Translations under genes and position numbers: made by a program
Origin: a virus
Lineage: Duplodnaviria; Heunggongvirae; Uroviricota; Caudoviricetes
Strand: one strand, 5' to 3'
Virus record (IMG/VR): IMGVR_UViG_2695420427_000005
Length of the DNA stretch: 11,880 nucleotides
The notes under the pieces: model-generated
The model's database searches: none
What the model was told of the DNA's origin: nothing
What the model saw: only the letters and a program-made list of their open reading frames with translations
In this document: positions 1 through 11,880 of the stretch, piece after piece
How positions within the stretch are numbered: the stretch's first letter is position 1
How the letters are laid out: each line of letters begins with the position of its first letter

Positions 1-682
1 TATTCTCCCGCTCATGTTTAGCGCCGCTGAATGCCACCGCCGGAATAACAATTTGCCTGTCAAAAGGCTGATCGTCATAAATCCTGACGGTAATGGTCCC
101 TGATGGCCACCGCTCCGGTGCCCGGGAGTCCCGCGGAAAAGCCTTACCCACTGTTTTGACTATATCGCCTTCAATCTGGTTGGCTGACAGTTTCCCCTTA
201 ATCTGACAGTTCTCATTAATTGTGACATTGTTGAGCGTCCCGGCGTTCGCATTCACACTGCCACTGATATCTGCATTTTTAGCGGTCAGTTTTCCGTCCG
301 GTGTCAGGGAAAATGCCGGAGGATTACCGCCGCTGGTAATGGTGGGAGCCGTCAGATATTTCAGGAACACTTCATTCATGAATATCTGATCGCCCTGACC
401 AACAAACATCGGCTTTGTGTTGCCATTCGCAGGATTAATCATCGCAATCCTGTCTGCCGCCAGCAGCACCTGACTCTGCATTCCTGCTGGCGTATTCTCA
501 ATACCGGCACCGATACCCGCAATATAAAGGCGTCCGTCCTTCATCTGTTGCAGCTTCACAGCCCACATGCTGTTCAGATTATTATTTGTATCAACCTGAA
601 CCTTCTGTATCTGCTGGATTGCCGCACTCTGGTCTTTCAGTTTCTTATTGACAGTCTGCGTGATTTCATTGCTGACATCCGT

Positions 683-1330
683 AATGGACGTCCTGATTTC
701 AGCCAGGTCAGGCGCAAGCTGACCGTTATCAATCTGCGTCCACAGCTCCTGAGCCAGATGGGTTTTCCCTATCTCGCCTTTGAAAAAATCCAGATAGCCT
801 GATGCATCATCACTCGGCTGACCGACAGCCTCCACGAATGCCGATTTGCCAACGGTGTTCACACTGCGAACGTAAAAATAATAATCATGGCCCGGTTTGA
901 TATTGATACTGGCGGCTATCCAGTACAGCGCCGTACCAAGATAACGCGCGCTGGTTTCAACCTGCCTGATATCGGCAATCCGCGTTTCCGAGAACCAGAA
1001 CTCAAACTGTACCGTCGGATCATAAACCGCAAGATGCGGTATGGCGGTTATCTGAAAATAGCCCGGCGTCAGCTCAATCCGCGACGGTGCTGCCGGTGCG
1101 GCAATCCGGAACGATACCGACGCCGGATCGCCCTGCTGTCCCCACGCATTTATCGCCCGGACCGTCAGCGTGTAACGCCCCAGCGCCAGTTGCCTGAAGC
1201 GGTATGTGGTTTCCGTCGTCCGGGCCGTGCTGACCAGCCGCTCACTGCCGTCATCCGCTGTTACGGTCAGACGGAGCAGGAAGCTCACGCCCTTCACCAC
1301 CTTCGGCGTGTCCCAGCGCGCCAGCACCTG
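683..1330. repeat. Copy A of an approximately 650-bp imperfect direct repeat inside J (lambda-like allele, in frame with the J body and C-terminus)
   Basis: Direct comparison with 1332..1982: roughly 93-95 percent identity by eye over the first ~430 bp, including a ~117-bp perfect stretch, then strong divergence over the last ~215 bp. Encodes the FN3-like region [17 protein letters not shown] ... [39 protein letters not shown]. Confidence 0.85.
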
Positions 1331-1331
1331 A

Positions 1332-1982
1332 AATGGACGTCCTGATTTCAGTCAGGTCAGGCGCAAGCTGACCGTTATCAATCTGCGTCCACAGCTCCTG
1401 AGCCAGATGTGTTTTCCCTATCTCTCCTTTGAAAAAATCCAGGTAACCTTCCGCATCATCGCTCGCCCGACCGACAGCCTCCACGAATGCCGATTTGCCA
1501 ACGGTGTTCACACTGCGAACGTAAAAATAATAATCATGGCCCGGTTTGATATTGATACTGGCGGCTATCCAGTACAGCGCCGTGCCAAGATAGCGTGCTG
1601 TGGTTTCAACCTGCCTGATATCCGCAATCCGCTTTTCCGAGAACCAGAACTCAAACTGTACCGTCGGGTCATAAACGGCAAGATGCGGCGTTGCGGTTAT
1701 CTGAAAATAGCCCGGCGTCAGCTCAATCCGCGACGGTGCTGCCGGTGCGGCAATCCGGAAGGTGGTGGTGGCAGGTTCACCCTGCTGGCCATAGCTGTTT
1801 ATCGCCCGCACCGTCAGGGTGTATTCCCCGAGCGGCAGGCCGCTGAAACGGTGCTCCGTGTCTGCGGTGATGGCGGTGGTCACCAGTCTGGCATCCGTTC
1901 CCTTACCACTGGTCAGGCGCAGACTGAAGCGCACACCCTTCACCACCCGCGGCGTGTCCCATTTCGCCTGCGCCAGATACTG
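1332..1982. repeat. Copy B of the direct repeat inside J (divergent allele, one nucleotide out of register with flanking J sequence)
   Basis: Same J segment as copy A in a different allele ([35 protein letters not shown] ... EIRTSI). Offset between copies is 649 bp, so the two cannot share a frame. Corresponds to track ORF 1251..1946, which runs into copy A out of frame and stops at 1251. Confidence 0.8.
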
Positions 1983-3923
1983 GCCGTCAGGTGCTGCACT
2001 GCCGGTGGGATGACGCTGTTCAGGGAACCTGACTGCGGCTCAAAGCGGGCACCGTTATCCACGATGGCTTCTTTTTCCAGTACGTGCTGCACCGCCGTGA
2101 TGGCAAAGGTGCCGTCCGTGTTTTCCCGGACGGAGACACAGCGGAACAGGCGACGGCGCAGTGACGGCAGGGAGAGTCCCCACACCCCGTATGTCTCCAC
2201 ACCATCAGGCAGGGTACTGACCTGTATCCGGTCCGGCGCGGGGTGTTCGGTGATGTCCACACTCACCGGCTTACCGCTGCCGTTAATCAGGTTCACCGTG
2301 GCGGCACCGGTCTCCGGAAGTGTCACTTCACGGTCCAGCGTCAGAGTGCGGGTGGCAGCATCAATGGACAGGACACGTCCGCCGGTCAGGGTCCCGGCAT
2401 AGTCGTTATCACAGATTTCAATGATGTCACCGGGTGTGTGCCGCAGCCCCTGAGACCCGAGCGTGAAATCCACCGTCTGCGTTTCCAGCAGTTCGGTCTT
2501 TATCACCCACAGTCCGGCACGGTGGGCCTGACCGCGGCTGGTACAGCCGAACGCGTCCATCTTCAGCAGGTTGCGTCCGTAGCGCAGTATGGCTTCCGGG
2601 TCTTCCACCAGTTCCGTGGAGGTCTGCCAGCCGTTCTGCGGGTCGGTATAATTCACCTCCACCGCCGTGTGCCGGTCCTTCAGGGCACTGAAGCTGTAGC
2701 GGAAACCCACGCCGTTATCATCCACCACCACATCGCTGTTGGTGTACGGCCACACCACATCCGACGGGCGGTCCTGAACAAACGTCAGCGTCTGGCCGTT
2801 CCATACCGGCATACAGCGCATCGCCGAGCAGAAATCACTGAGCACGTCCCATGCCTTACGCTGTTGTGCCAGGTACGCATTGAAGGTCATCCGCGGCTCG
2901 GTCTCCCCGAAACTATCCGGGACCGTCTGGTCGCAGTACTGCCCGATGGCATACAGCGCCCACTTGTCCACATCCGCCGCCCCCAGACGTTTTCCCATGC
3001 CGTAGCGCGGGTGAGTCAGCATGTCCCACAGACACCAGGCCGGATTGTTGCTGTATGCCGGTTTCAGGCTGCCGTCCCAGATACCACTGTACGTGCGTTT
3101 TTCCGGGTCATAGTTTGACGGCACCTGGATGATGCGACCGCGGATATGGTAGTTCACCGTCATCTGCTGGCCGCCGAACTGCTCCGCATCCACCTGCAGC
3201 CCCACAATGGCCGTGTTCGGGTAGCACTGTTTCACATCGATGATTTCGGTGTATGACGACCACAGCGTCTTATTCTGCAGCTGGTCCGTGGTGCTGTCCG
3301 CTGTCTCCCGGACCATCCGGATGTTAAAAGGACGGGGAGGCAGATTATCCAGAATCACCGACGCCAGAAACTGCGAGGTGGTCTTGCCGTTAATGGTGAC
3401 ATCCTTTTCTGTCACCCAGTTACCGTTACGCTGTAACTGAATCAGCAGGCGGACGGATGTCGGGTTTCGGTCACCCTTTGACGTGGTCTGCACCAGTGAC
3501 TGCACCCCGAAGGTAACCCGCAGGCGGTCAATGTTCGCGGACGTAATGGTGCGCGTCACCGGTTTTGCCTTCGTCACTTCCACGCCCAGTCCGGTTTCAG
3601 CACCGGAGGACTCAAAGCCTTCCGGTGGTGTCTGCTCCTGCTCCCCGGCGCGTCAGACCGCCGTCACACCGTGTATCACGGGATTACCGTCCGTGTCCGT
3701 CAGCGGGGTTTTGTTCACCAGGATACTCTGCAGTCCCTTCACCGGACCTTCTATCAGTCCCTCACCAATCGCATCAATCACGCTCATCATCTGCGTGGAT
3801 TTGAGATTATCCTTCGCCTCACGAGGCGTGTGTGCCTTACCGCCACCTTTTCCCATACAGCCTTCCCCTGAATAAATTAACCGCCACTTGCCATTCCGTA
3901 CAGAAGTCGGATATCCTTCGCCC

Positions 3924-3995
3924 GAAAAGCATGAAACACATTTCTGCCATGCTAAAGAGAAACCCCGGTATCAGCAGATACCGGGGTTTTCTTTC
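3924..3995 (+). ncRNA. Candidate small RNA 1 (about 70 nt), antisense to the tail operon; weak promoter, strong terminator
   Basis: Possible sigma70 promoter TTGCCA (3888..3893), 18-bp spacer, TATCCT (3912..3917); ends at the 3961..3995 hairpin. The only ORF through it (MKHISAML...) reads across the terminator stem and has no SD. Confidence 0.2.
3961..3995. terminator. Intrinsic-terminator-like hairpin with U-rich tails on both strands (possibly bidirectional)
   Basis: Perfect 12-bp stem AACCCCGGTATC (3961..3972) / GATACCGGGGTT (3977..3988) with 4-nt loop AGCA. Plus strand follows with TTTTCTTTC; minus strand follows with TTTCTCTTT. Confidence 0.55.
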
Positions 3996-4061
3996 ATGCC
4001 CACCGATAATCCTGTTGGTTAAAACCGGTAATGGCATAAAAATTCTGAATATCTTCACATT

Positions 4062-4089
4062 TTCACAAACTGACTGTGGCGCGTATAAT
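4062..4089 (+). promoter_or_regulatory. Near-consensus sigma70 promoter, TTCACA-16 bp-TATAAT, firing away from J toward I (antisense to the tail operon)
   Basis: -35 TTCACA at 4062..4067, 16-bp spacer, -10 TATAAT at 4084..4089, in an AT-rich context; predicted start near 4096. Confidence 0.45.
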
Positions 4090-4095
4090 TTCTCT

Positions 4096-4193
4096 GCGTT
4101 AATTTTTTTGTCGTGATATAAGAATAATTCCTTACACTTAATCTTCGTAACTCTCCCGCAGTTCCTGTCCGCGATCACTGCGGGATTTTTTTA
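4096..4193 (+). ncRNA. Candidate small RNA 2 (about 95-100 nt) between promoter 4062..4089 and terminator 4154..4192
   Basis: Promoter and terminator bracket about 100 nt with no plausible start codon plus RBS. The sequence is AU-rich with a 3' hairpin and poly-U tail, the usual architecture of Hfq-type sRNAs. Confidence 0.3.
4154..4193 (+). terminator. Rho-independent terminator, plus-strand orientation
   Basis: 9-bp stem TCCCGCAGT (4154..4162) / ACTGCGGGA (4177..4185) followed by TTTTTTT (4186..4192). The minus-strand side has no U-tract, so it is unidirectional. It lies just 3' of the I stop but points the wrong way to terminate I. Confidence 0.55.
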
Positions 4194-4199
4194 TTCTTT

Positions 4200-4880
4200 T
4201 TACCCCTGCCGCCCGATAACCACGACCTTTCCGCCCCCGCCTTCATCACGGGTGCTGATGTCCTGGGATATACGGCGGGAGCCAACCAGCATTTCCCCGT
4301 AAGGCACCGGCATCGGGTTCCCCTGGGCAATCATGTTATCCAGTGAGGAAAAGTACGTGTTCTGTCTGCCGTTATCCGTTGCGCGGTAATCCGGTGTTTT
4401 TGCCTTCGGGGCCAGCATCTGGGCCACACCGCCCAGAATCATGCTGGCTCCAAGTGAAAACAGCATCGTGGTGGCAGAAAAACCACCGGCTGCCAGGGCT
4501 GAACCCCATAACGCCATTGATGCCCCGGCAGTGAAGAAAGAGCCCACGATGGCTGCCGCCCCCAGCACAATCTGCAGTCCACCCTTTCCGGCCCCGGCCA
4601 GTCGCGGCACAATGTGGATGACCGTTCCCTCACCCAGCTGTTCGTGAAGACGGGCGTACACCGCCTCCGGTGCCGTGTCATAACCGGCAATACGTATCTG
4701 GTACCAGCCTTCGTTCATCTGACGGCGAAAGCCCGGCATCTGCATCGACAGGGCGCGAATGGCTTCCGCTGCCGTGTTCACATACAGGCTGAGGCGGCGG
4801 CCAAATCGTTGTAAATCCCCGTGAAGGCAGATGCGTGCCAGTGGCGGTGACGCCAGACTGAATGCGTTCGTCGTTGCCAT
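4200..4880 (-). CDS. I: Tail tip assembly protein I
   Basis: 226 aa, MATTNAFSLASPPLARICLHGDLQRFGRR ..., with a Gly/Ala-rich hydrophobic segment; collinear with lambda gpI (223 aa). Position between K and J. Confidence 0.9.
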   Translation of the reverse strand: MATTNAFSLASPPLARICLHGDLQRFGRRLSLYVNTAAEAIRALSMQMPGFRRQMNEGWYQIRIAGYDTAPEAVYARLHEQLGEGTVIHIVPRLAGAGKGGLQIVLGAAAIVGSFFTAGASMALWGSALAAGGFSATTMLFSLGASMILGGVAQMLAPKAKTPDYRATDNGRQNTYFSSLDNMIAQGNPMPVPYGEMLVGSRRISQDISTRDEGGGGKVVVIGRQG

Positions 4881-5521
4881 TTTTCGGAATACCTCTCCCG
4901 TTTACTCAGTTGTTCAGGCAGATGGTGAAGCAGCTCACCGTTGCCGCAGTAAATGGCGGCATGGTTCGGTACCGAAGCACCAAAGCAGCACAGCAGAATA
5001 TCGCCCGCCTGTGCAGAGGACAGGGGCACCCGGTAAAAGCCGGTGACCGCCATATTGTCCAGGTAAAGGTTCTGACCGTTGCGCCACCAGTCATCCTCGC
5101 GATGAAAATCCGGCATTTCAGTCCCCGCCAGATGATAAGCATCCCGGAACAGCGTGTAACAGTCCGTCACCCCGTGCTCAAAGCGCCGTCCTGTCAGATG
5201 TGGCACACAGCGGAATTTGTGAATGTCACCCCGGCAGACCAACCACCAGGGCAGTGCGCTTTTTATCTGCAACCGCCGGTCAGCCTCGCTCAGCCAGGGC
5301 AGCCCACCGGGATGACTGTGGACCAGTGCCACAATCTCCCCCTGCATCTCTGCCCGCAGCCAGTCTTCCGGTGCGATACGAAAATACGCCTCCGGCTCTG
5401 CGGAAATATTCACACAAGGGATATACCGCTCCCCCTCCGGCGTGCTTATCACGAAGCCGCACGACTCCGCAGGCGCACACCGCCGGGCATGTGCCAGAAT
5501 CGCTGATTCAGTCTGTGTCAT
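4778..5521 (-). CDS. K: Tail tip assembly protein K (MPN/JAB plus NlpC/P60 two-domain protein)
   Basis: Starts MTQTESAILAHARRCAPAESCGFV ... and contains the HSHPGG (JAB/MPN) motif and a later Cys/His pair typical of NlpC/P60. The longer track ORF (to 5782) would overlap L and is rejected. The 3' end overlaps I by 103 nt, as I recall for lambda K/I. Confidence 0.8.
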   Translation of the reverse strand: MTQTESAILAHARRCAPAESCGFVISTPEGERYIPCVNISAEPEAYFRIAPEDWLRAEMQGEIVALVHSHPGGLPWLSEADRRLQIKSALPWWLVCRGDIHKFRCVPHLTGRRFEHGVTDCYTLFRDAYHLAGTEMPDFHREDDWWRNGQNLYLDNMAVTGFYRVPLSSAQAGDILLCCFGASVPNHAAIYCGNGELLHHLPEQLSKRERYSEKWQRRTHSVWRHRHWHASAFTGIYNDLAAASACM

Positions 5522-5531
5522 AAACCGGGAT

Positions 5532-6230
5532 TTACTGCGAAAGTTTATTAATGGAAAGGAAACCGCCAAAATTGCCGACATTCCTGCGCAGTTCACACCC
5601 GCGCATGCACTTGCTGCATCTGTCCTTACGGATATCCGTGGTGGGGTTGTCGAACTCATCCGCCACCGCAGGACCGTTATACCCGCATTCATCTCCCCGG
5701 TAATCCCACATACAGGTGTTCGCCAGCATGATGCGACCGGGAAACAGCGCCCCGTCCGTCTCGGTCGGTGTAGCCAGCACAAACGAGGCCGTCATGGCTG
5801 TCAGCTGCGACATCTGCTCCACCACCCAGCGGTCACTCAGCTCCTGCTCCGGGTCCGCCTCCGGATTGCCCGCAACGAAATTCACCGCATCCAGAAAACG
5901 GGCATACACCCGGCGGCGGACCACCGTGGCCCCCACCAGACTCTGCAGGTCTTCCGCCATCCCGGTGACCAGACCGAACAGATTGGACACCGTCAGCGAC
6001 GGTCTGGCACTGCTGCCCCGGCCGTTCATCTCAAAGCCGCTGCCGTCAATCGGGTATGCCTCATACTTACGCCCCTGCCAGGTGACCGGCTCCCCTTTTT
6101 CATTCAGCTCATTACAGAAAAAATACCGCTCACCACCCTGTACCGTCAGGTCGATTTCCCAGAGTACCACCCGCGGTGACTGCTCTGACTTAACCGACTC
6201 GTTCAGACTTTCTTCGCGAATATCCTGCAT
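5532..6230 (-). CDS. L: Minor tail protein L
   Basis: 232 aa, same length as lambda gpL, with high similarity along its length and a C-terminal cysteine cluster (CSKCMRGC) consistent with the known Fe-S site of gpL. Its start ATG overlaps the M stop (ATGA). Confidence 0.92.
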   Translation of the reverse strand: MQDIREESLNESVKSEQSPRVVLWEIDLTVQGGERYFFCNELNEKGEPVTWQGRKYEAYPIDGSGFEMNGRGSSARPSLTVSNLFGLVTGMAEDLQSLVGATVVRRRVYARFLDAVNFVAGNPEADPEQELSDRWVVEQMSQLTAMTASFVLATPTETDGALFPGRIMLANTCMWDYRGDECGYNGPAVADEFDNPTTDIRKDRCSKCMRGCELRRNVGNFGGFLSINKLSQ

Positions 6231-6559
6231 CAGTTCACCACCTGCTTAAACTCCGCGCTGAACTCAACGCGCAACATCCCGACCCGCGCAGACCACCCGG
6301 CACAGGTCACCTTTATCTGCCGGTATGCATAGGGTGGCTTCCACAAAAATGCCTTCCAGCCACCGTGCTCTGCCAGGAACGCTTCCAGATGCCGGGCCTC
6401 CTCCCGGGTCACGGAAAGCGTCACCCTGTATGTTTTCAGGTCAGCATTCAGCCCTGCCGCCATACGCTGTGAGTACCCGTCACCAAAACGCACTTCACGC
6501 ACCGATGGCTGCGAGTTCACCTCCATATCCGGCTTCACTTTCCAGCGAAAGGTTTTCAT
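6230..6559 (-). CDS. M: Minor tail protein M
   Basis: 109 aa, MKTFRWKVKPDMEVNSQPSVREVRFGDGYSQR ...; same length and sequence pattern as lambda gpM. Overlaps the H stop by 4 nt. Confidence 0.92.
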   Translation of the reverse strand: MKTFRWKVKPDMEVNSQPSVREVRFGDGYSQRMAAGLNADLKTYRVTLSVTREEARHLEAFLAEHGGWKAFLWKPPYAYRQIKVTCAGWSARVGMLRVEFSAEFKQVVN

Positions 6560-9129
6560 CCACCGCTCCCTGATAACATACCGCCATCACGCAACTGCAG
6601 CCGGAGTTCATCCTGTGCCCCCTTGCGGGCCATCTCATACACCGCTTTCATCAGCTGCGGCCCTGCCCGCCCGTTGGGGCCGTCGTTCTGAATCACCACG
6701 TGATTGTTCTGATTAAAATTAATGCCTTCCGCCCGCCGCATCTGCGCCGGACTTCCGGCACCGCCGACATAACCACCTTCCGCATAGCCCCGCATCAGGC
6801 GGTACAGATTGCCGACACCAATCCGGCTGGTCGCCTCCTTCGTGAAGACAAACTCCCCGCGATGAACAATCCCCGCAGGTTCATATTTACCCCCCGTCCC
6901 CGTAAATCCCCCGGTCGCGAAATGGAAGTTCGCCGCCGCAGCCTGAATGGCCGTCCCCGTGGAGGCAGACGCACCACCACCGAAAGCACCGCCAATGGCG
7001 CTGCCGATACTCCCGACTATCCCCACCATCGCCTGCTTCAGAAAAATCTCTGTCAGCATGGACAGCACAGAACGGGTGAAACCACGCCAGTTCTGTTCGC
7101 TGCCGATCAGCATCGCTGCCATATTCTGTGCAATACCGTCAAAGGTCTGCGTGGCCGCGTTTTTAACCTGCGAAAAACTGTCCGTCGCACTTTCCGCCCA
7201 CTCGCCCCAGCCGGACTTCATCCCGGCCATCCAGCTTCCACGAAGCTGCTCCTCCGCAGACCAGGTGTTCTTCAGTGCAGATGTGGCCTTCGCCAGCGCA
7301 GCCGGATTATCACCGTACACCTCACGAAGGCGCTGCTCTTCCGACTCCCGCTGCGCCTGACGGTCGGTGAGTCCGCGGGCTTTTGCGCTGATTGCCGCCT
7401 GCTTCGCGCTCTGCTGCTGTTCAAACCGCGCCGCCTGCTGTGCCAGCTCATTCAGCCGTTTCTGGTGTTCAATCTTGTCGCCCAGCTCAGCCAGCTGGCG
7501 TTTGTACTCCAGCGTTTCTTTCTCATGGGCCAGCAGGGATTTTTCCTGCTCAGATAACTGCCGTTTCGTGGCGGCCTCTTTCAGGACCACATACTGATTT
7601 TCCGCTTTCCATAAATCACGGCGCTGCTGGCTGATTTTTTCATTCGCACCGCTGTGCTTCTCCAGCGTCCTGAGCTCAGTTTCAAGCGCCAGCAGGGCTG
7701 CATGCGCCTGGTCTTCCTGGCGCTCACCGGCAGACACCTTCACACCGGACGGCTTTTTCTGCGTCGACTCATAATCCTTTTTTGCCGACGCCATCAGCGT
7801 GTTGTAATCCGCCTGCAGGATTTTCCCGTCTTTCAGGGCCTTATTCAGCTCTTCCTGCCGGGCGGTATATTTCTCCAGTGGCGTCAGCAGGCGCTCATAC
7901 GCCTTCTGCGCCTCTCCGGTATACTTCAGCTGTGACGACTCACGCTCAGCCCTGTCCCTTGCCGCCAGTTCACCGGCTTTTTCCATATCCGACTGCAGCG
8001 TTGCCGCTGCCAGACCCAGACGGGCATTTTCCCGGTCATCCCATGCGCCCTGAAGGTTGGCCCGGAAAGAGGAGGTTTTACCGCGGCGCTGGCTCCGACT
8101 CTGGTACCACTGCCATTTTTTATCCGCCTCATCAAATGCCTTCTGCGCACTGGCGAGCATATCCGCTGAGGATTCCGGACGACCGATATCCAGAATGGCA
8201 TCCCACATCGATTTGAATGCCTTCCCTGTTTTATCCGCCCAGGTCTCCAGTGTTCCCATGTTTTCTTTCAGGCGACGGGTCTGCTCATCAAAGCCTTTCG
8301 TGGCGATATCGTTCGCCGCCTGCAATGCCCCGGCCTCGTCTCCGGAACGCTGCAGCTGTGCAACATACGCAATCTGCTCTGCCGTCACGTTACGGAACTG
8401 GCGCGCCATCGCCATCAGTCCCGACGTCGGGTCAGTGGTCAGCTTCCCGAAGGCTTCAGCGACTTTATCCACCTCCACACCGGATGCAGACGCAAAACGC
8501 GCGACACTCTGGTTGATGGCATCAAACTGTTCACCACCACGCACACCGGCATTCACCAGGGCTGCCAGTGACTCTCTCGCCTGGTTAAACGTCAGCCCTG
8601 CTGCCTGCCCGGCTCTTGAGAGAGTCAGCATACGATCGGCAGTCAGTCCGGACTGATTACCGGAAAGAACCAGGGTTTTATTAAACGCTGAAAGCGTGGA
8701 ATCTCCCTGGTACCAGGCGTACACCAGTGCACCTGTCGCCACCGCCAGCGAGGTGACCCCGACCATCGGCAGGGTGATCGCATCGGCAAGCCCCCTGAAC
8801 ATGGGGATCATCCCGCCGAAGGAGTCCTTCACCTGACCGCCCTGTTGCAGCAGGATCAGCCAGGGATTCTGACCACCGGCAAGCTGCGTGGCGATATCCG
8901 TAAACTGTGCGGGCAGGGTTCGCATGGCCGCTTTATACTGCCCGACGGAAATCCCGGCTTTTTGTGCAGCCAGCGCCTGGCGGCTCAGGCCCTGTTCAAC
9001 AGCACTGGCGGTTTTTCTGGCGTCGGTATCCAGACCTGAAAAATGACGCCTTACCCGGCTCATCTGCTCATCGAAACGGACAGCATCCAGACTCAGGTCA
9101 ATAACAAGATCACCAACCGGCTGGGACAT
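6556..9129 (-). CDS. H: Tail tape measure protein H
   Basis: 857 aa (lambda gpH is 853 aa), starting MSQPVGDLVIDLSLDAVRFDEQMSRVRRHF ...; long coiled-coil-rich middle and Gly-rich C-terminal region; lies between G-T and M. Confidence 0.92.
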   Translation of the reverse strand: MSQPVGDLVIDLSLDAVRFDEQMSRVRRHFSGLDTDARKTASAVEQGLSRQALAAQKAGISVGQYKAAMRTLPAQFTDIATQLAGGQNPWLILLQQGGQVKDSFGGMIPMFRGLADAITLPMVGVTSLAVATGALVYAWYQGDSTLSAFNKTLVLSGNQSGLTADRMLTLSRAGQAAGLTFNQARESLAALVNAGVRGGEQFDAINQSVARFASASGVEVDKVAEAFGKLTTDPTSGLMAMARQFRNVTAEQIAYVAQLQRSGDEAGALQAANDIATKGFDEQTRRLKENMGTLETWADKTGKAFKSMWDAILDIGRPESSADMLASAQKAFDEADKKWQWYQSRSQRRGKTSSFRANLQGAWDDRENARLGLAAATLQSDMEKAGELAARDRAERESSQLKYTGEAQKAYERLLTPLEKYTARQEELNKALKDGKILQADYNTLMASAKKDYESTQKKPSGVKVSAGERQEDQAHAALLALETELRTLEKHSGANEKISQQRRDLWKAENQYVVLKEAATKRQLSEQEKSLLAHEKETLEYKRQLAELGDKIEHQKRLNELAQQAARFEQQQSAKQAAISAKARGLTDRQAQRESEEQRLREVYGDNPAALAKATSALKNTWSAEEQLRGSWMAGMKSGWGEWAESATDSFSQVKNAATQTFDGIAQNMAAMLIGSEQNWRGFTRSVLSMLTEIFLKQAMVGIVGSIGSAIGGAFGGGASASTGTAIQAAAANFHFATGGFTGTGGKYEPAGIVHRGEFVFTKEATSRIGVGNLYRLMRGYAEGGYVGGAGSPAQMRRAEGINFNQNNHVVIQNDGPNGRAGPQLMKAVYEMARKGAQDELRLQLRDGGMLSGSGG

Positions 9130-9981
9130 ATCTCACACCTCCCGGAATCCCCGCTGAAGCCATCATTAATGCGGCATCATCCACCATGACATCCGCCACA
9201 TCCGCAGACGATAAAATATCGCGCCCTCCGTCCCCACCGAACCGGACGCCTCCGGCAAGTCCTGCCGCTTTCTGCATCAGCATTTTGTCCTCATCCGGCC
9301 TCTCCACCTGCTCTTCCTCATGCCGGGGGACAAGCAGGCTGAAATCAGAGGGATGCATATCCGGATCGCAAAAAAACAGGCTGAGTACAGCGTACGTCAG
9401 CCCGGAAAAATGCATATCCAGCTGGGTATCCTGAAAATAATGCGTGCGGTAAAAACGGCGCCAGTCGGCATATTCGGTGGATGTCATCCCGGCAAGCATG
9501 GCGCGCCAGTCGGGTCTCCCCATCTCACGCGCCAGTCTGAGGGCAAAGTTCAGCTCGCCGTCGAAGACTTTCCCGCAGAAAAATCATCATCAGTCAGCGT
9601 GTTATTTTTCGCCACTTCAGTAATATCAGTATCCGGACGAACAGCTTCGATCATCCCGGACAGGCACAACACCACGTCTTCCGCCCGGGCAATGGCATCG
9701 GCAGGCCAGGTGGTGAGCACTTCCTGCTCTATCTTCATCACGGCCTCATTCATTGACGGTGACTGCGTTTTCTGTGGATGGTTATGCCACAGGGACATCG
9801 CCACCAGAAACGCGCCGGTTCTGACGAGATCTTCCACGCTTACCTGCAGGTTGCCGCTGGATTCTGCCTGTTCTGCACGCCGTTTCAGGAGGGCAAGATG
9901 CTCGATACGCTGCAGCGCAGACAATTCGGAAAGCGTGACAGACACACCGTTATATTCAAATTGTTCTGTTTTCAGAAACAT
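9110..9981 (-). CDS. T: Tail assembly chaperone G-T fusion produced by programmed -1 ribosomal frameshift
   Basis: Slippery sequence G GGA AAG on the minus strand (plus 9568..9574). The -1 frame continues VFDGELNFALRLAREMGRPDWRAMLAGMTSTEYADWRRFY ... to the stop at 9110..9112, matching lambda gpT. Frame arithmetic (G codons at coordinates 0 mod 3, T codons at 1 mod 3) fits a -1 shift. Confidence 0.8.
9550..9981 (-). CDS. G: Tail assembly chaperone G
   Basis: 143 aa, MFLKTEQFEYNGVSVTLSELSALQRIEHLALLKR ..., ending ...DDDFSAGKSSTAS. The slippery heptamer lies about 5 codons before the stop. Confidence 0.9.
   Translation of the reverse strand: MFLKTEQFEYNGVSVTLSELSALQRIEHLALLKRRAEQAESSGNLQVSVEDLVRTGAFLVAMSLWHNHPQKTQSPSMNEAVMKIEQEVLTTWPADAIARAEDVVLCLSGMIEAVRPDTDITEVAKNNTLTDDDFSAGKSSTAS
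9568..9574 (-). other. Programmed -1 frameshift slippery heptamer GGGAAAG of the G / G-T pair
   Basis: Exact X XXY YYZ heptamer in the correct phase with the G reading frame, at the conserved position near the G 3' end. Confidence 0.75.
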
Positions 9982-9994
9982 GTATTACCTCCGT

Positions 9995-10747
9995 TTACCC
10001 TGCAGCGCCCGCTTCAGTAACGGTGACTTCAGCCACTGCGGCGAACTGACCATTTCCGCTCACCACAGGGATCTGCACCTTACCTGTCGCCACGCCGTTT
10101 ACCGTAATTGTCATATCTTTCACACTAATGGTGGCTTTCGACGGATCGGCGGAAACCGCTCTGAACGTCTTGTCGGTTGCACTTTCCGGCTCAAAAGAAA
10201 CCGTCAGGGTGGTTGTTTTCCCTTTTGCCACCGTACCGGATGTCGGCGTCACCTTAATCGCACTGACCGGCGTAATTTTGCTGCGTTCTTCCGCTACAGA
10301 AGGTTTACCCACGTTAGTGACTTTCACCGTGCGGGTGATCACTTCTTTCGCCGTCACGGCCTTACCGATACTGCTGACCCAGCCACGAAACACATCCACC
10401 GTGCCATTCGGAAAACGGATTTTATAGGCCCGGACATCGCCGCTTTCAAACCAGCCTATAAGCCCTTTCTGGCCTTCCTCTCCCGGTTTCCAGGCCAGCG
10501 TAAAACTGGTATCACCTGCAGATTTCTGCCCCTGCCCGGTCGCGCTCCAGTCCGCGTCTTCATCATCCAGGTAGTTATCATCATAGGATTCAGCCGTCAT
10601 CTCGCCCGGCGTCAGATCCTTCACCTTAGCCAGTCGCTGCCAGTCATCGTCTGACAACGGGTTTGCATAAGCATCAGCCTTGCCGTTGTAAACCCACAGA
10701 GTGGTACCGGCACCTTTTACCGGCTCCAGGGGATTTGGTGTTGCCAT
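9995..10747 (-). CDS. V: Major tail tube protein V with C-terminal Ig-like domain
   Basis: 250 aa, contains ...[48 protein letters not shown] ... [37 protein letters not shown] ...; strongly similar to lambda gpV. Confidence 0.92.
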
Positions 10748-10754
10748 ATCGTCC

Positions 10755-11150
10755 TCACATCTCGTATGTAATGGAATAAGTCAGATCCGCAGAGCTCCAT
10801 AACGCCATATCGTCATCACGACGATACTCATAGCCCTGCGTAACCATCGTGGTAATCAGTCCTGCCAGTGCAGGGATCGCAGTCATCGCCGGATAAATCC
10901 GGCTTTCCATCCACTGATCGAGCTCCGAATCAGGTACCTGTGCCGGTAAAAACACCTCAATATGCAGTGTGGCCCGCCAGGTATCTGCATCCAGCTCTTC
11001 ACCGGTATACTCTGCATCCGTCAGATAAACCGCGATCGCAGGAAAATCCTCTTCGTCAAAAACAACGGGGCGACCATCAAACAGCGTCGCCCCGTGTTCA
11101 TGCTGCTCGAGTGCATCCAGCACTGCGGCACGAATGTCAGTGTGTTTCAT
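10755..11150 (-). CDS. U: Tail tube terminator protein U
   Basis: 131 aa, same length as lambda gp[38 protein letters not shown] ...; overlaps the Z stop by 4 nt (ATGA). Confidence 0.92.
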
Positions 11151-11722
11151 CGTTTTATCGCAATCCTCAGTTGTTGTTTCAGCGCGTATGCCAGTTCTTT
11201 AGGCAGGCGTTCACGCCGGATACGGTCAACATTCTCATCAAATGCCTGTTTCAGTGGGGCCGCCATCGGGATTTTCACCACCTGAATGGGAAGGCGATTA
11301 CGCTTTTTCCTTCCCTTGTCGTCATTGCCCTCCTCATATCTGGCCTGGGGAAGACGTTGCATAACATGCCAGCGCCCATTATTTAATCGCTGGATAAATG
11401 CCCGCTGATAACGATGCTGACCGGCTTTGAGTATGCTGTTCGGACGACGCCCCAGCATTCTGATCCCCAGCTTAATCACAGGGAGATCACCGCGGTTAAC
11501 GATAATTCTGGCATTCGGATTTCTGACCGTCGCCCGTTTCAGTCTGGACCGTTCCTTTACCAGTTTCCGTCTCACCCTGGTTTCCCGGGCAACCTGTGAC
11601 GAAGACTGATTAATCGCCGTTGTGGCCACGCGGTTAATGGTCATTGCAGAAGCAGCCGGAATGGCGTTTTTACGAACCCGGCTCAGATTGTCAATCGCCT
11701 GATCAAGCCCTTTTATCGCCAT
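11147..11722 (-). CDS. Z: Tail completion protein Z
   Basis: 191 aa, MAIKGLDQAIDNLSRVRKNAIPAASAMTINRVATTAINQ ...; length and sequence similar to lambda gpZ (192 aa); located between FII and U. Confidence 0.92.
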   Translation of the reverse strand: MAIKGLDQAIDNLSRVRKNAIPAASAMTINRVATTAINQSSSQVARETRVRRKLVKERSRLKRATVRNPNARIIVNRGDLPVIKLGIRMLGRRPNSILKAGQHRYQRAFIQRLNNGRWHVMQRLPQARYEEGNDDKGRKKRNRLPIQVVKIPMAAPLKQAFDENVDRIRRERLPKELAYALKQQLRIAIKR

Positions 11723-11736
11723 AATTCACCCTGCGT

Positions 11737-11880
11737 TTATCGTCGCCGGTTAACTGCGGGTGGTTGCCCACGGTTGAGCCAGAGATAACAGCTGCCCCCG
11801 TCATCCGGAGATGTCAGCGCCAGTGATATAAGACGGTAATTCGCCATTTGGATTGTCCGCTCCACCCAACATGTTGTTTC
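11737..11880 (-). CDS. FII: Head-tail joining protein FII, C-terminal 47 codons only (5' end beyond window)
   Basis: In-frame translation from the window edge ends ...SPDDGGSCYLWLNRGQPPAVNRRR stop, matching the lambda gpFII C-terminus (...SPDDGGSCHLWLGRGVPPAVNRRR). Stop at 11737..11739, 14 bp before the Z start. Confidence 0.75.
   Translation of the reverse strand, partial: ETTCWVERTIQMANYRLISLALTSPDDGGSCYLWLNRGQPPAVNRRR

What the first reader, a model, noticed from the sequence alone, without database searches (positions are those of the whole stretch)
683..1982. J contains two adjacent copies of the same ~650-bp segment from different alleles; removing 1331..1981 restores the reading frame
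Segments 683..1330 and 1332..1982 encode the same FN3-like part of J. They are about 94 percent identical over ~430 bp and strongly divergent over the remaining ~215 bp, where copy A is lambda-like and copy B is not. The copies are offset by 649 bp and so lie in different frames. Copy A is in phase with both the N-terminal J body (codons at coordinates 1 mod 3 above 1982) and the C-terminal part. Deleting exactly 1331..1981 (651 bp) would join ...AVQHLTA directly to [14 protein letters not shown]... in frame. This points to recombination between two J alleles (for example between co-resident lambdoid prophages), a mosaic intermediate, or an assembly artefact across a repeated prophage region.
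Basis: seen in the sequence. Interest (0 to 1): 0.7.

Follow-up and report, generated by a model that had tools for sequence, protein, structure and literature searches.

The report
Hybrid 649-bp repeat in dead J gene
A long-dead phage tail-tip gene (J) in a defective Shigella sonnei prophage carries, in this one sequence only, an extra 649-bp piece copied from a different J allele; it has no function and is either a private recombination scar or an assembly chimera.

Summary
The repeat is real in the sequence. Windows 683-1331 and 1332-1982 are two copies of one J segment: 94.6% identical over 429 nt, 68% over about 220 nt, 649 nt apart. Copy A is lambda-like and copy B is not.

Copy B is the resident allele. 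Window 11880-1332 matches the Shigella sonnei defective prophage almost perfectly. That J was already dead, with a TGA at codon 68 (3655-3653) and a 22-nt deletion between CTGACGG repeats (at 1984-1990). Both lesions occur in hundreds of S. sonnei contigs, all single-copy where inspected.

Removing 704-1352 recreates the S. sonnei sequence. The removed 649 nt is a circular permutation of another natural allele, "S" (E. coli APEC E123 pEND_Eco123-2 J), with one mismatch. Deleting 1331-1981 restores phase only because -22 + 649 = 627. It would not restore J.

The junction is absent from every collection searched. The unit cuts an Ig-like domain and is not a multiple of 3.

Origin is unresolved: single-crossover integration of a head-to-tail-joined S fragment (about 0.5) or an assembly chimera (about 0.4). 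Either way it is ordinary and of low interest.

The parts
1..3856 (-). J (tip attachment / central tail fibre) pseudogene. It starts at ATG 3856 and runs off the window at coordinate 1, about 245 nt before its stop.
   Evidence: ORFs and translation. Homology to annotated gpJ in L001/L002. Pfam domains FNIII-A_GpJ, Phage-tail_3, Ig_J, Ig_J_second, Phage_Tail_Tip, Ig_GpJ_C.
3653..3655 (-). TGA nonsense codon at J codon 68 (TGG in intact relatives).
   Evidence: The resulting 67-aa fragment is on 551 contigs and is named as a Shigella sonnei protein.
1984..1990 (-). Surviving CTGACGG copy that marks a 22-nt deletion (TGGAGGTGAGCGCAGCTGACGG in relatives). It shifts the frame by -1 into copy B.
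   Evidence: String comparison with L001/L002. The same lesion is in L003-L012: the exact 547-aa ORF ending ...[17 protein letters not shown] is found in 62 blocks of the collection.
1332..1982 (-). Copy B, the resident (R) allele of the segment. It encodes Ig_J positions 28-104, the whole Ig_J_second domain and a linker.
   Evidence: 99.4-99.8% identical to S. sonnei L003-L012. Pfam.
1331..1332 (-). Non-homologous junction ...GACGTCCATT|TCAGGTGCTGG..., joining the end of the unit to the start of the unit. Microhomology is at most 2 nt.
   Evidence: The 24-mer across it is absent from genome contigs, viral contigs and metagenome contigs. No exact contiguous match in 5,426 complete E. coli genomes.
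683..1331 (-). Copy A. Positions 1331-704 are the foreign S allele and the rest returns to the resident allele.
   Evidence: 704-1331 is 100% identical (628/628) to L013, NZ_CP126957.1 J. Allele table.
704..1352 (-). One register of the 649-nt inserted tract. Removing it recreates the S. sonnei single-copy sequence. The tract is a circular permutation of S segment [683..1331] with one mismatch, at 1332.
704..760 (-). 57-nt stretch identical in R and S (equivalent to 1353-1409 in copy B), within which the homologous R/S exchange lies. Copy B is R-type at 1410 and S-type at 1352. Copy A is S-type at 761 and R-type at 703.
356..374 (-). Five clustered S-type SNPs in an otherwise resident-type C-terminal region. 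The possible S tract is 291-481. Private to this sequence.
1596..1600 (-). ACAGCA variant (3 SNPs against most S. sonnei loci). It is shared with S. sonnei L012, so it is a lineage marker and not part of the event.
11811..11880 (.). 70 nt not homologous to intact relatives and continuous with an IS21-family element in S. sonnei L003. This is where the prophage is truncated upstream of gene Z.

Best explanation
**What it is (shown).** The window is the tail-gene block of the defective lambdoid prophage that Shigella sonnei carries. The prophage is cut by an IS21-family element upstream of gene Z. Its J gene was already inactivated in the lineage by a TGA at codon 68 and a 22-nt slippage-type deletion.

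In this one sequence the dead J holds an extra 649 nt. The insert is a head-to-tail-joined unit of a different natural J allele (S), placed in homologous register. The result is a hybrid tandem repeat:
- copy B is R-left plus S-right;
- copy A is S-left plus R-right.

**How it most likely arose (inferred).** S-allele DNA came from a second lambdoid phage or prophage. A 649-bp S segment whose ends had been joined recombined with the resident pseudogene. The joined form could be a linear fragment circularised by ligation, or a tandem duplication in the donor. One RecA-type crossover in the 57-nt identical stretch (704-760, equivalent to 1353-1409) integrated it Campbell-style. A template switch or homology-facilitated illegitimate recombination would give nearly the same product. 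The S-type patch at 356-374 would be a second short conversion tract from the same donor.

**Function (inferred).** None. The unit is not a multiple of 3, it cuts the first Ig-like/FNIII domain at profile position 27, and every frame is interrupted.
For: **Resident identity and lineage-wide lesions.**
- Window 11880-1332 is 99.96-99.98% identical to L003-L012.
- The 67-aa and 547-aa fragments are on 551 contigs and in 62 blocks respectively, and are named as S. sonnei proteins.

**Foreign allele.**
- 704-1331 is 628/628 identical to the J of NZ_CP126957.1 and 99.7% identical to three E. coli chromosomes.

**Reciprocal allele pattern and exact permutation.**
- Shown in the allele table and the reconstruction.
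- Deleting 704-1352 gives identity to L012 over 11,209 nt, except at 6393 and 356-374.
- The deleted tract equals permuted S with 1 mismatch.

**No sign of a scaffold join.**
- There is no N in the window. The tandem J strings in other S. sonnei drafts all sit on single-N scaffold joins.
- The sequence A(1352)...T(1332) is found as such in neither R nor S.

**Mechanism has precedent.**
- In E. coli, linear DNA is circularised by ligation and integrated by a recA-dependent single crossover. HFIR also occurs, at 3x10^-10 (PMC3240628).
Against: - The structure is private to one sequence. 13 ORF variants crossing or following the junction are absent from a collection of about 15 billion proteins. 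All six S. sonnei loci on contigs longer than 1 Mb are single-copy.
- The exact S allele was not seen among the other J copies sampled from S. sonnei drafts; the best match was 95.4%.
- The mosaic is patchy over about 1.1 kb (1352, 1332, 703, 356-374) in a strain otherwise about 1 SNP per 10 kb from L012. That is many exchanges for one recent event, and it is what a consensus over paralogous reads looks like.
- The junction has essentially no microhomology, which is unusual for illegitimate joins in enterobacteria.
- Copy B ends exactly at an R/S polymorphic site (683-equivalent), 78 nt after its last R-specific base. The other end of the window lies 70 nt inside an IS. Both look like short-read contig boundaries.
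- No reads are available to test any of this.
Confidence: 0.5

Rival explanations
1. Assembly or scaffolding chimera. The sequenced sample contains the resident pseudogene plus at least one other J allele, either a co-resident prophage or contaminating E. coli DNA. A contig of the resident locus ending at 1332 was abutted to, or threaded into, a contig of the S allele starting at 1331. Paralogous reads produced the patchy consensus. No such molecule exists in the cell.
For: - It is unique among hundreds of S. sonnei assemblies.
- This locus is demonstrably hard to assemble. Drafts L009, L015 and L016 string J fragments of different alleles in tandem.
- The allele mosaic is patchy.
- The junction is blunt and coincides with an R/S SNP site. 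It lies 78 nt after the last R-specific base, and the far end of the window is 70 nt inside an IS21-family element.
- The unit is out of frame and cuts a domain.
Against: - There is no N at the junction, whereas every comparable join in L009, L015 and L016 carries one.
- A de Bruijn-graph contig cannot create a novel non-homologous junction without reads that contain it (inference).
- The A(1352)-T(1332) combination within 21 nt is in neither parent allele, so it also needs real reads.
- If an identical S gene were co-resident, a short-read contig should break inside the 628-nt S tract, and it does not (inference).
Confidence: 0.4
2. A lambda-like J (copy A in phase with body and tail) was interrupted by insertion of a 651-bp copy-B segment from another allele. 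Excising 1331-1981 would give back a working gene.
For: The frame arithmetic is correct.
Against: - Copy B and everything upstream is the resident S. sonnei allele, and single-copy relatives carry copy B, not copy A.
- The phase match is explained by -22 + 649 = 627.
- The excision product lacks 9 codons and still has the TGA at codon 68.
- The true ancestral reconstruction is removal of 704-1352.
Confidence: 0.03
3. A natural feature of this J family: an expanded array of Ig-like/FNIII domains, or a diversity-generating template/variable repeat pair.
For: - gpJ does contain two successive FNIII domains (PMC11101478).
- Some database J proteins are over-long, at 1217-1882 aa.
Against: - The unit is 649 nt, not a multiple of 3, and it starts at position 27-28 of the 104-position Ig_J profile.
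- The listed best E. coli relatives and all S. sonnei loci inspected have one copy.
- The two over-long S. sonnei proteins span single-N scaffold joins.
- The 23 mismatches in the conserved part are not adenine-specific, and the window holds only tail genes, with no reverse transcriptase.
Confidence: 0.02

Closest known systems
Bacteriophage lambda gpJ (central tail fibre / tip attachment protein J, NP_040600.1)
   Same: - Same gene position: after Z-U-V-G-T-H-M-L-K-I and before lom.
- Same Pfam architecture.
- The repeated unit corresponds to most of FNIII-1 plus FNIII-2 and the linker to the alpha-helical shaft (PMC11101478).
   Different: - Here it is a pseudogene, with a nonsense codon at position 68, a 22-nt deletion and a 649-nt out-of-frame hybrid repeat.
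- Only copy A's divergent part is lambda-like (94.5%). The resident copy B is 66.7% identical there.
Resident defective lambdoid prophage of Shigella sonnei (e.g. CP044151.1, CP044191.1, CP060117.1, CP041511.1, UGZB01000001.1)
   Same: - Window 11880-1332 and 703-1 are essentially identical to it.
- It has the same IS21-family truncation, the same TGA and the same 22-nt deletion.
   Different: Those genomes have a single copy of the segment. They lack the 649-nt S tract, A1352 and the 356-374 patch.
Single-crossover (Campbell-type) integration of circularised linear DNA, and homology-facilitated illegitimate recombination, in E. coli (PMC3240628)
   Same: The predicted product matches the allele pattern seen. 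It is a direct repeat whose two copies are reciprocal hybrids of donor and recipient, with a donor-end to donor-start junction between them.
   Different: - Those events were measured with engineered plasmids in conjugation.
- Here the donor would be a 649-bp piece of a phage J gene, and the event is inferred from one sequence only.
False duplications at contig or scaffold joins in draft assemblies
   Same: - Two paralogous or allelic versions of one segment are placed in tandem.
- The structure is private to one assembly.
- It lies in a multi-copy prophage gene.
- Comparable strings are seen in S. sonnei drafts L009, L015 and L016.
   Different: No gap character at the join, and the join is not at a shared k-mer.

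Membership tests
Lambda-type gpJ tip attachment protein gene | Domain architecture FNIII-A_GpJ / Phage-tail_3 / Ig_J / Ig_J_second / Phage_Tail_Tip / Ig_GpJ_C | tested here: met
   Pfam on the intact relative and on both copies. Precomputed Pfam hits on the identical S. sonnei fragments.
Lambda-type gpJ tip attachment protein gene | Position at the end of the tail operon, after I and before lom | tested here: met
   Gene order in the window and in L001-L012.
Lambda-type gpJ tip attachment protein gene | One uninterrupted ORF of about 1,130-1,160 codons | tested here: not met
   TGA at 3655-3653, a frameshift at 1984-1990 and a frame change at 1331/1332. It is a pseudogene of the family.
Natural in-frame Ig-like/FNIII domain array expansion | Repeat unit is a multiple of 3 nt and begins and ends at domain boundaries | tested here: not met
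   The unit is 649 nt. It starts at Ig_J profile position 27-28 of 104.
Natural in-frame Ig-like/FNIII domain array expansion | Recurs in homologous prophages | tested here: not met
   All listed best E. coli matches span about 1,277-1,280 nt for a 1,901-nt query, i.e. one copy. All S. sonnei loci are single-copy. The junction 24-mer is absent from three collections.
Diversity-generating retroelement (template/variable repeat) | Mismatches confined to adenines of the template repeat, and a reverse transcriptase gene nearby | tested here: not met
   All substitution types are present in the 23 mismatches. The window holds only tail genes plus an IS end.
Hybrid tandem duplication by single-crossover integration of a circular or tandem donor segment | The two copies are reciprocal donor/recipient hybrids, the insert is a circular permutation of the donor, and removing one unit length restores the recipient | tested here: met
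   with 1 mismatch in 649 at the junction-adjacent base.
Hybrid tandem duplication by single-crossover integration of a circular or tandem donor segment | The junction exists in the organism's DNA | not testable with these tools
   No reads are available. The source assembly was not found in any collection.
Assembly false duplication | Private to one assembly and located in a multi-copy region | tested here: met
   Several J alleles co-occur in S. sonnei drafts.
Assembly false duplication | Gap character or contig boundary at the join, and no reads across it | tested here: inconclusive
   There is no N in the window. Boundary-like spacing is present: 78 nt after the last R-specific base, at an R/S SNP site. 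Reads are unavailable.

The most novel reading that the evidence does not exclude
The repeat is a real, very recent recombination scar. It would be a natural example, caught before any decay, of a small fragment of an incoming lambdoid phage's J gene being end-joined and integrated by a single crossover into a dead prophage's J gene. A second short conversion patch from the same donor lies 330 nt away. That would document, in a clinical Shigella lineage, a route so far measured only with engineered plasmids, by which defective prophages take up tail-fibre sequence and become mosaic.
Probability: 0.45. Interest if true: 0.3.

Novelty: new member of a known kind. Interest (0 to 1): 0.12.

Why it matters
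It matters little biologically. The gene was already dead, the repeat is out of frame, and it is seen in one sequence only.

Its practical value is as a caution. Tandem, allele-divergent segments in multi-copy prophage tail genes should be checked against sister genomes before they are read as functional rearrangements. A coincidental frame match (-22 + 649 = 627) can look like a 'restorable' gene.

If the junction proves real, it gives a clean natural example of how fragments of incoming phage DNA are patched into resident defective prophages, which is one source of J-gene mosaicism.

Tried and rejected
- **Same structure in complete E. coli genomes.** Queries of 1.9 kb, 11.9 kb and two about 100 nt long across the junctions returned only single-copy matches. 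The tool joined the two halves of the junction queries, so I judged by piece number and span.
- **Exact 24-mer across junction 1331/1332.** No hits in genome contigs, viral contigs or metagenome contigs.
- **Finding the source assembly by exact protein look-up.** I tried five start variants of the junction-crossing ORF. I also tried eight variants of the copy-A ORF, both partial and completed with the resident C-terminus. None is on record.
- **L009.** It looked like a second example (547-aa fragment followed by a full J), but it is a scaffold join with a single N. The over-long S. sonnei 'J proteins' P0136 and P0141 are the same kind of join.
- **A third allele for the ACAGCA cluster at 1596-1600.** No E. 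coli genome matches 1332-1640 better than 97.4%. The cluster is a lineage variant shared with S. sonnei L012.
- **Diversity-generating retroelement.** Rejected on the mismatch spectrum and on gene content.
- **Natural FNIII array expansion.** Rejected on unit length, domain cut and absence in relatives.
- **Head-to-tail ligated 649-bp PCR amplicon contaminating the library.** This would explain T1332 as primer-derived. I dropped it because the S-type patch at 356-374 lies outside such an amplicon and nothing can test the idea.
- **Microhomology at the junction.** At most 'AT'.

Full report
**Observation**

The J gene lies on the minus strand, from ATG 3856 to beyond coordinate 1. The repeat finder reports 676-975 against 1325-1624 (93%, spacing 649) and 1265-1331 against 1911-1977 (78%, spacing 646).

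My alignments give:

| Comparison | Identity |
|---|---|
| Copy A vs copy B, conserved 3' part of the unit (429 nt) | 94.6% |
| Copy A vs copy B, 5' part (about 220 nt) | 68% |
| Copy A 5' part vs lambda J | 94.5% |
| Copy B 5' part vs lambda J | 66.7% |

Compared with intact relatives (E. coli cM8a = L001, O17_K12a = L002), this J has two further lesions.
- Codon 68 is TGA at 3655-3653, where the relatives have TGG.
- At the boundary between the N-terminal body and copy B, 22 nt are missing. Relatives read CACCTGACGG-TGGAGGTGAGCGCAGCTGACGG-CCAGTATCTGG. The window reads CACCTGACGG-CCAGTATCTGG. This is a deletion between two 7-nt CTGACGG repeats.

The frameshift at about 1982 therefore comes from this deletion. 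With the 22 nt restored, copy B is the in-frame continuation of the body.

**Where the window comes from**

- The exact 547-aa ORF runs from after the TGA to the stop caused by the 22-nt deletion. It is encoded in 62 blocks of the public collection, on six contigs longer than 1 Mb and many drafts.
- The 67-aa N-terminal fragment is on 551 contigs and is named as a Shigella sonnei protein.
- Window 11880-1332 is 99.94-99.98% identical to these loci (L003-L012). Against L003 and L004 it has four differences, all inside copy B.
- In all of these loci the next ORF is 509-513 aa, which means one copy of the segment.
- The last 70 nt of the window (11811-11880) are the end of an IS21-family element that truncates the prophage upstream of gene Z.

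The setting is the well-populated, long-dead J pseudogene of a defective S. sonnei prophage. Copy B is its resident allele (R).

**The second copy**

- Window 1331-704 is 84-85% identical to R.
- The same stretch is 628/628 identical to the J gene of E. coli APEC E123 plasmid pEND_Eco123-2 (L013) and 99.7% identical to three E. coli chromosomes. I call this allele S.
- Upstream of the breakpoint S reads GGGGAATA|TCAGGTGCTGG. The window reads GACGTCCATT|TCAGGTGCTGG. The join is non-homologous, with at most 2 nt of microhomology.
- Downstream, the window returns to R between 761 (S-type) and 703 (R-type).
- Copy B is R-type at 1410 but S-type at 1352, the site homologous to 703. The two copies are therefore reciprocal hybrids.

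I tested this directly.
- Deleting 704-1352 gives a sequence identical to S. sonnei L012 over 11,209 nt, except for one SNP (6393) and five clustered S-type SNPs at 356-374.
- The deleted 649 nt equal a circular permutation of S segment [683..1331] with a single mismatch, at the junction-adjacent base 1332.

The ACAGCA cluster at 1596-1600 is shared with L012. It is a lineage variant and not part of the event.

- Deleting 1331-1981 does put AVQHLTA and [10 protein letters not shown] in frame, but only because -22 + 649 = 627 = 3 x 209.
- The product would lack nine codons present in lambda and in the relatives.
- It would still stop at codon 68.
- The intruder is the S tract, not copy B.

**Not a designed repeat**

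- Each unit encodes Ig_J profile positions 27/28-104, the whole Ig_J_second domain and a linker. It cuts the first of gpJ's two FNIII domains and is not a multiple of three (domain names in lambda from PMC11101478).
- The E. coli relatives listed and all S. sonnei loci inspected are single-copy.
- The 24-mer across the junction is absent from the genome, viral and metagenome collections.
- The mismatch spectrum is not adenine-specific.
- Only tail genes are present.

**Origin**

The pattern is an in-register insertion of a head-to-tail-joined donor unit with reciprocal hybrid copies. That is what Campbell-type integration of a small circular donor gives, and so does recombination with a donor that already carries a tandem duplication. 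In E. coli, linear DNA is known to be circularised by ligation and integrated by a recA-dependent single crossover. [quoted passage not shown] The crossover would lie in the 57-nt R/S-identical stretch 704-760. The 356-374 patch would be a second short tract from the same donor.

I cannot exclude an assembly origin. The points for and against it are:

| For an assembly chimera | Against an assembly chimera |
|---|---|
| The structure is private: 13 ORF variants are absent from about 15 billion proteins | The comparable joins in other drafts carry a single N; the window has none |
| S. sonnei drafts from other projects string J fragments of different alleles in tandem at this locus (L009, L015, L016) | A graph assembler cannot invent a non-homologous junction (inference) |
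| The allele mosaic is patchy | The A1352...T1332 combination is in neither parent allele |
| Copy B ends at an R/S polymorphic site, 78 nt after its last R-specific base | A co-resident identical S gene should have broken the contig inside the 628-nt S tract (inference) |
| The other end of the window sits 70 nt inside an IS | |

I put a real recombination scar at about 0.5 and an assembly chimera at about 0.4. Reads or a PCR across 600-2100 would settle it.

**Verdict**

| Item | Result |
|---|---|
| Observation | Confirmed |
| Novelty | Ordinary kind of lesion in an ordinary pseudogene |
| Interest | Low |

Noticed in passing
window 3653-3655 (minus strand): TGA nonsense at J codon 68, where intact relatives have TGG. 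It is shared by hundreds of S. sonnei contigs and shows that J was dead before the repeat arose.
   Followed up: yes
window 1984-1990 (minus strand): 22-nt deletion between two 7-nt CTGACGG direct repeats, a slippage-type deletion. It is lineage-wide in S. sonnei and is the real cause of the frameshift at the start of copy B.
   Followed up: yes
window 3857-4199: The I-J intergenic spacer is 343 nt, against 60 nt in lambda, and it is also present in intact relatives. On the plus strand, antisense to the tail operon, a promoter-like site (TTCACA-16-TATAAT, 11/12, 4062-4089) and a terminator-like hairpin with a T-run (4168-4194) bracket a candidate transcript of about 100 nt. Its fold z-score is -2.3 and it has no Rfam match. 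A minus-strand hairpin with a T-rich tail lies at about 3962-3998.
   Followed up: partly
window 11811-11880: The end of an IS21-family element abuts the region upstream of gene Z. The head genes of the prophage are therefore cut off, which makes the prophage defective.
   Followed up: partly
window 356-374 (minus strand): Five S-type SNPs within 19 nt in an otherwise resident-type C-terminal region. They are private to this sequence. They could be a short conversion tract or a consensus over paralogous reads.
   Followed up: partly
L009 10293; L015 12982 and 15204; L016 7843: Other S. sonnei draft assemblies join J fragments of different alleles in tandem across single-N scaffold gaps. This produces 'J proteins' of 1,512-1,720 aa in public protein databases (P0136, P0141).
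   Followed up: yes
window 9574 (minus strand): A GGGAAAG heptamer near the end of the gpG ORF (9550-9981). This is the expected G/GT -1 programmed frameshift site of lambda-like tail chaperones.
   Followed up: no
P0137: A 1,882-aa lambda-type J protein is labelled Bacillus thuringiensis Sbt003 in NCBI. This is probably contamination or a chimeric contig in that assembly.
   Followed up: no

What the first reader, a model, noticed from the sequence alone, without database searches (positions are those of the whole stretch)
3857..4199. AT-rich insertion of about 340 bp between tail genes I and J carrying antisense transcription signals
In lambda, as I recall, I and J are separated by about 60 bp. 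Here the spacer is 343 bp and visibly AT-rich against GC-rich flanking genes. It contains a sigma70-like promoter and two terminator hairpins on the plus strand, opposite to the tail operon, and no ORF with a credible RBS. That is the signature of a horizontally acquired moron, and its payload looks like RNA rather than protein. Prophage-encoded regulatory RNAs that modulate host sRNA networks are established in pathogenic E. coli prophages; I cannot say from memory whether this locus is a known one.
Basis: partly seen in the sequence, partly recalled or inferred. Interest (0 to 1): 0.7.

Follow-up and report, generated by a model that had tools for sequence, protein, structure and literature searches.

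The report
Prophage small RNA gene between tail genes

Summary
The I-J spacer is 343 bp (3857-4199), against 60 bp in lambda. At 41.7% G+C it is the most AT-rich stretch of the window. On the + strand, antisense to the tail operon, it carries a near-consensus sigma-70 promoter (4062-4089) and an intrinsic terminator (4155-4192).

This unit (about 4096-4192) is an allele of a known prophage sRNA family. It occupies the same I-J locus and orientation as EcOnc22/23/24 of EHEC Sakai (Hfq-bound, about 85 nt on northern blot) and PasB of EPEC E2348/69 (83 nt, Hfq-dependent, about 37 RIL-seq partners). Rfam has no model for it and RefSeq leaves it unannotated.

The window allele is only about 74% identical to PasB and to EcOnc22. 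The differences sit in the transcribed seed region, and PasB's targets do not fit this allele, so its targets are unknown. About a third of complete E. coli genomes carry a family member; 633 records carry this allele at 99% identity or more, including CFT073, S88 and ATCC 25922.

The upstream hairpin (3963-3986) is not part of the sRNA. All 24 spacer variants examined carry a terminator-like hairpin on the tail-operon strand at this position; its role is unexplained.

Verdict: a real feature and a new member of a known kind.

The parts
3857..4199 (.). I-J spacer, 343 bp and AT-rich: a moron inserted relative to lambda's 60-bp spacer
   Evidence: ORF boundaries. G+C 41.7% against 60% in the flanks, lowest of 1154 windows. 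Lambda spacer 60 bp. 100% identical in CFT073, S88 and ATCC 25922, and never annotated.
3953..3994 (-). Bidirectional intrinsic-terminator-like hairpin. Stem 3963-3972/3977-3986, loop AGCA. T-tract 3987-3994 on the + strand; TTTCTCTTTA (3953-3962) on the - strand. It lies upstream of the sRNA promoter, between that promoter and J.
   Evidence: ViennaRNA scan: -22.0 kcal/mol (+) and -21.7 kcal/mol (-). All 24 distinct first-half variants carry a terminator-like hairpin on the tail-operon strand, built from two unrelated sequences, with compensatory changes in the short type.
4038..4062 (+). Conserved A/T-rich block AAAAATTCTGAATATCTTCACATTT upstream of and abutting the -35 hexamer. It may be an UP element or a regulator site. 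It contains TCTGA-N6-TCACA at 4044-4059.
   Evidence: Mean pairwise identity 0.92 across 36 distinct alleles, while the adjacent -35/-10 spacer is 0.65. Function is inferred only.
4062..4089 (+). Sigma-70 promoter: -35 TTCACA (4062-4067), 16-nt spacer, -10 TATAAT (4084-4089)
   Evidence: 11 of 12 match. The -10 hexamer is 0.88 identical across alleles. The promoter is nearly identical to that of EPEC PasB.
4096..4192 (+). Predicted sRNA, an allele of the PasB / EcOnc22-24 family. The primary transcript is predicted to run from G4096 to the end of the U7 tail (97 nt). The 5' end annotated for PasB maps to window 4109 (84 nt).
   Evidence: Transcription start inferred from the -10 hexamer. Homology: alignments and 74% identity to both PasB and EcOnc22. 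The covariance model hit of 90.7 bits is the only one in the window, but this allele was in the training set. Homologues: northern bands of about 85 nt and 83 nt.
4120..4128 (+). A-R-N repeat stretch AAGAAUAAU, a candidate Hfq distal-face site
   Evidence: Three consecutive ARN triplets here, 5 in PasB and 3 in EcOnc22. The stretch is A-rich in every allele although its sequence varies (0.45 identity). Hfq contact is inferred.
4129..4154 (+). Candidate seed region UCCUUACACUUAAUCUUCGUAACUCU, with a near-invariant core UAAUCUUC (4139-4146) and allele-specific flanks
   Evidence: The core is 0.96 identical and the flanks 0.66 and 0.38. In PasB the homologous segment is where complementarity to its RIL-seq partners piles up: 9 of 12 best sites, and a 16-bp perfect match to the napF 5'UTR. 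0 of 40 shuffles reach the observed mean energy.
4155..4192 (+). Rho-independent terminator of the sRNA: stem 4155-4162/4177-4184, then A, then U7 (4186-4192). It ends 7 nt from the I stop codon at 4200-4202.
   Evidence: The PasB northern probe is complementary to this element.

Best explanation
The spacer is a moron that carries an autonomous gene for a trans-acting, Hfq-dependent base-pairing sRNA of the PasB / EcOnc22-24 family.

Proposed mechanism: in a lysogen, host sigma-70 RNA polymerase starts at the promoter 4062-4089 and transcribes about 97 nt (4096-4192) antisense to the silent tail operon. Transcription stops at the hairpin plus U7 tail next to the I stop codon. The RNA may be trimmed after its 5' U-run to about 84 nt. 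It binds Hfq through the terminator and U tail and an A-R-N stretch. It pairs with mRNAs through the single-stranded segment around UAAUCUUC (about 4129-4154).

The scaffold (upstream block, -10 hexamer, 5' leader, core, terminator) is conserved. The seed flanks differ between alleles, so this allele probably controls a target set different from PasB's.

Shown here: the sequence anatomy and the homology. Shown in the literature for homologues only: expression, Hfq dependence and mRNA partners. Inferred: expression of this allele, its Hfq contacts, the seed and the targets.
For: Anatomy: promoter matching 11 of 12 positions and a terminator; fold of the RNA; the most AT-rich stretch of the window.

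Same locus and orientation as EcOnc22/23/24. These are + strand peaks lying in the 240-bp I-J spacers of Sakai Sp15, Sp14 and Sp11, whose tail genes are on the - strand. The paper's coordinates are offset by +135 to 137 from NC_002695.2, and the CLASH read GCCTGAAAAATAACTCCATAACGTTAATCTTCA lies in the predicted RNA body (the offset is supported independently by AgvB1).

Same locus as PasB, which sits in the I-J spacer of PP6 abutting the I stop codon.

Homologues are real RNAs: northern bands of about 85 nt and 83 nt, and Hfq-dependent stability. PasB forms Hfq-mediated chimeras with many mRNAs, including napF, hflX, fabR, ftsZ, ler, map and rplX. Complementarity to these partners concentrates in the segment homologous to window 4129-4154 and exceeds 40 of 40 dinucleotide shuffles.

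Conservation across 36 alleles falls in islands: promoter block 0.92, -10 hexamer 0.88, 5' leader 0.86, core 0.96.

The family is retained widely: 1847 of 5426 complete E. coli genomes, with up to 9 copies per genome. Here it is intact beside a broken J gene.
Against: There are no expression, Hfq or target data for this allele or this strain; everything functional is transferred from homologues that are 74% identical.

PasB's RIL-seq partners show only background complementarity to the window allele (about -11 to -12 kcal/mol for most), so no target can be named.

The 5' end is uncertain: 4096 is predicted, while the PasB annotation maps to 4109.

The only consensus structure is the terminator, and it shows no covariation. 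The loci were recruited by an exact match to the terminator's 3' arm, so its invariance is partly by construction.

The EHEC CLASH hybrids rest on only 1-2 reads.
Confidence: 0.8

Rival explanations
1. The RNA acts mainly in cis. It is perfectly complementary to the I-J intercistronic part of the late tail mRNA. During lytic growth, or against a related superinfecting phage, it would pair with that mRNA and change its processing, its stability or the I:J expression ratio.
For: It is encoded exactly antisense to the late operon at a fixed position in all 27 transcript alleles. Its 3' end is 7 nt from the I stop codon. A conserved terminator on the tail strand sits in the same insertion, which suggests the insertion interacts with late transcription.
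Against: The RNA overlaps neither the I coding sequence nor the J ribosome-binding site, which is about 240 nt away. Homologues are expressed in uninduced lysogens and form Hfq chimeras with many chromosomal and plasmid mRNAs through a seed. No significant trans site exists in the tail operon of this window: the best is an 11-mer, reached by 16 of 200 shuffles. The two roles are not mutually exclusive.
Confidence: 0.1
2. The spacer's selected function is transcriptional punctuation of the tail operon, through the hairpin that acts as a terminator on the tail strand. On this view the promoter-terminator unit on the other strand is an incidental passenger.
For: 24 of 24 first-half variants keep a strong terminator-like hairpin on the - strand, built from two unrelated sequences and showing compensatory changes.
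Against: It does not explain the conserved promoter block, -10 hexamer, 5' leader and UAAUCUUC core, nor the detected, Hfq-bound RNA in EHEC and EPEC. Lambda works without any such element. It is best seen as a second module of the same insertion.
Confidence: 0.05
3. The spacer encodes a small protein. Candidates: the 66-aa tail-strand ORF 4037..3837, annotated as hypothetical in phage ASU11; the 61-aa + strand ORF from 3931; or the tail-strand mini-ORF MKINV... seen in Sakai and EPEC.
For: ASU11 annotates the 66-aa ORF. In Sakai and EPEC a tail-strand ATG lies a few nucleotides after a GGGAG motif.
Against: There is no Shine-Dalgarno sequence before the 66-aa or 61-aa ORFs, and both run through the terminator hairpin. 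There is no PHROG match; the best E-value is 0.17. The 66-aa ORF is absent from the short spacer type. The mini-ORF is 39 aa in Sakai and 22 aa in EPEC, and its start codon is ACG in the window allele and ACA in others. The GGGAG motif is simply the complement of the sRNA terminator arm.
Confidence: 0.02
4. The spacer is non-functional leftover DNA in a decaying prophage, and its promoter- and terminator-like motifs arise by chance in AT-rich sequence.
For: J is a pseudogene in this window. AT-rich DNA readily produces promoter-like hexamers.
Against: The spacer is 100% identical in hundreds of genomes whose flanks differ by 7%. Conservation is island-like across 36 alleles. Homologues are abundant, Hfq-bound RNAs.
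Confidence: 0.03

Closest known systems
PasB (pathogenicity-associated sRNA B), EPEC E2348/69 prophage PP6; Pearl Mizrahi et al. 2021 (PMC8550237); distribution in Zhu, Shabalina & Storz 2026 preprint (10.64898/2026.05.13.724894)
   Same: It lies in the I-J spacer antisense to the tail operon, with its 3' end abutting the I stop codon. The promoter is nearly identical, as are the 5' leader GCGUUA plus U-run, the (U/G)AUCUUC core and the terminator arms with the U7 tail. Phage ASU11 combines the window's exact first half and promoter with a PasB-like RNA body.
   Different: The transcribed region is only 74% identical. The seed flanks differ: PasB CUCCUUCACAUUGAUCUUCAUUUG against window UUCCUUACACUUAAUCUUCGUAAC. 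PasB's partners (napF, fabR, ler and others) do not fit the window allele. In E2348/69 the spacer is the short 240-bp type. The longest exact match to the 83-nt PasB query is 25 nt, so the preprint's word-size-28 search within Escherichia would not seed on this allele; this is my inference.
EcOnc22 / EcOnc23 / EcOnc24, EHEC O157:H7 Sakai prophages Sp15, Sp14, Sp11; Tree et al. 2014 (PMC4104026), Waters et al. 2017 (PMC5286369)
   Same: Same locus, orientation and scaffold. Hfq-bound, an approximately 85-nt northern band, destabilised without Hfq. Targets were listed as unknown in a 2021 review.
   Different: About 74% identity to the window allele, with a different variable region. The spacer is the short 240-bp type, whose hairpin is a terminator on the tail strand only. 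Neither the PasB table nor the 2026 preprint (no occurrence of 'EcOnc') links PasB to EcOnc22-24. The equivalence rests on my alignments.
AgvB / AsxR anti-sRNAs (Rfam RF02702, RF02703)
   Same: They are prophage-encoded, Hfq-associated short RNAs carried as morons. They also combine a conserved 3' part with a variable targeting part.
   Different: They lie at the PR' moron site downstream of Q, not between I and J. There is no Rfam hit in the window at gathering threshold or at E-value up to 10. They sponge the host sRNAs GcvB and FnrS, whereas the partners listed for PasB are almost all mRNA, UTR or intergenic regions.
HnrS (EcOnc10/11/12), multicopy prophage late-region sRNA that represses hha (PMC13502914)
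   Same: It is a prophage late-region, Hfq-associated sRNA present in several copies per genome through multiple prophages. It blocks a ribosome-binding site by base pairing.
   Different: It is a different gene: EcOnc10-12 in Sp12, Sp10 and Sp9, 66 nt, at coordinates away from the I-J spacers. It is enriched in LEE-positive strains, whereas the window allele is found in ExPEC strains such as CFT073 and S88.
DicF (Qin cryptic prophage sRNA)
   Same: It is a prophage sRNA that pairs with ftsZ mRNA (my own knowledge). PasB also forms chimeras over the ftsA-ftsZ intergenic region and the ftsZ start.
   Different: There is no sequence relationship. DicF is processed from the dicBF operon transcript. 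The window allele shows no convincing complementarity to ftsZ.

Membership tests
PasB / EcOnc22-24 prophage sRNA family | Encoded in the spacer between tail genes I and J of a lambdoid prophage, antisense to the tail operon, with its terminator next to the I stop codon | tested here: met
   Window. Sakai. EPEC.
PasB / EcOnc22-24 prophage sRNA family | Sequence homology of the scaffold: upstream block, -10 hexamer, GCGUUA leader plus U-run, (U/G)AUCUUC core, CCCGCAG...CUGCGGG-A-U7 terminator | tested here: met
   Alignments. 74% identity over the transcript. Conservation falls in islands. The covariance model hit of 90.7 bits is not independent, because this allele was in the training alignment.
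PasB / EcOnc22-24 prophage sRNA family | Stable transcript of about 83-85 nt expressed in the lysogen | not testable with these tools
   Shown only for homologues. Here there is only a promoter matching 11 of 12 positions and a terminator.
PasB / EcOnc22-24 prophage sRNA family | Hfq binding and Hfq-dependent stability | not testable with these tools
   Homologues. The window allele has the expected features, a GC-rich terminator with a U7 tail and three A-R-N triplets, but these are sequence features only.
PasB / EcOnc22-24 prophage sRNA family | Shares PasB's mRNA partners through the same seed | tested here: not met
   For 12 PasB RIL-seq partners, the best local duplexes average about -17 kcal/mol for PasB and about -13 to -14 for the window and Sakai alleles. 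The sites do not coincide. This argues for a diverged regulon, not against common descent.
Moron (autonomously expressed insertion in a phage late operon) | Extra DNA relative to related phages, lying between conserved genes, with its own promoter and terminator and an atypical composition | tested here: met
   343 bp against 60 bp in lambda. Promoter and terminator. G+C 41.7% against 60%. Lambda and nine non-Escherichia loci with distant I homologues give no significant model hit; the best is E = 0.25 in one Enterobacter locus.
AgvB/AsxR anti-sRNA family | Match to Rfam RF02702 or RF02703, and location at the PR' moron site | tested here: not met
   No Rfam hit at gathering threshold or at E-value up to 10. 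The locus differs.
Intrinsic (Rho-independent) terminator on the tail-operon strand, 3953-3986 | GC-rich hairpin followed by a T-rich tract, conserved in position | tested here: met
   -21.7 kcal/mol followed by TCTCTTTAG. An equivalent element is present in 24 of 24 spacer variants. Termination activity itself cannot be tested here.

The most novel reading that the evidence does not exclude
The I-J spacer may be a recombining seed-cassette platform. A fixed scaffold (upstream block, promoter, 5' leader, UAAUCUUC core, terminator, plus a partner terminator on the tail strand) is kept, while the seed flanks are swapped between prophage lineages.

On this reading each allele group (PasB, EcOnc22-24 and the CFT073-type allele of this window) gives its host a different regulon. 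The allele here would regulate genes relevant to extraintestinal E. coli and would still be unrecognised as a PasB relative.

A bolder version is that alleles also act as antisense weapons against the late mRNA of co-resident or incoming phages that carry the same spacer.
Probability: 0.25. Interest if true: 0.55.

Novelty: new member of a known kind. Interest (0 to 1): 0.35.

Why it matters
The locus shows how temperate phages add regulatory RNA to their hosts: a complete sRNA gene sits inside an otherwise tightly packed tail operon.

The family is present in about a third of complete E. coli genomes, with up to nine copies per genome, yet it has no Rfam model and is unannotated in RefSeq. 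Its two experimentally detected forms, PasB and EcOnc22-24, are not cross-referenced in the papers I could read.

The allele in this window is common in extraintestinal strains. It is diverged enough to escape the published PasB survey, and its seed region differs, so it probably has its own unknown targets.

Practical consequences are modest but concrete: an Rfam family could be built, annotation improved, and a defined RNA tested in UPEC and NMEC strains.

Tried and rejected
- **Rfam:** searched at gathering threshold over the whole window and at E-value up to 10 over 3800-4260. Only sub-threshold noise appeared; the best was a Streptococcus sRNA model at 27 bits against a 48-bit threshold, driven by the hairpin.

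- **AgvB/AsxR identity (my first guess from memory):** rejected. Those genes lie at the PR' site.

- **HnrS (EcOnc10-12):** a different gene.

- **PasA, PasC and PasD:** the sequences printed in the supplement do not resemble this RNA.

- **Taking the EcOnc22 coordinates at face value in NC_002695.2:** this put the Hfq peak on the upstream hairpin. The cause was a +135 to 142 offset between genome versions.

- **Scan of one genome per species with the I protein:** only 12 loci. The close ones were E. coli-like contigs filed under other organisms.

- **Covariation:** RNAalifold finds only the invariant terminator and no compensatory pairs.

- **Whole-length duplex prediction:** it gave meaningless long-range pairings. 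I replaced it with windowed local duplexes.

- **Trans target inside the tail operon of the window:** none above chance.

- **Genome-wide target prediction for this allele:** not possible, because no whole genome can be loaded.

- **Small-protein readings:** rejected.

- **CRP site in the conserved block:** the TCTGA-N6-TCACA motif is centred near -44.5 from the predicted start, which is not a canonical activating position. I leave it as an unexplained lead.
Full report
**1. The observation**

The window holds a lambda-like tail operon on the minus strand: V, G, T, H, M, L, K and I. I is the ORF 4200-4880, and the J start codon ends at 3856. In lambda, I ends at 15444 and J starts at 15505, a 60-bp spacer.

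The spacer is 41.7% G+C (second half 36.5%), against about 60% for I and J. It is the most AT-rich of 1154 overlapping 343-nt windows.

The plus strand carries these signals:
- A promoter, TTCACA-16-TATAAT at 4062-4089, matching 11 of 12 positions. The region has 3 promoter-like sites against 0.6 expected from shuffles.
- A terminator: stem 4155-4162/4177-4184 followed by seven T.
- A second strong hairpin at 3963-3986 with T-rich tracts on both sides.

No ORF in the spacer has a ribosome-binding site or a PHROG match.

**2. What it is**

Rfam has no family for it, either at gathering threshold or at E-value up to 10. RefSeq annotates nothing there, although the 343 bp are 100% identical in CFT073, S88, CE10, ATCC 25922 and many other strains.

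The literature settles the identity.

*EHEC.* Tree et al. 2014 list EcOnc22, EcOnc23 and EcOnc24 as Hfq-crosslinked orphan RNAs in Sakai prophages Sp15, Sp14 and Sp11. EcOnc22 gives a band of about 85 nt and is destabilised without Hfq (PMC4104026 Table S2). All three coordinates fall in 240-bp I-J spacers, on the strand opposite the tail genes.

The paper uses the older genome version. The offset to NC_002695.2 is about +142 at AgvB1 and +135 to 137 at these loci. An RNase E-CLASH read assigned to EcOnc22 in Waters et al. 2017 (PMC5286369) is GCCTGAAAAATAACTCCATAACGTTAATCTTCA. This sequence lies inside the promoter-terminator unit of the Sakai spacer.

*EPEC.* PasB was found by Hfq RIL-seq and verified by northern blot. 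It is annotated at NC_011601 1466343-1466261 on the minus strand, 83 nt (PMC8550237 Table S6). That places it in the 240-bp I-J spacer of prophage PP6, ending 5 nt from the I stop codon.

Alignments show that the window, EPEC and Sakai units are homologous from an upstream A/T-rich block through the terminator. AgvB and AsxR (at the PR' site) and HnrS (EcOnc10-12) are different genes.

**3. Anatomy of the family**

An exact-match scan of IMG/VR with 18 nt of the terminator returned 120 loci. They hold 27 distinct transcript alleles and 36 distinct promoter-plus-transcript units.

Conservation falls in islands:

| Segment | Window coordinates | Mean pairwise identity |
|---|---|---|
| Upstream block | 4038-4062 | 0.92 |
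| -35/-10 spacer | 4063-4083 | 0.65 |
| -10 hexamer | 4084-4089 | 0.88 |
| Discriminator and 5' leader (UUCUCUGCGUUA) | 4090-4101 | 0.86 |
| A-rich stretch | 4113-4128 | 0.45 |
| Segment before the core | 4129-4138 | 0.66 |
| Core UAAUCUUC | 4139-4146 | 0.96 |
| Segment after the core | 4147-4154 | 0.38 |
| Terminator 5' arm | 4155-4163 | 0.82 |

The 3' arm of the terminator was fixed by the search pattern, so its conservation carries no weight.

The A-rich stretch always contains A-R-N triplets: 3 in the window allele, 5 in PasB and 3 in EcOnc22. The only consensus structure is the terminator, and it shows no covariation. The window RNA folds weakly, at -19.4 kcal/mol with a z-score of -2.1. 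This is what one expects of a largely single-stranded Hfq-dependent sRNA.

The predicted primary 5' end is G4096, 7 nt after the -10 hexamer. The coverage-based 5' end of PasB corresponds to window 4109, just after the U-run. The mature RNA may therefore be about 84 nt.

**4. How it most likely works**

For PasB there are direct interaction data. RIL-seq chimeras on Hfq link it to bfpB, bfpI, ftsZ, galE, ler, perB and rplX in DMEM. In LB they link it to napF 5'UTR, hflX, fabR, map, a PP9 phage gene, tolC 5'UTR, rplX, ftsZ, caiF and others.

I fetched twelve of these partner regions and computed windowed local duplexes:
- For 9 of the 12, the best site on PasB overlaps ACUCCUUCACAUUGAUCUUC, the segment homologous to window 4129-4154.
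- The napF 5'UTR gives a 16-bp perfect match at -23.6 kcal/mol.
- The mean best energy of -17.0 kcal/mol is not reached by any of 40 dinucleotide shuffles, whose mean is -14.7.

The conserved core with its flanks therefore behaves as the seed, and the RNA acts in trans on mRNAs, often near ribosome-binding sites.

The window and Sakai alleles give only background energies on the same partners. Function of the kind is transferable; the target list is not.

The proposed steps for the window allele (sigma-70 transcription in the lysogen, Hfq binding, pairing through 4129-4154) are all inferred.

**5. Alleles and mosaicism**

The window allele is 74% identical to both PasB and EcOnc22 over the transcript.

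Phage ASU11 has a first half and promoter identical or nearly identical to the window, but a PasB-like RNA body. Phage PhiR5_1 has the short Sakai-like first half, but the window-like RNA body. The modules therefore recombine, and almost all divergence sits in the transcribed variable part.

In complete E. coli genomes, 1847 of 5426 carry a family member, with up to 9 copies. 633 records carry the window allele at 99% identity or more.

The 2026 preprint on the distribution of Pas sRNAs describes PasB as embedded in a phage structural operon, often the only Pas gene in a genome, and of unknown function. Within Escherichia it used word size 28. The longest exact match between PasB and the window allele is 25 nt, so I infer that this allele group was not captured. 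The preprint never mentions EcOnc, and the PasB table lists no EHEC homologue.

**6. The other hairpin**

The hairpin at 3963-3986 lies upstream of the sRNA promoter, so it cannot terminate the sRNA.

All 24 distinct sequences between the J start and the promoter block contain a terminator-like hairpin on the tail-operon strand, at -18 to -22 kcal/mol with a T-rich tail. Two unrelated hairpin sequences serve this role. The short type shows compensatory changes: ACAGGCACCC..GGGTGCCTGT against ACAGGCATCC..GGATGCCTGT. Only the window type is bidirectional.

I found no minus-strand promoter in the spacer. The element must therefore act on transcripts arriving from the tail genes, presumably being read through under Q antitermination. 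Its purpose is unexplained.

**7. Rival readings**

- **Cis-antisense role on the late mRNA.** It cannot be excluded, but it is not needed to explain the data, and the RNA overlaps neither the I coding sequence nor the J ribosome-binding site.
- **Small protein.** These readings fail. The ASU11-annotated 66-aa ORF exists only in the long spacer type and runs through the hairpin. The tail-strand mini-ORF of Sakai (39 aa) and EPEC (22 aa) loses its ATG in the window allele.
- **Chance motifs in junk DNA.** This is contradicted by the island-like conservation and by the detected RNAs.

**8. Context noticed**

J is a pseudogene in this window. It has a TGG-to-TGA nonsense change at codon 68, a frame-shifting 22-nt deletion near 1982, and an internal duplication of about 490 bp. 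The prophage is defective, yet the sRNA unit is intact.

The spacer is 100% identical to CFT073, although the flanking tail genes are only 93% identical.

**9. Verdict**

It is a divergent, undescribed allele of a known but functionally uncharacterised prophage sRNA family. It counts as a new member of a known kind and is of moderate interest.

Noticed in passing
window 3653-3655, about 1982, 683-1174 and 1332-1823: J is a pseudogene. It has a TGG-to-TGA nonsense change at codon 68 (the codon is intact in CFT073 and strain cM8a). It has a 22-nt frame-shifting deletion near 1982. A stretch of J of about 490 bp is present twice. The prophage is defective although the sRNA unit is intact.
   Followed up: partly
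window 3857-4199 against its flanks: The spacer is 100% identical to CFT073, but the flanking tail genes are only 93% identical with many gaps. The best whole-window matches in complete genomes are 97-98%. This points to a mosaic history for the locus.
   Followed up: partly
L151 (phage ASU11) 1171-1550; L152 (phage PhiR5_1) 1094-1375: The modules recombine independently. ASU11 combines the window's first half and promoter with a PasB-like RNA body. PhiR5_1 combines the short Sakai-like first half with the window-like RNA body.
   Followed up: yes
window 3953-3994; equivalent elements in L002, L140 and 114 IMG/VR segments: A terminator-like hairpin on the tail-operon strand sits just before J in all 24 spacer variants. 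It is built from two unrelated sequences, and the short type shows compensatory base changes. No promoter on that strand lies inside the spacer. The function is unknown.
   Followed up: partly
window 4038-4062: A 25-nt block upstream of the -35 hexamer is 0.92 identical across alleles. It contains TCTGA-N6-TCACA (4044-4059), one mismatch from the CRP core, centred near -44.5. PasB is reported to be higher in overnight LB than in DMEM. It could be a regulator site or an UP element; this was not tested.
   Followed up: no
L007, L009, L016 (genome contigs): Short contigs filed under Streptomyces flavalbus, Parendozoicomonas haliclonae and a Clostridiales MAG encode an I protein 91-98% identical to the window's. 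They also carry the sRNA, at 81-98 bits with the model. They are most likely E. coli prophage contamination or misbinning in those assemblies.
   Followed up: partly
L002 1267-1386 (-), L140 904-972 (+), window about 4148-4150: On the tail strand, the complement of the conserved core reads AUGAAGAUUAA, preceded by GGGAG, which is the complement of the terminator arm. This gives a mini-ORF MKINV... of 39 aa in Sakai and 22 aa in EPEC. The start codon is ACG in the window allele and ACA in others, so the ORF is not conserved.
   Followed up: yes
Sakai genome coordinates (L002-L006): Coordinates in the Tree 2014 and Waters 2017 supplements refer to NC_002695.1. They are about 135-142 nt lower than in NC_002695.2 at 1.27-2.9 Mb. 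Taken at face value they put EcOnc22 on the wrong element and AgvB1 inside a coding sequence.
   Followed up: yes
L141 (EPEC ftsA-ftsZ), PasB partner list: PasB forms Hfq chimeras over the ftsA-ftsZ intergenic region and the ftsZ start in both growth conditions. This recalls the prophage sRNA DicF. The window allele shows no convincing complementarity there.
   Followed up: partly

What the first reader, a model, noticed from the sequence alone, without database searches (positions are those of the whole stretch)
3888..3995. Perfect 12-bp GC-rich hairpin with U-tracts on both strands; possible second sRNA or an attenuator between I and J
The hairpin AACCCCGGTATC-AGCA-GATACCGGGGTT is flanked by A-rich sequence upstream and T-rich sequence downstream on both strands, so it could terminate transcription in either direction. 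On the plus strand, together with a weak promoter (TTGCCA-18-TATCCT), it would define a ~70-nt RNA. On the minus strand it sits inside the late tail operon just upstream of J, where it could attenuate J expression unless Q-type antitermination is active.
Basis: inference. Interest (0 to 1): 0.5.

Follow-up and report, generated by a model that had tools for sequence, protein, structure and literature searches.

The report
Terminator hairpin between phage tail genes
A strong hairpin between two tail genes of a lambda-like prophage is most likely an ordinary transcription stop signal that such phages keep just before their host-recognition gene J, not a new small RNA.

Summary
The hairpin is real. 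It has a 13-bp perfect stem (3960-3972/3977-3989), an AGCA loop, and A/T arms spanning 3954-3995. It is the only such inverted repeat in the window.

It lies in the 343-bp spacer between tail genes I and J, which are on the minus strand. It sits 105 nt upstream of the J start and about 75 nt upstream of the promoter of a neighbouring plus-strand sRNA. I identify that neighbour as PasB (EcOnc22-24 family, 4109-4192).

The hairpin scores as an intrinsic terminator on both strands. Comparison favours the tail-operon strand. An unrelated alternative spacer module (E2348/69, Sakai Sp11/14/15) carries a different hairpin that scores only on that strand. Lambda itself, Gifsy-2, T1-like and Pseudomonas phages also carry a terminator directly after I: 37/39, 51/60 and 35/55 distinct loci, against 0-1 on the opposite strand.

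So this is the local version of a conserved I|J terminator, pushed away from I by the pasB moron.

The proposed ~70-nt plus-strand sRNA is unsupported. Its promoter match is at chance level and no published Hfq peak maps there.

No transcript-end data could be consulted. The prophage is defective because J is a pseudogene. Ordinary element, low interest.

The parts
3954..3995 (.). Full palindromic element: A-tract, 13-bp perfect stem, AGCA loop, T-tract. Terminator-like on both strands.
   Evidence: d-score +33 (plus) and +22 (minus).
3963..3986 (.). GC-rich core hairpin CCCCGGTATC-AGCA-GATACCGGGG.
   Evidence: dG -18.5/-19.1 kcal/mol. No variation seen, but the 57 related loci were selected by exact match to this core.
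3941..3987 (.). 47-nt segment absent from rare natural variants ('A-short'). It is bounded by TTTCT direct repeats (3941-3945 and 3988-3992), so the end points are ambiguous by 5 nt.
   Evidence: L103/L155, L154/L156.
3857..4032 (.). 'Module A': the J-proximal 176 nt of the I-J spacer, one of several alternative non-homologous segments at this position. It contains the hairpin and, on the minus strand, the J 5' leader and ribosome-binding site.
   Evidence: Present in 1446/5426 E. coli genomes; pi 0.0014.
3888..3917 (+). Not supported as functional.
   Evidence: 9/12 match; number of such matches in the window is at chance level.
4062..4089 (+). Promoter of the neighbouring sRNA gene pasB (TTCACA-16-TATAAT, 11/12).
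   Evidence: Conserved in all spacer versions that keep pasB's own promoter.
4109..4192 (+). PasB / EcOnc22-24-family sRNA, placed by homology to the 83-nt E2348/69 PasB. The primary 5' end may be near 4096. Terminator 4168-4184 plus T7.
4200..4781 (-). Tail assembly gene I (Lambda_tail_I). A longer 4200-4880 ORF overlaps K.
1940..3856 (-). 5' part of host-specificity gene J. It is a pseudogene here: in-frame stop at codon 68 (3653-3655) and later frame breaks.

Best explanation
The hairpin is an intrinsic (factor-independent) transcription terminator. It is the local representative of a terminator that lambda-type tail modules keep between gene I and gene J on the tail-operon strand.

On the minus strand, an RNA polymerase that has not been modified by the late antiterminator would transcribe I and the antisense of pasB. 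It would then form the 10-13-bp GC-rich stem and release at the UUUCUCUUU tract (about 3954-3960), 105 nt before the J start codon. A Q-modified polymerase is expected to read through during lytic growth.

Because the element is a near-perfect palindrome with A and T arms, it should also stop plus-strand (antisense-J) transcripts at about 3990-3996, before they reach the pasB promoter. It therefore acts as a two-way insulator at the edge of the pasB moron.

Shown here: the structure, the positive terminator scores on both strands, its position, and the positional conservation of a tail-strand terminator after I in many phages. Inferred: that termination actually occurs, its efficiency, read-through by Q, and the selective benefit. 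In this particular prophage J is already a pseudogene, so the element may be a relic.
For: (1) Strong, statistically exceptional hairpin with U-tracts on both strands.

(2) Terminator score is positive on both strands (plus +33, minus +22; the Sakai Sp12 variant gives minus +34). The score is my implementation of the d'Aubenton-Carafa hairpin-plus-T-tract score and is used only for comparison.

(3) The alternative, non-homologous J-proximal module of the same spacer carries a different hairpin. It occurs in E2348/69, Sakai Sp11/14/15 and others. The hairpin is CAGGCACC..GGTGCCTG + TTGTTTTT. It scores +12 to +29 on the tail strand and -43 on the other strand.

(4) Lambda (15463-15482), HK629, Gifsy-2, T1, Sephi301i and Pseudomonas phage BR143a all have a hairpin plus T-tract on the tail strand in their short I-J gaps.

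(5) Survey of IMG/VR loci, counting a tail-strand terminator (d >= 10) within 160 nt after the I stop. Lambda-I relatives: 37/39 distinct segments. T1-I relatives: 51/60. Pseudomonas-I relatives: 35/55. The opposite strand gave 0, 1 and 0; a coding control gave 0, 0 and 1. Stem sequences differ between groups.

(6) The spacer has moron-like composition (41.7% GC against 57-60% in the flanks). Morons are described as carrying their own promoters and terminators (PMC3594210).
Against: No transcript 3'-end data could be consulted, so termination is not shown.

The T-tracts are interrupted by C. The tool's own consensus scan did not list the site, probably because its stem extension may swallow the T-tract.

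Natural spacers without any tail-strand terminator exist: the 47-nt deletion variant in 2 loci and the sodC-type spacers in 5 of 68 loci. The element is therefore dispensable.

If Q-modified polymerase ignores it, the benefit for the phage is unclear.

No covariation test is possible for this hairpin because the stem is invariant. For the alternative hairpin, the single compensatory pair is not significant (310/500 shuffles).

The survey loci are close relatives within each group and are not phylogenetically independent.
Confidence: 0.6

Rival explanations
1. It is the terminator of an independent ~70-nt plus-strand sRNA, starting near 3924 from TTGCCA-18-TATCCT and ending near 3995.
For: A two-hairpin fold followed by a U-rich 3' end is predicted for 3888-3995. 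The plus-strand terminator score is the higher of the two (+33). The 176-nt module is nearly invariant (pi 0.0014 against 0.02 in the flanks), which could reflect constraint on an RNA.
Against: The promoter is a 9/12 match with 18-bp spacing and no extended -10, and such matches occur at chance frequency in the window. The alternative module at the same position has no plus-strand T-tract. No Hfq-CRAC peak is listed in the Sakai Sp12 spacer that carries this module. Only sub-threshold, generic hairpin matches were found in Rfam. No paper prints the sequence.
Confidence: 0.08
2. It acts in the late mRNA as a stability or processing element rather than as a terminator. It could be a 3' protective hairpin for the upstream Z-to-I segment, or a nuclease site that uncouples the decay of I and J.
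For: The hairpin would still form in read-through late mRNA. Positional conservation on the tail strand fits an RNA-level role as well. The Sp12 variant is a perfect 18-bp palindrome.
Against: In almost every phage group the hairpin is followed directly by a T-tract, which a pure stability element does not need. In T1-like phages a -10-like TGTATAATG follows it, which indicates a real transcription-unit boundary.
Confidence: 0.12
3. It is a functionless relic in this locus: a palindrome inherited with a recently spread spacer segment and no longer doing anything, because the prophage is defective.
For: J has an in-frame stop at codon 68 and later frame breaks. The module is nearly identical in 1446 genomes, which fits recent spread rather than long constraint. 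Deletion variants survive.
Against: The same position carries a terminator in many intact phages. Segregating variants lie in the A/T arms; the GC core could not vary in that set, because loci were selected by exact core match. Inducible phages such as ASU11 and the PPompW phages carry the identical element.
Confidence: 0.15
4. It terminates a short minus-strand RNA that starts divergently within the pasB promoter region (about 4075) and ends at the hairpin.
For: A weak divergent promoter can be read by eye (ACGACA-18-AATTAT on the minus strand, 8/12). Both spacer modules place a tail-strand terminator 40-120 nt downstream of it.
Against: The match is below the scan threshold. No minus-strand Hfq peak or RIL-seq partner is reported for the spacer in Sakai or E2348/69. 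Lambda-type phages without pasB have the terminator anyway.
Confidence: 0.04
5. The hairpin lies inside a small protein-coding gene: either the 66-aa minus-strand ORF 3837-4037, annotated as hypothetical gp9c in phage ASU11, or the 61-aa plus-strand ORF 3931-4116.
For: An annotated hypothetical CDS exists in ASU11, and open frames exist on both strands.
Against: No Pfam or PHROG match. No Shine-Dalgarno sequence is visible upstream of either ATG. The natural 47-nt deletion is not a multiple of three. The alternative module lacks both ORFs.
Confidence: 0.02

Closest known systems
Unannotated hairpin in the I-J gap of phage lambda (NC_001416 15463-15482, AAACCGCC-TGCG-GGCGGTTT + TGTCATTT) and its counterparts in HK629 and Gifsy-2
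   Same: Same position (between I and J on the late strand). Same architecture: A-run, GC-rich stem, 4-nt loop, T-tract. Positive terminator score on the tail strand.
   Different: No sequence similarity is evident. The lambda stem is 8 bp, against 13 bp here. Lambda's lies 22 nt after I and 25 nt before J; this one lies 214 nt after I and 105 nt before J because pasB sits in between. Lambda's has only a 3-U run (UUUCACAUAAAAC) after the stem on the opposite strand, so it is probably not bidirectional.
Alternative I-J spacer hairpin of E2348/69 PP6 and Sakai Sp11/Sp14/Sp15 (CAGGCACC..GGTGCCTG + TTGTTTTT)
   Same: Same place relative to pasB and J. Terminator-like on the tail strand.
   Different: Unrelated sequence. 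It sits 42-43 nt before J and has no T-tract on the pasB strand (score -43).
Bidirectional intrinsic terminators of E. coli (named from my own knowledge: Ju, Li and Liu 2019, Nat Microbiol; not checked here)
   Same: A palindromic stem flanked by an A-tract and a T-tract, so that both strands read hairpin plus U-run.
   Different: Those typically lie between convergent genes. Here the flanking genes I and J are co-directional, and pasB is transcribed away from the hairpin.
PasB (EPEC E2348/69) / EcOnc22-24 (EHEC Sakai) Hfq-dependent prophage sRNA
   Same: Same I-J spacer. It is the neighbouring transcription unit.
   Different: The hairpin is not part of it. PasB maps to 4109-4192 with its own terminator at 4168-4192, and the hairpin ends about 75 nt upstream of the pasB -35.
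tR' terminator downstream of pR' in Stx phages, which yields the sRNA StxS in lysogens (PMC7547250)
   Same: An intrinsic terminator inside a Q-controlled late operon that would matter only for unmodified polymerase.
   Different: tR' sits directly behind a constitutively active promoter and so produces an abundant short RNA. No comparable promoter is evident upstream of this hairpin on either strand.

Membership tests
Intrinsic (Rho-independent) terminator | GC-rich stem-loop of about 5-14 bp with a short loop | tested here: met
   13-bp perfect stem, 4-nt loop, core dG -18.5/-19.1 kcal/mol.
Intrinsic (Rho-independent) terminator | U-rich tract directly 3' of the stem | tested here: met
   Plus TTTTCTTTC (T-score 4.15); minus TTTCTCTTT (T-score 3.43). 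Both are interrupted by C. The combined score is positive on both strands. The site was not called by the consensus scan.
Intrinsic (Rho-independent) terminator | RNA 3' ends map to the U-tract, or termination is seen in vitro | not testable with these tools
   No supplementary Term-seq tables are held for the Sakai data set.
Conserved I|J terminator of lambda-type tail modules (defined here from the survey) | Lies between I and J homologues and scores as a terminator on the tail-operon strand | tested here: met
   I = PF06805, J = GpJ domains. Minus-strand score +22. The same holds in 37/39, 51/60 and 35/55 distinct loci of three phage groups.
Conserved I|J terminator of lambda-type tail modules (defined here from the survey) | Sequence homology with the lambda hairpin | tested here: not met
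   Stem sequences differ between the groups surveyed and from this hairpin; no alignment of this hairpin with the lambda hairpin was run. The relation is positional and functional; common descent is not shown.
Bidirectional terminator | Terminator-like on both strands | tested here: met
   Scores +33 and +22.
Bidirectional terminator | Located between convergent transcription units | tested here: not met
   I and J are both on the minus strand, pasB points away, and there is no plus-strand gene upstream.
Hfq-dependent sRNA gene (plus strand, ~70 nt) | Own promoter | tested here: inconclusive
   9/12 match at 3888-3917; the number of such matches in the window is at chance level.
Hfq-dependent sRNA gene (plus strand, ~70 nt) | Detected transcript or Hfq binding | tested here: not met
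   No EcOnc peak is listed with coordinates in the Sakai Sp12 spacer. This is weak, because the Sp12 pasB copy is not listed either.
PasB / EcOnc22-24 sRNA | Overlaps the mapped sRNA (83 nt, E2348/69 1466343-1466261; Northern probes) | tested here: not met
   PasB aligns to 4109-4192 and the hairpin ends at 3995.
Moron boundary element | Extra DNA relative to related phages, deviant GC content, own promoter and terminator | tested here: met
   The spacer is 343 bp against 60 bp in lambda. GC is 41.7% against 57-60%. pasB has its own promoter and terminator. The hairpin itself is better assigned to the ancestral I|J position than to the moron.

The most novel reading that the evidence does not exclude
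The terminator after gene I is a general, so far unnamed checkpoint of lambda-type tail modules. It would set or gate transcription into the host-range gene J and the accessory genes behind it, by partial attenuation even of antiterminated polymerase or by full insulation in lysogens. In about 27% of complete E. coli genomes it has been rebuilt as a palindromic two-way insulator next to the pasB sRNA gene. A still more novel but less likely variant is that the invariant 176-nt module also encodes a second regulatory RNA.
Probability: 0.25. Interest if true: 0.45.

Novelty: new member of a known kind. Interest (0 to 1): 0.22.

Why it matters
By itself it matters little: it is a well-formed terminator hairpin in a prophage.

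Three points have modest value. First, the adjacent sRNA is the known PasB/EcOnc22-24 family, so the I-J spacer of this prophage type can be annotated properly. Second, a terminator directly after tail gene I is positionally conserved from lambda to T1-like and Pseudomonas siphophages, yet it is not annotated in the lambda RefSeq record and I found no paper describing it. It marks a boundary in tail operons that morons (pasB, sodC) exploit as an insertion point. Third, a natural 47-nt deletion variant offers a ready-made control for testing what the element does.

Tried and rejected
- **Rfam.** The gathering search gave no hits. The E-value search gave only sub-threshold, generic hairpin matches.
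- **Exact-pattern scan of species-representative genomes for the core hairpin.** It gave 58 hits. All but Escherichia albertii (L043, whose module A is 100% identical) are in non-enterobacterial taxa and were taken as chance GC-rich palindromes without inspection.
- **Second match per phage record.** This turned out to be the palindrome matching itself.
- **Coding potential.** The ORFs across the hairpin have no Pfam or PHROG family, and the 47-nt indel breaks the frame.
- **Covariation in the alternative hairpin.** Structure is kept in 96% of cells, but the single compensatory pair is not significant.
- **Published data.**
  - The Hfq-CRAC table has no peak in the Sp12 spacer.
  - In the EPEC supplementary files as held (the interaction table is cut), the I/J locus tags turn up only in the expression, sRNA-list and annotation tables, not in the interaction table.
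  - No Term-seq tables are held.
  - HnrS (EcOnc10-12) lies elsewhere in the prophage.
  - Text searches for the hairpin sequences of this element and of lambda found nothing.
  - Searches for a described lambda I-J terminator found nothing relevant.
- **AgvB/AsxR.** An initial idea that the spacer RNA might be one of these was dropped, because they lie downstream of pR', not in the tail region.

Full report
**1. The observation**

The sequence AACCCCGGTATC-AGCA-GATACCGGGGTT is at 3961-3988 as stated. The perfect stem is 13 bp (3960-3972 with 3977-3989). With one bulged G the pairing continues through an A-run (3954-3962) and a T-run (3987-3994).

Folded as RNA, 3950-3998 gives -26.0 kcal/mol on the plus strand and -27.1 on the minus strand. 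The z-scores are near -7.8, and none of 200 shuffles is as stable. It is the only perfect inverted repeat of 9 bp or more (loop 3-8) in the window. Only 1 of 300 dinucleotide-preserving shuffles of the window contains a 12-bp one.

**2. Context**

The window is the tail region of a lambda-like prophage, with the tail genes on the minus strand.
- The tape-measure gene is at 6556-9129, with M, L and K following it.
- Gene I is at 4200-4781 (Pfam Lambda_tail_I).
- Gene J starts at 3856 (GpJ domains).

The I-J spacer is 343 bp (3857-4199), against 60 bp in lambda. Its GC content is 41.7% against 57-60% in the flanking genes. J is a pseudogene here, with an in-frame stop at codon 68 and later frame breaks. 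This particular prophage is therefore defective.

**3. The neighbour is a known sRNA**

The plus strand of the spacer has an 11/12 promoter (4062-4089) and a terminator (4168-4184 plus T7).

The Northern probe used for PasB in EPEC E2348/69 (AATCCCGCAGTGATCGCGGAGCT) matches the window's minus strand at about 4166-4186, mismatched only at its 3' end (GGAGCT against GGACAG). Table S6 of PMC8550237 gives PasB as 83 nt, lying between the I and J homologues. The E2348/69 PasB sequence aligns to window 4109-4192.

The probe for EcOnc22/23/24 of EHEC Sakai (about 85 nt, destabilised without Hfq; PMC4104026) maps to the same part of the I-J spacers of Sp11, Sp14 and Sp15. The three alleles are 73-75% identical.

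The 'first' sRNA implied by the finding's title is thus PasB/EcOnc22-24. The hairpin under study ends about 75 nt upstream of its -35 and is not part of it.

**4. The spacer is a mosaic, and the hairpin belongs to one of several alternative modules**

Alignment of I-J spacers shows a shared pasB part and alternative J-proximal parts.
- **Module A** (3857-4032, with this hairpin). It occurs in the window, SK1144, Sakai Sp12, phage ASU11 and the PPompW phages.
- **Module B** (about 75 nt). It occurs in E2348/69 and Sakai Sp11/14/15. It has an unrelated hairpin, CAGGCACC..GGTGCCTG.
- **sodC-type.** A sodC moron replaces the J-proximal part and the pasB promoter.

Module A is present in 1446 of 5426 complete E. 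coli genomes and is at least 99% identical in nearly all. Among phage records it occurs in only 13, all identical. Among the species representatives that matched the core pattern, Escherichia albertii is the only enterobacterium; the E. coli representative was not among the hits.

Among 57 related loci its nucleotide diversity is 0.0014. This compares with 0.020 in the adjacent 300 nt of I and of J, and 0.11 in the pasB part. All four segregating sites lie in the A/T arms of the hairpin. Whether this reflects recent spread or constraint is unresolved.

Two IMG/VR contigs carry module A without a 47-nt segment (3941-3987) bounded by 5-nt direct repeats. This removes the hairpin and nothing else. 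It is most simply a slippage deletion of the palindrome, and it is a natural knock-out.

**5. Which strand matters**

I scored candidate terminators with a hairpin-energy plus T-tract score. This is my own implementation of the d'Aubenton-Carafa discriminant and is used only comparatively.
- The module A hairpin is positive on both strands: plus +33, minus +22, and +34 for the Sp12 variant.
- The module B hairpin is positive only on the tail-operon strand: +12 to +29, against -43 on the other strand.

The property the two unrelated modules share is therefore a terminator on the tail-operon strand shortly before J (105 nt and 42-43 nt).

The 47-nt deletion variant and the sodC-type spacers have no predicted tail-strand terminator. 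The element is thus common (59 of 68 spacers examined) but dispensable.

**6. The same feature exists in phages without any moron**

- Lambda: the 60-nt I-J gap reads ...GAAACCGCC-TGCG-GGCGGTTTTGTCATTT...ATG(J) (15463-15482). It is unannotated in RefSeq.
- HK629 and Gifsy-2 have the same kind of hairpin 25 nt before J.
- T1, the Tls-like phage Sephi301i and Pseudomonas phage BR143a have canonical terminators in their I-J gaps. In the T1-like phages a -10-like TGTATAATG or TGTACAAT follows before J.
- One Providencia phage, with a 33-nt gap, has none.

I then surveyed IMG/VR loci retrieved with three I proteins. I scored the 172 nt from the I stop and counted distinct sequences.

| Group | Tail strand (score >= 10) | Opposite strand | Coding control |
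|---|---|---|---|
| Lambda-I relatives | 37/39 | 0/39 | 0/39 |
| T1-I relatives | 51/60 | 1/60 | 0/60 |
| Pseudomonas-I relatives | 35/55 | 0/55 | 1/55 |

Stem sequences differ between and within groups (CCGCC/GGCGG, CCCGC/GCGGG, GCGCC/GGCGC, GGCCGC/GCGGCC and others). The conservation is positional, not of sequence.

Two caveats apply. The loci within a group are close relatives, so the counts are not independent events. The score threshold is arbitrary, although the two controls are near zero.

**7. Interpretation**

The hairpin is best read as the local version of a conserved I|J intrinsic terminator on the tail-operon strand. In this prophage type, the pasB moron lies between the I stop and that terminator, so the terminator now lies 214 nt after I.

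From established knowledge of lambdoid Q proteins, polymerase modified at pR' reads through intrinsic terminators. The element would then act mainly on unmodified polymerase, for example in lysogens, keeping stray tail-strand transcription out of J and the accessory genes behind it. No Q gene is in the window, so this step is inference.

Because module A's version is a near-perfect palindrome, it should also stop plus-strand antisense-J transcripts before the pasB promoter. No plus-strand gene lies upstream. This second direction may be a by-product of the palindrome rather than a selected function.

**8. The sRNA reading**

The proposed promoter (3888-3917) is a 9/12 match with 18-bp spacing. 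Such matches are as frequent in the window as in shuffles.
- Sakai Sp12 carries module A (spacer 2,217,392-2,217,732 in NC_002695.2). The published Hfq-CRAC table lists no peak there, after allowing for the roughly 128-nt coordinate offset between assemblies. This is weak negative evidence, because the Sp12 pasB copy is not listed either.
- Rfam gives nothing above threshold.
- No paper in the library prints the sequence.
- The ORFs that cross the hairpin have no family match, no visible ribosome-binding site, and are frame-shifted by the natural deletion.

**9. Verdict**

The 'terminator or attenuator between I and J' half fits the comparative evidence. The 'second sRNA' half does not.

The element is an ordinary kind of thing, an intrinsic terminator, in a position that turns out to be widely conserved among siphophages with lambda-type tail tips. 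I found no paper that names this conserved terminator, but my literature access is incomplete. Actual termination, its efficiency and its benefit remain untested.

Noticed in passing
window 4062-4192 (+): The strong promoter plus terminator unit in the I-J spacer is the PasB sRNA of EPEC (PMC8550237) and is homologous (73-75% identity, same position) to EcOnc22/23/24 of EHEC Sakai (PMC4104026). Table S6 of the 2021 paper notes EHEC homologues for PasA and PasD but not for PasB. Rfam 15 has no family matching it.
   Followed up: yes
window 1-3856 (-): J is a pseudogene: in-frame stop at codon 68 (3653-3655) and the frame breaks after about codon 638. The window aligns to intact J genes in two pieces with about 630 nt extra. 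No E. coli complete genome in the collection matches it above 96.6%.
   Followed up: partly
window 3857-4032 and loci L075-L154, L001, L002, L005, L006, L011, L015: The 176-nt module is about 15 times less diverse (pi 0.0014) than the adjacent coding DNA (0.020), and it sits next to deeply diverged pasB alleles (pi 0.11). Either recent spread by recombination or constraint over the whole segment could explain this; it is unresolved.
   Followed up: partly
L103/L155 and L154/L156 (IMG/VR); window 3941-3987: Two contigs carry a natural 47-nt deletion that removes exactly the hairpin. It is bounded by 5-nt direct repeats. The remaining sequence forms a weak AT-rich hairpin, GCATGAAA..TTTCATGC.
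   Followed up: yes
L009 (889-1601), L144, L147-L149, L159: In some prophages a sodC (Cu,Zn superoxide dismutase) moron lies between J and pasB on the pasB strand and replaces the pasB promoter. There, PasB may be made from the sodC transcript or its 3' region.
   Followed up: no
L161 (T1) 1429-1505; L163 (Sephi301i) 1429-1508: In T1-like phages the I|J terminator is followed by a -10-like element (TGTATAATG / TGTACAAT) about 40 nt before J. This suggests that J starts a separate transcription unit there.
   Followed up: partly
L010 (511-1664): One E. coli prophage has a duplicated J 5' end. An extra minus-strand gene (annotated as an IS66-family TnpB accessory protein) sits between the copies, with another bidirectional-looking hairpin (AAAATCGCC-CGAA-GGCGATTTT) next to J.
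   Followed up: no
L015 (Sakai Sp12) 13490-13524: The Sp12 copy of the hairpin lacks the bulged G, giving a perfect 18-bp palindrome AAAGAAAACCCCGGTATC / GATACCGGGGTTTTCTTT and a better tail-strand T-tract.
   Followed up: partly

What the first reader, a model, noticed from the sequence alone, without database searches (positions are those of the whole stretch)
3653..3655. In-frame TGA at codon 68 of J with perfect J homology continuing in the same frame on both sides
The sequence reads ...PVIHGVTAV-stop-RAGEQEQTPPEGFESS..., whereas lambda has ...VVFRAGEQEQ... at this point. This is a point nonsense change, not a frameshift. It would truncate the tail-tip protein after 67 residues unless suppressed, and could be a genuine inactivating mutation of a cryptic prophage or a sequencing error. 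UGA is the leakiest stop codon in E. coli, so low-level read-through is conceivable but unproven.
Basis: seen in the sequence. Interest (0 to 1): 0.45.

Follow-up and report, generated by a model that had tools for sequence, protein, structure and literature searches.

The report
Nonsense mutation in decayed prophage J
The in-frame TGA is a real Trp-to-stop point mutation (TGG to TGA), fixed in the Shigella sonnei lineage, in the tail-tip gene J of a prophage remnant that has lost its head genes and has at least one more break in J, so it is an ordinary pseudogene lesion.

Summary
J lies on the minus strand (ATG at 3856), and codon 68 (window 3655..3653) is TGA, with J homology continuing in the same frame on both sides.

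- **Ancestral codon:** TGG (Trp). The closest intact allele, E. coli ATCC 25922 gpJ, differs in 901 nt only by this G-to-A change and by P34L. Lambda has Phe at this position.
- **Not a sequencing error:** the exact 67-aa product is on record on 551 contigs, named Shigella sonnei by sources. Ten genomes examined, eight of them Mb-scale chromosome records, all read TGA. It is lineage-specific: no place in 5426 complete E. coli genomes matches with TGA, and 78 of 80 IMG/VR relatives read TGG.
- **J is broken again downstream:** every carrier examined also has a 22-nt deletion 1.67 kb downstream that shifts the frame. This window additionally has a 649-nt diverged partial duplication.
- **The prophage is a remnant:** IS elements replace the region where intact relatives carry endolysin, terminase, portal, capsid, FI and FII.
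- **Read-through:** UGA followed by C is a weak stop, and Trp-tRNA read-through would restore the ancestral residue. It still could not produce a functional J. There is no SECIS-like fold, no tRNA gene and no conservation of the stop among relatives.

Verdict: an ordinary pseudogene lesion of low interest.

The parts
3653..3655 (-). Opal stop codon TGA at codon 68 of J. It derives from TGG (Trp) by a G-to-A transition at window 3653 (C-to-T on the + strand). The next base is C, so the stop signal is UGA-C.
   Evidence: 79 relatives read TGG and 12 carriers read TGA.
3656..3856 (-). J codons 1-67, the only part translated from the J start codon. No Pfam domain is found in it.
   Evidence: The exact product is on 551 contigs.
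3756..3756 (-). Second lineage-specific substitution, CCG to CTG (P34L), in the GEGPIEGP motif that lambda shares.
   Evidence: Leu occurs only in the 12 TGA carriers, and the other 79 loci have Pro.
1991..3652 (-). J codons 69 to about 622, still open in the original frame. It holds the FNIII-A_GpJ and Phage-tail_3 domains.
   Evidence: Gene callers report a 547-aa ORF at 1940..3583.
1983..1990 (-). Junction of a 22-nt deletion that removed GTGGAGGTGAGCGCAGCTGACG between two CTGACGG direct repeats. The frame shifts and the original frame stops at window 1940..1942.
   Evidence: The deletion is present in exactly the same 12 loci that carry TGA.
1332..1982 (-). J Ig-like domains (Ig_J in part, Ig_J_second), copy 1. 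It is readable only in the shifted frame. The original frame has many stops here.
1331..1332 (-). Junction found only in this window: ...ATCAGGACGTCCATT|TCAGGTGCTGGCGCG.... J nt 2525 is joined back to a lambda-like '(Y)[10 protein letters not shown]' point. This adds a 649-nt block (copy 2, about 683..1331) that is 90.8% identical to copy 1.
   Evidence: The junction is absent from L002-L011 and all other loci, from IMG/VR and from the GTDB representatives.
1..1330 (-). Copy 2 of the Ig-like domains, then Phage_Tail_Tip and the start of the C-terminal receptor-binding domain. It is back in the original J frame and is cut off by the window end.
4200..11722 (-). Tail genes Z, U, V, G, T, H, M, L, K and I, all open and of normal length.
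11812..11880 (-). Upstream edge of the remnant. Only about the last 75 nt of FII align with the intact relative. In S. sonnei genomes an IS21-family element lies immediately beyond the window end.

Best explanation
A spontaneous G:C-to-A:T transition changed Trp codon 68 (TGG) of the lambda-like tail-tip gene J to the opal stop TGA. This happened in a prophage resident in the ancestor of Shigella sonnei. The prophage is a non-inducible remnant whose lysis-to-FII region is replaced by IS elements. J was therefore under no selection, and the mutation was fixed by drift or hitch-hiking in this clonal lineage.

It was fixed together with a P34L change and a 22-nt slipped-mispairing deletion further down J. 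Translation from the J start ends after 67 residues, and no functional J can be made.

Shown: the substitution, its ancestral state, its presence in many independent assemblies, the additional lesions, and the loss of head genes. Inferred: neutrality, drift, and the order of the events.
For: - **The stop itself:** TGA sits in frame at codon 68, with J homology on both sides.
- **Ancestral state:** the nearest intact allele, ATCC 25922 gpJ of 1230 aa, differs in 901 nt only by TGG to TGA and P34L.
- **Relatives:** 78 of 80 IMG/VR relatives read TGG. No place in 5426 complete E. coli genomes matches a 61-nt probe carrying TGA exactly; the best match is 98.4%.
- **Independent assemblies:** the exact 67-aa product is on 551 contigs in 633 blocks and is named Shigella sonnei by sources. 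Ten genomes read out all have TGA.
- **Co-occurring lesions:** the same 12 loci, and only they, carry L34 and the 22-nt deletion.
- **Missing modules:** in S. sonnei CP032523, holin and DUF1327 are followed by two IS elements and then Z. Endolysin, Nu1/A, W, portal, protease, D, E, FI and FII are absent, although intact relatives have them.
- **Continuing decay:** individual strains carry further private indels in I, H and J.
Against: - All ten other tail genes in the window are intact. This could suggest selection, but it is equally expected in a young clonal lineage.
- UGA-C is a weak terminator, so some Trp read-through product up to the frameshift is possible.
- The order of the TGA and the deletion cannot be resolved, because no genome examined carries one without the other.
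- Shigella genomes outside S. sonnei were not surveyed directly.
Confidence: 0.93

Rival explanations
1. The TGA is a sequencing or assembly error in this record, and the real genome has TGG.
For: It is a single-base difference from the closest E. coli allele. No E. coli complete genome shares it.
Against: The identical 67-aa product is recorded on 551 contigs in 633 blocks. All ten genomes read out have TGA, as do two IMG/VR contigs. The window matches these loci at 99.9% or more over 10.5 kb.
Confidence: 0.01
2. The UGA is read through, by leaky decoding or programmed recoding by Trp-tRNATrp, to give a functional or regulated J product.
For: The stop signal is UGA-C. A +4 C is reported as the inefficient context in bacteria (PMC5289835). 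A K-12 reporter shows 2-4% UGA read-through by Trp-tRNATrp competing with RF2 (PMC10570021). The inserted residue would be the ancestral Trp.
Against: - The stop is not conserved: 79 relatives have TGG.
- The downstream frame is destroyed by the 22-nt deletion in every carrier, and in this window by the extra 649-nt block.
- The 66 nt that start at the UGA fold no better than shuffles, z = -0.78.
- The flanks are identical to those of the TGG allele.
- The prophage has no head genes.
- At most, read-through could give a fragment of about 638 aa without the receptor-binding end.
Confidence: 0.03
3. The UGA encodes selenocysteine.
For: UGA is the Sec codon, and enterobacteria have the Sec machinery (own knowledge).
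Against: The ancestral codon is Trp with identical flanking sequence. There is no significantly stable downstream hairpin and no Rfam match in the window. Phage tail proteins are not known selenoproteins (own knowledge).
Confidence: 0.003
4. The break is adaptive. The remnant is a domesticated tail module, for example tailocin-like, or the 67-aa peptide or the downstream 547-aa ORF has a new function.
For: Z, U, V, G, T, H, M, L, K and I are all intact in the window. The arrangement is kept in hundreds of assemblies.
Against: - Individual strains carry private frameshifts in I, a split H and a further 17-nt deletion in J. This argues against purifying selection.
- No Shine-Dalgarno-like sequence is evident upstream of the GTG at 3583.
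- The 67-aa peptide has no domain.
- A tail without the J C-terminus lacks its receptor-binding domain.
- No endolysin gene is called next to the holin in the 10 kb shown upstream of Z.
Confidence: 0.03

Closest known systems
Bacteriophage lambda tip attachment protein J (gpJ, 1132 aa; J02459 15505..18903)
   Same: It holds the same position after I and before lom. The N-terminus matches, including ...RAGEQEQTPPEGFESS.... The Pfam domain order is also the same: FNIII-A_GpJ, Phage-tail_3, Ig_J, Ig_J_second, Phage_Tail_Tip, Ig_GpJ_C.
   Different: Lambda has Phe at residue 68 and an uninterrupted ORF. Here codon 68 is a stop, and the gene also carries a 22-nt deletion and a partial duplication.
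E. coli ATCC 25922 prophage gpJ (WP_016265923.1, 1230 aa)
   Same: It is 99.8% identical over the I-J junction and the first 557 nt of J. The 343-nt I-J spacer is the same, and residue 68 is Trp.
   Different: It is intact and its prophage still has FI and FII upstream. From about J nt 2250 onward it is a different allele.
Pseudogene and IS-driven decay of prophages in Shigella (general phenomenon, own knowledge)
   Same: There are several independent lesions in one gene, IS elements replace essential modules, and the lesions are fixed in a clonal lineage.
   Different: Nothing distinguishes this case from that pattern.
Leaky or programmed UGA decoding in E. coli: the prfB UGA-C site and Q-beta A1 read-through (own knowledge and PMC5289835)
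   Same: It has the same weak tetranucleotide UGA-C, and the same near-cognate decoder, Trp-tRNATrp, would act on it (PMC10570021).
   Different: The stop is not conserved among relatives, there is no stimulatory element, and no intact ORF lies downstream.

Membership tests
Lambda-like tail tip attachment protein J gene | Sequence homology to gpJ with the characteristic domain order | tested here: met
   The J fragments hit Pfam FNIII-A_GpJ, Phage-tail_3, Ig_J, Ig_J_second, Phage_Tail_Tip and Ig_GpJ_C. The N-terminus aligns to lambda and ATCC 25922 J.
Lambda-like tail tip attachment protein J gene | Position at the end of the Z-U-V-G-T-H-M-L-K-I tail operon, upstream of lom | tested here: met
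   The gene order in the window and in S. sonnei loci matches, with lom at locus 13520..14119.
Lambda-like tail tip attachment protein J gene | One uninterrupted ORF of about 1130-1230 codons (a functional member) | tested here: not met
   There is a stop at codon 68, a 22-nt frameshifting deletion, and an out-of-register 649-nt block.
Programmed stop-codon read-through | The stop codon is conserved among relatives | tested here: not met
   79 relatives read TGG and only the 12 S. sonnei-type loci read TGA. No place in 5426 E. coli genomes matches with TGA.
Programmed stop-codon read-through | An intact, conserved coding frame downstream of the stop | tested here: not met
   All carriers have the 22-nt deletion, with a stop at window 1940..1942.
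Programmed stop-codon read-through | A weak stop context or a stimulatory structure | tested here: inconclusive
   The UGA-C context is present (PMC5289835). The region from the UGA onward folds no better than shuffles, z = -0.78.
Selenocysteine recoding | A SECIS hairpin immediately 3' of the UGA | tested here: not met
   There is no significant structure, the flanks are identical to those of the Trp-coding alleles, and Rfam gives nothing.
Pseudogene in a cryptic (defective) prophage | Several independent disabling lesions in the same gene | tested here: met
   The lesions are the TGA, the 22-nt deletion and, in this window, the 649-nt block.
Pseudogene in a cryptic (defective) prophage | Loss of modules essential for virion production | tested here: met
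   IS elements lie where intact relatives carry endolysin through FII. Only about 75 nt of FII remain in the window.
Pseudogene in a cryptic (defective) prophage | No expression of a functional product | not testable with these tools
   This needs proteomics, ribosome profiling or induction experiments in S. sonnei.

The most novel reading that the evidence does not exclude
UGA-C at codon 68 is read through at per-cent level by Trp-tRNATrp and restores the ancestral Trp. S. sonnei would then make a J fragment of about 638 aa (hub, FNIII-A and Phage-tail_3 domains). With the ten intact tail genes, this fragment would assemble receptor-blind tail-like particles, or have some other domesticated role.
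Probability: 0.02. Interest if true: 0.35.

Novelty: already known. Interest (0 to 1): 0.07.

Why it matters
It matters little biologically. This is one more example of neutral decay in a Shigella prophage remnant.

There are three practical points:
- The TGA is real and should be annotated as a pseudogene lesion, not "corrected".
- TGA68, L34 and the 22-nt deletion together make a convenient marker of the S. sonnei copy of this prophage.
- Gene callers split J into 67-aa, 547-aa and roughly 510-aa "proteins" that populate databases as spurious entries.

Tried and rejected
- **Sequencing error.** Rejected by the exact-product look-ups.
- **Selenocysteine or a structured recoding signal.** Rejected by the fold test, the Rfam scan and the identical flanks in TGG alleles.
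- **A suppressor tRNA in the window.** None was found.
- **Dcm-hotspot origin of the transition.** The sequence context CCAGA is not CCWGG (read directly).
- **Finding the source of the window-specific junction.**
  - Exact-protein look-ups with two alternative starts found nothing.
  - Exact 35-nt scans of IMG/VR and of the GTDB species representatives found nothing.
  - Whether the 649-nt block is a strain-specific rearrangement or an assembly artefact therefore stays open.
- **Poole et al. 1995 (PMC398062).** It is not held, so the context effect is cited through PMC5289835.
- **Literature on this specific S. sonnei prophage.** The search gave nothing useful.

Full report
**Observation.**
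- The tail operon of this window is on the minus strand. J starts at ATG 3856. After 67 sense codons (MGKGGGKAH...NPVIHGVTAV) the frame reaches TGA at window 3655..3653, and then continues RAGEQEQTPPEGFESS... in the same frame.
- Lambda J reads ...GVTVVFRAGEQEQ... at the homologous place.
It did not state the strand.

**Ancestral state.**
- A 901-nt query across the I-J junction (window 3300..4200) has no exact match in 5426 complete E. coli genomes. It matches 21 records at 99.8%, among them ATCC 25922.
- ATCC 25922 has an intact 1230-aa gpJ in a complete FI-FII-Z...J-lom-stf cluster.
- The ungapped comparison shows two differences. The first is window 3653, TGG (Trp) to TGA. The second is window 3756, CCG to CTG, which gives P34L in the GEGPIEGP motif that lambda also has. 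Both are G:C-to-A:T transitions, and both alter the protein.
- Among 80 close relatives fetched from IMG/VR, 78 read TGG and 2 read TGA.
- A 61-nt probe centred on the TGA finds 2780 places in 1330 E. coli genomes. None is an exact match, and the best is 60 of 61.

**Real or error?**
- The exact 67-aa product is on record on 551 contigs in 633 blocks of the collection. Fifteen blocks have contigs above 1 Mb. Sources name it 'Shigella sonnei' or 'host specificity protein J'.
- Ten genomes were read out, and the window aligns to them at 99.7-99.96% over 10.5 kb. All ten have TGA.
- The mutation is therefore genuine and is fixed, or at least very widespread, in S. sonnei. A sequencing error is excluded.

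**J is broken again.**
- At J nt 1873 (window 1983..1990) 22 nt are missing relative to all intact relatives. The missing sequence, GTGGAGGTGAGCGCAGCTGACG, lay between two CTGACGG direct repeats.
- The frame shifts there and the original frame stops at window 1940..1942.
- L34, TGA68 and this deletion occur together in the same 12 loci and in none of the other 79.
- In the S. sonnei genomes the rest of J is open in the shifted frame. This is why annotations list 67-aa, 547-aa and 509- or 513-aa pieces.

**A third lesion found only in this window.**
- At 1332|1331, J nt 2525 is joined without homology to a lambda-like '(Y)[10 protein letters not shown]...' point. This adds a 649-nt second copy of the Ig-like domains that is 90.8% identical to the first.
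- Below window position about 760, the window is again almost identical to the S. sonnei type.
- The junction was not found in any fetched locus, in IMG/VR, in the GTDB representatives, or by protein look-up. It is either strain-specific or an assembly artefact.
- The original J frame contains many stops across copy 1.

**Context.**
- Z, U, V, G, T, H, M, L, K and I are open and of normal length.
- At the Z-proximal end of the window only about 75 nt of FII align to the intact relative.
- In S. sonnei CP032523 the order is RusA, Q, methylase, NanS-like esterase, holin, DUF1327, an IS, an IS21-family element, then Z. Intact relatives with the same Z have Rz, Nu1, A, W, portal, protease, D, E, FI and FII in that place.
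- The element therefore cannot make heads and is a cryptic remnant.
- Individual strains add private damage, which fits ongoing neutral decay:
  - 1-nt deletions in I (L007, L009);
  - a split H (L009);
  - a 17-nt deletion in J (L010).

**Recoding alternatives.**
- The stop signal is UGA-C. A +4 C is reported as the inefficient termination context in bacteria (PMC5289835).
- A K-12 reporter gives about 2% UGA read-through at 37 C and about 4% at 25 C. It works through Trp-tRNATrp competing with RF2 (PMC10570021). Read-through would therefore re-insert the ancestral Trp.
- Four results argue against any evolved recoding:
  - the 66 nt from the UGA onward fold no better than shuffles, z = -0.78;
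  - the flanks are identical in the TGG allele;
  - the window has no tRNA gene and no Rfam match;
  - the stop is not conserved among relatives.
- Any read-through product would end about 570 residues later, at the frameshift. It would lack Ig_J_second, Phage_Tail_Tip and the C-terminal receptor-binding domain.

**Conclusion.**
- This is an ordinary lineage-fixed nonsense mutation (W68 to opal). It is one of at least two disabling lesions of J in an IS-truncated lambdoid prophage remnant of S. sonnei.
'Sequencing error' is wrong. 'Read-through' is chemically conceivable but has no functional consequence.
- Novelty: already known in kind, and present in hundreds of public genomes. Interest is low.

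Noticed in passing
window 1983..1990 (minus strand); shifted-frame stop at 1940..1942: A 22-nt deletion in J between two CTGACGG direct repeats shifts the frame. It is shared by all 12 TGA-carrying loci and is absent from relatives.
   Followed up: yes
window 683..1331, junction at 1332|1331: A 649-nt diverged second copy of the J Ig-like domains (90.8% identical to copy 1 at 1332..1980) is joined without homology. It occurs only in this window. 649 - 22 = 627 nt is a multiple of 3, so the J 3' part is back in the original frame. It is either a strain-specific recombination between two J alleles or a mis-assembly.
   Followed up: partly
window 1596..1600, 1352 and 356..374: Small clusters of differences from all ten S. 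sonnei loci lie inside otherwise identical sequence, next to or within the repeated J segments. At 1599, 1600 and 1352 the bases of the S. sonnei loci match copy 2 of the window. This looks like gene-conversion patches between the copies.
   Followed up: partly
window 3857..4199 (I-J spacer): - The spacer is 343 nt at 41.7% GC, against about 58-60% GC in the flanks. Lambda has 60 nt here.
- It has no Pfam or Rfam match.
- On the + strand, antisense to the tail genes, there is a promoter-like TTCACA-16-TATAAT (4062..4089) and a hairpin plus T-run (4168..4195).
- There is also a perfect 10-bp hairpin CCCCGGTATC/GATACCGGGG at about 3963..3986.
- It looks like a moron or small-RNA cassette.
- The spacer is conserved over at least 320 nt in 52 fetched loci, and it is unannotated in ATCC 25922.
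   Followed up: partly
window 11812..11880: The window ends about 33 nt from the IS21-family element that abuts the truncated FII remnant in S. sonnei genomes. The prophage head region is replaced by IS elements.
   Followed up: yes
L007 and L009 (gene I), L009 (gene H), L010 (J; equivalent to window 2187..2203): Single S. sonnei strains carry extra private lesions in this tail cluster: 1-nt deletions that split I, a split tape-measure gene, and a 17-nt deletion in J. This is evidence of continuing decay.
   Followed up: partly
window 3756: P34L (CCG to CTG) lies in the conserved GEGPIEGP motif of J. It is found only in the TGA carriers.
   Followed up: yes

What the first reader, a model, noticed from the sequence alone, without database searches (positions are those of the whole stretch)
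4062..4193. Candidate sRNA 2: promoter TTCACA-16-TATAAT followed about 100 nt later by a hairpin plus U7 terminator
The promoter is 5 of 6 at -35 and 6 of 6 at -10 with a 16-bp spacer. The terminator is oriented for the same strand and sits immediately before the 3' end of gene I, which would stop the transcript running antisense into I. The enclosed ~100 nt has no plausible coding capacity. A compact, self-contained transcription unit opposite a late operon is unusual and consistent with a regulatory RNA.
Basis: seen in the sequence. Interest (0 to 1): 0.65.

Follow-up and report, generated by a model that had tools for sequence, protein, structure and literature searches.

The report
Prophage PasB-family small RNA gene
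The promoter-plus-terminator unit is real: it is a diverged, so far uncatalogued version of PasB/EcOnc22, a small regulatory RNA already shown in pathogenic E. coli, which sits between two tail genes of lambda-like prophages.

Summary
TTCACA-16-TATAAT lies at 4062-4089. A hairpin (4154-4185) plus U7 (4186-4192) follows on the same strand, 7 nt from the stop codon of tail gene I. The pairing never arose in 2000 simulated windows.

The unit sits in a 343-bp gap between tail genes I and J; the same gap is 60 bp in phage lambda. It is the same locus as PasB of EPEC E2348/69, an 83-nt Hfq-dependent RNA with 37 RIL-seq partners. After a coordinate correction it also matches EcOnc22/23/24 of EHEC Sakai (~85 nt, destabilised without Hfq).

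Promoter (49/52) and the terminator's last 25 nt are shared with PasB. The RNA body is only 63-67% identical, although flanking I and J are 95-98% identical. This "W" allele occurs in 800 of 5426 complete E. coli genomes, unannotated and absent from Rfam. It fails the BLAST criteria of the 2026 PasB survey.

Most likely it is an autonomously transcribed prophage "moron" encoding an Hfq-dependent trans-acting sRNA. Expression of this allele, its start site and its targets are inferred, not shown.

Verdict: a real but ordinary new member of a known sRNA family. Function is unknown.

The parts
3854..3856 (-). Start codon of tail-tip gene J. This is the lower boundary of the 343-bp I-J intergenic insert. 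J is a pseudogene in this window.
   Evidence: RefSeq annotation of the identical locus in ATCC 25922. Translation shows MGKGGGKAHTPREAK... with a stop at codon 68. Pfam GpJ domains are found in the downstream fragments.
3857..4043 (+). Long upstream module of the insert. It contains a very stable 12-bp hairpin (3960-3989) followed by a U-rich tract on both strands.
   Evidence: Folding gives -31.9 kcal/mol (z -7.1) on the plus strand and -28.3 kcal/mol (z -6.4) on the minus strand. The module is at least 99% identical in 1442 genomes. It is replaced by an 85-nt module with a different hairpin in E2348/69 and Sakai.
4044..4059 (+). Invariant upstream block TCTGA-N6-TCACA. It resembles a CRP site and is centred about 44.5 bp upstream of the predicted start. 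Its role is a hypothesis only.
   Evidence: It is invariant or nearly so in all 35 alleles aligned. The pattern search found 3 hits in the window with at most 1 mismatch, against 0.39 expected.
4062..4089 (+). Sigma-70 promoter: -35 TTCACA (4062-4067), 16-bp spacer, -10 TATAAT (4084-4089).
   Evidence: 11/12. The promoter block (4044-4095) is 49/52 identical to that of E2348/69 PasB. The -10 is kept as NATAAT in most alleles. The -35 is lost in the Sakai, 1720a-02 and WGPS8 alleles.
4096..4192 (+). Predicted primary transcript (97 nt), starting at a G 7 nt after the -10.
   Evidence: Inferred from the promoter geometry. GCGTTA at the start is conserved in all alleles. Fold energy is -19.4 kcal/mol, z -2.1.
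4109..4192 (+). Equivalent of the published 83-nt PasB species (84 nt here). It begins at the end of the U-run 4103-4109.
   Evidence: PasB coordinates NC_011601.1 1466343-1466261 (PMC8550237 Table S6) were mapped through the alignments. The Sakai Hfq-CRAC peak also starts just after the U-run.
4116..4128 (+). A-rich tract AUAUAAGAAUAAU with ARN-like triplets. It is a possible contact for the distal face of Hfq.
   Evidence: Seen directly in the sequence. Every allele has an A-rich tract at this place. The link to Hfq is inferred from the ARN rule of PMC4104026.
4129..4146 (+). Conserved core UCCUUACACUUAAUCUUC, the candidate seed. UCC.U and AUCUU are invariant across alleles.
   Evidence: Invariant columns are listed. 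The region is unpaired in the consensus structure. Mean unpaired probability is 0.51-0.73 across seven alleles.
4154..4192 (+). Rho-independent terminator: stem CCCGCAG/CTGCGGG flanked by a U-A pair, variable loop, U7 tail (4186-4192).
   Evidence: The 7-bp stem is identical in all 19 aligned alleles, while the loop varies in length (9-16 nt) and sequence. On the minus strand the hairpin has no U-tract after it, so it is not a terminator for gene I.
4200..4880 (-). Tail assembly gene I, with its stop codon at 4200-4202. This is the upper boundary of the insert.
   Evidence: ORF list. Pfam Lambda_tail_I, E 6e-17. RefSeq annotates a shorter start for the same gene.

Best explanation
Window 4044-4192 (+) is a gene for a small Hfq-dependent regulatory RNA of the PasB / EcOnc22-24 family.

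It is a "moron": extra DNA with its own sigma-70 promoter and its own Rho-independent terminator. It is inserted between tail genes I and J of a lambda-like prophage and points against the late operon. It can therefore be transcribed in the lysogen while the tail genes are silent.

The RNA is predicted to be 97 nt from 4096. The species reported for homologues corresponds to about 84 nt from 4109/4110. It has one stable element, the terminator hairpin with a U7 tail, which is the usual binding site for the proximal face of Hfq. Upstream of that lies a largely single-stranded body with an A-rich tract and a conserved core (UCCUU...AAUCUUC).

By analogy with PasB, it most likely base-pairs in trans with host core-genome mRNAs on Hfq.

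The window carries a diverged allele ("W"). It shares the promoter and terminator with PasB, but about one third of the targeting body differs. It may therefore have a partly different target set.

Shown here: the anatomy, the homology, the position and the distribution. Shown in the literature for other alleles: the transcript, Hfq dependence and RIL-seq partners. Inferred: expression of this allele, the exact 5' end, the seed and the targets.
For: Anatomy:
- The promoter scores 11/12, and the terminator is a 9-bp outer stem (plus a 2-bp inner helix) with a U7 tail.
- The promoter-terminator pairing appeared in 0 of 2000 simulations.

Position:
- The I-J gap is 343 bp here and 60 bp in lambda.
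- E2348/69 PasB lies in the same gap and orientation.
- The PasB northern probe matches window 4168-4187 at 20/23 nt.
- The promoter block is 49/52 identical and the last 25 nt of the RNA are identical.

Experimental record for homologues:
- PasB is 83 nt, northern-verified and Hfq-dependent. It has 37 RIL-seq partners: 30 CDS/5'UTR and 0 sRNA. It is the second RNA in 99-100% of chimeras (PMC8550237).
- EcOnc22/23/24 of Sakai prophages Sp15, Sp14 and Sp11 all map to I-J gaps.
- The old-to-new Sakai coordinate offset is +135 to +139 measured on AsxR and +137 to +146 on AgvB1. It is compatible with EcOnc06/STnc100 at 3.49 Mb.
- With that offset the EcOnc22 Hfq peak falls on the body of the homologous RNA, at L123 1352-1412.

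Conservation:
- Thirty-five alleles from 131 loci keep the upstream block, the -10, GCGTTA, the U-run, the UCC.U...AUCUU core and the terminator stem. The terminator loop and other body segments vary.
- The W body occurs in 800 of 5426 complete E. coli genomes, 614 of them at 99% identity or more.
- The locus is intact here although the neighbouring J gene is a pseudogene.
Against: - No expression data exist for this particular allele.
- Rfam has no model for the family, so there was no match.
- The terminator stem is invariant, so covariation gives no support for the structure.
- The body is only 63-67% identical to PasB. It fails the published survey criteria: no hit at word size 28, and 30% query coverage at word size 11.
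- The published 5' end lies 13-14 nt downstream of the start predicted from the -10. Either processing occurs or the boundary from RNA-seq coverage is imprecise.
- No target or seed has been defined for PasB itself; the published motif analysis gave motifs only for PasA, PasD1 and PasD2.
- The whole-transcript fold is only modestly better than shuffles (z -2.1).
Confidence: 0.87

Rival explanations
1. The RNA acts mainly in cis as an antisense RNA to the late tail-operon transcript. It is perfectly complementary to the ~97 nt just downstream of the I stop codon. Pairing could trigger RNase III cleavage between I and J and lower or uncouple J expression. Conversely, the flood of late mRNA after induction could soak up the sRNA and release its host targets.
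For: The gene lies fully inside the I-J intergenic part of the late transcript, on the opposite strand. On the minus strand the hairpin has no U-tract, so late transcription should read through and create the complementary RNA.
Against: - The overlap covers neither the I coding sequence (7 nt away) nor the J ribosome-binding site (about 240 nt away).
- PasB in EPEC lysogens pairs with 37 trans partners, more than 98% of them core-genome RNAs.
- The locus is kept intact here next to a dead J gene. A purely J-directed role would then be useless.
- No significant pairing to any tail-gene translation-initiation region was found (best -22.8 kcal/mol; shuffled seeds did as well in 32% of trials).
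Confidence: 0.15
2. It is a chance or relic promoter-like and terminator-like pair in non-coding filler DNA and makes no functional RNA.
For: A promoter of at least 11/12 alone appears in 4.7% of simulated windows. The total number of promoter-like and terminator-like sites in the window is no higher than in shuffles.
Against: - The pairing appeared in 0 of 2000 simulations.
- Promoter and terminator are conserved while the body diverges.
- Homologous alleles give abundant Hfq-bound RNAs in two pathotypes.
- The W allele is at least 99% identical in 614 genomes.
Confidence: 0.03
3. The insert encodes a small protein. Candidates are the 113-aa minus-strand ORF 3837-4178, or the short "hypothetical proteins" annotated over this spot in phages 1720a-02 and PhiR12_4.
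For: Mechanical ORFs exist. Two phage records annotate 50-aa and 32-aa hypothetical proteins over the homologous stretch.
Against: - There is no Pfam match.
- RefSeq annotates nothing in the gap itself.
- Alleles differ by 1-, 2- and 5-nt indels and by a roughly 100-bp module swap, so no frame is preserved.
- The plus-strand transcript has no ATG.
Confidence: 0.02

Closest known systems
PasB (pathogenicity-associated sRNA B) of EPEC O127:H6 E2348/69, prophage PP6. Sources: Pearl Mizrahi et al. 2021, PMC8550237; distribution survey by Zhu, Shabalina and Storz 2026, bioRxiv 10.64898/2026.05.13.724894.
   Same: - Same I-J intergenic position and orientation.
- Same promoter: identical hexamers, 16-bp spacer, 49/52 nt overall.
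- Same GCGTTA, U-run and UCCUU...AUCUUC core.
- Identical last 25 nt, including the terminator arm and U7.
- The northern probe matches at 20/23 nt.

   Different: - The RNA body is only 63-67% identical, although flanking I and J are 95-98% identical.
- The terminator loop is 5 nt longer.
- The upstream module is 187 nt instead of 85 nt.
- The window allele is not retrievable with the survey's criteria of word size 28 and query coverage above 75%. It is therefore probably not counted among the published PasB variants, which are said to differ by "a few nucleotides".
EcOnc22 / EcOnc23 / EcOnc24 of EHEC O157:H7 Sakai prophages Sp15, Sp14 and Sp11 (Tree et al. 2014, PMC4104026 Table S2; function listed as unknown in PMC7873438).
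   Same: - Same I-J gap in three prophages.
- Same core and the same terminator stem.
- ~85-nt northern band, Hfq-CRAC peak over the body, destabilised in delta-hfq.

   Different: - This is a third allele class: the -35 is not conserved, the -10 is AATAAT, and the terminator loop is CTCCGCTAACT.
- The equivalence to PasB is my inference. It rests on a coordinate offset of about +137. The papers I read do not state it; Table S6 of PMC8550237 lists EHEC homologues for PasA and PasD but none for PasB.
AgvB / AsxR anti-sRNAs of EHEC lambdoid prophages (Rfam RF02702, RF02703).
   Same: They are prophage "moron" sRNAs that bind Hfq. They have a conserved 3' part and a variable 5' targeting part, and they occur as allele families spread among lambdoid prophages.
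   Different: - They lie elsewhere, downstream of the Q-dependent late promoter PR' rather than between I and J.
- There is no sequence or model match.
- They are 51-60 nt long.
- They act by sequestering core sRNAs, whereas PasB had no sRNA partner in RIL-seq.
Classical phage morons such as lambda lom and bor, and the HK97/HK022 tail-region morons (Juhala et al. 2000, as cited in PMC4104026).
   Same: Extra DNA between two genes that are adjacent in related phages, flanked by its own promoter and terminator, and expressible from the repressed prophage. The I-J gap is 60 bp in lambda and 343 bp here.
   Different: The cargo is a non-coding RNA rather than a protein gene.

Membership tests
PasB sRNA family | Gene lies between tail genes I and J of a lambdoid prophage, antisense to them. 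| tested here: met
   Window I is 4200-4880 (-) and J starts at 3856 (-). PasB in E2348/69 lies between the same genes.
PasB sRNA family | Shared promoter and terminator sequence, including the site targeted by the published northern probe. | tested here: met
   Promoter block 49/52 identical. The last 25 nt are identical. The probe AATCCCGCAGTGATCGCGGAGCT matches 4168-4187 at 20/23 nt.
PasB sRNA family | RNA sequence retrievable with the published survey criteria (blastn word size 28, query coverage above 75%). | tested here: not met
   No hit at word size 28. At word size 11 only 25 nt align, giving 30% query coverage. Body identity is 32/51 to 44/66. The window RNA is therefore a diverged allele, not one of the published near-identical variants.
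PasB sRNA family | A transcript of about 83 nt whose level depends on Hfq. | not testable with these tools
   Shown for the EPEC allele (PMC8550237) and for the Sakai allele (~85 nt; PMC4104026). No data exist for the window allele.
EcOnc22-24 (EHEC Sakai) | The Hfq-CRAC peak coincides with the homologous RNA. | tested here: met
   All three peaks fall in I-J gaps. With the measured offset of about +137, the EcOnc22 peak is L123 1352-1412, the RNA body. The offset was measured at 1.27 and 1.94 Mb and bracketed at 3.49 Mb, not at 2.9 Mb itself.
Hfq-dependent trans-acting sRNA (class) | Rho-independent terminator with a U-tail of at least 6. | tested here: met
   The stem spans 4154-4185 and U7 is at 4186-4192.
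Hfq-dependent trans-acting sRNA (class) | Conserved, accessible seed region. | tested here: inconclusive
   The UCC.U...AUCUU core is invariant and unpaired in the consensus structure. Its unpaired probability is 0.51-0.73. No target motif is known for PasB.
Hfq-dependent trans-acting sRNA (class) | Physical association with Hfq and with target mRNAs. | not testable with these tools
   Shown only for homologues.
Phage moron | Extra DNA between genes that are adjacent in related phages, carrying its own promoter and terminator. | tested here: met
   The lambda I-J gap is 60 bp against 343 bp here.
AgvB/AsxR anti-sRNA family | Match to the Rfam models RF02702/RF02703 and location downstream of PR'. 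| tested here: not met
   No match at the gathering threshold or at E up to 10. The same models do find AgvB and AsxR in Sakai control loci. The location differs.
Phage cis-antisense regulators (lambda OOP or P22 sar type) | The RNA overlaps the coding region or ribosome-binding site of the gene it controls. | tested here: not met
   The RNA ends 7 nt short of the I stop codon and starts about 240 nt from the J start codon.

The most novel reading that the evidence does not exclude
The I-J locus may be a modular, recombination-shuffled sRNA cassette. The expression frame is fixed: an invariant CRP-like upstream block, the -10 and the terminator. The targeting body is exchangeable.

Under this reading the W allele, found in 15% of complete E. 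coli genomes including many human clinical isolates (among them ST131 and UPEC-named strains), controls a host regulon different from that of EPEC PasB. Its expression would be tied to carbon or stationary-phase status. It would also be kept by selection in decaying prophages, as here next to a dead J gene. In other words, it would be a domesticated, allele-diversified host regulator.
Probability: 0.3. Interest if true: 0.6.

Novelty: new member of a known kind. Interest (0 to 1): 0.35.

Why it matters
The finding shows that a sequence-only reading can pick out a genuine prophage sRNA gene.

In practical terms, it links two literature names (PasB and EcOnc22-24) to one locus. It also shows that the published PasB census misses a second, equally common allele class. 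The W body is in 800 of 5426 complete genomes and the PasB-type body in 887. The W allele is unannotated in RefSeq and has no Rfam model.

If the body divergence changes target choice, strains would differ in post-transcriptional wiring according to which tail-module allele their prophage carries. The function of the whole family is still unknown, so the biological weight is limited for now.

Tried and rejected
- **Rfam.** I searched at the gathering threshold and at E up to 10. Nothing credible turned up; the weak hits (STnc310, CopA and others) are generic hairpins on the neighbouring upstream hairpin.
- **AgvB/AsxR.** This was my first recalled lead. I rejected it because those genes lie downstream of PR', and the Rfam models that find them in Sakai do not match here.
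- **Coding capacity.** Pfam gave nothing for the two ORFs crossing the gap, and their frames are not conserved between alleles.
- **Covariation.** The only consensus helix is invariant, so it is uninformative.
- **Pairing to the phage's own genes.** I tested the RNA body against the translation-initiation regions of the 11 tail genes in the window. The result was no better than shuffled seeds (p about 0.32).
- **Scan of one genome per species (185,579 species).** There were 27 pattern hits. Twenty-five were unrelated generic terminators with the same stem. Two were true copies on tiny contigs in a Streptomyces and a Parendozoicomonas assembly, most likely E. coli contamination. No other species representative carries the locus.
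- **Calibrating Sakai coordinates at 2.93 Mb.** I tried EcOnc15 near stx1. The result was inconclusive because there is no Rfam family there.
- **PasB target motif.** None is published. The EcOnc22 northern probe sequence was not in the supplement part I read.
- **CRP-like site.** It is suggestive only. The pattern is not rare enough in the window (3 hits against 0.39 expected), and its centre at -44.5 is 3 bp off the canonical class II position.

Full report
**1. The observation**

The window is the tail module of a lambda-like prophage on the minus strand. It carries Z, U, V, G, T, H, M, L, K, I and then J.

The best sigma-70 match in the window lies between the stop codon of I (4200-4202) and the start codon of J (3854-3856). 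It reads TTCACA (4062-4067), 16 bp, TATAAT (4084-4089), on the plus strand, and scores 11/12.

A terminator follows on the same strand. The scan reported a 6-pair inner hairpin. Folding shows that the real stem is U-CCCGCAG (4154-4161) paired with CTGCGGG-A (4178-4185). Seven U follow at 4186-4192.

I ran 2000 first-order Markov simulations of the window. A promoter this good appeared in 4.7% of them. A promoter followed 40-160 nt later by a same-strand terminator never appeared.

The enclosed sequence has no ATG. Two mechanical ORFs cross the gap. They have no Pfam match, and their frames are broken by indels between alleles.

**2. What it is**

Megablast of 3860-4260 found the stretch in 1730 of 5426 complete E. 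coli genomes. It always lay next to "tail assembly protein", and nothing was annotated in the gap itself. Rfam has no match.

The literature gave the identification. Pearl Mizrahi et al. (PMC8550237) list PasB in Table S6. It is an 83-nt sRNA of EPEC E2348/69 prophage PP6, at NC_011601.1 1466343-1466261 on the minus strand. Its northern probe is AATCCCGCAGTGATCGCGGAGCT. The reverse complement of that probe matches window 4168-4187 at 20 of 23 nt.

Fetching the EPEC locus showed PasB in the same I-J gap and orientation. It has the same two promoter hexamers and spacer length, the same GCGTTA/U-run leader and an identical 3' end.

In phage lambda the I-J gap is 60 bp. Here it is 343 bp. The unit therefore fits the classical definition of a moron: inserted DNA with its own promoter and terminator.

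**3. A second literature name for the same locus**

Tree et al. (PMC4104026, Table S2) list EcOnc22, EcOnc23 and EcOnc24 as homologous Hfq-bound RNAs in Sakai prophages Sp15, Sp14 and Sp11. EcOnc22 gives a ~85-nt northern band and is destabilised in a delta-hfq strain.

In the current Sakai record all three coordinates fall in I-J gaps. They lie about 23 nt from J, upstream of the PasB-like gene.

The table's coordinates are offset from the current record. I measured the offset in three places.
- AsxR requires +135 to +139.
- AgvB1 requires +137 to +146.
- EcOnc06/STnc100 at 3.49 Mb is compatible with this range, +99 to +227.

With +137 the EcOnc22 peak becomes L123 1352-1412. That is the body of the PasB-like RNA, from just after the U-run to the terminator loop.

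PasB and EcOnc22-24 are therefore alleles of one family. The papers I read do not say so. Table S6 of PMC8550237 names EHEC homologues for PasA and PasD but none for PasB. A 2021 review lists the function of EcOnc22 as unknown.

**4. Allele structure**

An exact-match scan for the terminator in IMG/VR returned 120 loci. Together with E. coli and phage records these gave 131 copies and 35 distinct alleles.

The following blocks are invariant or nearly so:
- an upstream block TCTGAA..TCTTCACATT;
- the -10 (NATAAT);
- GCGTTA at the predicted start;
- a U-run;
- an A-rich tract;
- the core UCC.U...(A/G)AUCUU;
- the 7-bp terminator stem with its U-tail.

The terminator loop varies in length (9-16 nt) and in sequence. 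Three body segments also vary, and mosaic alleles exist.

The only consensus helix is the terminator. Its pairs never vary, so covariation is uninformative. The core is mostly unpaired in seven alleles.

Between the window and E2348/69, identity differs sharply by segment:

| Segment | Identity |
|---|---|
| Flanking I | 97.7% |
| Flanking J | 95.3% |
| Promoter | 94% |
| RNA body | 67% |

The body is a divergence hot-spot in otherwise near-identical tail modules.

The window's "W" body occurs in 800 of 5426 complete genomes, 614 of them at 99% identity or more. Many of the listed examples are human clinical isolates, including a strain named UPEC-455U; an O25b:H4-ST131 strain appears among the hits for the neighbouring upstream module. 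The PasB-type body occurs in 887 genomes.

The 83-nt PasB query gives no hit on the window at word size 28. At word size 11 it reaches only 30% query coverage. The window therefore fails the criteria of the 2026 survey, which describes PasB variants as differing by a few nucleotides. The W allele is probably missing from that census.

A scan of one genome per species found the locus in no other species representative. The only true copies were on two contigs that look like E. coli contamination. This agrees with the published restriction to Escherichia and Shigella.

**5. How it most likely works**

PasB is documented in EPEC as follows:
- It depends on Hfq. In the differential-expression table it shows log2 fold changes of -6.8 and -2.4, which I take to be delta-hfq against wild type.
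- It is higher in overnight static LB than in exponential DMEM.
- It is the second RNA in 99-100% of RIL-seq chimeras.
- It has 37 partners: 30 CDS/5'UTR and none that are sRNAs.
- More than 98% of its chimeric fragments involve core-genome RNAs.

This is the signature of a canonical trans-acting Hfq sRNA, not a sponge.

The window allele keeps every element needed for that mode: promoter, U-tailed terminator, A-rich tract and single-stranded conserved core. I therefore infer the same mechanism. A possibly shifted target set is speculation.

The 5' end is uncertain. The -10 predicts a start at G4096, giving 97 nt. The published boundary corresponds to 4109/4110, giving 84 nt, and the Sakai CRAC peak also begins after the U-run. 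Cleavage in the AU-rich leader, or imprecise boundaries from RNA-seq coverage, would reconcile the two.

A secondary cis role against the late I-J transcript cannot be excluded. However, the RNA overlaps neither coding sequence nor the J ribosome-binding site. The locus is also intact here beside a dead J gene. I found no significant pairing to the tail-gene initiation regions.

**6. Regulation (hypothesis)**

The invariant upstream block contains TCTGA-N6-TCACA at 4044-4059, one mismatch from the CRP core. The -35 hexamer is lost in the Sakai, 1720a-02 and WGPS8 alleles, yet the Sakai allele is expressed.

PasB is low in glucose-containing DMEM and high in overnight LB. This is the opposite of the CRP-repressed sRNA Spf.

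Against the idea, the site is centred at -44.5 rather than -41.5. The pattern is also not rare in the window: 3 hits against 0.39 expected. I rate this idea as weak.

**7. Verdict**

The feature is a new, diverged and widespread member of an already described prophage sRNA family whose function is still unknown. Interest is moderate to low.

Noticed in passing
window 3857-4043, hairpin 3960-3989: The part of the insert upstream of the sRNA promoter is a 187-nt module with a very strong 12-bp hairpin. Folding gives -31.9 kcal/mol (z -7.1) on the plus strand and -28.3 kcal/mol (z -6.4) on the minus strand. U-rich tracts follow on both strands, so it looks like a bidirectional terminator. A weak promoter-like site lies upstream at 3888-3917. 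The module is at least 99% identical in 1442 genomes and accompanies both W and PasB-type alleles. E2348/69 and Sakai carry an unrelated 85-93-nt module whose hairpin is oriented as a terminator for the late strand. It could be a second small RNA or an insulator.
   Followed up: partly
window 3653-3655 and 676-1977: Tail-tip gene J is a pseudogene in this window. It has an in-frame stop at codon 68, where ATCC 25922 has Trp. Further along there is an imperfect 649-bp direct repeat (676-1331 against 1325-1977, 78-93% identical) that shifts the frame. The prophage cannot make a normal tail tip, yet the sRNA locus is intact.
   Followed up: partly
window 4044-4059: A CRP-like palindrome TCTGA-ATATCT-TCACA is invariant in all alleles, whereas the -35 hexamer is not. 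It is centred at about -44.5. It might explain the higher PasB level in LB than in DMEM. This was not tested.
   Followed up: partly
L123 1337-1428; L124; L125 (Sakai Sp15, Sp14, Sp11): EcOnc22/23/24 of Tree et al. 2014 appear to be the Sakai alleles of PasB. The coordinates in their Table S2 are offset by about +137 nt from the current record NC_002695.2. The link is not stated in the papers I read.
   Followed up: yes
L142 (Parendozoicomonas haliclonae, 460-bp contig) and L149 (Streptomyces flavalbus, 3408-bp contig): Two species-representative assemblies of non-enteric bacteria contain small contigs with PasB-family alleles. They are almost certainly E. coli prophage contamination. L149 carries a mosaic allele not seen elsewhere in my sample.
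   Followed up: no
L127 644-796 (phage 1720a-02, AGR48338.1) and L128 616-714 (phage PhiR12_4, XSB41965.1): Short "hypothetical protein" genes are annotated on the tail-gene strand over the homologous sRNA stretch. They are probably over-predictions covering the sRNA gene.
   Followed up: no
alleles a12 (L066), a32 (L128), a04 (L004), L149: Several alleles are mosaics of W-like, PasB-like and Sakai-like segments. The upstream module and the RNA body also assort independently. This points to recombination breakpoints inside and beside the sRNA gene.
   Followed up: partly
E2348/69 allele, L002 2762-2859 (-): In PasB-type alleles the predicted 98-nt primary transcript folds so that the 5' U-run pairs with the A-rich tract. 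Removing the first ~14 nt, as in the published 83-nt species, would free that tract. The window allele does not form this helix.
   Followed up: no
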